A DNA stretch of 64,000 nucleotides. Origin: Salpingoeca rosetta (Eukaryota > Protista > Choanoflagellata). A program made the translations under genes and the position numbers. Shown here piece by piece: positions 1 to 64,000 of this stretch. The stretch's first letter is position 1. Every line of letters begins with the position of its first letter. The stretch is from contig JAWQFM010000013.1 of NCBI GenBank assembly GCA_033442325.1, positions 334,069 to 398,068 on the forward strand. The letters run 5' to 3'. The notes beneath the pieces are model-generated. The model worked only from the letters and a program-made list of their open reading frames with translations, was not told the DNA's origin and searched no databases.

Positions 1-3000
1 CGGGCGGTGTTCCGTCAGCTACCACGCGTGTGGCTTGAAGTGCAGCTCCACGAACAACCGCCAGGATGGCAGCACCATCCAATCCTGTGAGCGCCTCGCC
101 ACTCGCCACCAAGAACGTGTTGTTCCGGGAGGTTGCCAGGGCGCGCTGGCCCTTGATCGCGTTCAGGTCCTCCTCAGCCAGGATCACCGTGACACTGAAT
201 CCGTCACGGCTGTTCGTGTTGGAGCTGGCTGCCAGCAGGGTGTGCGAAACCAGCGTGCCTGCCTGTGTGGCGGCGTCCGCATCGCCGACGTTCTGAAGCC
301 TGAGCTCCTCCGCTCTCAGGCTTTGCGCGCTAACGGCGGCGCTCAGGGTCAGCTTGAGCACACCCTCGTCGAGATCGAGCTCAACACCAACAATGCTTGC
401 ACGTCCTGCGCTGACGTAACTGGTACAAGCAAGCGCAGATGTTCTGTTTGCGAGGAGGTTACCTGCCATGTCCTGCACAGCACCCGCATCCATGAATGCA
501 TACGAGGTGTCCTGAGACACGGCAATGTCCAGTCGCGTGGAGATGGCCTCAAGCTGTGCTGAGGACAGTGCAACCACGAGCCCGGTCTTCGTCGCACCAT
601 CGCGGTAGCTCACCCGCAGCGGGGCTTCAGACAAGCGCAAACTGCCCACGAAGCTCGCGGGAGCACTGCCACCGGCTGTCGCGTTGACCAGCACGATCCT
701 TGACACATCCAAGCTCGACGCATTGACTGGTTCATTGAACTCAAGCTCAAGAATACCGCGCGTGAGATCGAGCAGAGCAACCTCAGTCAACTCGGGGCCG
801 GTCGCATCTCCAATGAGCGTTCCAACAGGCACTGCGCTTTGAGCGGAGTTGTCATTCCCAAACACATCAGCAGCAAATCCATTGTCGGTTCTCAGGAAGC
901 AAGATGCTGGCGTTGTGCACAGGCCCGCGGCCGCCAGCGCCTTGATGCCGTTTGCGTCACCCTCTTCAAGGCTCAACGTGAAGCTGCGCAGGTCTGCACT
1001 TGAGCTCAGTACACTTCCTCGAAGCTGTACATCCCACGAAGTTGAGTTCCCATTGGCGGAAATGCTGCCCAGGCGAGAGTCAATGCTGTCGCGGGCAACC
1101 GGCTCGTCAAACCGCACGCCGAACGTACCTGCGTCCAGGTTCAGGCTGAACTCGAGCACACTGGGACCGGTGTTGTCCAAGACAAGCAGGGGGGTGTCCC
1201 GCTCTGGATCCGAAGCGGTGCTGGGCTCAATCCCAACGACGGCGTTTCCGCTTGCGTCCATGATGGCCCCATCCATAAGTCGCAGCCAGCACGATGCTGC
1301 GGAGACACACAGCGATGAGCGAAGCTTGATGCCAGCGGCGTCCTCAAGGCTGAGCGTGAGTGTCAGCAGGGTGCCTGAAGCTCCAACATCCACTCGCTCT
1401 GGTTCAGACAACACCAGCACATCTGACGTGTGACCCGGGAAAGCAGCACCCTCCAACTTCAGCTGCGTCGCGTTCAGGCTGGTCTCATCCATGGGCTCCG
1501 AAAATGACAACACAAGCTCCCGCGAGTTCAAGTCCAAAACCACAAATCCAACCAGTGTTGGTCGGGACACGTCGGGCTCAAGTACGCTGGGCCGAGCCGT
1601 TTCATTCAACGAAACCGGAGCCGAGGCAACGCGGAAGTGGTTTTGGACAAACCCAGCTGTCAGGCCCAAACAACACGCGTCTCGTGCGAGGCACACACGA
1701 GCAAACTGCATTTCTTCGGCCATGCTGTCAGCGATGGCAATGGCCACGCCATCTTGCTCGTACCTTATGGAGGTTGCATTGGCACCTGACACAAACACGG
1801 CGCTGCTCTCGTTTCCACCAGGGACAAAACCACCGTGTAGCGCAGCTGCGTGCACAACAGTGGAAATTTGGCTGCCATCACGGGAGCAGTTGCTCAGCGT
1901 CAGCACGCTCTCCAGACCAAGGGTTGTGGTGTTCACTGGTTCATCAAACACGAGCGTGACCCCCACATTCTCATCAGTCCACGTCACATTGAAAGCGAGC
2001 AACCGACTTGCAGTTGAGTCTGCAGAGTCCAGTTTGAGCGCTTGTGCAGTCTGCCGAACTTGGTTACCGTTCCAATCCCGAATAGCACCCGTACGCAGCT
2101 CCACGGCGACGCCGCCCTGCTGTAGTTCGACCGCTGACAGCTTCAGCCAGGCGAGGCTCTCATCGGCTAACGTAGCCTCCACCACCACAGTTCCATGCGC
2201 TGGTTGCACGTCCGTGACCTGCAGTGCAACGCGGCCAAGGCCACCAATGGCTGAGATTCCGGCGAGAGCCAGCGAACTGCTGTTTACCGGCTCATCGAAG
2301 GTCAGCACAATGCTTTCAGCAGCAAAGTCAATTGATGTGGCAAGCAGAACTGGTGCCACCAAGTCTGGATGCAACCGTTCGACAACGAGCGCCTTCTCCG
2401 CATCGATGGCGTTTGAAGGGTTTCCACGAGCGTCCCTAAAGGCACCGCCGCCGACAGCCAGGAACGTCTGTTGCGTCGAGGAGGCCAGAGGATAGGCTCG
2501 TTTCACGTCGTCAATCACACTGCGAGCAATGCTCACGTTCATCTCCAGGGCGTACCGTTGACCAAACAGGCCACCCACAGCTTGTACAGAGAGGGGCGAG
2601 CGCAAGTTCACAACGAGCGGCGATGGTGCAAACGACGCGCTGGGAACACTCTGCAGCGACATGTTCAAGCTACTCAGTGATGCGTTTGCAGCGGACACGT
2701 CGACGGGCTCGTCAAACCGCAAGCGCAGCTCGCCCGCTTCAACGTCCAACGCGAACGCCGTGATTGTTGGCGGTGTTCTGTCCTGAACGTATGGCAGCAC
2801 CAACACAGGCTGCACGTCTGCCACTTGGTTCTCGGAAGCGTCAGCAACACTTCCGCGACCAAGTACCACATAGCACGATGTTGGCGACCGGCAAACCGTC
2901 TCGTGTGATTTGAGAGCATTGGCCACTGCCTGCGAAAGTTCGACTCGAAGGATATTCAAGCTGAAGCTGGCATTGCTGCCCACCAGCGGCACGCGACCAG

Positions 3001-6000
3001 CGCTGCTCGCATTCTCTGCATCAGACACAAAGATGGATGTCAAGTTGCACGTTCTGACGACCTCGTCGAATGTGATGTTGAGCGTGAGCGCGTCAAGATC
3101 AAGTGCAGCAGCAGTGGCCAGCGGAGCTCGCTCATCCGGCGTGAAGTCAGTGACGACAGCTTCCTGGAAAGCGATCGCATTTCCAGACGTGTCGATGACA
3201 AACCCCTCAGCCAACCGCAGGACCGAATCATTGCGCGAAGTAGCAACCCCAAGGTCAGCCTGGATCGCAAACGCGACATGTCCGTGCAAGTTGATCATAG
3301 CACGCCGGCTGAGCAACTGCCCCACCACACTTGCTCCTGCAAGCGTCACTGTGCGAGCCGCTGGCACACCTCGGTCCCCCGCCAGCGAAATGAGGCTGGT
3401 GTTGATGGAACGCGAAGCAACAGGCTCAGAGAAGATGAGTGCAAGTTCAAGGCTGGTCATGTTCAAGTATGAGGCCACCAACACCGGCTTCACGCTATCT
3501 GGTACAAGCTCAGCGATTAGCAATCCTTCCGTGCGTTCATTTGGCACCTTGGCATAGTCCTGAACAGCACCGGCTTCCAGGGTGAACCATGCAGTTGATG
3601 TGTTCACGGCGAGGGTCCTGTCAACCTTGACAGCATCAAGCTCCCGCTGCGACAAAGCCACTTTGACTTCAGTCGGCTGAGTGACGGAGCGCAATGCAAC
3701 ACTGTCAGAGAGGACCAGCTTTGCAGTTGAATCATCGCGGTTCTTGCTGTTGTGCAGCACAAGCCGCGTTAGATTGAACGAGTCAATGCTCACTGGCTCT
3801 GACAACCTCAGCTGAAGCACCCCAGTTGCCATGTTCAAGGACCCAGAAACGAGCGAGGGTGCCACCGTGTCAGGCACAACGAAGGTGGCTTGTACACGAA
3901 CGCCGCCACGCAAATCCTCGGCAACGAGTGCATTACCAAACACATCCTTCACGATGGTTGCATTCGGGACGAGCAGGAATGTGCTGTTCACGTCGCTGCC
4001 AATTGCTGCTGTCGTCTGGACGGTCCAGTGTTCAGCGTTTGCGAGTTTCAACGTAACCCACGTGTTATTGTTGGAGCCAAGTATGGTGCTGTTCTCAAGG
4101 CCAACAGTGAACGACCCATTGGCGTTTGTCAGAGCGGCTGCACTGATGTTCACAGTCGAGAGATCCACCGGCTCAGAAAACTGCAGCCGCACCAGACCAC
4201 GGCCGTTATCATAGCCAAACTGGAGTAGGTTGGGTGCAGAAACGTCGCTCACGACCACAGATGCGTTGAGAGGCGTCGAGATGCGCTGCAGCGCGTTGCT
4301 GAATAAGTCGACGCAGAAGCTTGGCTCAGCCGTCAGTTGGATCGTGCTTACCAACCCGGCGCGAGCGAGCGCTGCTTTGACTAGATTGGCGTCATCGCTC
4401 GACAGCGTGAATGTGAGGCTTCGCGCATAATTGGAGACGCTCACTGGCATTCGCTGAGGTCGCAAAAGAAGGACATTGTCAACCAGCAACCGCAGCTTGT
4501 CTGTCAGGATGCCTGCACTGGCGTCGATTGGCTCAGTCATGCTGATGCTGATGGTCGATGCGTTGAGATTGACCCGGAACTCCGAGATTGCAGGAGCCGC
4601 CGTGTCTACCGCAATCTGCGAGAAAGCAACCGAGTCGTTCCCAACGCTTGCTTGAATCTCATTGTCACTTGCATCCACCATGGCGCCGGATTCGATGCCA
4701 ATGACAACGTCACCCTCGGACCCAGCAACCAAAAACTTGAGTTGGTCCAAGACGAGATCCGGCACGCGCAGCTGCAGAACAGTGCGCAGTGCACTGTCTT
4801 GTGCATGGAGTAATGTTGACGCGTTGAGACGAACGACTGACCCTCTGATCCCACCTCCCACTTCAAGTTTGGTCACGTCCAGACTTGTGGCAACGACCGG
4901 CTCGTCAATGACGAGCTGCACTATTCCGGAAGTGAGATTGAGGCTTGCGGAGATAACTTCTGGGGCGGTCTCGTCCAGGGAGCTGACAGTGACATTCAAA
5001 GTCCTGGAAACGCTCGGGTTTTGTGCAAGGTCAACTCCGAAAGCAACACAAATCTGGGCTGACAGGTTGGCGGATCCAGATTTCCAAACAAGGCCCTTCA
5101 GCTGGTTCAAGTCATACGGCCCAAGCGTCACTAACGCCTCTTGCTGCCCGTAGAGCGTTTCTGCGCTCGAGTTTGCGAGCAACACAGCAGGCAAGCTGGC
5201 ATTCACAAGTGATTGAACAGCGATGCAAGAAGCGTTCAGCGACACTTCCATGATGGGCTCATCGAAGCGCACTGTCATGTCACCGATGTTCAAATCCATT
5301 GAAAGCGACGCGATGGCCGGGGAGGTCTGATCAAGTACGATTTGAACCTCAACTCCTGCCATCCTGCGCACTTGGTTCCCAGCTGTGTCTTGAGCAAGAT
5401 CAGAAGAAACGAGAACGACAACCGAGTGCACGTTGCTGACCACGCCGGCCTGGGCCTGGATGGCGCTTGCCTCGGCCGCAGCAATGCTCAGCGTGGCATG
5501 GGTGCCCGAGCGAAAGCTGGACGGAAGAATCGCCAAAGTCAGACGACGTAGCGTTACCGCAGGCAAAGCGCACAACGGACGGCTCGAATGAAGCACTGTC
5601 CATCGTCTCGCTGAACACCATGCTCATCGTGCGCGCATCAAGATCAAGCGAGACAGACACGAGCGTCGGCGCGCGCGTGTCCTCGCCAAACACGGCCACC
5701 TGCTGGGCAGTCGCATCCGCGGCCGCCAGCGTGTTGCCAAAGTAGTCGTCCAGCAGCCCGTCCACAAACACAAACGTCGTTGAGGCGTTTGTGGCCAGTG
5801 CGCGCTTGGCCTGCAGGGCGAGGAAGTCGGCTGCAGTCATGCGCACGTACAGCACGCGGTCGTCGGCGCTCTGCGTCAGCGCACCGCCAGTCAGCGACAG
5901 CGTGAGGGCAGCGTCGGTTGCGTTTGCAGCGGCGCGCAGCTGGATGCGGGCGAAGTCGACCGTGCTGGCGTTGACAGGCTCAGAGAAGGTCAGAGCGAGA

Positions 6001-9000
6001 TCGCCAGCAGTGAGGTTGAAGTCAAAGGACACAAGCGCCGGGGCAGCTGTGTCGGCGACAAACGCCAATGCCTGCTGTGGGCTGTCAGACGTGACAACCG
6101 CAACATCCAGGCCAGCAAAGTCGTCGAGGGCAGTGGCGTCCATGGTCAGGAACGTCGTGTCGCGCGTACGGGCAAGGCCAGGTACACGCAGCACCCCCAG
6201 CAGGTCCTCCACAGACAGGTCAATCACAACGTACAGCCCGTCTGTGCTGTTTGTTGTGCTCGACTGCAGGGCATAGCTTGTGCCGGCATTGACAAGCGCA
6301 ATGCTCTGCACACGCAGGGTGCTCACGTCAACGACGTCGCTGAACGTCAGAGAGAGCGTGCCAGCAAGCATGTCCAGCTCGTAGGACACAAGCGCCGCGG
6401 GCGTCTCGTCCCTCTGGTACACGGAGCTGGGGCGCGCGTCGTTGGTTGGCACGGGCGCGTTCCAGTTCCCAGACATGTCCTGCACCGTTGCGTTTGTAGC
6501 GCTCAGGTACGTGTCTGCCTGTGCCGTGGCCAGGTTGAGGTTCAGCTTGAGCGACACTGTGTCGTCCTGCAGCAGGTCAACACGCACAACGCGCGAGCCC
6601 ACATCGCCAGCCTCTGCCCGCACAAGCGACACAGCACCGCCCGTGAGCGTCACAGACTCAATCGCAGACGTGCGCGCGGCCTGCACCGTCAGGCCCGTTG
6701 GGTCGAAAGACTCGCCACGCACGGGCTCGTTGAAGGTGACAAGCAGCGTGCCGACATCAACGTCGAGGGTGAATGCGGCGATGCGCGGGCTGGTCACATC
6801 AGCAACAATCGCAGACGCGTTGAGGGCGGCTGCGCGCGAGATGGCCAGGGCCTCGTTGGGCGAGAGCGCAAGGTCCTGCACAAAGCCGCCAGCGGCACTC
6901 AGCGTGCAGTTGGCAGCGGCGCCCAGGCACAGGTCAAGGGCCTTGAGCCGCTGCACGTCAGCCGTCAGCAGCGCAAGCTCCAGCGTGGTTGACGACAACA
7001 CAGTGACACTGCCGCCAGTGAGTGTGTGGTTGGCCGAGTACGCGGCCCCGCTTGCCCACATGGCTGTCTGCAGCGTCATGCCGGTTGCCTGCAGACTCAC
7101 GCTGTCAATGCTCTCATCAAACGTCAGTGCCACTGTGCCCGCCTCCATGTCAATGCCAAAGGACACAAGCCCCGGTGCCGTCGTGTCAGTAACAAAGGTT
7201 TGCGAACCGCTGAACGGGCTCCCAGACAAAAGTGTGCTGGATGGATTCCCATTCATGTCCAGTGTGAGCCCGCCACCCAACGTCACGTAGCAGGAGCCTT
7301 GACAGCGTTGAGGTCGCTGGTGGAAAGGGCAATGAGCACAACCGTCGAGCCGGGCCCGCTGTGGTAGCCGCCAAGCACGCGGCCGCCAGTCAGCGTGTAG
7401 CTGGCCTCTGGGCTCTCGAAGAACGACTGCAGCGTGATGCGCGTGGGCCGCGCAGAGGTCACGTTCACAACCTCTGTGAAGCTGAGCGCAATTGTGCCGT
7501 TGTTCAGGTCAAAGTACAAGAAGCCGCGGTCGGCAAGCGCCGGGGCTGTCTGGTCAGCCACAAACACGTCGTTGATCTCCGCATCCGCAACAGCAGGCAC
7601 AAATGCCCCAGTGGCATCCTGCACAAGGGTGCCGTTGGCAGACACGGCGCACGCGTCCTGGAACAGGCAAATGCCCGCCAGCTTCAGCGCCGTGATGTCC
7701 TCAGCACCAAGCGCCACGTCGACGACCTGCGTGTAGCCGGAGGTGACAACCGTGCTGTGTGCCAGCGTGTACGTGCTTGTGCTGTTGGCAGCGCGGGCAA
7801 GCGTGATGGCAGCAGGCACCAGCGTGAGGGCTTGCACGGGCTCGCTGTACGACAGGCTCAGCACGCCGCTGTCCATGTTCAGCGACAGCGCGAGCAGGCG
7901 CGCGGGCAGGGCATCCTGCACAACCTGTGTTGCGTTGGCTGTGACGGGCAAGTTTGCGTTGCCGGCCGCATCGCGGATGGCACCTGCCAGCAACTGCAGG
8001 TACGTGTTGTCCACCGTCGTTCCGAGGCCAGTCCTGGCACGCACCTCGTTTGCGGCAGCCTGGGTCAGGGTGAAGCCAAGGGTCGTGCTGTTGGCGGCTG
8101 GGGCGTCCACAGCCACCGCATCCAGCGCAACAGCCACAGTCGCGCCCGTGGCGGCGTTGACCAGGCGGGCCTGCGTCGCATCAAACGTTGCCCTGGCCAC
8201 AACCTCGTCAAAGGTGAGGCGCAGCACACCAGAGGTCATGTTGAGGGCAAAGCTCTGCAGCACAGGGCCAGTTGCGTCGGCGACATAGCTGACCGCAGCC
8301 ACGGCAGAAGCAGAGGCAACCTGCCGCATGCTGTTGCCAGCAAAGTCAGCAATGCCACCTGCCGCAACAGCCAGGAACGACGTGCTGCGGCTCACAGCAA
8401 GGCCAGCGTCAGCCTTGACGCGGTTGAGCGTCGACACGCTCAGGTCAATACGCACCTGGGTGGCGTTGCCTGTGCTGCTCGCAGCATCAAGGGCGGCATC
8501 AAAAGTCACACCCTCCGCAGTCACGTTCGCGCCACGCGCGGCAACAAGGGAAAACGCACCCACAGCGATGCTGCTCGCGTTCACGTCCTCGCTGAAGCGC
8601 AGCACAACAAATCCAGCATCCATGTCAACGTCAAACGCGCTGAGCTGCGGCGGCACAAGGTCAACCGTGTACTCGCTCGGAGCCACAGCGCCGTCAACAG
8701 CGGAGACGCCAACCACGCTCGAGCCAATGGTGTCTGTCACAAGCACAGGATCAAAGCGCAGGTACGTGGTGGCCGCGCTGCGCATCAGCACAGCAAGGCC
8801 AGCAGCATCCCGCAGCGCAAGGAAATCGCCCGTGGCAAGCTCAATCGCCACCTGGCGCTGGCTGCTGCTGGGCACAACAGCGGCTGGAGCGTGCTGCAGG
8901 CGGTAAGACTCCGCAGACGTGGCTGCTGTCGCGTTGGACTGGAACACAAGGGCAGTGTGGTTGAGCGCGCCCACATCCACAGGCTCGGAGAACACAAGCG

Positions 9001-10231
9001 TCAGGACAATGGGCGGGCGGGCCTGGTCCATGCGCACGCCATAGGACACAAGCACGGGCGCAACAGCATCTGGCGCGAGCACCCGCACAGGCAGCGCAGC
9101 CACAGCGACAGAGGGCTGTCCGGCCATGTCAGCGACAAGCGCGCCGCTTGCGTCGAGGAAGGTGGCGGCGGCAGCCTGCGCAGTGTTGGCAGCAAGCTTG
9201 ATGGCATCAACCACGCTCACAGAGAGCGTGATGCGCAGCTGAGTGCCATCCACAGCAGAGGCAGTGCCGTTGTCCAGCGCAGTGCGCACGGCAAAGGCAG
9301 CGTCCGTGTCGTTGGCCAGGACCAGAGCAGAAAGGTCCAGCGACGATGCAAGGACCGGCTCTGAGAACTCAAGCACAAGCTCGCCAGACGTCATGTTGAG
9401 GTCAAACGCCGTCAGCTCCGGGCTGGTCGTGTCTGGGAACGTGAACATCGTTACGTTTGCAGCTTCATGCGCATTTTGAAACTGGTCGTCGAACGCGTTG
9501 ACCACGGTCGTCAGCACGATCGTCGCGCACTGCAGAAGTTTCAGCACGTTCAAGTCTCGGGCGCTGATGGTAGCTCGTCCTTGCCTTGTTGTCACCGTGG
9601 TAACATTCGCCTTCACTGTGGTCACATACTGTGCTCGTTCCAAGCACAGGATTGATGCCCAAGTTGCAAGAAATGACGTCTCGTCCACAGTTTCGGACAA
9701 AGCGAAGAACACGTCTCCATTGGACATGTTCAGGGTTGCTGATGTTATGACTGGACCTTCGATGTCGGGAACGATGTAATCGGGTGGCTTTCCTTGTGCC
9801 AGCGTCTGCCAGTCCTCCGCCTGCAAGTCCGTCACACCAGCATTGTCTGCATTGACGAAGGTTGACTGCGTGGTGCGGCCCAACTGTTCACGCGACGCCA
9901 GCCCATCGACTGTGGCAGTGCTGAGGTTGAGATACAAGGTTGTGCCACCATCCGGCGAGCTGATGACGCCATCTGTCAGGTAGAGCTGTTCTTCGTTGGT
10001 CGTGGCGTTCGATGTCAAAAACCAGGCGTTTGCGTCGAACGTGGAGATGTTCACCGGCTCGGAGAACACCAGTTCAACACGGTCAAGAGAGAGGTCGAGC
10101 CCGAACTGCGTCAAGGTGGGTGGCAGCGCCAGGGTGGGCACTGCAGTCAAAAGGAACGCAACGGTCAGAACGGCCAAGCAACTTGCCAATCTAGGGCGAG
10201 CGCGAGGGTGCCCTGTCATGGCGCGTGCCAT
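1..10231 (-). CDS. Giant intronless secreted/cell-surface protein of ~25 or more tandem ~130-aa Ig-like repeats (DTTxPxLxxFxLDMxxGxLxLxFSEPV); 3'-partial, two frameshifts (~7295, ~5510)
   Basis: ATG at 10231 followed by a signal peptide (LASCLAVLTVAFLLTAVPTLA). The same repeat continues through ORFs 7283-10243 and 5400-7286. A third frame starts at ~5509 (SGTHATLSI...VLDQTSPAIASLSMDLNIGDMTVRFDEPI) and is still in repeat register at base 1 (...VVADGTPP); the intervening stretch was spot-checked only. Many N-x-S/T sequons. Confidence 0.85.
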
Positions 10232-10856
10232 GGCGTGCTGCACGAATCCCCAACGCCTTAGCTCGCGGATGTTGTGTGCAAGGTTTGCGGTGGCTGTGAG
10301 GCCGGTGGCACTAGCGGTGAAGAAAGGAGGGAGGGGGAAGGCTTGTTGTTGTAGCCTTCACTGAAGATGGGGGAAAGGTCAGAAGAAGGGGGTATGAAGG
10401 TTGGTGTGGTCGTCGGTAAGGTCTGCTTGGTGTTTGTCACCAGAAATGGCGGGAACAGTGGTCTGCAAGCTTCTCTTGGGGGTTGGCTGCAAGAGCACCA
10501 AAACAGGTATGATTTCCGTGTTGTTTGCCCACCACCTTGTTCGCTGTGCAAAAATACATGTATTTTTTTTTGTGCTCGAAGGTGGTACCAAGTACCTTTT
10601 TCTTTGAAAAGTTTCCTGCCCTCCAAACAAAAACAAGACAACCCAAAGAGCTCCTCCATCATCATCCCCAAGGTGCTGATGCTCTTGTGTGCCTGTGTGT
10701 CTGTGTGCGTGAGGTGGTGGAGGCTGTTGTCCGAGAAGCGCGCACATCGAGGACGATGTGTCTCGATTCGCCACAGCTTGACGCATGACACCGACACGTA
10801 ACACTTGTTTTCTTGCCTCCATGATTCCAGGCCTTGCTCGTGAACAAGAAGCTACC

Positions 10857-13328
10857 ATGTCTGCGTTTGCGCTTGTTTCAGTGCCGGCTGGCCAACACAC
10901 GCTGCAGGTTTGTGAGGATGGCTGCTGGTCTCGCAGCGGCTGCTGACTTCAACTGGGATGCCCAACATGCTGCTTTTGTTTGTCTTGTTTCATGAGATAC
11001 CGAAGGTCGGCGTTTGTGGAGTGTTGCTCACTCCCCGTGTCTTCCTTTCCCCTTGCCTCCACATTCAGGAGCTGCGCCAAACCTTGCCGCGAGGGTGCTC
11101 CGCGAGTGAACTCGGCATCCCACTGAGCCGAGTACGTTTATCCGTCAACCTTCTGACACACCCAACGCTTTCGTTGCCTGACACGCCACAAGCATGCCAC
11201 ATGAAGCACAAGCACGCTTTGTGCCCTTCACTTTAACGGTCGCTTGTAACAGCGTCGTTGTTTGAGTGTCCGTGGCAAAAATGGAGTGTTGGCTGATAAG
11301 CTTCGGCTCACACGTTCGTTCCTGTACACACACACACACACACCAATGACATGAAGGTTGGCACACTGGATGAGCTGGTGGCGCTGTGCGACGAGCTTAT
11401 GAAACATGACTCGTACATGGAGACAGTTGCCAACAAGATAGCCCATGCACTCGGAGAGATGCTTCAGGACAAAGCAAAGGTAATGGCTGCTGTGAAACAT
11501 CTGCTGACTCGTGATGGCTTCTGGACTTGACGACTGCCTGTCCTCACCTGTGTTTTTGTGTGACACCGCTTTGATTGCTTGCTCGCCGACACTGCAGCTT
11601 CGTGAGGCCCTTCTTGCGGACTCGAAGCCAATTGATGCGTTCGTTGGGCAATTTGACTGGGACTCACGGCGGTACAATGCCAAGCAGCCGATTCGTGACC
11701 TCGCACAAACCCTGACACAGGTATCTTGTCACCGTCAACTCTGAAGACTGCCGCTTGCTGTGAAGTACGAAGGCATCTACCCTTTGACTTAAGAGAAGTA
11801 CGAAGGCATCTACCCTTTGACTTAAGAGGCTTGTTTTTACAGCGGCACTCTCCTTTAATGTTTGACTGCGTTTGCCTCTGTTGACTGTTTGCATGTGCTA
11901 GCAAGTGACAGCGGTCGAGACAGATCTGAAAGCACGGATGCAGGCGTACTCCAAGGTGAGGTTGCTGACTGGTGGCAGTACTGTTAAACGCTGTGGCTGT
12001 TGGTGTGTACCCCTCATTCCTGGATAGCCTTAGTTTGTTTGACAACGTTGTAGTCTAAGCTTGCATTCGATTATGTTGCTTGTGTGGACGAATTGCCTCA
12101 CATCAGGTCAAGGGTGCGTTGCAAGCCGTCGAGCGCAAGAACCAGTACGTTGCCGTTGTATGCTGCTTTGTCATGGGCTGTTTCGTGTGATTCGCACACT
12201 CGTCACGCTCTGGCAAATTGGATTAAGAGCAAGCGCTGGTGCTTGACCGTGATGAGCATGCAACCTTTACGCTCACTGTTGTGCCGTTGATCCATTGCTC
12301 TTTTGTCTCGATTCTCAGGGGCAGTTTGCTGATTCGCAGCCTCAGTGACATTGTCAAACCGGAGCATGTAGTGCAGAATTCGGAGTTCCTCACAACGCTG
12401 ATGGTCGTTGTTCCAAAGTAAGGCGACCTCCCACCCCCATCAGACACCGTGTTGCCTCGCTCCAGCGCCACCGTGCTTGGCGTGGATGTTCGACACATCG
12501 ACAACGCTGTTGCTTTTGTTCACGCCATACAACTGCTGGCTCCTTTCGTGCTGCGTTTGAGTGCCATGCTTGTGTTTTGCTTGCTTTTGCTCCTGTCTTC
12601 GTTTTTTTAAATGTCGTGTGTTGCGGTGCTGCAGGTATGCGTACAACGATTGGAAGTCATCATATTCAACGTTGACGGACTACGTCTGCCCTGGCTCCAC
12701 ACAGTGAGTGGCGTTGCTTTGTCTGGCACAACGGCAGCCGTTGCGGGGGGGTTGCATTTTCTGCTAAGCTAGGTTGAAGCCTCCGTCGCTCTGCAATTGC
12801 TGACCTCCGTCCCTCATGTGCTTTTGTGTGAATGTACATGTGTGCATCATCTCGCGTTTACGTATGTGTATGTGTACGCATGCTATCGCGTTTGAATATG
12901 TGCGACTGTTCTGATTGCAGGCTCATCCATGAGGACAGCGAATACGGCCTGTTCTCTGTGACGCTCTTCCGTCGCATTGCTGACGACTTTCGGGCAGCCG
13001 CCAGAGAGAAAAAGTATGCTGCACCAGGCATTGGCATTGCTGTGCGTGTTTCATCAGAGGGCCCCTGTTTGCTCACGCAGATGATGTACTGATTCCTGCT
13101 TTGATCCAAGTGCTGCATTCTGATTATCCTGTTCTGCCTATATGTGTGTGTACCTGCGTATGGCGTTAGATTCACGGTCAGGGACTTTGAGTTTGATGAG
13201 GAGACGGTCGCCCAGCAGGAGGCGGATACAACGCATCTCGCCAACGAATTCAAAGAGAAGCACGTGAGTTCACACCTTTTTTCCGCCTGGTTACATTTGC
13301 TCACGTTTGCTGCAGATGTTGCAATCCC

Positions 13329-13367
<39 letters not shown>

Positions 13368-13860
13368 GTGTGTGCGTGTGCGTGCATGTGAGAGCAAACG
13401 ATGGTAGTGGCCAAGTTCTGATGATGGTGACGTTTTGTTGGTGTGTACACGCTTGTTCAGGCTCGGTTGATGGACTGGCTCCAGCTGTCGTTTGACCAGT
13501 GCTTTACAGCTTGGATGCACCTCAAGGTCGTTCTGAACTGCGCTGCCACGACGTTGTGACAAACGCACCCGCTGCACAACTCTGCTGTATGCTCGGGTGC
13601 TCGCGGTCAAACGCGAGCCTGCGCACGAGCTTGTTTACCCCCTTGTCGCCTAACACACGTGCGCCCGCATGCGTGTCTGTGTGTGTCTGTGTGTGCAGGC
13701 GCTGCGGTTGTTTGTTGAGTCTGTGCTGCGGTACGGCTTGCCGCCCAAGTTTTCGTTCTATGCGGTTTCGTTCAAGCCGGACGAGGAGAAGCGGATGCGG
13801 ACGGCGCTGCAGCGGCTCTACGGGCATCTCGATAAGGCCGGCGCAGAGGCCGGCGAGGTG

Positions 13861-13894
<34 letters not shown>

Positions 13895-14078
13895 ATCTGT
13901 GGCTGAACTTGGTTGCACTTACGCGCGTTTGCGTTTCGTGTTTACTTGTTCGTGATTCTGGTGTGGTGTTTTCGATGCCTGTGAATGCTGGCTATATTTT
14001 GTTTGACACAAATTTGTGCGAGCACCTGTGTCGCCTCACTGGTATGTTTGTTGTGCCCTGTGCACGTGTGTGTGTGCG

Positions 14079-14150
<72 letters not shown>

Positions 14151-14244
14151 CCAGGTCGCTGATGTGCCGGGCTTGTTCCAGGGCGAGTATTTCCCGTATG
14201 TCAGCTTCTCTGTCAGACTTGACCACTTTGTCAGTAAGAAGTAG
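10857..14244 (+). CDS. ATP6V1C: V-type proton ATPase subunit C (multi-exon)
   Basis: Spliced GT-AG exons give MSAFALVSVP..., [108 protein letters not shown]...SKK*. Confidence 0.96.
11762..11827. repeat. Exact 33-bp tandem duplication in an ATP6V1C intron
   Basis: GAAGTACGAAGGCATCTACCCTTTGACTTAAGA occurs twice, adjacent. Confidence 0.95.
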
Positions 14245-14346
14245 ACGGCAGTCCACGCCCTCAATTGCCGGCCGTAGCAGCAGCAACCCCCGCTCTCGGG
14301 ACCCCTATCCAGTCGTAGGACAAGAACTCAGGCGTGCAACAATTGC

Positions 14347-14347
<1 letters not shown>

Positions 14348-14425
<78 letters not shown>
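14348..14425. repeat. (TG)n microsatellite 3' of ATP6V1C (representative of dozens of CA/TG tracts)
   Basis: Pure TG run. Confidence 0.98.
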
Positions 14426-14427
<2 letters not shown>

Positions 14428-14813
14428 GTGGCGTTGGGTGCGGTTGGTTTTTGTTTTGTTTTTGTTTTGTTTTTGTTTTTTCATTTTCCCATGTTCTCAT
14501 GGCAAGGTTGCTCGCCCTCCACCATTTCAAGCGATGTATTGCACTTTGCCGATGAACAAACGATAAAAACGCCAAGCAGCGAGACTCGCATCAAATCGCA
14601 CGTGCACAACTCGAAACATGCCGCGAGATGCCACAGTGACTTTGGCCTCCCACGACAAAGGAAGCTGTCCCATCACGCCAACGTACACGCACACACACAC
14701 ACTGAAGAGACAAGAAACACGTGATGTTGGTGTTTTGTTACGTCTGCTGCTTGGCTTTGTGGGTTTTGCCCTCTGGGGCTGGGGGCGGAGATGACGTGTC
14801 AATTGCAGAATGG

Positions 14814-15837
14814 TTACATGGAGCCAGCTTGAACAACCTGTAACACAGGGTGTTGCCGAACAATGAATGAGGCGGGAGGGGGTGCATGTACGAGGATGTG
14901 GCTGTCAGTGAGTATTGTACATGGCGAGCACGCCGAAACAACCACAACAGTCGTTGTGCCATGCCTCATGACAACAACACGTAATGGATTCACAAATAGA
15001 AAGACACGCGGACAAACACACACACACACACACTTGTACACACACAGACACACACACGATTGTACATCTACAGACACACACACAGACACACACTTGTACG
15101 CACAGACACACACGACCTACGTCTGCTGGTGGCGGACAGTTACGCTCCCACTTGGACCCATCCAGCGATGTGCATGCTATTTGAGCACGGGCAATCATTA
15201 CAAAGTGCGCGTGTGGATTAGAAACGGTCAACGGGTTGTTTTGAAGCGTTGCAGAATGTTCGGCTCAGTTTAGGACTGGGAGATGGCACACAGCGGCAAC
15301 AAACACGCAAGCACGCACAAACACACGCACAAACATACGCACAAACACATGCACAAACACACACACACAAACACACACACAAACACACACATACGCACGC
15401 ACGCACAAACACACACACAAACACACACACAAACACACACATACGCACGCACGCACAAACACACATACGCACGCACAAACACACACATACACGTGAAGGC
15501 TCGGAAAACCATGACAAATACAAAAGCTTACGTCGGTATGGGTCGGGGTGTTTGTTACTCTCAAACTTGGCCTGTATGTGTTGGAAAGGAGACAATGGAT
15601 GGATGAACACAGTGAGAAACAAACCAGAGGAATGGTAGCAAACAAAGTGTGACACTGCAGCGGTGGGGTTTGAGGGTACGATGACGCTTCACAGGATAGA
15701 GAGCAGCGAGCAAACAGGCATTCTTCCGACAAGCAGCTTGATGTGTACACTTAGCGCGCACACACACACATCGACGCACTTCCGGGTGCACACACACACA
15801 CACACACACACATCGCCGCACTTGCGGGTGCATGCAT

Positions 15838-15902
<65 letters not shown>

Positions 15903-16077
15903 GCTCTGCTGCCAGGAGCTTTGCCGCCTCAGCAGGGTTTGCGGTGCGGTGCGTCTCAAAACGTTGGCGAATGGTTGCCGCGTGCTTCATCCAAACACCA
16001 CGATCAACAGCCCAAGACTTGCTGTCCTTCAGCATATGTCTGTAGAGCCGCAAAACAGCTTGCTTGTGTGCCGTCAT
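14814..16077 (-). CDS. NDUFB9: NADH:ubiquinone oxidoreductase subunit B9 (B22), LYR-family; 4 exons
   Basis: MTAHKQAVLRLYRHMLKDSKSWAVDRGVW...IRQRFE / AKFESNKHPDPYR / PCTSLDGSKWERNCPPPAD / VVQAGSM*. The LYR motif plus HPxPY and GSKWERN are typical of B22. Confidence 0.9.
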
Positions 16078-16266
16078 CTTGCTTGTTCTGTGTGTTTGGT
16101 GGGTGCGTGAGTGTATCTGCTGCGGTGGTTTGTGAGTGCTGCAGTCACAGTCAAACGACAATTGGTGAATGTTATCAACAACATTTCCGAACTTCGCTGG
16201 CCAAACAGCAGCAAGCAAGAGCACAAACGGGCAGGAACAGCAAGTCGCAGCACCATCAACATCACC
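16078..16266. promoter_or_regulatory. Probable bidirectional promoter between NDUFB9 and TRAPPC8
   Basis: Divergent start codons ~190 bp apart. Confidence 0.6.
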
Positions 16267-18087
16267 ATGGCGCCGACCAAGGAGCTGGTGCAGTCGCTGT
16301 TTGCACCAAATGTCCTTGTGCTCTGGACAAAAGAAGCAGAGGCAACATGCATGCAACGTGGGCTCTCGTGCAAGCATCTTTTGGCTCCCTTTGGTCAGTT
16401 TAGCCCTGTGCTTTTCCCCTCACTTTGTGCGCTCTCTGTCTGTCCCCAGCTTCAGCGTGACTGATGAAGGCATGCTTGAATGAGTGCTTGCATGAATGCT
16501 TGCCCGTTTTTACAACCGGAACCATGCTTTTTTTTTTCTCTCTCTCTTTCATGCTCGTACCCCAACACCTTGCCACCTCTACACTCTCTCCCGCAACCCA
16601 AACCCTTCTTGTGTGCGTCTGTGCTTCATTCCATGCCATGTTGCAGGTCGATCACGCAGCCAGGCTCCTGATGTTCAATTTCGCACCCTGGTGAGGTTGA
16701 TCAAACTCGTACTTTGACATCAGAACAGAGCACGACAGCTGATGTAGTTGTTCTTCGCGGTTGTGCGTTCGTGCTCCTCGTACCACTGTTTTCGTCTGCG
16801 TGTGCTTGTACCTTTCTCAACACGGTCGCGTTGTTGTGGAACCCCCATTCGTGTTCTAGGATGACCTTCGCCCCCTAGTTGTGGAGGACGGCATCGCCCA
16901 GACGAAAGCAGCGGTTACTCAACATGAAGGCCTGTGTGAAGACTGGAACATTGGATCAGGTGTGTGGGGGTGGGTGCGTGTGCGTGTATGGGTGTGTGTA
17001 CTCAAGGTGGTTGCGGGAATGTATGCAAACTTGAAGTGGTGATTTGTGCGGACTGGGTATGCACTGCCTTCTTCCCCCAAAAGCCACTGCTTTCATGCTT
17101 GCCAACAAGTGCTTTGCGCATTGCTCACACTCGTGTTCCGCTGGTGTCATGCCACCCTTGCCGACCTGCACACATACACCATACACGTCACAGGCGTTGC
17201 GCCGTGGTTCAACGACTACTGCCACCACTTCTTCTCCCTCATGCGCCCGTGTGACCACGAGTTCTTTGGCCATCCGCTCCTCCGCATCGTCCTCTGCACT
17301 GCCAAGGGCGACGACCCCATCACATCCATCGCCTCCTCCCTCTCCTCCCAGGTCCGTCCGTCTGTGTGATGTGTGCTGATGTGATGATGATGCGTGTGTG
17401 AGAAAGGAAGTGTGCCGACGTGGTGCATGCGGTCGTATGCCTGTGTTTTCGTGTGTCTGCGTCTGAGTGTGTGCCTGAGTGCGTGTGTCTGTGTGGCCTG
17501 TGTGTTCATGTCGGAATCAATGCTGATATGTGCACTGCCTGTGTCTCATCTGTCGATTCAATCACTGCTGACCCTGCCTTCAAATGCACATACGCCCTCA
17601 AACAACAACAACAACAAACACAACGCACACTCACTTGTCTTGCCTGTGTGCTCCGTGTCGCCCCACTGCTGGTCCAATCTTCACTACCACCACTCTGCAG
17701 AAGCAACGGGATGCCTTTTCTGCGTTTCCGTATGTTTCCCAGGACATTCCCACGTGTTATCTCCTCCTCTCTGACCATCATGACGACGATGCAACTGTGA
17801 CCGCCTTCTTGCAGGTCTGACACCATGTGACACGTGTCTTTGTCTGTCCATTTCTTCTGCACATGCTGTGTCCATGATTGTCTCAGTTCTTTGTTTGTTT
17901 TGTTTGTTTGTGGTGTTTGCATGCATTAGCGTCTGCGTCACTTTTCGGCTTACCATTGTCACATGACACTTCCCACCTGTACACGCGTGTACGGTCACAG
18001 AGGCTATCCAATGATTTCGGCTCCAAGAACTGTTTTCATGTCCCGCTACAGCAAGGTTGGTACTTGAGCAAATGCAACACTTGCGCG

Positions 18088-18162
<75 letters not shown>

Positions 18163-19215
18163 AAACACACACGCACGCACAAACGCTCTGTGCACCTGTG
18201 CCCTTACTTGCAAATTGTGGCTTCAACAAATTCATGTCCCCATGTCACACCATCCGCGCGACGCGCGTCCCCTCGAATTCCGCCAATACCCCACTCGCTC
18301 ATACACACCCCACACGCTCATGCACATACACACCACCACCATCACCACCATCACCACCATCAGCAGCAGATGGCGACGAGGAACAGGATGTGTCGGACGT
18401 GTGGACGACTGCACTGCCGGCGCTCGCCTCCGCCGCCCAATCCCGCCCACAGAGCACAACAGAAGGTGCCCAATCATCGTGCCAGCGTGTCACACGCACA
18501 CACAAGAATCCAATCAACACATGCACATACACGCACGTGCTCACACACACACACATGTACATGTTTACACACGTAAACAAATACCAACCCCTGCCTTTCT
18601 TGTTCCTGTGTGTGCACTTTTCCCCAAAACGCCAGAGCCGACAGCGCCGCCCGTTGATGCCGACCCCCTCTCCGCCATGGCGTCAATGGCAAACGCGGTA
18701 CGCAAATGTGAAGTTTCTTTCGTTTTTCGTTTTTTTTTTTTTTGGGGGGGGGGGGGGGGGCCTTGTGCAGCTACGTGGCAAGCTGGCGCAGCCTTTTATT
18801 GTGCGGCTGTGCGAAACACGACGCTGAGAGCCACCACTTGTGTAATGTCACACCATCTCATGCACAACGTGCGCTGTTGGATGACTCTGCCGCTTCTCTC
18901 CTTCCACACATTCACCACACACACGCCACACACACACACGCCACACGTACACACACACTCACACACACACAGGATCCTGAGCGAGTCGGGCTTGCAGCCG
19001 GGTTTTGCATCGCGGATGTGCAGAAGCTCAAGGACACATGTGCAGCAATTGTCGACACGGCGCTCGTGCCGGCCGTTCGCCACCATGCGCAGCTCCTCTC
19101 CGCCGAGGTCCCGACTGCACGTGCTCCCTATCCGTCTCTGTCTGCACCACCCGTCGTTGTGTCCACGTGTACATCTGTCTGTCTGTCTGTCTGTCTGTCT
19201 GTGCACGTGTGTGCG

Positions 19216-19255
<40 letters not shown>

Positions 19256-21836
19256 GATATGCCTGTCCGTACCTGCGTGCTTATGCTGATGCGTGCGTTT
19301 GTCAGTCTCTTTGTCTTCTTCCTCAAATCGAATGGCAAGGGTCTTATATTTTCTCGCTGTCGTATGGTGTCCAGGTCACCGCCACGCGCAAGAGTCGATC
19401 AACGTTTCTAAACGCCACTCGGAAGTGGTTTTCGAGCGGAAAATCGGCCCAGTCTGGCACTGGCCAGGATCCCTATGCCCCAGATTCGTTTGAGATGCAG
19501 ACACGCCGCCTTGCTGACTTGCTCTTTATGATCAAGGTGCCAGCCCACGACCCGCAACACCCTTGCGCCAGGCATGACGGACCCGTGGCCTGTCCCCGCG
19601 CCCTCCTCCTCCAACTTGCTCACAAGCGTACGTGCATGCATGCGTGCGTGCTGTTGTCTGTATTGCTTTTGCAGGAATACGACGACGCGTACCAGCACTA
19701 CCGCCACCTACGCAAGGACTTCAACAACGACCGCTCGTGGAAGCATCTCGCCGGCGCCAACGTACGCCCCGCCAATATCTGCAGCCACATGCGTGAAGCT
19801 TTTGCTTCTCCTCCTCCTCCCCTTCCTGTTGCTCATCACTACCTCCTTCACCACCCCGTCGTCACAATCCACATTCTCACCCCCTCACACGCACACGAAC
19901 CCACACCTTTCGTTCGCCGTCCTCTGCCCCCCCCCCGGCCACCATCGCCACCTGACCGTTGCCCAGGAAATGCTTGCTGCGTGCATGCTGCTTGATCCGC
20001 GTCTGGACCAGGGCAGATACGAGAGCCGGCAGCTGTTTGAGAGCGCAATGGCCACGTATAACAAGTCTGGCATGCCTTTCCACACCGCGCGCGTTGCCAT
20101 CACCGCTGCTGCAGATTTCACTGCCCGCACCCAACATGCGGACGCGGTGAGCTGATGTGGCTCATCCTCCTGCACAGTGGTCGTGCGGACGGTCGTGGTA
20201 GTGGTGGTGGCGGTGGTGGTGCTTTGTATATTGAGTGGGCGTCTGTCTCCTCGTCACGTGGGTGTGCTCACCCTGTCCATCCCTCATTGTCTTGCACATT
20301 CTTGTGTCATCATGGTGTGTGAATCCACGTGCCAACCTCACCATCTGTCGTTCATGCGTGCGCATTTGTGTGTGTGTGTGTGTGTGTGTGCATTGTGTAG
20401 GCGGCCACGTTTGTGCGCGTTGTCTCGGAGGAGTCTGATCTGCGCAGTGCCATTTTCCTCGAACAGGTCATCCCCACTCGCCCTCCATCTGCGTTTCCCA
20501 CCACACACGCATGCGTACACGCACACACGCACACACGCACTATGCATGCAAGGCGTTGCGGATCAACGTGCACCTACTTCGGGTATTTGTTTTTCACACG
20601 TATGCATGCACATGCACATGCACATGCACATACACATGCACACGTGTGTCCGTTGCATGGACCAGGCTGCGACGTGCTACTTTGCATCGCCGTCATCGCG
20701 CCGCAAGGCCGCATTCCACCTCGTCCTTGCCGCTTTTCGCTTCATCAAGGCGCACCAGCGCATGCACGCCCGCAGATGCTACGTACAGGTACGGTTGTAC
20801 TGTGCAGTGAAGGGTTTAACGCGCACAGAAGGGGGGGGGCGGGTTGACTCGGCGGAGTGACACCGTGTGATCACGGACATGTGTTTGCTCACCTCTGACG
20901 CCTCCCGCATGTGATGTGCTGTGTTGTGTGTGCTGTGGTGTGCTGTGGTGTGGCGTGTTAGGCTGAAAAGTTGTTTTCGGGTCTTGGGTGGCAGCACATT
21001 GAGGATCACATCCACCAGTCGCTGGCCAGACAATGCGAACAACTGGGCCTCCTCCATGTGCGTAGCCGTTATTTGTTGCGCGAGCCGCTGCCGTTTCCTG
21101 CTGATATTTGCTGTTTACATCGTTGTTTTCACCTTCACTGCACATCCTCGCATGAACAGCCCTGACGCCATTGCAAATGTTCACCGAAAAACATCCACTC
21201 ACATATGCACGCAAAGTCACGCGTCCGCTCACTACATACAACCTCACGCCAACACAATTACGTTCCCACACACGTCGCTGTCGCCTTTACAGAAAAGCAT
21301 TGACGCATATGCGCATGTGCTTCGCGAATGTCCCGGCAGTGCTCGCTCCCACAGCGATGTGCTCGGCACTTTCATGCACCTCTACCGGTATGCCGCTCAC
21401 ACGTCGTGGCTGTCACGTCCATTGATTGCGCCCATGTTTATGAGCTGCCCGTTTGATGATGAGGGGGGGCGAATGAATGCGTGCAGTGCATGCACCTGCG
21501 CAGAGCAAACACTCAGCACAACCCATAACAGATCAGACCCAAACACGCGTTCTCGCTGCACTTCCAAACATGCCCAACGCCTCCTTGCCACTCGCCAACG
21601 CCTTCCCGCTTGCCTTCCTGTAGGCACCTGCAGGAGAGTGAGGACGCCGCGTCCGCGCCCCCTCCACTTCCTGTTCCAATCGTCAACAAGAACATTCGTG
21701 TCCGCCTTCAGCTGCAGGCTAATACACAAGTGTGTACTTTTTGAAACATACTTGTACATGTATGGCTGTGTGTGTGTGTGTGCGTGCGTGCGTGTGCGCG
21801 CGTGTGCGTGCGTATGTGTATGGTTGTGCGTGCGTG

Positions 21837-21879
<43 letters not shown>

Positions 21880-23134
21880 AAATACGTGTTGTACATGACC
21901 AGAGTTCCATGCAAACGAGTCACCCACACGCAACATGTCACTTCTCCTGGATAGGCAGCACACATCTCCCAACAGGAGGAAAAGGTTGCGGCGTTTATGA
22001 ACAAGCCTCAGGTTCGTACCAACCCGGCTTCCTCCAATAGCGCCCAAATGAGACAGTGTCACAACACGCACACGCACGTGAATGCCTGCAGACACACCTT
22101 CAGACACGCACATTTTAACACGCACTCACACACACACGCACACACGCACACATCTTGCGATGCCATCCACCCCTGTTGTGCACCCATACACCACCGCGTG
22201 TGCCAGGTTCATCAGGCCGCGGTGCTGAGCGACAAGACGACCAACACCTCGCCGGCGACAGTCGTTGTTGAAGAGCCCGTTGGTGTTGAATTCCAGCTCA
22301 CGAATCCTCTGGCCACTTCGCTCCGCCTCACCGCCGTACGCCCACACGAGTGAATCGCCTGCTGTGCTCCGTGTGTCTGTGTGTGTGTGTGTCTGTCTGT
22401 CTGTCTGTCTGTGTGCGTCTGTGTGTGTCTGTGTGTGTGTGTGTGTGTTCATGTGTTTGTTTGTTTGTTTGTTTGTTTGTGTGTGTGTGTGGTTAACACG
22501 CTGCATTACGTATGCATTTGCTTTGCTATTTACGTTGCGCGTTGAGTCGTTTGTTGAGTGCCGTCGATTGTCATGGACAATGCCGCAGCCGTGCTCACCG
22601 CCACCCAACCCTCCCCCCCCCCCAACATCACCGTGCCCTGCCCCAATGCGCGCAGCTCAAGCTCGTGTGCACGCTGGTCGATGCTGATGGCAACGAGTGC
22701 AAACCGGACCAGCTTGAGCTCACGGAGATGGTTGAGATTGAAATGGGCGCTGGCGAGGATGTTGATGTTGTCCTCACCGCCATGCCACTCACACAGGGCA
22801 CACTTCACGTCAAGGGCATCAGGTTCGCCCATGCAAATGAGGCATCAACTGCTGTGTGTGATGGTGTGTTGGGGGGGGGGCGGTTTATGTGTTGTAATTT
22901 GCGTTGCTATTCGAGTGCCATTTTGCTTCCCTGGTCATCCATACCGCCAAGAACCGCACTCGGTCCTCGCCCACGCACAACCCCGACCTCTTGCCTGTTC
23001 CACGTCGTCCTTGATTTGTGCTCCACACTCCACAGGTACAACATCCATCTTGGCCAATCGGAAATTGCTGGCCAGCAGCCGCTGTTGGTCCGCGGCAAAC
23101 GCTTGAACTCAACACACGCCGAGCGAACAGGTAC

Positions 23135-23210
<76 letters not shown>

Positions 23211-25605
23211 CTGCTGGCACATGAGAGATACTGTGCACGGCAATGAACGAACCCCCACCAACACATGTTACGGCTTACATCACGTTTCGCGTTGTTTCTG
23301 TCGCCACCAGCGTGCGTGTATGCACCAGACAAGCGGTTGGACTTGCGAGTTGTCTCTGCAAGCCCCCTCTTCACTTACCAGGTGCGCATGTTCGTGTTCA
23401 TATGTTGTGGGGTGTCGTAGTTGTGGGACTTGGCTGAATATCTCCTTATTGGTTTCCTTGACAACAACACACACTCATACCCACGCTCACACTCACACTC
23501 ACACTCACACTCACACTCACACTCACACTCACACTCACACTCACACTCACACTCACACGCACGCCCACTGTGTTTCAACGTGGTCCTGGTGGCAGAGCAC
23601 TCCTCTTCCTGCGGAGGTGTTGCGTGGGCAGGTTGTGACCGTGGAGGTGGATGTCAAGAATCAGGGAACAGCACCAACCGCCAACGTCGTCTGCGTCTTT
23701 CCAGAGTGCGTGTCATCAACGTCATGTGTGTGTGTGTGTGTGTGTGTTTGTTTGTTTGTGTGTTTGTTTGTGTGTGTGTGTGTGTGTGCACGGAATGGAC
23801 GCAGCAGCCTTGGGTATCCTGTTGAACGTTGACTTGCCTTGCAGGTGTCCACCTCTATCTTTTCGTGCACGGTTGTGTGCATGCGGGTGTATGTGTTGTG
23901 TATGAAGTAGGCCTCCTGCCCGGGTGTACCTGCATCTTGCTCACTGGTTTGGCTTGTCCCTCTGCAGACATGCGTGGAAACCGCACATTGAGCTTGAGGA
24001 TGGCACGCAACTGCCAGCGGAGGTGCAATTTACGCTGACATTCCACTCTGCTTGCTGTGCTGTTGACTCTGCTCTTGTCTGCACACCTCTACTTCTCGAC
24101 AGCTCACACACAAGCGCCACGCCGACTGACTGCTGTGCACAGGGCCAATGCGTAGACCTCTCCTCGGTGGTGCAACTTTCCCCTGGCGATGCCACGCGTT
24201 TCCGCGCGCGCTTCCAAGTGGCCCCGCACGCGCCAGATGCGTTTGCGCTGTGCATTGGCTACCGTGGACAGAACCCACCGCAGCAGCTTCCCTATCGTAT
24301 GGTCACGCTCTCCTGCCGCATGCGCGCAGCAGAGGGTCCCGCCGTCACCGCCACCATCATTCCAACATCGGCAACGCGCGCCCTGCTTCGCCTCGTCTTC
24401 TCCCCGGTGCCTAAGGATGTGCAGCTGTGCGAGTGCTTATTGCGCAACTCGCACTGGATGCTGGACACGAGCACCATCATTGCAGACCACGCCCTCCCAC
24501 CAACGCCTGGTGCCACCCGTGTTGCCCTTTTGCCGTGCGTGCCCGCTACCAGCGCGCCGTCTGCACTTCCGCCAGCCGTTTCACTACAGGTCCCCACCAA
24601 CAGCACTGGTGCTGCTGGTGCTGCACAGTGGCGACTGCCTGCGTTTTCTTCGGATGACGGTGTTCATGTGCTGTGGGAGCGCAATACGCAGCTTGGCCTT
24701 GCCATGGCATCCTTGTCCAGCGGTCAGTATTCTTGGCTTTTGGCAGAGGTGTGTGTGTGTATGTGTGTGTGTTGCATCATTGCGAGAATGTGGTAGACAC
24801 ACACACATGCACACACGTGCGCACACACGCACCGCATACGTTGCGTTCTGCATCGTCATGGCTTTGTCATACGCCACTGATGTACGAAACACCCTTTCTC
24901 GACTTTTAGGCAGCAACACGGCGGGCTCGCCCACAGCCTTCATTGACGTGCGCAAATCATCAAGCTCCGACGCTAGTGATGCAGAAAACAACAGGCAAAC
25001 CAGCTGTGTTCACCCCTTCGTGTGTGGCACTGGGTTCACGCCCAGTGAGGAACTTGTGGTGCAAGTGTCACAGAAGTACGTTCGCTCCCACCATCGACCT
25101 CATACACTCTCCCCCGCCCCCAGCCTTGTGCGCATACACACACACACATGAATTTACGTTGCTCTTGTCTCACACGATCGCCGTACGTGCATTCACTTTA
25201 TGTGCTCCTTGGCGCTTACATTGTTCCACAGCAGCAATTCATCGGGGGCAAGATGGCTTGGCAAGGTTCGCACGTTTGTTTGTGTGCTTGTGTGCTTGTG
25301 TGTGTGTGTGTGTGTGTTTTGGTCTCTATCTGAATGCGCGTTTGACAGATAAGACTGTCCTTTCTAACATGGTCCTTCAATCTTCACTCTAACACCAACC
25401 TCTCCACCACCCCACCACAACCATCACACCCACCTCCACCACGCAGGAGCGGTACGTGATCGCCGCGGACGAGCAAGGGCAGTTTAGAATACAGATGACT
25501 GCGCTTGTGCTCACCGCGGGCCAGACGGTGCTCGACGGCCTTGTCGTCATCCAAACATCCACTTCCGCCGAATTGCACGTGCAGTCTGCAGCTGTCACTG
25601 CATGA
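16267..25605 (+). CDS. TRAPPC8: Trafficking protein particle complex III subunit 8 (Trs85), many exons
   Basis: [19 protein letters not shown]...[16 protein letters not shown]...[106 protein letters not shown]. Confidence 0.9.
23136..23210. repeat. (CAA)n immediately after a TRAPPC8 splice donor
   Basis: Follows ACAG|GTACA. Confidence 0.95.
23487..23556. repeat. (CACACT)n intronic hexamer repeat
   Basis: Direct reading. Confidence 0.93.
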
Positions 25606-25972
25606 GCGAGGGTTGCCTCTGTGATTATCTTCCGTGTTCCTTGTCCCTTGGTTGCTGTTATTGTCCTTCTTCCTTCCTCCTTGTGCGCGCACGTCTCCTT
25701 GGTTCTGCATGTGTTCCTCATGACACCTCATCCCTACACTAACTCCCCTTCCCGCTTACTCCCCTGCCCGCTTAGCTTTTGGCTTGCTTGCTTGCTTGGC
25801 ATGAATTTCAATACAGCAACAACTTGGCTCAAGCAACAACTACACATACACACACGGAAATCACAAACAGTGCGCAAGGGTGAAAACAACGTGTGCCCAC
25901 AACAAACGCACACACGCAAACAGCTGCAGACGTGTGCTCGACGACTGGAGCATGTTAATGAGAGCAGGCAGC

Positions 25973-26305
25973 CTAGTATGAGCGGCCGACAAGTGTCCAC
26001 TGCACGTTGGTGGAGCTGCAGGCAGGATGGATGCACTGTAAACACCACAAGCACAGGCCAGGACGGCGGTGGTGAGTAAGAGGAAAGTACTCGCTGACAG
26101 GACAAAACAAAAGCCAGCCGCCTGCAAACAGACCATGCTCCACAACAATGCACTAAACACACATGCACAACCAGACGCACCTTGGTGCCCTCAGGCATGG
26201 CGGGCTGGTCAAAGGGGATGCAGAGGCTCTTGGCGCCCATGGCAGGGGCAGTCGGGTCATCTGAGACAACACGGTGAATTTAACCAGCAACACGCATGAC
26301 GCAGT

Positions 26306-26351
<46 letters not shown>

Positions 26352-28096
26352 TTAGTCATTGAGTGCGTGAGTGCGTGAGTGCGTGAGCATCAGTCACGCC
26401 ATGTGAGGGGGCAGGAAGTGCACCTTCAGGATGACTGTGAATGTGGTGTCGAGACATTGGGGGAGAGAAAGAGGGAGAGACACAAAGACTGCGCTGCGCA
26501 ACTCACGAGGGTTCTTTGACTCGCTGTCCTTCTTGACGGCGGCCTCACAGGTCTTGTCGCCGCAGAAGGGAACAAGAAGCAGGTTCTTCTCGTTCAAAAG
26601 TGGGGCCACTTCCTCCCACCTGCAGCGGAGTGAAATGGCGCGTGTGCGAATTATGCGGGCGAGGTCAAAGATGAGGGAGTGGTGGTGGTGGTGGAAAAAG
26701 TAGAGAACAAGGTGCAGCACCAGCAAGCCGACGAAGAAGACACACAAATACACAGGACAGGAAGCACAAGCAGCACAGGCAGCACAGGCGACTACGGATA
26801 CTCAACACACGCACATACACACACACACCAAAACGCGTCTGACATCCAACACAAAACGCGCGCAAGACCACAGGCAAGCAACCGACATATGAACACACAC
26901 AGTTTTTACACGCGCGCACTGTTGATAAACGCACTTGGTGGTCTGCTTGACGTGGTCATCGCGCTCAACCTTCGCCTTCTCAAACATCATGGCGTGGATG
27001 GCCTTGAGCTTCTCCTGTGTACATAGGCCACAGAGAGCGACAAGCAGCGACAGGCGCAAAGATGAGGACACGCGTGAGACCAAGAAGTTAGCAGTTGGGG
27101 CGTCCCATCACCGCAAGATACTGCTCAGCAGTGGCAGCACTCACAAAACAACAACAGAACGAACGTGCACACACACACACACACCCACACACACACACAC
27201 ACACAAATGCAGATGCACAGACATGTACACACCAACATAAATGCACCTGCACACGCAAACAAACAACCCAACAAACACCCAGGTGGCGGTGCGTGACTTG
27301 CCGGGATGGCGGTGGCGAGGGTGTCGCGGGCAAGGGTCAGCTTGTCACCGGTGCAGCGCACGACAGCGACCACCTGGTTGCTCTCCATGTCCCGTGGGCC
27401 AACCTCAATGCGCAGGGGAACGCCCTGGACACGGAATGGACAGCACAAACAAGTGAGTTTGTGTGTGTGTGTGTGTGTGTGTGTATTGACAGGATATGAG
27501 GACAAGGGTGGACAAGTCGAGCAAGGTCTCAACAGACCCAAATGGAGAGTGCATCGCAGTCTCACTCCATGTTGTGTTCTCAATTAGCTCAGCCACAAAG
27601 TGGCCCCGCGCACGCACACACACGCACGCACACACGTACAGCGAGCGCACCTTGAGCTCGTAGTGGTTGTACTTCCACGGGGGAGAGACGTGGAGGTCGA
27701 GGTCGGCGTGGGCGCGAATACCCGCGCGCTTGAGCTCATCTTATCATGTTGTTGGTGTGGGGAGGTAGTGTGCAAAGCGTGGAAAAAACGTGAGTCAGTG
27801 AGTGTAAGTGAGTGAGCAAGTGAGTCAGTGAAGAAGGGTGAGAGGTGACGAAGGAGAAAGAACACGAGTAAAGAAACAACTGAAAAAGAACGAAACCAAG
27901 CAGAAGAACAAAACCCCCCGAGAGAGAGAGAGAGCAAGTGGAAGTGGCAGGATGCAGCACCTTCAATGGCGCGGGCCTCGGCAAGGAGCTTGTCGCGCTT
28001 GTCGTCGCCCAACTTGGCGCTGAGACCCGTGGGGATGACGGCAACCTGGATGCATGCAACCCGGGGCGGCAGCACCAGACCCCTGGTCGCACCAAC

Positions 28097-28160
<64 letters not shown>

Positions 28161-31100
28161 ACCAACACACACACACAAAAAAAAAAGGGGGGGTGCGTGA
28201 GCGTGGTAAAGTGGTGTGTGCTGATTACATCCATGCACACAACCACAAGCACCAGCCAACAACACAAAGTGCACTCGCATACATATCTGCGCATACACAC
28301 ACCTTGTTGTCTGAGTGGACCATGATCATGACGCCGAGGGTGCGTGTGGTCAGACCCCACGAGTTCTGGTAGGCAAAGCAGTCCTTGCTGGCCTGTTTTC
28401 AGACAGCCATATAGGCCCATTGAACAGCAATACGAGACGTGAGCATGAAAAGCCACACAGACAGCTCTGGCCAAACCGTTCAAATGCAATGATAAACGAC
28501 ATGCCCGTGCACGAACACAAAAGACAATGGAACAATCCTTTTCATTCATAACACGCCATAGCAATCCCTTTCAGTCAAACACGGATGGCACAACGCACGT
28601 CCTGCGGGTCCTGGTACTTGATCTCAAACATCTTTGAGAAGTTCTGGCCGAGGTGGTGGGACGTTGCACCCTGGATACCGCGGCCCGTCTGAGGAATAAA
28701 GCCCTCGACGGTCGTCGTGTACACACCGCCAGCAAACTTCTCCTGTTGCAACAAAGGACACACACACGCACACACGCACACACGCACACACGCACACACG
28801 CACACACGCACACACGCACACACGCACACACGCACACACGCACACACGCACACACGCACACACGCACACACGCACACACGCACACACGCACACACGCACA
28901 CACGCACACACGCGCATGTGCCAGATCGGCCGTGCAAGTTGTGATGAGAGGGAGTGGGAACAGGTGGCAACAAAGGTGAGGGTTGAGACAGAGCCGCGAA
29001 GCGACACCACCAGTAAGGCATTGCCAGCGAACAAGAACACTTGAGCCACATGGCGTGGTGCAGCGTGCAATGGTGCAACGGCAGTGTGCTGGTGCACCTT
29101 CTCGGTCTTTCTGCCGGGGATGACGGGGATGGCGAGAAGATCCTCATAGATGGCGCGGTAGAGATCAAGAATCTCGTACACCTCAGCCTCAGCATCAGCC
29201 TGTGTGCACAGATGAAAATGTTAGGGGGTGAACACGCGTTCAGAAACAGCGGAGACAAGGGGACGAAGAAAGGTACAATGGCGGTTGGCGTAGAGCAACG
29301 TCGCAGGGATCAAATAACCTGGTTGGCGTATGCGGTGTGACCCTCCTGCCAGAGGAACTCGCGAGTGCGGAGGAAGGGCGTGGCCTGCTTGAACTCCCAG
29401 CGGACAACGTTGGACCACTGGTTCATCCTGATGGGGAGATCGCGGTGGGACTGCACCTTCTTGGCGTAATAGGGATACATGATCGTCTCCGAGGTTGGGC
29501 GGATGGCAATTGGCTTCTCCATCGGGGACTGCCATGTGTGTGAGAGAGTGTGTGTGTGCGTGTGTGTGTGTGTATGTATGTGTGTGTGTGCGTGTGTGGT
29601 GAGAAAGGGGGAGGGCAAGGGCACCGACCGATGTGGCATCAAACGCACGCGTGCAAAAACGAAGGCACGCACTAATCATCATGAGCATCATGTCATCGTG
29701 AGAGAGCAAGGAAACAAACTGTTGAGCAACTTACATCACCGGCATGGGTCACCCAGGCGACCTCGGGGGCAAAGTCAGCAATGTGATCCTATACACCATA
29801 GCAAGCACGGTTGCGAAAAAAACAAAGCAAGGGCCAGGAAGCGAAACAATGATGATAATGATGAGGAATTCCCGTTGTGGGTGCGTGCAGAACAATACGT
29901 GCACACGCACACGCACACGCACATGTGCACAACACAACACGCACACGAACACGAACACAACACAACACACACGCGCACACGTTACACACGCACACACGTT
30001 GCAAACACATACACGTTACAGACACACGAGCGCACACACGCAAACAACAACACAACGCAGGGCATCCTGCATGGGTCATACGCACACCTTTTCCTTCTGC
30101 AGGCGGTCCATGGTGACAAACATGGGGAAGTAGCAGTTGGAGACGCCGAGGCGGCGCAGGTGGCCGTTGAAAAACTCCTGGATCTGCTCCCACATGAAGT
30201 AGGCCCATGGCAGCAGCACAAAGCAGCCAGAGACCTACGGCACGGCACACATCATATTTGGGACACGTGTGTGGGTGATGAGAATGAGAAACGTGGCCGT
30301 GGCCATTGAAAGAGGGACAAAGCTGATATGGGTCAGCCATACCACGTTCCAACACACACACACGCACGCACACGCACACGCAAAACCATCCAAACAGGCG
30401 GGCACAACCGAAACAGACAAGAGACACATGCCCCTGCACGTTACGGCAGACACCCAGACACACAGACACACAGTCACACATGCAGCTACACACAGACAGA
30501 CAGCGGGGCCGTTTGACCACGAGATGTACACGCACGTCGTAGTACTCGATGAGCTCAGACTTGGTGAGGACCTGCGAGTACCATTCGGGGAAGTCCTCCT
30601 CCTTCTTCGCCTCAATGCCGAGACGCGTCTGCCCCTTGGCCGGCACTAGTTGAGTGAAAACAGCACCGTTCGAAAAAAAAAAAGGCGCAAACAGGCGTTG
30701 TGAGTTACGAATTGCCGGCGGGGCGGTGAGCCAAGAAGTGTGCGTCAGGCATCTAAATGTGCCTGACAGATAGATGCCACACTAGTGTGCATATCATCAA
30801 CAACCGACGGCCACAGTATGGCAGGGGCGCAGCGTTGGCGGCAATGGCCCTTTGTTGAAACAACGCGAGAGCAATGCAGGTAGGCAGGCAAAAAAAAAAA
30901 CAATCAACCATCGTGCGCTCACCGTTGTCGGTCTTCTTCTCCTTCTTCTTCTGCTCCTTCTTCTTTTGCTCCTTGGGCACGCTGCCACCCTCCTTCTTCT
31001 GCTTCTTCTTGTCCTTCTTGCTCGACGAGCGACCCGCGGCTGGCGGGTCCTCCCCCGTCAGCGCCTTGTACGCCGCCTACAGCCACGGAACGGTGGTTGA

Positions 31101-31919
31101 TGGTGGTGGTCGATGGTGGTTGATGGTAGGTGATGGTGCGGACACACAACGACAGTGCGTGGTTGTGCATGAACAGATGTTGTGTTGAATATGTCTTGTG
31201 AAGAGAACCGGTGGGCGGGCACAGAGACGTATGGGAGAAGCAGCTTTGTCACATCAACATGTTGTGGGTGCTGTGGAGGAAGCATGCCAGCACGGCACAC
31301 GACCAATCCAGGTCAGGCACGCGGCCACACACCTTGAGCTCCAGCAGCTTGTCGAGTGCGGGCTTGAAGTCCTCCTTCTTTGCCTTCAGATCGCGCACAA
31401 CGCCTCCGGCAGCAGTAATCTGCTCAAGCAGGGCTGCAGCTGCACACATGTGCACAGGCGCCAACATGCAGCAGGTGATGAGGGTGGTGATGAGCAACAC
31501 GGGGAATCGAGTGTGGAGAGTCGCTGTGTATGCATGTAATTATTTTGGTGGGTAGGTGGGTGGGTGTGAACGCAATCAGGCGGCATTGTACCTTCGCCCG
31601 AGGGGGCAGTGGCAGCGGCGGGTGCAGCCTCCTCCTTCTCAGGATGCTTCACCTCCTCCTTCTTCACCTCCTTCTTCTTCTCCTGCTTGTCCTGCTTCTT
31701 GTCCTTCTTGCTCTTCTTGTCCTTCTTCGAGCTGCCCTTCTTGCCAGACGCTGGTGGCTCCTCGCCCGTCAGCTCCTTGTACTGCTTCTTCAGGTCAAGC
31801 AGCATCGCAACAGCAGCCTTCACCTCCGCAGCGTCCGCCTTGGCCTCCTTCAGCGCGCGCACCTTGCCGCCCTGCTCCGTCACCTGCGCAAGCAGTGCCG
31901 CTGTCCAGAAGAGGTCAGG

Positions 31920-31965
<46 letters not shown>

Positions 31966-34900
31966 CGTGTGTGTGTGTGTGTGTGTGTGTGTTGCAAGAT
32001 AGCGAACAGGGAGGGGAGAGAGAACACGTGAGCACCACATGGGCAGAGAGCCACAGGCGAGAGGGGCAAAGAGATGACAAACATTTGGGGAACGCAAGAC
32101 ATAACAAAAGCAGAACGAAGAAGCATGTGAGTGCACACAAGCAGCTTGGCCCAGAACATCGCACCTGCAGCGCTGTCGCCAGCGGCGGGGGCAGCGGCCT
32201 CAGGCTTGGCGGCCGCAGTGGTAGTGGCAGCGGCGGGAGCAGGTGTGGATGCCTTCTCCTCGCCCTCAACTTGCTGTCAAGCATTGGAATCGATATGGTC
32301 ATGGAAATGGGGGGGGGGGCGCACAAGACAACACACCACGAGGTATTCGCAAGTGTACGTGTGTGTGTGGGTGGGTGTGTTCGTGTGTGTGTGACAGTAT
32401 GTGTGTGAGGGAATGTTCAGTGTGAGATGTTGCGTGGGTTGGAAATTGTATTGTTGGCTTGCTTGATTGTTGTTTTGCCATTCGCGATTGAATGGGAGCG
32501 TGTGTGCTACATGCGAGCGTGCGCAAAGCAACGCGTGCGCTTGATACATAAACATGATGCAGCAACGCACCATGCTGTTGATCTGGTCCTGCAGCTGCTT
32601 CAGGAGCGCCTCGGCTGCGCGAATGTCCGCCTTCTCAGCCTTCTTCTTCCGCATGTCCACAATCTTCGCCTTCTGCTGCTTCACCTGCAGCTCAACCTCA
32701 GCATACTTCTCCGCTGCGCGTCGGTGACAATGAATTTTGCAGCATTGCGTGTGTGTGTGTGTGTACACGCGAGTGGGTGGGTGTGAGGTGAGTAAATTTG
32801 TGGTGGCTGCAGCTCGAGGGCAGCGACACATCATCACGGATTTGCGCACACATGCACAACACAACAGACGCACAACATCACACAAAACACGTCCACAAAA
32901 CAACACACACATATACGCAAGCGTAGCACGCAACACCGAACAACGTGCTCAGAAACAAACAGAAAAAGGACAGGTGGTGGCGCACCGGAGACGGTGATCT
33001 GGGCCTGGTTGTCCTTGTGAGCAATAAAGGTCTTATCGTGGCCATCGGGGATGTAGATGAGGTGGATTGGGCGCTGCAGCAGTGGGTGGTACTCCTGTTG
33101 CCATCACAAACACACACGCACACACGCACGCAGAGCATGGGCATTGCAGGGAAACGGGGATAAGCTGGTGCACAAGATCCGAGACACTGATAAACATGCT
33201 GATAGAGACACAGTTGCACAATGCCCAAGCAACCCAGCACCTACACAAAACATTCAAAAATAAGCACACATCATAAACAGGTGCCACGCACGCACAGGTG
33301 ACACGCACGCACAAACAATGAACAAACACAACCACAAACACAACACGAAGCACGCGTGCCTGGTCGCAGATGAAAAAGCCCTTGCGGTTGAGCTGGATGA
33401 TGTCACCGCGCTTGATGTTGGCCAGCGCCGAGGACCCGACGAGCGAAATGTCAAACCTGCACGGACACATGTTTGAAGTGGAGTGAGAACCAAGCACCGG
33501 CAGCACATGTTACCGTGACCTGTGTGTGTGTGTGCGTGCGCCTGAGGCGAAAGGAGAGGGGCGAAGCAAGCTCCTTTCCGCAGCGCAGCACAGCAACGCG
33601 CGCAGCCACACGCAGTTCATTCTCGAGGTGCATGCATGCATGCGTGTGTGCTGGGGTTTGCGTGCGTGCGTACTTTGACTTCTCGCGGAGGTAGGGCTCG
33701 ATGGGCTCGCCCTTGGGGATGTATGGCACCGTCGTCAGCGGCAGGTACTCGTACGCCTGACAAATGATGGTGGTGGTGGTGGTGGTGGTGGTGGATGAGT
33801 GGGAGGGGAGGTTAAAGGATGCATACAGTGGGCACAAACCAGTGCAACGTGGGAGACGGATCAGACCCCTTCACACAGCCACCACTGACCAGCACTAGCG
33901 GTACAAACAGCACACTCAGTCACAATCGGTCACAAACAAAACAAACAAACAAACAAACAAACAAACGACCGTAGACAACAGGTGTGGGGGGGGGGACTTA
34001 CGGTGACGGGAACGGGCTCGTCAATGTCTGCAGCGGGCAGCCAAGTGAGCTTGAGAGTGCTGGAAAAGTCCTTGTCGTTCTCATCAATCTCCACGTCGAG
34101 CGCAGTCACAATCTGATAGGGCGAAAACGCCACGCCACCACAAACACAGAAGGGGAGAGCAGTGAAAGAAGGGGGAGGGGGTGAGGACGAGCGACGCATT
34201 GGATGATGACGGGGGGGGGACAGGAGGAGGGGTGATCGTGTGTGCTAGACCGTAAGTGCGTGTTACCCTTGCATCAAGTCAACCGCAAAGCCGCACTTCT
34301 GGTTGCTACACCACAACACGCTCAACGGCTCCCGACAGTGCCCATGAGACGAGGGCTGCAGAGGCACCAGACAAGCAGGGAAACAAACTGCACGTGCAGG
34401 CCGACTCACGGGTCCGTTTGTCTCCATGTTGCGCACGTGCGCGTTGGCCCAGTCCATGAAGGTGACCTTGTCACCAACGCTGATGGACTGCGCATCCTCC
34501 TGCTCAATCTGGATCGTCTGAGCGAGCACCACGCGCTTGGTGCCCACGGCCGGGTTCTTTGGGTGCAGCGGCACTGTGCGCTCCTGCGTGCCCTTGATGT
34601 TGGTCACCCGCACCGTCACCAGGTTGCGGCCGTCCAGCGCGGTGTGCCGCGGCGCAGTCGGGTCAATCACCTGCATTGGTGTGTGTGGGGGGATGGGGGT
34701 GCGCGTGTGTGTGTGTGNNNNNNNNNNNNNNNNNNNNNNNNNNNNNNNNNNNNNNNNNNNNNNNNNNNNNNNNNNNNNNNNNNNNNNNNNNNNNNNNNNN
34801 NNNNNNNNNNNNNNNNNCCAGCATATGATCTCACTTGTTCCCCCAACCCTGATTTTACGAATACCCGCCCGCTCAATCTATTCATCCATCGAGTGCCTGC

Positions 34901-35128
34901 GCTAGCATCTTAGCCCCTTTGCTCTTTCTTCAGCGCCGGCGGCCGCTCTCTCGTGCCAAAATCTGCATCGGCAGTGCCGGCGGCGGGTGGGGTCCGTGTT
35001 GCTGTGTCTTCCCGCGGGGCGGTCGGGGGGTGCGCTGTGTGTTGGTGTGTGCGGGGGGATGGGGGTGCGCGCGCGTGTGTGTGTGTGTGTGTGTATGTGT
35101 GTGTGTGTGTATGTGTGTGTGTGTGTGC

Positions 35129-35177
<49 letters not shown>

Positions 35178-35464
35178 ATGGAGACAACAGCAGTAAGAGA
35201 TGTGCAAGCAGCATCAACGGGCCGAGATAAAAATGCACTCGTGTATTTCAAAGCCAACAATTGCACATATGCGCACTCCATCTCATCATGATTCCCTTTT
35301 GCCTCAAACAAGTCGAGACGTGCAAATGGGCGCATGCCTGACCTTCTTGTTTGTGGCCCAGATCTTGTCCCACTCCATCTGCGAGTTGCTGCGCGAGGAG
35401 CCCATGGCCAGGATGAACGTCCGCAGTCCCTCAACCGTCATGCCTGCAGGCAAAACCACAACGC

Positions 35465-35499
<35 letters not shown>

Positions 35500-38400
35500 C
35501 GTGAGCATGAGAATGGGGTGTCGGTGTCGGTGTCGGGTGTGTGTATGTGTGTATGTGTGTGTGAGAGAGAGAGGGGGGTAGAATGTGTTGCAGTCATCAA
35601 AAGAGGAAAGCGTGTGCGAAAATGGCACAACGATGATGTTGGCAGTGGGAATGTAAAGCGTGCAGTGCGCGGCACCCGCCACGATGGGCTGTGCCGAGAA
35701 GTATAAACGCACCACGACGAAGCATGCCGCGAACGGTGGGGAAGCGTGGGTCAGACCAGCCATCAACCAGCCCTGCCTCGACAAACCTAACAAGCGCAGC
35801 ACGCAAACACGCACGCACGCACGCACACGAACAAACATCAGGATGTCCGTGAATAACAAGCGAATACTAAACAAAACATGGGGGGACAATGTCAAAGGGG
35901 TCCAGCTTTACATACAAACATGTGCCAACGCCTTGCTTGCAGGCAAGCTGCACCAGGCAACCCCGAGTACAAAGCAAGCCACTGGTGGGGTTCGGCATTA
36001 CTTTGTGAGCTGGCGCTTGGACATGACGGTGTAGACCATGTTGAGGCGAGAAAAGTCCTTGATCATCGGCTCACGGATGCGCAGGGCCTTGCAGATCCAC
36101 GCGTACTGCACACAGCAACACATGGAAACAAGTTGGCGTGGGCACGCGCAACAAGCATGAACAGGGAAAGAGAGGCAAGGGAAAAAAGAGACACAGAGAA
36201 AGGGGTATGTGAATGGACAGCAGCAACAATGTCACATGCACGCAGGAGCGCGCGCACAGGCAAGTGCAGATCCAAAGCAAGTGCAGACCCACACAGAGGC
36301 AGCCACACCAGCAGCCACTGCAGCCACGCGTATTGCAGCAAAAACACAACAGCCTCTCGACTCATCACCCAAGCGCAAGAGGCCGCAGGTGCCAGTGTTG
36401 TTGCTTGCGCACCTGCTTGTCGCGATCATGGTACTCTGTTGTTCGGAGCGCGTGCGTGACGCCCTCAATGCTGTCGACAATCGGGCAGGCAAAGTCGTAC
36501 GTGGGGTACACCTTGTACTTGTCGCCGGTCCTGTATACAGTGCGCAACATGTTGTGGTAGTGGTGGTTGTCGTCGTCGTCGTCGTCGTGGTGGGGGCGGC
36601 AGTGGCGACAGTGACAGTGACGGTGGACAAACGTCAATGGGAGAGCGAGATGGCATAACGGTGGGCACTAATGAACACGGAAGCAAACCCCCCCCCCTTC
36701 CCCCAGCCGATCCCCTAACCAACACACACGCGAACAACACACACACGCGCACAACACACACACACACATTTCGCGACGAGCGCATGGTGGAGTGTGCTGA
36801 CCTGACGTGTGGCTCTGGCTTGCAGCGGTAGAGGGTGGGGTCGCGCATGGCGCCGTTTGTGCTCTTGTAGTCAATCTTGGCGCGGACAAAGCACTTGACG
36901 CCCACGTCCGAACCCTTCTTCATCTCCTCCCACAGGCGCATGTTCTCCTCCACAGACTGTTCGCGGTATGGGGAGGGCTTGCACGCCAGGCGCTGCTCCT
37001 TGAGCTCCTCGGCGGTGGTCTGGTCGACATACGCCAGGCCTTCCTTCAGCATCTGCTCCATGTACGCCAGCATGGTGTCAAAGTGGTCCGACGTGTGGCT
37101 AAACGCGTCGTACGTGATTCCCAGCAGCTTCAGGTCCTCAAGAATCACCTGTGCATGGACAAATGGCGGTGCAATGTGGTGGTGGAAATGAAGACGCGGA
37201 CGGTTGGATGAGAATGTTGGGGTTATGACGTGAATTGTGATGATGATGTTGAGGGAGGGTGTTGTGGTGACAAAGTGTGCAAGAGGGAATAAATGGCGCA
37301 GCGACAAAGGCGGGGTGGGCACTTGGGCATGTGAGCGCAAGCCACAGAGAATCTGCTTGAAGTGTTGTGCAACAGCACACGCGACAACATAACAGGGCCG
37401 TGTGTTGGCGTGTTGTTGGGAGCGAGCCTCACCTTCTCAAACTCGGCGTTCTCCTTGGCCGGGTTGGTGTCATCAAACCGCATGAGGAGCTTGCCCTTGT
37501 GCGACGTGGCAAAGTGCTGCACACGCACACACACACACACATGTGCCACGACAGGAGATGCGAGAGGAGGTGATAAGAAGAAGGAGAAGAGGGGTAAACG
37601 AGTGAGCGTGGAATACTACACTGATAAACTGAATGACATCATTTCAGCGTATGAGACAATCAACGTGTTGTGCTGGTGGGCGATCAGTGGGATTTTGCGT
37701 TGCATATGTGTGCGCGCTGTGTGTGTGTGTGTTGTTGTTGCTGTTGTTGTTGTTGTTGCTGTTGTTGTTGTTGGTGCTGTTGCTGTTGCTGTTGCTGGGA
37801 CCGCGTTGCTGACCTTGTTAAGCATGGCTGCCTTTGCGTGGCCAATGTGGAGGAAGCCGCTGGCCTCTGGCGGGAAGCGGGTGACAACCTCGCCCTCCTT
37901 GGCGCCATCAAGCTCAAAGAACTTGCCTGTGTGTGTGTGTGTGGGGGGGGGTGCGGGGGGTGGGGGTGTTGAGGATCCAAAAAAAAAAAAAACATGACGA
38001 TGGTTGAGTGCATGCACGCACGAACACGATGGTTGAGTGCATGCACGCACGAACACGCAAAGGCAAGATTACAATCGTCACAGTAGCGATGCAATTTGGC
38101 ATCAATGTCTCATGCACATTGTGCCTGTGTGCATACCTTGGTCCTTTGCCTTGGTGCGCTGCTGCGGCTTTGCCTTTGCGGGCATGGCAGCGAGAGCAGC
38201 GGCAATGACGGGGTGTGCCTCGCAGGTGGCGTACCAGCGAGCGATGCAGCTGTCAACGCCCTGGGGAACACCGCCACGCTCTAAAGGGGGACGGACGAGG
38301 TGGAGGACGAGGTGGAGTGGGGGGGGGGGTTGTGCAAAGTTGGTTGTGAGTGGGAGTGAGTGGGAGTGAGTGGGAGTGAGGGGTGTCACATGTGTCACTA

Positions 38401-39662
38401 CAGCTTTGTGAGTGCGACAACCACAGTTGGTGGCGAGGCATGGTTGGACGATGTTCGATACAATGCAGACGTACCGCGAAGCGCGGCAAAGAGCGCAACG
38501 TCGGCCATGGACGGCTCCTGCTCGTTGCCGAGAAGCCACGTGCGGCGCTGTGGTGTGCGCGTGCATGCGTGAGTGCGGATGCGGGTGGTGCGTCGACAGT
38601 GGGTGTGAAAGGATGCATGTGAGCACGAAATGGGTGTGGAGCACGTCACGCGTACAGACATTGAACCAAAGCATGATGTGCATGAGAAGAGGAGGGTGAT
38701 CCGATCATGTACGCATGCGTGATGGCATGAGGCATGCAAGAGCCCTGCCATAAAACCCACACACCACATACGCTCGAATTGGCGCGCACACGCACAAACG
38801 AACGCACGCAAACACACACACACGCACACGCACACGCACACGCACACGCACACGCACACGCACGAACGCGCGCAAACACACACATACACACACGCACAAA
38901 ACGCGACGTTTCACGGCACCTTGAGCTGGTTCGTCACGAGCTGGAGCGCTTCGGTGACGGCCTCCTTCGCAGCCTTGGAAGACAGGTTGTACTGGGCAAG
39001 ATCAATCCAGTGGTCAACCTCCGTGGCCTGCGTGGCGTTGGCGCCGTACATCTTGGCGACATCTGCCAGCGCACGCAGCATGCCTGGCACGCGCCCAAGT
39101 TTCACCGAGCTGAATTTGTGGGTTGGGGAGGGGGTGGTTGTTTTGGTATCATCGTATAAGTGAAGGCACCATGCCACGTGTGTGAGAAGGTCAAGGGGGT
39201 GGTAGAAGAACGAGTGGAGTGTGTGTGAGGATGAGAAAAGGGCAGAGGTGTGAGGGCAACGGGGAAAGACAGGTGCGAGAGAGCCACCGCCTTGGCATGC
39301 ATGCACGTGTGTGCTCGAGAAGAGGAGAGAAGAGGGGAAGCGAATAGACAAAGGTGCGCTTCACGCATACCACACACGCACACACCACACACACCACACA
39401 CACCACACACACCACACACACCACACACATCACACAACACGTGCAAAGGCTACCTACACACACACGACAAGCGAACACACACCACACATCACATGCAAAA
39501 GCTACCTACACACACGACAAGCGAACACACGTACCCGCACTCGACTTCGGTCTTCTTGGCATTGGCGTCAACGGTGACGCCCGGCTCCACCTTTGAGGCA
39601 AACGCAGCAGCGATGCGCACAGCAGTGCACTCGCCCTTGATGGACACAGTGATCTTCACCAT
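25973..39662 (-). CDS. EPRS1: Bifunctional glutamyl-prolyl-tRNA synthetase: GST-like N-terminus, GluRS, three WHEP-type repeats, ProRS
   Basis: GluRS: [58 protein letters not shown]: [17 protein letters not shown]...[13 protein letters not shown]. ProRS: [59 protein letters not shown]-terminal TLVGRSY*. Exons join across the linker with no intervening stop seen. Confidence 0.95.
28762..28912. repeat. (CACACACG)n intronic octamer repeat
   Basis: Direct reading; lies just upstream of an EPRS acceptor on the minus strand. Confidence 0.93.
34718..34817. other. Assembly gap (100 N) in an EPRS intron
   Basis: Run of N beside a TG repeat. Confidence 0.99.
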
Positions 39663-40019
39663 TGTTGCGTGATGGACGGATAGGTGATGAGAGCAAACAG
39701 CTGATGATGCGTCGTCGTGTTGACGAGTTGAATGGGGGAGGGGTTGCGGGAAAGTGACACAGAAGGGCTGGTGGTGGTCGACTGCACGAGTGAGTGTGTT
39801 ACGAGCAGTGGTGGAAGTTTGTGGAGTGCGGGTTTCGCAACACAGACACACGTGAATGCTGGTAACGACTGATTTCAGTTTGTTCATTACCAATTGGGCG
39901 TATCTTCCGATGAGTAAGTTGAGCAACAATTTTTATTTTGCTGGTTGTTGATGTGAGAACCCACAAGCGTGCAAACTAGTTGGAAAACTTGATAGCTTTG
40001 CTCGACTCCACTTATCGTC
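39663..40019. promoter_or_regulatory. Probable shared divergent promoter region for EPRS and U2
   Basis: EPRS ATG (39662, minus) and U2 5' end (~40020, plus) are ~360 bp apart; the spacer is partly AT-richer and lacks microsatellites. Confidence 0.5.
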
Positions 40020-40205
40020 AACGCTTCAGGGCAATTTTTGCTCGGATCAAGTGTAGTAAATGTTTAGATTAGTGTAATATCTAATCGCCACTCTTCGGAG
40101 TGGCCGATATTACTCTACTATTTGGGACTGGTGGTGCGGCGTCTGCTTGCAGCGCCCACCACAAGCATGGCCCTGGTATTGCACTACTTCCAGGAGCTGT
40201 GCACG
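40020..40205 (+). ncRNA. U2: U2 spliceosomal snRNA (divergent 5' domain)
   Basis: GATCAAGTGTAGTA with branch-recognition GTAGTA at 40053-40058. Stem IIa GATTAG/CTAATC with loop TGTAATAT and its IIc partner ATATTAC (40107-40113). Stem IIb GCCACTC-TTCG-GAGTGGC. Stem III with CUUG loop. Stem IV CCTGG-TATTGCACTACTT-CCAGG, ending GTGCAC. Length ~186 nt. Confidence 0.95.
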
Positions 40206-40342
40206 GCACACTCGCCAGCCAATCTCTCATGGTTCGCTCGGCAACTCTCAATCGAATAGAAAGAAACGTACCTCATGTTTGGTTTGATGCGGAATTGTTG
40301 TGACTGGTGCGTTCAATTTTCTCCACTGACAATCGCCAAGAG

Positions 40343-41342
<1,000 letters not shown>

Positions 41343-41413
41343 CGCCGTGTGTGTCTGTGTGTCTGTGTCTGTGTGTGTGCGTGTGTGCGTGTGTGTCTGT
41401 GTGTGTGTGTGTG

Positions 41414-41452
<39 letters not shown>

Positions 41453-43085
41453 GTGCGTGTGTGTGTGTGCGTCTGTCTGCCTGTCTGTCTGTCTGTCTGT
41501 CTGTCTGTCTGCCTGTGTCAACCTATGTTTGCCCTTTTGTCTTTTGTGGGGTCTGTCTCCCATTGCTCTGTCTCTCTGCCTCTGTGCCTCTCCGTGTGCA
41601 CGAGCGCTGGTGATTGTTACCACTCGCTGATACCTAAGTCGAATAAACGATGTGATAGCGCTGGGTCAATGAATTGAATGTGCGTGTGCCATTCCGCATC
41701 CAAGACATTGCTGGGTGAATGGTGCCGTTATTCCAGTTCATGGCCTCTTGGGTTTTGTAATGCATGCATCCAGAGCATCCTTTCGTGATGTGACACTACA
41801 AAAGCTCCTCTTGACACTTCTATTTTGTTTTGTTTGTTTGTTCTGTTTGTTCTGTTTTGTTTTGCTTTATTTATTTATTTTTGTGTGTGTGTGTGTGTGT
41901 GCGCGCGCGCTTGTGTTGCAGCTCTGCTGTTTGCTGTTTGATTGTCTCCGTGCGTGCCAATGGGTACTGCACTGGGTTGGTGTGCACGTACCTGTTGAAC
42001 AGACGTGAATCAATTACGAACATGCTTCTTGGAAACAGCGGAATTCTGTGCCTGTCCATCATTTTCCTATTATCAGCTCAACGGCTTAATGGCTCTTCTT
42101 GTTATCCAGAGACATCACATGGATCACATTGTCATTGGATTTACACTCACAACCTACATACTTTGTCCATTAAGCTTGGTCTCATCACCACCGTGATGCA
42201 TCAGGCTTTGGGCGACTACCTTGAATGCCGGGGTTGGTTGTCTTCGTGTACTCGACCTCTTCTTGAGTTGTGCTGTGTCATATTTGAGATGTCCGGTTTT
42301 TTTTTTTTTTTGTTTGGTTTGGTTTGGTTTGGTAGCTGTTGTTATTGAGGTTGGCTCGCAACGGCGTGCGCCGCAGCCAGACCGCCCATCAGCAGACCAA
42401 CGCCCGAGCACACACGTGCGCTGCTGAAGCTGCGATCCACGCTGCAACTTGCAATATTAGCCAAACTCGGCTGACATGGAATGACCTCACATCAAAACAA
42501 AAAAAAAGTGGAAATGCGGAGACCAACACACCAACACAACAAGCCAAACACAGACATCCGCCTTTACAGCATGTCATCACACCATCCACACCTGCTCATG
42601 CGATGTGCATTATTGTTCTTTCCTTCCCCCGTGTTGGCGTCCGACAATCCAACTCAAAACGCCACACAACATATGACAAGGAAAGAACCACTTCCCAACA
42701 GCAACACAACAGCAACACAACAGCGACACCGCAACAATCATTCGCTGGTCATGCAACTCCCTTGCCACCCTCTCACCCCATCGCACAAGCACATTCATAA
42801 AACCAGTAAACCAGCAAGCAGCACAACTCCCTCCAACATACAATATCCGCACGCTCTTCCTTCGTTGCACAACAGCTGAAGGACAAGAATTGGATGCAGT
42901 CCAGTCATTTTCATAACAATCAATACAATCAAGCCAAGCATGCGTGCTCGCACACCCCACGCCACAACCAGAGTAACAACCTAACAACACAGCAATGGCA
43001 TTCTCACAACACAACATCATCAGGCAGTACGTAACACGTACGCTCTTGCGCGCGCTGCCCCAACTCATGCAGCGCATGCCAATTA

Positions 43086-44598
43086 CTAAGCCACGTGCTG
43101 CTTCTCTTCCCAGAGCAGAGCAAGCGGAGAGGTGCAATCAACCATGGCCACATCCACAGGCACGGCACCGCCACCCCACGGGCTCACCACCCCAACGCAC
43201 ATGCCCTCACACGCCGTGACAGCCAGAGTGCCATTCTGCTCCCGAAACACAACCCCTCCCTCGTCCCCCTTCTTCAGCTTCCACATCATCATGGGATCGC
43301 CAATCTGGCACTCGGACAAGCGGTGGGGAACAAGGTAGCTCATTTCTGCCATCGCAGCCGCTGGGTTGCTCAGTGCACCACCATGATCGCCATCCATCGT
43401 CCACTTGGCCAGCCCATCACACGCCCCAGCCTGCACCTCAGCCGTGCTGCTGTTGTCCACGGCCCGCAAGCACAACCCGCTCGTCGCTGTGGCGAAGAAC
43501 ACACCCTGCGCAGGTGCAGGCGGCGGTAGTGGTGGTGATGGCGACGGCGGTGGGAGGGGTCCAGGCGGCTGCCAGGGCCCCCAGTAGCCATGGTACGGCC
43601 CCTTTGCAGCTGCTTTGGCGGCGGGGTCACCCCTGTTATCGCCGGGGGTCTGGTAATATGTGGCGTCGTATGCAGCCGCGCGGGCAAGCAGCTGGCGCAA
43701 GAGCTGTGGGCGTTCGCGTGCAAGGTCAACGTGCTCCGTTTCATCCGCCTGCAGGTCAAACACACACCCCGGGTCGCACACGACGCTGGAGTTGCTGCCG
43801 TCGTCGGTGGAGTTGGGCATGTGCACGCCCGGGTAGAAACCGTACGGCTGCTTCCCACGCACGAGTTTGTACTGGCCCGAAATGAGAGCTGACGCTGCCA
43901 CGGGGATACCGCCAGAAAGGGGCACGTCAACCCTGGGTGAGGTGCTGTTAGCGCCCGTGAGCATGGGCCACATGTCGAAGCCGTCGATGGGTGGGAGGTT
44001 GCTACGTGCGGCGCGGTGGTCCGTCGGATCCTCGCCAGCAAGCCGCGCCAGCGTGCTGTACCAGTCACATACGTGCATCAGCCCATGCACGTTCGTGCCC
44101 ACCATATTCTTGGGCACGACGCCACCGGACACAAACGCCACTGCTCGCACACCGCCCTCAAAGTCTGCTGTCTTGGCACCGCGAAACGGGTAGTTGTTGG
44201 CGTGGTCGTGCGGGCCCCCGTTGTCTGCACGCATGCACGAAGGGAAGAAGGGTAGGTACTGGTGGTGAGCAAACGAATGCTCATTCGAACTGTCAGGTGA
44301 ACAGGGTGATGACGCAGACACGCGCACAGGCACGCAAAAGAGGGGGGGGGGGAACAACAGTCAACCAGAGACGACGCAGGGTGATAGAAGAGCTGCAAGA
44401 CAACAGGGTATGTACTTACACATACATGTACACACGTGTTCACGACAAAAAAAACAACAACAATCTCACACGTACAACACACGCACACGCACACACTTAC
44501 ACACACACGCACACACTTACACACACACGCACACACGCACACACACGCACACACACACACACGCACACACACACACACACACGCATATACACGCACAC

Positions 44599-44662
<64 letters not shown>

Positions 44663-45710
44663 ACACACGCACACACACACACACGCACACACATGTGCAC
44701 ACCACAGCAGGGCAACAATCAGTCTATCATCGACACCACAACCACGGCAGCCAACCTGATGAGAAGATGATGAGCGTGTCATCGAAGAGACCAGCGCGAC
44801 GAAGCGCGAGCGTGACGTTGTTGATGGCCTCATCCACGGCAGATACCATGGCCAGGCAGTGCTTCCGTGGCCGGTAGTCCACGTCAGGATACTTGTCCAG
44901 AAACCTGTCTGGGACTTCGAGTGGCGAGTGCACGTTCTGAAACGCCAAGTACAGAAACAGCGGCGTTGTGGGATCATGCGCGTGGATGATCCTCTCTGCC
45001 TCACGCGCGTACATGAACGTGCCATAGGTTCCGTTCTCGCCATACGCAGGCTGCGTGTCCCGCCACAAGTCAACGTAGCCCTGCCGGATCTGCGAGTAGT
45101 GGTGCTCCGCGCCAGAAAGGTAGCCGAAGCTGCTGTTGAACCCGCGGTGCACTGGCAGGCGGTCCGGTGAGCTCATACCACAGTGCCACTTGCCAACTTG
45201 ATGCGTGGCGTACCCGGCGCGCTGCAGCACCTCCGCCAACGTCGTCATGTTCTGATCAATGCCGCCGCCAGGTACGGGTGGCGGGCGGTTCTCCTGGTTG
45301 ACGTGGATCGGCAGTCGCCCAGAGAGCAGCGAGCTCCTGGTCGGAGAGCAATACTTGTAGGTGTAGAAGCGGCGAAGCATGGTTCCGTTGCGTGCCAGCT
45401 CATCAATGTGTGGTGTCAGCGGCTCATCGTTTGTGACGCCCGTGTTGGCGTACCCAAGATCGTCCACAAGGAAGTACACAATGTGCGGTGGTGGATGTCT
45501 TCTCATCTTGTTCTCCTTACCGCGGAGACCATGAGCCGCAACTTTACTGTCACCAGCATCAGCATGGTTGTCGTGGTGGTCCTGAGGGTGGTGGTTCAGC
45601 TGTTTGTCGCCGTTGCCCGCCACACCTGCCGCCCGAATACCCTTGTCCAATCCGGCCATGACACAGACAAGCACCACAACCAACATCGGCCTCACCATCA
45701 TCATCGTCAT
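43086..45710 (-). CDS. Secreted arylsulfatase (ARSB/I/J-like) with Pro-rich linker and C-terminal ricin-B-like domain; one intron (44225-44755)
   Basis: PPHIVYFLVDDLGY, formylglycine motif CSPTRSSLLSGR, GYATHQVGKWH, LFLYLAFQNVHSPL, IIFSS|DNGG across the intron, NNYPFRGAK...FEGGVR, MHVCDWYSTL; hydrophobic N-terminal signal. Confidence 0.93.
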
Positions 45711-45991
45711 CGTTTCTCGCCGTCGAAAATTCACAAACACCACAACGAATTGTCCACAAGCAAACACAAACAAACACGGCTGCGCTCAGTGTGCAAGCAA
45801 GAAGCAAGCAAGCAAAAGCAAAGTTGCCACTTTTCTCTTGTTGTTGCTTGTTGCTTTTAGTTAGTGCTTTGTTGCCGATCATCGCTTGCTGGACCTACCA
45901 CTGCGCACCACACCACACCACACCACACCACACAGCCTGGATCAACACATACGACACACAAGCAAGCAAACAAGCAAGCAAGCAAGCAAGC

Positions 45992-46613
45992 ATGGCTCAC
46001 CGTGGAGTTGAGGGTGCCTTTGGCGACCTGGCCGAGCGCCGCGCTCGCGTAAGCAGCTTGTGCTCACATGGCACTGGTTGACGGTGTTGATTCGTTACGC
46101 ACGCACGTTCTCGCTCTCCTGTTGTTGTTTCTGACCCTCTTCATATCAACTCACTCACATGCAAACACACATGCAAACACACATGCAAACACACATGCAA
46201 ACACATGCAAACACACACACACACACACACACAGGTGGACAGCAAGTATGACAAGGAGCTGGAGAAGATCCACATTGCCTTTATTGAGGCCAACACAGGC
46301 GAGAAAATGACAGGCACCTTCCAGGAGTGGCTCAAGTCCGGGGTCGTCCTGTGCAAGTGAGCTTAGTTTCAATTGCTCGATTGATCGTGGCTTGGTGCAT
46401 CCTACCAGCCACCCTGCTCATCACCGTTGCTTGCCCCTTCACTCATGTGCGTGCAGCTTGATCAACGCCCTGCAGCCGGGATCTGTGAAGAAAATTCACC
46501 CTGGATCTATGGCATTCAAGCAGGTGAGGCCGACCTCCACAACTCGCATTCTGACCCCACAATCACAAACACGCAAAGCGACCAGCACAAGCCTTTCTCA
46601 TCAACTCACTCGC

Positions 46614-46656
<43 letters not shown>

Positions 46657-47191
46657 GACACACGCGCACACACACACATACACACACAACAAAGATGGAG
46701 AACATCTCCAACTTTCTGACGGCGCTGCCGGCCTATGGCGTGCGCCCCGAAGACGTGTTCCGCACCTCTGATCTCTACGAGGGCGTCGACATGACAGCGG
46801 TGCGTAACGATCGCGCGCGTGCGTGCGTGTGTGTGTGTGCGTGTGCATGTGCGTGTGGTTCTCTATTCTGGGGGGTCGTACAAGTTCGGTATGGAACGCA
46901 CATGTATGCACATGCGGTTGCTTGCTTGTCCGTGAAGATGCGGTAATCAATACTGCAATCATCTGACACAAGCGATGTGTGTCTTCCTGCTGCACCTCTA
47001 CACGCGCGTGTTTGTCTATCTTCGTCATCGCCTCCCCCTTGGCTTCTCAACATGCCCGTCCCTTTTTTTGACTTGTTTGTTTCAGGTTCAACTCTGCCTC
47101 GAGAACGTGCGCCGCGTAGCAGACATGAAGAAGAAGGTGTGACAGCCTCATTCAGGCTCCTCCCACAACACACCCACACTACAGCACACGT

Positions 47192-47259
<68 letters not shown>

Positions 47260-48301
47260 CTCATGTTCACACTCTCATGCACACGTGAGCACACCTTGTG
47301 TGGATCCCTTGTTAAATCACATCACTGCCACTGCTGCTGCTGTCATCTCTGTTTTCAGGGCGTCAAGGTTGAGGCGCAGGCCCCGCAGCGAAACCCGGTG
47401 TCGCTTCCAAAAGGCAGCGCCAAGCTCGGTGAAGTGAAGGCCCCCGCCAGGTGAGGCAGTGGGCACGACGGGCGAGGTCGTGGGGTTATGTCAGAAGCTG
47501 CAAGGGCTGATTGCCTTGCGTGTGTGTCATGTTCACTCGGTTTCACCCAACCCATCAGCTTACACACAGATACGCACACGTACACAAAACCGCACACACA
47601 CACACACACACATACAACAGCAGCGGCAGCGGGCCAAAGTATGCTGAAGCGAAGACGGACGACGCGGCGTACGGCGATCTGGCAGAGCGAATGGCGCGCT
47701 TGAAGTCAAAGTACAACCCGGAGGTGGAGAAGGAGGTGCGGGCGTGGATTGAGAAGAAGACCGGGGAGAAAGTGGAGGGTGACTTCCAGGCCGCCTTGCG
47801 TGATGGTGTCATCCTGTGCAAGCTGGCAAATGCCATCAAGCCTGGTGCGGTTGCCAAGATCAACCAGTCCTCCATGGCCTTCAAGCAGGTACGCTCGTGG
47901 ATGTGTGTGTATGTGCTGTTGAATGCGCGTGCGCGCGTGAGAGTGGTCCTCTGTTCCATTGCGTACGTGGTTTTATGAACCTCACATACTTGGTTGCCAC
48001 ATACTCATCGCAATCCACACACACACACAAAACACAACACAACACAACACAACACAACACAACACACACACACACACACACTCCCACACACACACACACA
48101 TACACACACACACATACACACACACATACACACATACAAACAAACAACGGCCAGATGGAGAACATCAGCAACTTTATTGAGTTTGCGCGCGGCGCCGGAA
48201 TCAGCTCGAGCGATCTCTTCCAAACGGTCGCCCTGTACGAGGGAGAGAACATGACACAGGTCCTCTTGACCCTCGACAACCTCAAGCGCAAGCACCCCTG
48301 A
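45992..48301 (+). CDS. Calponin/transgelin/MP20-like actin-binding protein with two tandem type-3 CH domains
   Basis: Repeat 1: SKYDKELE...FQEWLKSGVVLCNLINALQPGSVKKI...MAFKQMENISNFL...DVFRTSDLYEG. Repeat 2: SKYNPEVE...FQAALRDGVILCKLANAIKPGAVAKI...MAFKQMENISNFI...DLFQTVALYEGENMTQV. Confidence 0.9.
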
Positions 48302-48698
48302 ACATATCCACCCGCACTCGTTTGCTCCATTGCCTTTGCATGCTGGTCTGGTTGCTTGCGTCCTTGTTTGAGTGCTTGTGGCTGCGCACGCGCGTGCATA
48401 CGCAAAATGGCGTGTCTCGAAGGACAGCCAGCCAGTAAACCTCGTCTTTTTGTGTTGATTTGATTGCTTTGGTGTAACTTGCATGGCATGTATTGGGGTG
48501 CAGAGTGGGTTGCAACCACAGCCACGACAACCGCCACAACAACAACATCATCCATCAACCGACAGCAGCGAACGTACTCGCTCAACATCCATCACCCAAA
48601 CTTCAAAAAGCTGCAACGTACAACATTATGTGACACCATCAAACCCACCATCAAACCCGACGACAAAGCACCCCCCCCCAACGCACAACAACACAATA

Positions 48699-51571
48699 TC
48701 ATTCACTGTCGTCACTTGGTTGGAGGCAAAACGAGGGCGCCGGCACAACGCGCAGCGCACCGGAATCGCACCCGAGCACACACACGCCGCCATCAAGCGC
48801 CGCCGTGACGCAAGTTGGCAGCGCATTACGCAATCCAGCAGGTTTCCACACTTCAACACTCGGCAGCTGCGATGCCATCCCACCAAGCAAACCACCAGAG
48901 CCACCATTACCAGCGCCAGTGGTGGCCGCCTTGCACACCCCGGGCATGTAGTAGAGCTTTGAGCTGCCGTTCACAGCAACAGCGTCGCCACCGGCAAGAA
49001 CAAGAACATCTGTGGCCGTGTGGTCACCGGTCGGCAGCACAGATGACACATGTCTGTCTGCCACCGTCACCACACTGCACCTGTGCTCCGACGCTACCAG
49101 CACGCGACCGCCACCGCAGTCCGCCAAGCAGTGCACGGCCGCCTGCTCTTCACGCGGCGCCCAGCCGCCAACAACCTCGCCCATGCGGGCATCCAGCACG
49201 CCCACTCGCCCGCCGTATGTTCCACAGCACAGGTGCTCGCCTCCATGCATCAGCGCAAGCGCTGTCACCGCGTCCCGCTCGTGGGCAAAGCTGTCTGGCA
49301 GCACCTTCCACGTGAACGCAAACCCCTTTGCGCGCGGGTCAAACGCAGACACCTCTGCATCGGAGTGACCGACGAAGACGACGCCGTGCATGGGCGCTGG
49401 CAGCATCGTGTGCAGCTCCGCCCCCTGCAGAGACACCACTGCCTCCGTGTGACCCGTATGCGGGGACCACATGTGCACCTCCTCAGCGTCGCACGACAGC
49501 AGGCGCTCGGCCCACGCCGCGCACACCACGCTGGCAACGGACCGCCGATGGTGTTCGTACACATACACGCACTCGCCGCTCCCGTATGGAAGCCTGTCGC
49601 TGTCATCACCGCCTGCAGCAGCAGCGCGACCACTGAGATGGAGGCTGTGCGGCGACGGGGTGGTGGCTGCTGTTGGTGTTGCTGCGACCGACACAGTCGC
49701 GGATGATAATGGCGGTGGCGGCCAGTTGTACAGCAGCGATGATCGGGAGGACGTCGATGCGGGCAATGACGACGGCAGCGATGACAGCGACGAAGGTGGA
49801 AGCACCATGCGGTCGCTCGCAGCGTCGCCCCACAGCAGGCGGCTGGCGCTGGTACGACGACTCGTGCTGGCACTACGGCCACGCACGTGGGTGCTGCGTG
49901 TTTGGGATTGAGGAGAAAATGCTCCACCCCCCTGCGCAGCTCCAAACACATCGCCACCATCTGCACCACCAGTGGCGGTGCTCGTGCTCGCCCATGCCGT
50001 TGCTGCTGACGCTGTTGGGTCATGATGTTGCTCATCATGCACATGTCGGTGGTACTGCTGGTGATGAGCGTGGCGATTTGGGGATAGGACAGACCACAGT
50101 CGCACTGTCTTGTCCCGACCAGCAGAGGCAACAGCTTCACCCCACGCACCAAACGTGCACAGTGCACGTACGCGGTGTTTGTGCGACGGGCCCTTGAGCG
50201 ACCGCGCACGCATATCAGCAGGCGCCACCACACCCGCAGGAACAGGGGCGCTGGTGGTGGTGCGTGGCACAACGCCCTCTGCCCGCCACCGCGCGAACGT
50301 CATTCCAAACCAGAAGGCCTCGTCCTCCCGTCTCGCCGCCACAGCTGCTGCCGCCTTCTTTGCACTCATCGCCATTCGCCCACCACTGCCACTGCCCAGT
50401 CGCCCGCCACCCGCGCTGGCTGCCGTTGTTGTCGTTGTCGGCGTTGCTGTGGCGGTCGTGGTTGGTGGCGACACCATGTCTGCTGGGGGTATTGCTGACG
50501 ACAACGACGGTGATGATGGTGATGGTGCGATGGGGAAGGCTGCGGGTGTTGGCGAGAATGGTGACGTCTGGGAATTGTGGGCTGCGCTCGCAACCGCCGT
50601 TCTTGTCCTCGTTGACGGCGTTGGTGTCGAGGGGCCATCGCTCCCCTGCTGGTGGTGCTGGTGGTGCTGGTGGTGCTGGTGCTGGTGCTGGTGCTGGTGC
50701 TGTTGTTGTTGTTGTTGGTGTTGGTCATCGTGCACGGTGGAGACCACGACTGCGTCGTTGTCTTCCGTCACCCGCCACTGCCGGCGCCCCTCCGCAACCA
50801 TCCTCGGACCCGACACATGACTGCCACTGCTGTCCTGGCCAGTGTTGCTCGCATTAGCAGCGTGCGCTTTTGCCGCCACAGTGCTGTGCGCTGTGGTGTT
50901 GTTGTCACCTCTCGCACGTGTGTCGCGCACCGAATTGTTGCTGGCCACTTCCTTGGTGTCGGTTTGCGGCGATCGCGGCGGCGGGAACAGCATGGCCACG
51001 GCCTCATCGGCCTCGTCTAGGTGATCATACATGATCTTTTCCAACACGCCGTGGTGCGGGATGGTTGCGCGTAGCTGATGCTGTCCAAGTCTCTGGCACA
51101 GCTGCTGGTAGATCCCGGCTGCAAGTTGGGGCGTGCACGCTGTTTGCGGTTGGCGCCGCCGGTGTGTTGCCCGACCGCGCCTCTCCTGGTCGCCACGATC
51201 AATGGCCGTGGCGGGTGTGGAGGTGGAGGCAGTGGTGGAGGCAGTGGCGTTTCCATTGCTCGCTGCCGTCACTGTCAGTGCTGTGTTGTCACTTGTGCCG
51301 GTTGACGCGTCTTCACCACCATCATCATCACCACCACCATCACCATCGTCATCGCCATCGTCATCATCATCGCCACTGTGCTGCGTATCGCTGTCACGGT
51401 GCCCGCCCCTGCGAGACGTGCCCTGCGCAAAGAGGAACGGCTCTAACAGACACTTGACGCTCGGCAGAAGTGTTGCGAGCGCTGTATCGCGCCCGACGGC
51501 GTTGCACATGGTCAGGACGAGACGTGCAGCAGCCAGCAGCAATTCGCGCTGCGCTTCCACCTCACTCGACA

Positions 51572-51613
<42 letters not shown>

Positions 51614-52306
51614 CCTGCTGCTCACTCTGGCCATCGCTGTCAGTACCGGGCGTGCCTGCTGCCCGCGGTTCCTCGTCTTCTTGCTGTTCTTCTTCGCCTT
51701 CTTCAGTCACGGCATCTCCGTGCATTCGTGTCGTTGCATCGACCTGCGACAGCTCTCTTGTCATGCGGTCCTCAATCAGAAGGGCGTGTGTCGTTGCCAT
51801 TGCCGGCTGCAGCAGCGACTCGTGCACGCGTCGGCAGTATGAAGCGGTGAGAAGGGAGGGCTGCACACACACGGACATGTGCACAGCACTGATGGCAGCC
51901 GCCCACACTTGCTGCGATTTGCTCTGTGAAAACATGTATGCGTGTGTGTGCGCGCGTGAGTGGGGGGAAGTATTGATGTCGTGCAACGATGCGTGTTGTG
52001 TCCAAGATGCGAGTGAAACAAAGTTGAGCTTGGATACGAGGCTAAATTGATGGTGGACATGGGAAGGCAACGACAAACTCATATGCAACGGGCACACACA
52101 GATGGCACACACACGTGCACATACCCACACCTCTGCTGCTAGTTGTGCAATGAGAGAAGTCAGCCACTCCGAGACGTGGCGGCCACCAGTCGCCAGGAAC
52201 ACCGCCAGCACCTGATGAAGGCGTAGCGCGGCAGTCATTGCAGAAGGATGCGAAATGCAGTGAGCTGGAAGGCAGCAGTTGGTCCCATATATTGCAGCCA
52301 CCACGC

Positions 52307-52402
<96 letters not shown>

Positions 52403-53409
52403 TCACCGCCCACTCACCTCAAACAGCGTGTCAAGGCACTCCTCTGCCACGTGCATGTGCGCGTGTGCACATCCGGCGATGAAGACGAGGGTGAAGCGAG
52501 CGAGGTCCGGTTTGGGATGGCGAGACACAACAGCGGTGATGGCATGGCACACGAGCGGCAGTCCGCGCGGTGGGAGGTGGCGCATTGCCTGGGTTTGTCT
52601 GTGTCGGAGGTGTTGTTGGGTGATGGAAGGGAGGGGGGAGGATGGGTGGCAGTAGAAGCAAGTGGACACATGCACCCGTGCGCACGTCGACGAATGCACA
52701 CCCACACTCACACACTCACACACCCACAGACCCACAGACCCACACCCACACACACACACCCACACCCACCCACACACACCCATACCCACCCACCCACACC
52801 CACACATGCACACACACACACACCCACGCGTGCGCGCATACCTACCGCAAGACAATTTGCTCTGGATGGTCGCTGGTGATGGCAACATGCAGCGGCTTGA
52901 TGACGGCGAGCGTCTGCGCCACCCAATCAGGAAGGCGGACAAGAGGAAAAGCGGAGACACGATCCAAAAACCGGACAGCAGGGACGAATTCTGCACCAAC
53001 AAGCACGCGCTCAACCACTGTATTAACGCCAGGCAATGAGCAGGAGGTAGTCGGGTTAGCAAGACTGGTAACGTGCGCATTCCTGTGGTTGAGTGTTGAG
53101 TGTTGTGGTGTTGCGTGCTGTGTTCGTACGCATAAGTTTGTACGCATATGCGTACGTTCATATGTGTGCATGTGCTGGCGTAACGCCACAAAGCGGGAGG
53201 GGGGGGGGTTGACGTTTGGTGAAAGCGAACGTACAATGTCGAAGCGAAGGGGTAATTTCACCGAGACATTTCTTGGCCTCCTGCAATCAGACAGGACAAA
53301 CAGGAGCGAGGACATAACGGGCACCGCGACATCTGACGTGAGCGTTGTCTTTCCTTCGACTGGTGGTCAGGGTGGGGACAACAATGCCGGATGGAGTGTG
53401 CACAGAATG

Positions 53410-53475
<66 letters not shown>

Positions 53476-54894
53476 TGGCCACCAACGAGGTGCGCAACGC
53501 AATTGCGATCAAATCACAGCCTGTTACCTCGCGAATGCCAAACACATGTGCCGGCTCCGTGTGTCCGTACACGCGGAGAGACCAGATGCGACTGATGATG
53601 GTGGTCGGGCACGAGGGAAGTGGGGAGGGGTTCACAAATGGTTACATGGGCAGAGGTGACCAGGGTAAGTGTAGCATCACAACCAAACGCGCAGGCAAGC
53701 CTACACACTGGCACAAGGCAGCAGACAGACATAGAAACACACACTCATCCGCACACACACACATTCACAGAGCATGCGCATACGCACACCTACACGCATG
53801 TTACCGTGGGTGAGCAATACAGGCGACGACGGCAGCAAGTGACAGCACGTCCCAGTGCTGGTGGGAGTGCAGTTGCGGCGATTGAGGCGTTCGCGGCGGC
53901 GCCAACAGCGCATCCGACGAGAGCAGCGCTTGCATCGTGTTGTCGTCGTCATTGCAACAATGACGATCAAGGCCGTGGTAGGAACCACCACCACATTTCT
54001 GGAAATGAGGGCACGTGGTCGTGTTGGTATATGTGCGTGTGTGCGTGTGTTTGTGTGTGTGTGTTTGTGTGCGTGTGTGCGTGTGTTTGTGTGAGTCTGG
54101 GACATGTACGGATATGGCACTCATAAATTTATCACACACCTTACTCACCCACAGTTGCCCACATTCACCCGCGCCAATCGCATCAACTACATCAACCACA
54201 GCCACACGAATGATCACACTATCAATATCGACGGGCCACGCCACACCGCATCACACCACCCTTAGCCGTGCTCACCGTGCGGTGTGCAAGCCTTGGCGGG
54301 TGCGGCCGAAGAAAGAGCTGAACGGGCGCATCTGTGCCCGACAGAGACGTGCGCGGTTGTGCGAGTGGGAGGTGGACGTTCTTTGCGTCGACGGCTGCAG
54401 GGAGGGAGAGAAGATGGCCAAAGCACAGATCAATCCAGTGGTGCAGGTGCCGTGACACATGCGCACTCTCAAGCAGCTGGGGAGAGAAGGGAGGCGGGGT
54501 TGAGGGTGTGCATGTGCATGTGTGTGTGTGTGGGGGGGGGGGAAGTGAATGTATGTGTGTGGGCGTGAGTGTGGCCTGTCGAGGTTTGTTGAATGGTTGT
54601 TGGACTGTACACGCTGACACGGAGCAAGACAAACCAAACCGTCCAAGCCAATAGCGGTGACGACACAGACAGACAGACATGCAGATACACACGCAAACAC
54701 ACCTCGCGGTGGACGGTGATGAAGTGTTCTGGGGAGTCTGCCCAGGCCGGCAGGGCAAGATCGCCCATGTCTGCGTGTGTACTGATGAATATGGACGGGT
54801 CTGTGAAGAATTCGGGAATGCACTCGTCCGGGGTGAACGCAAACAGGCGCGCCTGGTGGTGATGGTGGTGGTGATGATGATGATGATGATGATC

Positions 54895-54975
<81 letters not shown>

Positions 54976-55249
54976 AGAATGGCGGTCGGTAGGTCGTGAG
55001 GAGCATGTTGGCGCGAGCGCGGGAATGCCACATCGAGCATCACGCAATCAGGTTGTGCTTGGTCTTGGTCGCGTGTGTGCTTGGTAGTGTGTGCGTGTGT
55101 AAGGGAAGAGGCGTTGCATCAATACCATGGAGACGGGGTATTCGTTTGGTTCCCAGCGTCTGCGGACATATGTGCACAGGACAGGGCGCGGTGTTCGCCG
55201 GGCGCGATAGAGAAAATACGTCAACTGTTGCACACACACACGCACACAC

Positions 55250-55287
<38 letters not shown>

Positions 55288-56627
55288 AGATATGGGTGCA
55301 TGTGAGTAGAGAGGCAACACAGACACATACACACGGGGCGTGGTGCAAGGAGGTTGCATGCATCACCATGCAATTCATAACAGGCACAGACACACACGTT
55401 TGCGCACTTGCATGCAACCATCCCCACGGCCAGTAGCAGCAGACCGACCTCTGTGAACCACTCTGAAATGTGGTGCGGGAGGTGGGAGTTGAAGGTTGCG
55501 TCAAGCTGCATGTCTCCTTTGTTGAGTCTGTACTTGGTCTTGCTCAGATCGCGCCAGCAGATTGCGTCATCGTTTCCGGACAGCACGTCCCCTCCATCCT
55601 CCCTGCACGTGCGCAAAACCAATCAGGAGATGCGAGGGAGGAGGGGTATTGTGCATGCATGAGTGTGTGTATATGTGTGTGTGTGTGTGGGGGGGGGGAA
55701 GGGCGTAGAGGGTGTGTGCATGAGTGCGTGTGTGTGAATGGTTGCATGCATGCGTACCAGTGCACGTGTGTGTGTGAACTTCTAAGCGCAAACACACAGA
55801 GCGTGCACATGCGCAGATGAACGACGATAATAGGAGCACGGCGTCTTGTACATTCTCACCTGCTGAAGTCGACGACCCACGGCAGGATTGGATGGAGATT
55901 CGGATCTCCAGTCCGCCGCCCAGCAAACGCATTCAATTGCATCAGGTAGTCGAAATTGCTCAGCTCGCCAACAGTCCTGTGCGTGCGTGTGTGCATGTGC
56001 ATGCATATGAGTGCGTGCGTGTGCGTGAAAGGGTGTGGCAGGACGAGTCATTACAACTGGGAACAGCCAATCCGCGAGCAATTTGCAATTCGGTTCGCAC
56101 CAACGATACGTCGCCGACGCGAGGGAGGACTTAGCATCCGTTTCGCCACCATCGCCGGGATGATGGTGGTGGTGGTCGTCACTGGGGTGCGATGCAGTCG
56201 TATTGAAGTTGTGGTCATCTGTGGATAGCATGTCATGACGAGTGCACGTATGCGTGCGCATGTGCGTGCGTGCGTGCGTGCGCGCGTGTGAGCAGCAATG
56301 GCACAACATAGGCACACCTTGCACACCAGCAGACGCAGCACAACAGGGCAGCAGAACAAGGCAGCGGGAACGCCCTGTTGCCTTACCTTGTGTGTGGACG
56401 AGAGCTGGACGCAAGGACACGTTGAGGTCCTTATCAACAAAGATGCAGTCCGTGTCGAGTCTGCCGGTTGGTGTAGGTCACAGCAGCGAGGCGTATCGGT
56501 AGTATTAGAGAGCAGACCAATTTCGGGCTCACATTGACGTACACGTGTTGAGGTGAGCACACGTTTGTACACTCCAACGTGCACGCACACACACACACAC
56601 ATACACACACTCCAACGTGCACACATA

Positions 56628-56673
<46 letters not shown>

Positions 56674-58252
56674 GCCAATGGCGACATCGAGTGCGTGTAT
56701 GGCGGCGACGGCTTCCAGGAGCTGTCACACGTGGAGAGACGGTGAAGTCGGGGATGAGAGATATCGAGAGGTTTTGTAGGCGGCACAATATCTCTTACAT
56801 GTGTTGCCACACACAAGCACACACGCACGCATCCACACACACACACGCGCGCACTCTCAGTATCCACGCACACGAAACATGCACGCACACACCACACACA
56901 CCGACACACGAAACATGCACACATGCAGCTCAGACGAGGCAGACAATGAGCGACGCACGGTACACACCTGTTGCGTAATGAAGCACTGCTGGTCTGCACT
57001 GGAGGCGAGATCCGGCGCATGCACTAGCAGTTGCGTCAGCGTGTGGGGCTGGTGCTCATACAGCACAAACACATGTGTGCCTGAAACCAACACAGCAACT
57101 GGCGCGTCCACAAACGGGCAGACGTCTTGCTGCTGTTGCTGCTGTTGCTGTTTGGCTGGATGTATTGAATGGCCGTGTGTGGAGTGTTGCACTTCCGCGT
57201 CGACCACCGCCCCGCCGCCGCTCACCGGTGCAGACAGCGCGTGATCATCGTGATTCACGTGTCCACTTGAATCGGCACCCCTTCTCCCGTCTTCCAAGTA
57301 GAGGATGGGGGTCCTTGGATGCAGCCGAGCAATGCGCTCCAATAATGGTGGCTGCTCCTACACAAGAACGCACGCACACACAGTGTCAGGAGGCAATGCA
57401 TGATGTGTGAGACTGGCGCTGGCCTTTTGGTCACACGCGAGCGCATACATGTACACACGCGTAGATCTCACGTTCAACTCACCCCTTGTTGGTTTGCATT
57501 GCTGTGGTGGTCGGGGTCGAGTGGGCGTGTGCCGCTGCTCTGGGCCAAGCACGTTTGGAAGAGATGCCAGTCCTTTTCTCGCTCCTGCTGGGAGAACGCG
57601 CGAATGTGGTCGCTCCACGTCTCGGCGCGCGGCGTCTTCTCCAACATGCCGGTACTAGCGTGCAGCATGGGAAACGCTGGTGCATCTCTGGCATTACATT
57701 TTCCCGCACGCAGGCAGAGGTGATATGATGTGAATAACACATAACCGAATCAACAGGAGAAACGAAAATGCCACATGGCGTGGGAGTGGAGCGCGCTCAC
57801 TGACATGTGTGTCACGACGAGGTCCATGGGCCGGGTGGAAGGCGGCGCAGGAGCTCGTGCAGTCCAGGAGGACGACAGCGGAAAGGGCTCAAGTGCTGGT
57901 GGCAGGCAAACTCGGGCACCTTCAAGGCAGTCCAACACAGAGGTTGCGGTGAGTCCAGTTCGGGAATGCAAACAACTGATGCCACAACCACAACAACGTT
58001 CCTTCCACCCCACCCTGCACAGTGTCACTGGGTATCAGCTGCTGCAAGTGTCCCCGTTCCTCTCCTTCCCCTCTCGCGCTTACCATGAGCAACAGCATCT
58101 TGCTGCAATTCCCTCAGGGCCGTCACCCACTGCGCATCAAACAGCGCCGTTCCAGACCACAACACGTCCTGCCCCTGCCCACCGCTCGTCTCTGCTGTCA
58201 TCGTCGTTGTTGTTGGCGGGTTGGTTGTAGAGGATTGATCGGAAATATTCAT
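48699..58252 (-). CDS. WDR81: WD repeat-containing protein 81-like (BEACH + WD40)
   Basis: BEACH: LFPVVM(D), [19 protein letters not shown]...[67 protein letters not shown]...[18 protein letters not shown]-terminal WD40 ([12 protein letters not shown]). The start codon is tentative. Confidence 0.88.
54873..54962. repeat. (GAT)n intronic repeat, i.e. (CAT)n before a WDR81 acceptor
   Basis: Direct reading. Confidence 0.93.
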
Positions 58253-58454
58253 AACAATCGGCACCGCTGGCGGTGGTGCAGACACGCCAGAGCAAACGGG
58301 CAGCCAGCAGTGTACAGGACACGCTCAGACACAGACGACCACACGTACAGACAGATAGACAGACAGACAGACAGACACAGACACACACACACACACACTC
58401 ACACATACACACAGACACAGACACAGACATAGACACACACACACTCTCTCAGCC
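58253..58454. promoter_or_regulatory. Probable bidirectional promoter between WDR81 and RTEL1
   Basis: Divergent start codons ~200 bp apart (WDR81 start tentative). Confidence 0.5.
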
Positions 58455-59763
58455 ATGTCCAAGATGCTGAAGATAGGCGGGGTGTGGGTGTCCTTTCCGC
58501 ACAACCCTTACGACTTGCAGACAGCGTACATGAACTCTCTCATCCAAGCCTTGAACGAGGTGATTGTGTGTTGTGTGTTGTGGACGACTTTACATTGCAC
58601 ACAATGTGTGTTGCTTGGTCAATGTTGTCGCGGAACGTCGATGCAGTGCTTGGCTTGTTCACACCAAGATACGCATGTCAACACGCGCACGCACACGCAC
58701 ACATACATCTCCACACGTACTCACATCACACACACATGTGCTCACACTCATGTTCTTGCACATGCTATTGAAGGGGAAGAATGCGATGCTGGAAAGCCCA
58801 ACGGGTACGGGCAAGACGCTGTGCTTACTGTGCGCCAGCCTTGCGTGGCAAGAGCAATTTACAAAGGCCCTCACAGCACAGGCGGAGGAGGATGCAGCCA
58901 AGGCCAAGGCTAAAGCAATGGCAGCGGGACTGGGTGGAGGCCAAGGACCGCATCAAGGTTGGCAAGCGAGTGGCACTGGATATGAGCAGCAGCACCAACA
59001 ACACCAGCCAGGCAATCCCGCACAAGGGTTTACCCCGCAGAAGCCCAAAGCACCCCGAATCATCTACGCCACGCGAACGCATTCGCAGATTGCGCAGACC
59101 ATTGCCGAGCTGAAGCGCACATCGTACAAGCCAAATATCTGCGTTCTTGGCTCCCGCGAGCAACTGTGCATCAACCCCGAGGTCTCCCGCCTCGACACAA
59201 ACGCCGCGAAGACAAGAACGTGCCGCCACAAAGTCGCCAGCCAGTGAGTGTGTGTGTGTGTGTGTGATTGGTGTGTGTGTGTGATTGGTGTGTGTGTGTG
59301 TGTGTCTATGTGTGTGTGTCTTTGTGTGTGTCTGTGTCTGTGTGATTGGTGTGCGTGTGTGTGTGTGTGTGTGTCTGTGTGATTTTCGTGTGTACGTGCG
59401 CGTGTTTGGTTGTGGAGGAGTTCCTTTCTCTTGCGCACCACGGCTTTGCCAATGTTTGGCCCCTAACCTCAACACACACACCTCGGTGCACTTGTGCTTT
59501 GCGTGTGTACCCTGTGGTCTGGTCTGTTCTGTTTGTTTCAGGGAGTGTTCGTATTATTTCCAAGTGCCAAAAGGGAAGAAGGATCTTGCTGATCACGGCA
59601 TCGCAGATATCGAGGTGCGCACGTGTGTGTGTGCGTGAGTGCGCCTGCACGCGTGTTCATGAGGACGTGTGTGTGTATGTTGTATTGTGTGTGATACTGT
59701 TGCGCGATCGTGGGTCCGCGGACCCTGCTGCTTGCTTGATTTGCTTCAATTGCTCAGCCCCTC

Positions 59764-59800
<37 letters not shown>

Positions 59801-60263
59801 CAGGATCTTGTGAAGATTGGGCGGAGCGCGTCGTGCTGTCCGTATTATCTGGCGCGGGACGGGCTGGAGAGTGCACAGCTCGTCTTTGTTCCGTACAACT
59901 ACATCCTCAACTCTCGCACGCGGCGCAATCAGCGCATCGACGTCGAAACTTCAGTGGTGTGGTTGTGTGGTGTGTTTGTTTGAAAGAAGTGATGTGCACA
60001 TGTTCACATACATGCTTGCTTTTTCACGTGTACATTTACACGCACACACACACACACACTCTCTCTCTTCCCCACCTCGCCACCCTCCCCACCACACACA
60101 CACACACACACACACGCGCGCGCGCGCACACACACACACACACACACATTCAGGTGATCCTGGATGAGGCGCACAACATCGAATCCGTGTGCGAGGACGC
60201 GTCGAGTTTTGATCTCTCAACAACAGATCTCGCAGCCTTCAGTAACGAGCTTGCACGGGTCCG

Positions 60264-60310
<47 letters not shown>

Positions 60311-60549
60311 GCTTGTACCTCTTGTATTGCCAGTGCTTTGAATCATATGGCAGTGTGTCACCGCTGTGAAGGGCCCATGTGTCCACACACACTCGCTCAC
60401 ACACCAACCCCACCTGCTGGTCCAGCTGAGCACGGCGGATGCGGAAGTGCTTGGAGAGCTGACGGCGGACGACGCGAAAGCGCTGCACAAACTCGTACTG
60501 CAGATTGAAGAGAAACTCGATGCACTCCCCGTCAAGATCGGAGGTGTGG

Positions 60550-60623
<74 letters not shown>

Positions 60624-62093
60624 GTCGTGGTGGTGGTCGTGGTGGTGGTCGTGGTCGTGGACGTGTGATGAATGTGTGAAGTCTTGCTCCTACCCGCTAG
60701 CACAACACAGCCACGCGCACCTCAACAACTCACTGCACCGTTCTTTTTCTGTGCATGCGCTTGCGTGTGTGTCGGACAGCACCCATGCAGCGGTCTGGAG
60801 ACTTCATCTTCCGCTTCTTTGAAGGGCTGAACATGACGTTTGAGACCGTCCAGGTGATCCTGCCCAAGGTCGAGCAGGCAGCAGACGCCGTGGGAGCACT
60901 CAAAGTACGAACATACACAGAACAGAGGGGGTTGTTGGAGTGATTGGTGGCGTGCAGTTCCGGATACGAATACGCCTGTGCGCATGCACGTGCGTCGCAC
61001 ATGTGTCCACAGTTGCGTCACTCTCTCCTATCGCCTTCACAAACACGATCACCTCCACAGCTATCAACACAACCAGCGTCACCTCCATTAATACCACTAC
61101 CGTCACGCTACAGAGTTCGCGCTGCCACCTGTCCAAGTTTGCGGACATCCTGCGATTGCTGTTTGGCGCGGAGACGAAGGACAACTTGGCCATGATCCGG
61201 CAGTACTATTACGTGAATGTGTCAGAGTCGAAGCGACAGCAGCAGCAGCAGCAGCAGAGCGGGTGGGCGGTTGCTGCGCCCGCCGGGAACCCGCGGACCA
61301 TCAGCTTCTGGTGCTTTACGTCCTCGTTTGCAATGAAGGTGGGGTTGATACGGGAGGGGTGGATTGCGCATCGGAGCAGTATGTGTTTGTACGTGCGTGT
61401 GTACGTGTGTGTAAGTGCGTGTGTGTGTATATGTGTGCGTATGCATGTGTGTGCATGTGTGCATGTGTGTGCGTGTGCATGTGTGCATGTGTGCATGTGT
61501 GTGCGTGTGCATGCGTGCGTATGCATGTGTGTGCGTGTGCGTGTGCGTGGTGCCATGTGCTCACTCCATGCCACATCAACGACCTCCGTCAACACAGAGT
61601 CTGATCCAGGACGGGGTGCGGTCTGTTGTCCTGACGAGTGGAACCCTCTCCCCTCTCGACACATTTGCAGCGGAGCTCATGGTGTGCGCGTGTGTGTGTG
61701 TGTTTGCATGTGTGTGCGTGCGCGTGTGTGCGTGTGTGCACATTCTATTGTGAATGCACATCACTTCCGTGCTTCCCTTGGTTTCTCAACATCACGTGCG
61801 CGTGTGTGCAGGTTGACTTTCCAATTCGTCTCGAGAATCCGCACATCATCTCGAAGAAACAGGTGGGCAACAACATGTGCGCATACATTCGTGCGCGCAT
61901 GTGTTCGTGTCCCCTACTGTTGCACTGTCCGCCTTCTTCTTCACACGCCGGCCACCACCACCACCACCACCATTACCAGGTGTGGGCCGGGGTGCTGACG
62001 TGCGGCCCGCGCGGACACGAACTCAACGCGTCGTACACAACACGCAGCTCCCCAGCGTACCAGGCAGACCTCGGGAACGCAATCGGTATCGGA

Positions 62094-62126
<33 letters not shown>

Positions 62127-62766
62127 AGGTGGTACATCATACGGCTTTGTGTATGCTCGAGCACATGAGCAAAGTGTGCTTTTGTGCACAACTACTGGTG
62201 TGTGTGCGTGTGTGTGTTTCTCATCCTCTGCCTCCTTGAACTGCGACATTGTGTTTCAATGTGCGTGTATTTGTATGTGTGTATGTGTGTTTTTTTTTGT
62301 GTGTGTGTGTGCGCAACAGTCAACTTTGCCCGCGTTGTTCCCAAAGGCCTTCTCGTCTTCTTTCCCTCATACGGTTTCATGCGCCAATGCATCGAGGTGA
62401 GCACGATGGGATGGATGGATGGCTGGCTGTTTGTGTTATTGGATGGCTGTTTGTTGTATTGGATGGTTGGATGCGGGTGCTGTCTTGTCGACGTGAATGC
62501 GTGCGTGTCATTTATGTGTGTGTGTGTTTGACTGACTGCGTGTTGCTGTATGTTTGACCCGACTGTTACCCACGCATCCCCACTTGCCCGTCTGTGCGCC
62601 GCACCATCACCGCCACTGCCACGAACACTGATATCACGGCCACCATTCATGTCGTTACTGTCACGATCATCATCGCCGTCGCCGTCAGGGGTGGCAGCAG
62701 AGCAGCGGTCGCTCAATATGGGATCAGATTGCAGAGTACAAAGTATGGCAGTCGCTCCTACACTGA

Positions 62767-62854
<88 letters not shown>

Positions 62855-63259
62855 TTGTGTTTTTTAGCTGACATTTGTGGCGTATCGCACGCACTTGTTG
62901 CTTGTGGCAAGATGATCATCACAAGCCAATCACGCCCGTTGTTGCTCACACCCATGCGCATCTGCGCCGACACCAGAAACCGGTGGTTGAACCACAGAAC
63001 AAACACGAGTTCGTTGCTGCCATGGAGGTGTTTTATCAGCAGTTGAAGGAGCCGGACGCCGGTTCCGTTTTCTTCGCCGTCTGTCGCGGCAAGGTGCGCG
63101 AGAAACAGGACGAAGGCGGGAGGGGGGTCAAGGAGTTGTGTTGCGGTGATTGCGTGTGTGCGTGTGTGTGTGCGACTGCATGCACCGATGGGCGACATTG
63201 TCGTGGGACGACCGAATCCCTCTCTTTGTGATGGCTCATCTGGCCGCAATTGTACACCA

Positions 63260-63299
<40 letters not shown>

Positions 63300-64000
63300 A
63301 CACCACGATACACACACACACACCACGATACACACCACGATACACTCCCCCACCCCAACCCCCTTCCCCTTCCCTTCCTCCCCCTACCCCAAATTCTTAT
63401 GCACCAGGTGAGCGAGGGTCTCGACTTTGCGGACGAGAACGGGCGGGCAGTTATCATCACGGGTCTGCCGTATCCAGCAGCCATGGACCCACGCGTGCTG
63501 CTGAAGAAGAAGTTTCTGGATCGCATGAAGGCGCAGGGCACAATGCGCCTCTCGGGCCAGCACTGGTACTCCACGCAGGCAACGCGCGCCGTGAACCAGG
63601 CCATCGGACGCGTCATCCGGCACAGGAAGGACTACGGCGCCATTATTTTGGCAGACACGCGTTTTAAGCGCACGCGGAATCAGCTGCCGGCCTGGCTGCG
63701 CGCGCACGTGCAGGAGTTTAGGGATTTCGGAGAGGCGCAGCGAAGCGTCCGCACGTTCTTCAACAACGTGCCCGTGTTCCGCGATGAAGACCCGTCGACT
63801 TCTTCATCGGCATCAGCAGAGGGTGGCGTGATGGGCGGTGCGGCAGCGGCTGCAATGAGCGGAGCGGTGGGAAGTGATCTGTCAGCACCAACAGCGACAA
63901 CAACAACAACGCGTGTGCGACTCAGGAAAAGCGCCATTCCTTCTCGTGGTGGGACAGCAGGAATTTGTGCGGGTGTGCGTGTGCATGTGCGTGTGCACGT
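58455..64000 (+). CDS. RTEL1: Regulator of telomere elongation helicase 1 (XPD-family Fe-S helicase), 3'-partial
   Basis: [15 protein letters not shown], Walker [26 protein letters not shown]...[21 protein letters not shown], Fe-S cysteines (TCRHKV, ECSYY, CCPYY), [58 protein letters not shown]. Confidence 0.93.
60550..60622. repeat. (GAT)n intronic repeat after an RTEL1 donor
   Basis: Direct reading. Confidence 0.93.

Follow-up and report, generated by a model that had tools for sequence, protein, structure and literature searches.

A choanoflagellate U2 snRNA with altered bases beside its branch-point recognition sequence and a predicted looser stem-loop

The locus described here raises the question of whether a U2 small nuclear RNA (snRNA) with an altered 5′ domain is the main U2 of its organism, a specialised paralogue or a decaying copy. 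The bases that follow the branch-point recognition sequence GUAGUA are among the least variable of U2, and they supply one strand of the branchpoint-interacting stem-loop (BSL), which is thought to gate branch-site recognition. We analysed a 64-kb stretch of the Salpingoeca rosetta genome (here, the window) in which an initial annotation, made from the sequence, had pointed to a U2 gene with changes in exactly this region. We consider it highly probable that the gene at 40020–40209 is one of two near-identical genes that encode the sole functional major-spliceosome U2 of this organism, with fixed changes in the flank of GUAGUA that would make the BSL looser. Literature searches on the snRNAs of choanoflagellates or of Salpingoeca turned up no account of this U2.

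Identity and structure of the U2 gene

The identity of the gene is established by its match to the Rfam U2 model (RF00004), which spans 40020–40209 on the + strand and covers model positions 1–192 of 192, with 120.4 bits compared with a gathering score of 46. U2 is the sole Rfam family matched across the 64-kb window, and the model and stranded reads together place the length of the RNA at about 188–190 nt. We rejected an identity as U12 snRNA, which shares the Rfam clan and the branch-site-pairing role of U2; within this clan the U2 model scores best, by a wide margin.

The structural features of U2 are present (stem-loops I, IIa, IIb, III and IV and the IIa/IIc switch; pair tables and folds). 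The 5′ sequence quoted in the initial annotation matches the window exactly at 40020–40072, and its account of a rebuilt but paired 5′ domain held when checked pair by pair. Stem-loop I (40026–40046; pair table and RNAfold) is rebuilt with the pairs G10:C24, G11.U23, G12:C22, C13:G21, A14:U20 and A15:U19; the G10:C24 pair is gained, the equivalent of the canonical U9:A24 pair is lost (A9 x G25), and the folding energy is −6.3 kcal/mol compared with −8.2 kcal/mol for the Rfam consensus (RNAfold). The segments of helix Ib (GCU) and helix Ia (GAUCA) are kept on either side of a CG bulge (40040–40049), and GUAGUA (40053–40058) is unaltered in the sequence and in the Rfam alignment. Stem-loop IIa (40067–40086; Rfam alignment and pair table) has a stem of six pairs (GAUUAG/CUAAUC), two of which are changed on both strands relative to the consensus, and its loop GUAAUAU (40074–40080) can form seven Watson–Crick pairs with AUAUUAC (40107–40113), the 3′ arm of stem IIc. 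Further downstream lie stem-loop IIb with a C(UUCG)G tetraloop (40087–40104; pair table), stem-loop III (40131–40162; Rfam alignment and RNAfold of the 3′ domain) and stem-loop IV (40165–40202). In the loop of stem-loop IV, the window copy has T at position 40188 where the second gene copy and both environmental relatives described below have C. This bookkeeping of pairs is established.

The Sm site, which lies between stem IIb and stem-loop III, is the short form UAUUUGG (40119–40125), with a run of only three U and with U as its first base, compared with PuAU4-6GPu in the published consensus (PMC2396436). The U4 of this genome has an identical heptamer (L022:1611–1620), U1 and U5 have AUUUUUG, and both environmental relatives read AUUUGGAAC at this site (40126 G>A). 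As far as these sequences go, the short Sm site looks like a local norm.

Strongly conserved positions are given in upper case in the Rfam consensus and variable positions in lower case. Five strongly conserved positions are changed in this U2 (U2>A, U39>A, C40>A, C45>U and U46>A in human numbering), and one conserved pair of stem IIa is changed on both sides. The bulge (aa) and positions 9–11 (ucg) are in lower case, and the real departures are therefore the five strongly conserved bases and the stem IIa pair. Directly after GUAGUA, on the 3′ strand of the BSL, the sequence reads AAUGUUUA (40059–40066) instead of the canonical UCUGUUCU, as had been noted; the changed positions are 40059, 40060, 40065 and 40066, with AA for UC and UA for CU. 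Judged by the upper-case Rfam consensus and by general statements on conservation, this state of the flank appears to differ from that of almost all other U2s.

Compared with the canonical U2 of animals, fungi and plants (RF00004), the RNA is the same in its length, GUAGUA, helix Ia/Ib segments, stem-loops I, IIa, IIb, III and IV, IIc alternative, presence of an Sm site, and snRNA-type promoter and 3′ box. It differs in the five substitutions at conserved positions, the stem IIa pair that is changed on both sides, a stem-loop I that is longer by one base, the short Sm site and a BSL that is predicted to be weaker. The U2 of Giardia lamblia, also the sole U2 of its organism, likewise has lineage-specific departures in the 5′ domain, but it is far more diverged (GUGUAGUU, with 26 of 39 bases shared with human over positions 13–51 and no clear Sm site; PMC3510501), whereas the U2 described here is otherwise close to the animal type. 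It is a lineage-specific version of a known RNA and in other respects an ordinary housekeeping snRNA.

Copy number and expression

To the variant bases the initial annotation had attached two alternatives: a main U2 that has diverged, or a specialised paralogue that serves a subset of introns. Searches of the genome (55.4 Mb in 68 contigs) with the covariance model returned two U2 matches, the window copy and a second copy 505 kb away on the same contig. The two copies differ at 1 of 190 RNA positions (40188, T versus C) and at about 10 of 155 upstream positions, which indicates selection on the RNA; their similarity ends at the 3′-box-like element at 40260–40272. Exactly two genomic matches were found for the variant core ATCAAGTGTAGTA (one-mismatch matches, 16 compared with 45 for a reversed-pattern control). 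The canonical core GTAGTATCTGTTCT has zero exact matches in the genome and 11 one-mismatch matches compared with 19 in the control. No further U2 lies behind any of the 16 genomic copies of the promoter element described below. These searches establish the copy number, and a co-existing canonical U2, the presence of which had been proposed as a check, appeared in none of them, whether by core motif, covariance model or promoter element.

Transcription of the gene was examined in raw stranded reads from the same organism (about a quarter of run X44). The U2 gene is covered by 215 stranded reads, and every first mate maps to the minus strand, the usual signature of + strand RNA in stranded libraries. 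Read depth is zero in all bins upstream of 40020 and about 190 within the gene. Coverage begins at 40020, the mature 3′ end can be placed from read starts at 40207, and a thin 3′ tail of reads reaches about 40257, just before the 3′ box, as expected of 3′-extended precursors. Two differences in the reads match the second copy: T>C at 40188 (27 of 43 reads) and a 2-nt deletion at 40223 (3 of 10 reads). Both U2 genes are therefore transcribed, and expression is established for both copies. Reads with less than 90% identity are limited to 1 of the 215, and there is no other base difference at a 10% threshold. Given this uniformity, nothing in the reads points to an additional, canonical U2 RNA. 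A few reads stop inside U2 just past the Sm site (40125 and 40131) and continue into untemplated runs of A; these are probably oligoadenylated decay intermediates.

A specialised paralogue that serves an intron subset beside a canonical U2 would account for the unusual sequence, which taken alone points in this direction, but the 55.4-Mb genome holds no canonical U2 gene or core motif and the RNA reads form one population. Nor was a U12 gene found in the genome, a weak negative given that control genomes gave no U12 signal either; this absence agrees with the published lack of a minor spliceosome in the choanoflagellate Monosiga (PMC2396436, PMC2846911) and also counts against the paralogue. 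We therefore regard the paralogue as extremely unlikely. Collapsed or unassembled U2 copies would lie beyond the reach of a genome search, and the RNA reads argue against a canonical one. The alternative of a main U2 is the one borne out, with two near-identical genes, both expressed, and no canonical copy in the genome. Decay of the locus into a pseudogene has a still smaller, almost negligible probability: the promoter element and the 3′ box are intact and common to other snRNA genes, the depth in the RNA run is about 190x, every stem is intact, and the sequence is kept in relatives with compensatory changes.

Conservation in environmental relatives

Two environmental relatives are represented by contigs from metatranscriptomes. 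One contig, from a marine metatranscriptome (X15), covers 40035–40204 with 10 differences, none of them at U2 positions 16–69. Six of the ten make up three double changes from one Watson–Crick pair to another in stem IIb (C70:G83 to U:A, A71:U82 to G:C and U73:A80 to C:G). The unaligned 5′ end of this contig reads ACATGGGG and then AACGCTTCAGGGCC; its 5′ terminus is thus unchanged, and its stem-loop I differs within the loop. We presume that ACATGGGG is the end of a template-switch oligonucleotide, and its place before AACGC fits a defined 5′ end. The other contig, from a hypersaline lake (X17), covers 40043–40196 with 5 differences and none at positions 24–69. Assuming an even spread of differences along the RNA, the chance of finding none in the conserved stretch is ~0.02 for X15 and ~0.17 for X17.

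The AAUGUUUA segment is identical in the second gene copy and in the contigs of X15, X17 and a third data set, X37. The X37 contig, from a run labelled as another organism, is 136 nt long with adapter in front, is 100% identical over 40056–40170 and spans the variant bases; it may be carry-over from the sequenced organism and was left out of the independent relatives. One metagenome match to the variant 20-mer GATCAAGTGTAGTAAATGTT was rejected as a chance match, as it lies in AT-rich, coding-like sequence without a U2.

Conservation of the variant bases in the two relatives is established, in line with the earlier description of the changes as selected rather than decayed. The identical 5′ domain and the compensatory changes in stem IIb together indicate that the unusual bases are fixed and subject to purifying selection. 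From the contigs compared here, the variant 5′ domain appears to be the conserved state of a species group, and to be more constrained than the 3′ domain.

Pairing with U6

Profile and motif searches found one U6 gene in the genome, at 815095–815275 of contig 9. Two further U6-like matches, each with two mismatches (L019 and L020), were rejected; the sequence that surrounds them is unrelated. From the 5′ stem-loop to the ISL loop, this U6 is nearly identical to the Rfam consensus, including ACAGAGAAGAUUAGCAUGGCCCCUGCGCAA, and before ACAGAGA it has UUGGACAGAUAC, with GAUAC kept (the gene reads UUGGACAGAUACAGAGA / GGACAGAUACAGAGA). Helix I (Ia/Ib) of U2 with U6 AGAUUAGCA has an energy of −6.1 kcal/mol compared with −6.2 kcal/mol for the consensus.

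In helix II, U2 positions 2–12 (40021–40031) and the U6 tail of the same genome form 7 + 4 bp across a 2-nt bulge in U6 (−16.3 kcal/mol; RNAduplex), with U2 positions 2–8 paired to GAAGCGU and positions 9–12 to CCCU. The 5′ end of U2 had been described as the exact complement of the U6 segment UGAAGCGUU. Helix II is indeed strong, but the real U6 reads UGAAGCGUA, and A1 of U2 is left unpaired, with pairing starting at A2. Co-variation between U2 and U6 is plausible in helix II only, where A9 and G10–G12 of U2 face U and CCC of U6.

Helix III presents a different picture. The U2 and U6 of this genome pair with −3.8 kcal/mol, the two Rfam consensus sequences with −6.9 kcal/mol, and a canonical U2 with the U6 of this genome with −11.1 kcal/mol. 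The difference between −3.8 kcal/mol for the organism's own U2 and −11.1 kcal/mol for a canonical U2 means that helix III is weakened and not compensated. A co-evolved U6, with a AAACAUUUAC-like sequence ahead of ACAGAGA that restores pairing, had been predicted. A residual 6-bp duplex with G.U pairs between U2 UGUUUA and U6 UGGACA, which accounts for the −3.8 kcal/mol, is what remains in favour of such co-evolution; the only U6 gene, however, reads GGACAGAUACAGAGA and fits a canonical U2 better than its own, and we judge the prediction to have failed and the co-evolution of helix III to be very unlikely. The fit of U6 to a canonical U2 may have been inherited from an ancestor with a canonical U2. 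The weakened pairing shows that this lineage can dispense with U2/U6 complementarity in helix III. In the same region, U6 GGACAGAUA (L003:1533–1542) pairs at 9 of 9 bases, one of them as G.U, with the canonical U2 UAUCUGUUC, which is better than with its own U2.

A side finding concerns the U6 gene, which is outside the window. U6 carries a 65-nt insertion (L003:1573–1637; contig 9, 815167–815231), which is flanked by GCGCAA and GGAUGACACG and sits on the 3′ edge of the loop of the catalytic ISL. The insertion is unique in the genome, folds as a long hairpin and contains GGTTCGATGCC, which we take to resemble a Pol III B box. A passage in PMC5855946 cites Frendewey et al. (1990) for a B box held in the intron of fission-yeast U6. 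The 5′ AUCU of U4 pairs with GGAU of U6 only when the insertion is absent (−26.5 compared with −20.3 kcal/mol), and this modelled pairing suggests that mature U6 lacks the insertion. A GU–AG intron appears unlikely, as no GU...AG pair restores the canonical stem-loop sequence.

The branchpoint-interacting stem-loop

In human U2, the BSL consists of G25:C45, A26:U44, U27xU43, C28:G42, A29:U41, A30xC40, G31.U39 and U32:A38 (2026, PMC13019295), and its closing pair stacks on a tryptophan of SF3A3 (PMC13019295). Positions in the U2 described here correspond to human numbering +1. The closing G25:C45 is weakened to the wobble G26.U46, and G31.U39 is lost (G32xA40); A26:U44, C28:G42, A29:U41 and U32:A38 are kept as A27:U45, C29:G43, A30:U42 and U33:A39; the mismatch U27xU43 is kept as U28xU44, and A30xC40 is still a mismatch (A31xA41). 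Of the six standard pairs, only one is thus lost; another is altered from G:C to G.U, and the two mismatches persist. A nearest-neighbour calculation on naked RNA gives +6.2 kcal/mol here compared with −0.3 kcal/mol for the consensus, a value at which even the canonical BSL is barely stable; for the BSL segment of this U2, RNAfold predicts no structure. Such predictions of BSL stability are hard to interpret, as proteins and modifications shape U2 (PMC13019295). We infer from these pairs and energies that the changed bases affect the BSL and branch-site choice, and the BSL of the lineage is predicted to be looser. The bases U39 and C40 are pseudouridine and 2′-O-methyl sites in fission yeast and animals (PMC5733568); both are replaced here, so that these modifications are impossible at these bases.

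Engineered human mutants provide a point of comparison. Mutant M6 (G31U; PMC13019295) removes G31.U39, the same pair that is removed by the natural U39>A change; mutant M3 (G25A; PMC13019295) targets the closing G25:C45, the same pair that the natural C45>U change weakens to G.U without breaking it. The natural changes are on the 3′ strand of the BSL and leave helix Ia with U6 untouched, and they are fixed in a lineage, whereas M3 and M6/M7 were tested with reporters. In human cells, weak branch points lose their disadvantage when loop-proximal BSL pairs are disrupted (M6 and M7), and splicing depends less on branch-point complementarity (PMC13019295).

In the explanation that we propose, U2 is transcribed from a standard snRNA-type promoter and ends ahead of the 3′ box. 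Its stems I and IIa have been rebuilt through changes on both strands, with GUAGUA, the helix Ia/Ib segments and all stem-loops left intact, and the changed 3′ flank of GUAGUA would loosen the BSL. Under the toehold strand-invasion model, a looser BSL would make the branch-site reader easier for the intron to open. The choice of branch site could then depend less on complementarity, unless proteins or RNA modifications compensate.

The last proviso leads to a serious rival to a looser BSL, namely that the substitutions are silent, with SF3A3, SF3B1, TAT-SF1-type proteins or RNA modifications holding the BSL in place and the changes reflecting tolerated drift at positions that matter less than their conservation implies. 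This would fit with the loss of no more than one standard BSL pair and the persistence of both mismatches, with the mild reduction in human U2 levels on disruption of single BSL pairs (PMC13019295) and with the finding that there is little selection for Watson–Crick pairing in the extended branch helix in human (PMC13019295). However, two diverged relatives keep the variant without exception while differing in the 3′ domain, which points to constraint on the new state, and the lost G.U pair belongs to the loop-proximal class that alters branch-point dependence in human reporters (PMC13019295). On balance we consider silent, protein-compensated change to be possible but doubtful.

A looser BSL remains the reading that we prefer. 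It can be carried further, to an animal-related lineage that splices with a constitutively loosened BSL and with a U6 that bears a 65-nt insertion, and so to a viable retuning of branch-site proofreading; this extended version we regard as unlikely. If true, the retuned proofreading could show as altered branch-point usage. A free-living organism with fixed BSL changes and no canonical U2 as a fallback would be a natural counterpart to the engineered BSL mutants, and it offers a concrete test case for the toehold model, in which four bases can be set against the dependence on branch-site complementarity.

Promoter elements and other small-RNA genes

The features of a Pol II snRNA-type gene are all present at U2: the shared promoter 19-mer, a 3′ box of the form AAAGAAA(C/T)GTA(C), and transcription. 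The proximal promoter element, a PSE-like 19-mer (ACCCACAAGCGTGCAAACT; 39959–39977, + strand), lies at −61 to −43 of the U2 start. In its general form, ACCCACAAG(C/T)GTGCAAACT, the 19-mer has 16 exact copies in the genome, with ~0.001 expected by chance, and it stands at −61 to −43 of two U1, two U2 and two U3 genes, of U4, of two probable U5 genes and of a few RNAs without assignment. The U1 and U3 genes behind this element were identified with Rfam, and the two U5 loci were read from their loop sequence. Downstream, the 3′-box-like 13-mer AAAGAAACGTACC (40260–40272, + strand) has exact copies after both U2 genes and both probable U5 genes; the box after U4 is a one-base variant, and U1 and U3 have looser AAAGAAA(C/T)GTA-like versions, as judged by eye. 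The promoter 19-mer and the 3′ box together provide a simple way to list the Pol II small-RNA genes of this organism.

Several loci found in this way lie outside the set of Rfam matches. Two of them (L024:1562–1700 and L029:1562–1700) are U5-like by eye, with the loop GCCUUUUACUAGAG and the Sm site AUUUUUGG, and score below the Rfam gathering score; on these motifs they are probable U5 snRNA genes. Three units driven by the promoter element (L027, L037 and L040, each from 1562) are without a match in Rfam and are candidates for new small RNAs; one of these, L037, has a box-C-like GATGATGA. Four loci (L031, L035, L038 and L039), together with L028, which is largely masked with N, make up a multi-copy family: the promoter element leads into a 3′-box-like AAAGAAACGT, after which comes an open reading frame that starts with MSNPKKTAVKRP. 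This reading frame carries the motif CALHAVNNLL, which by eye we take to recall Josephin-type deubiquitinases.
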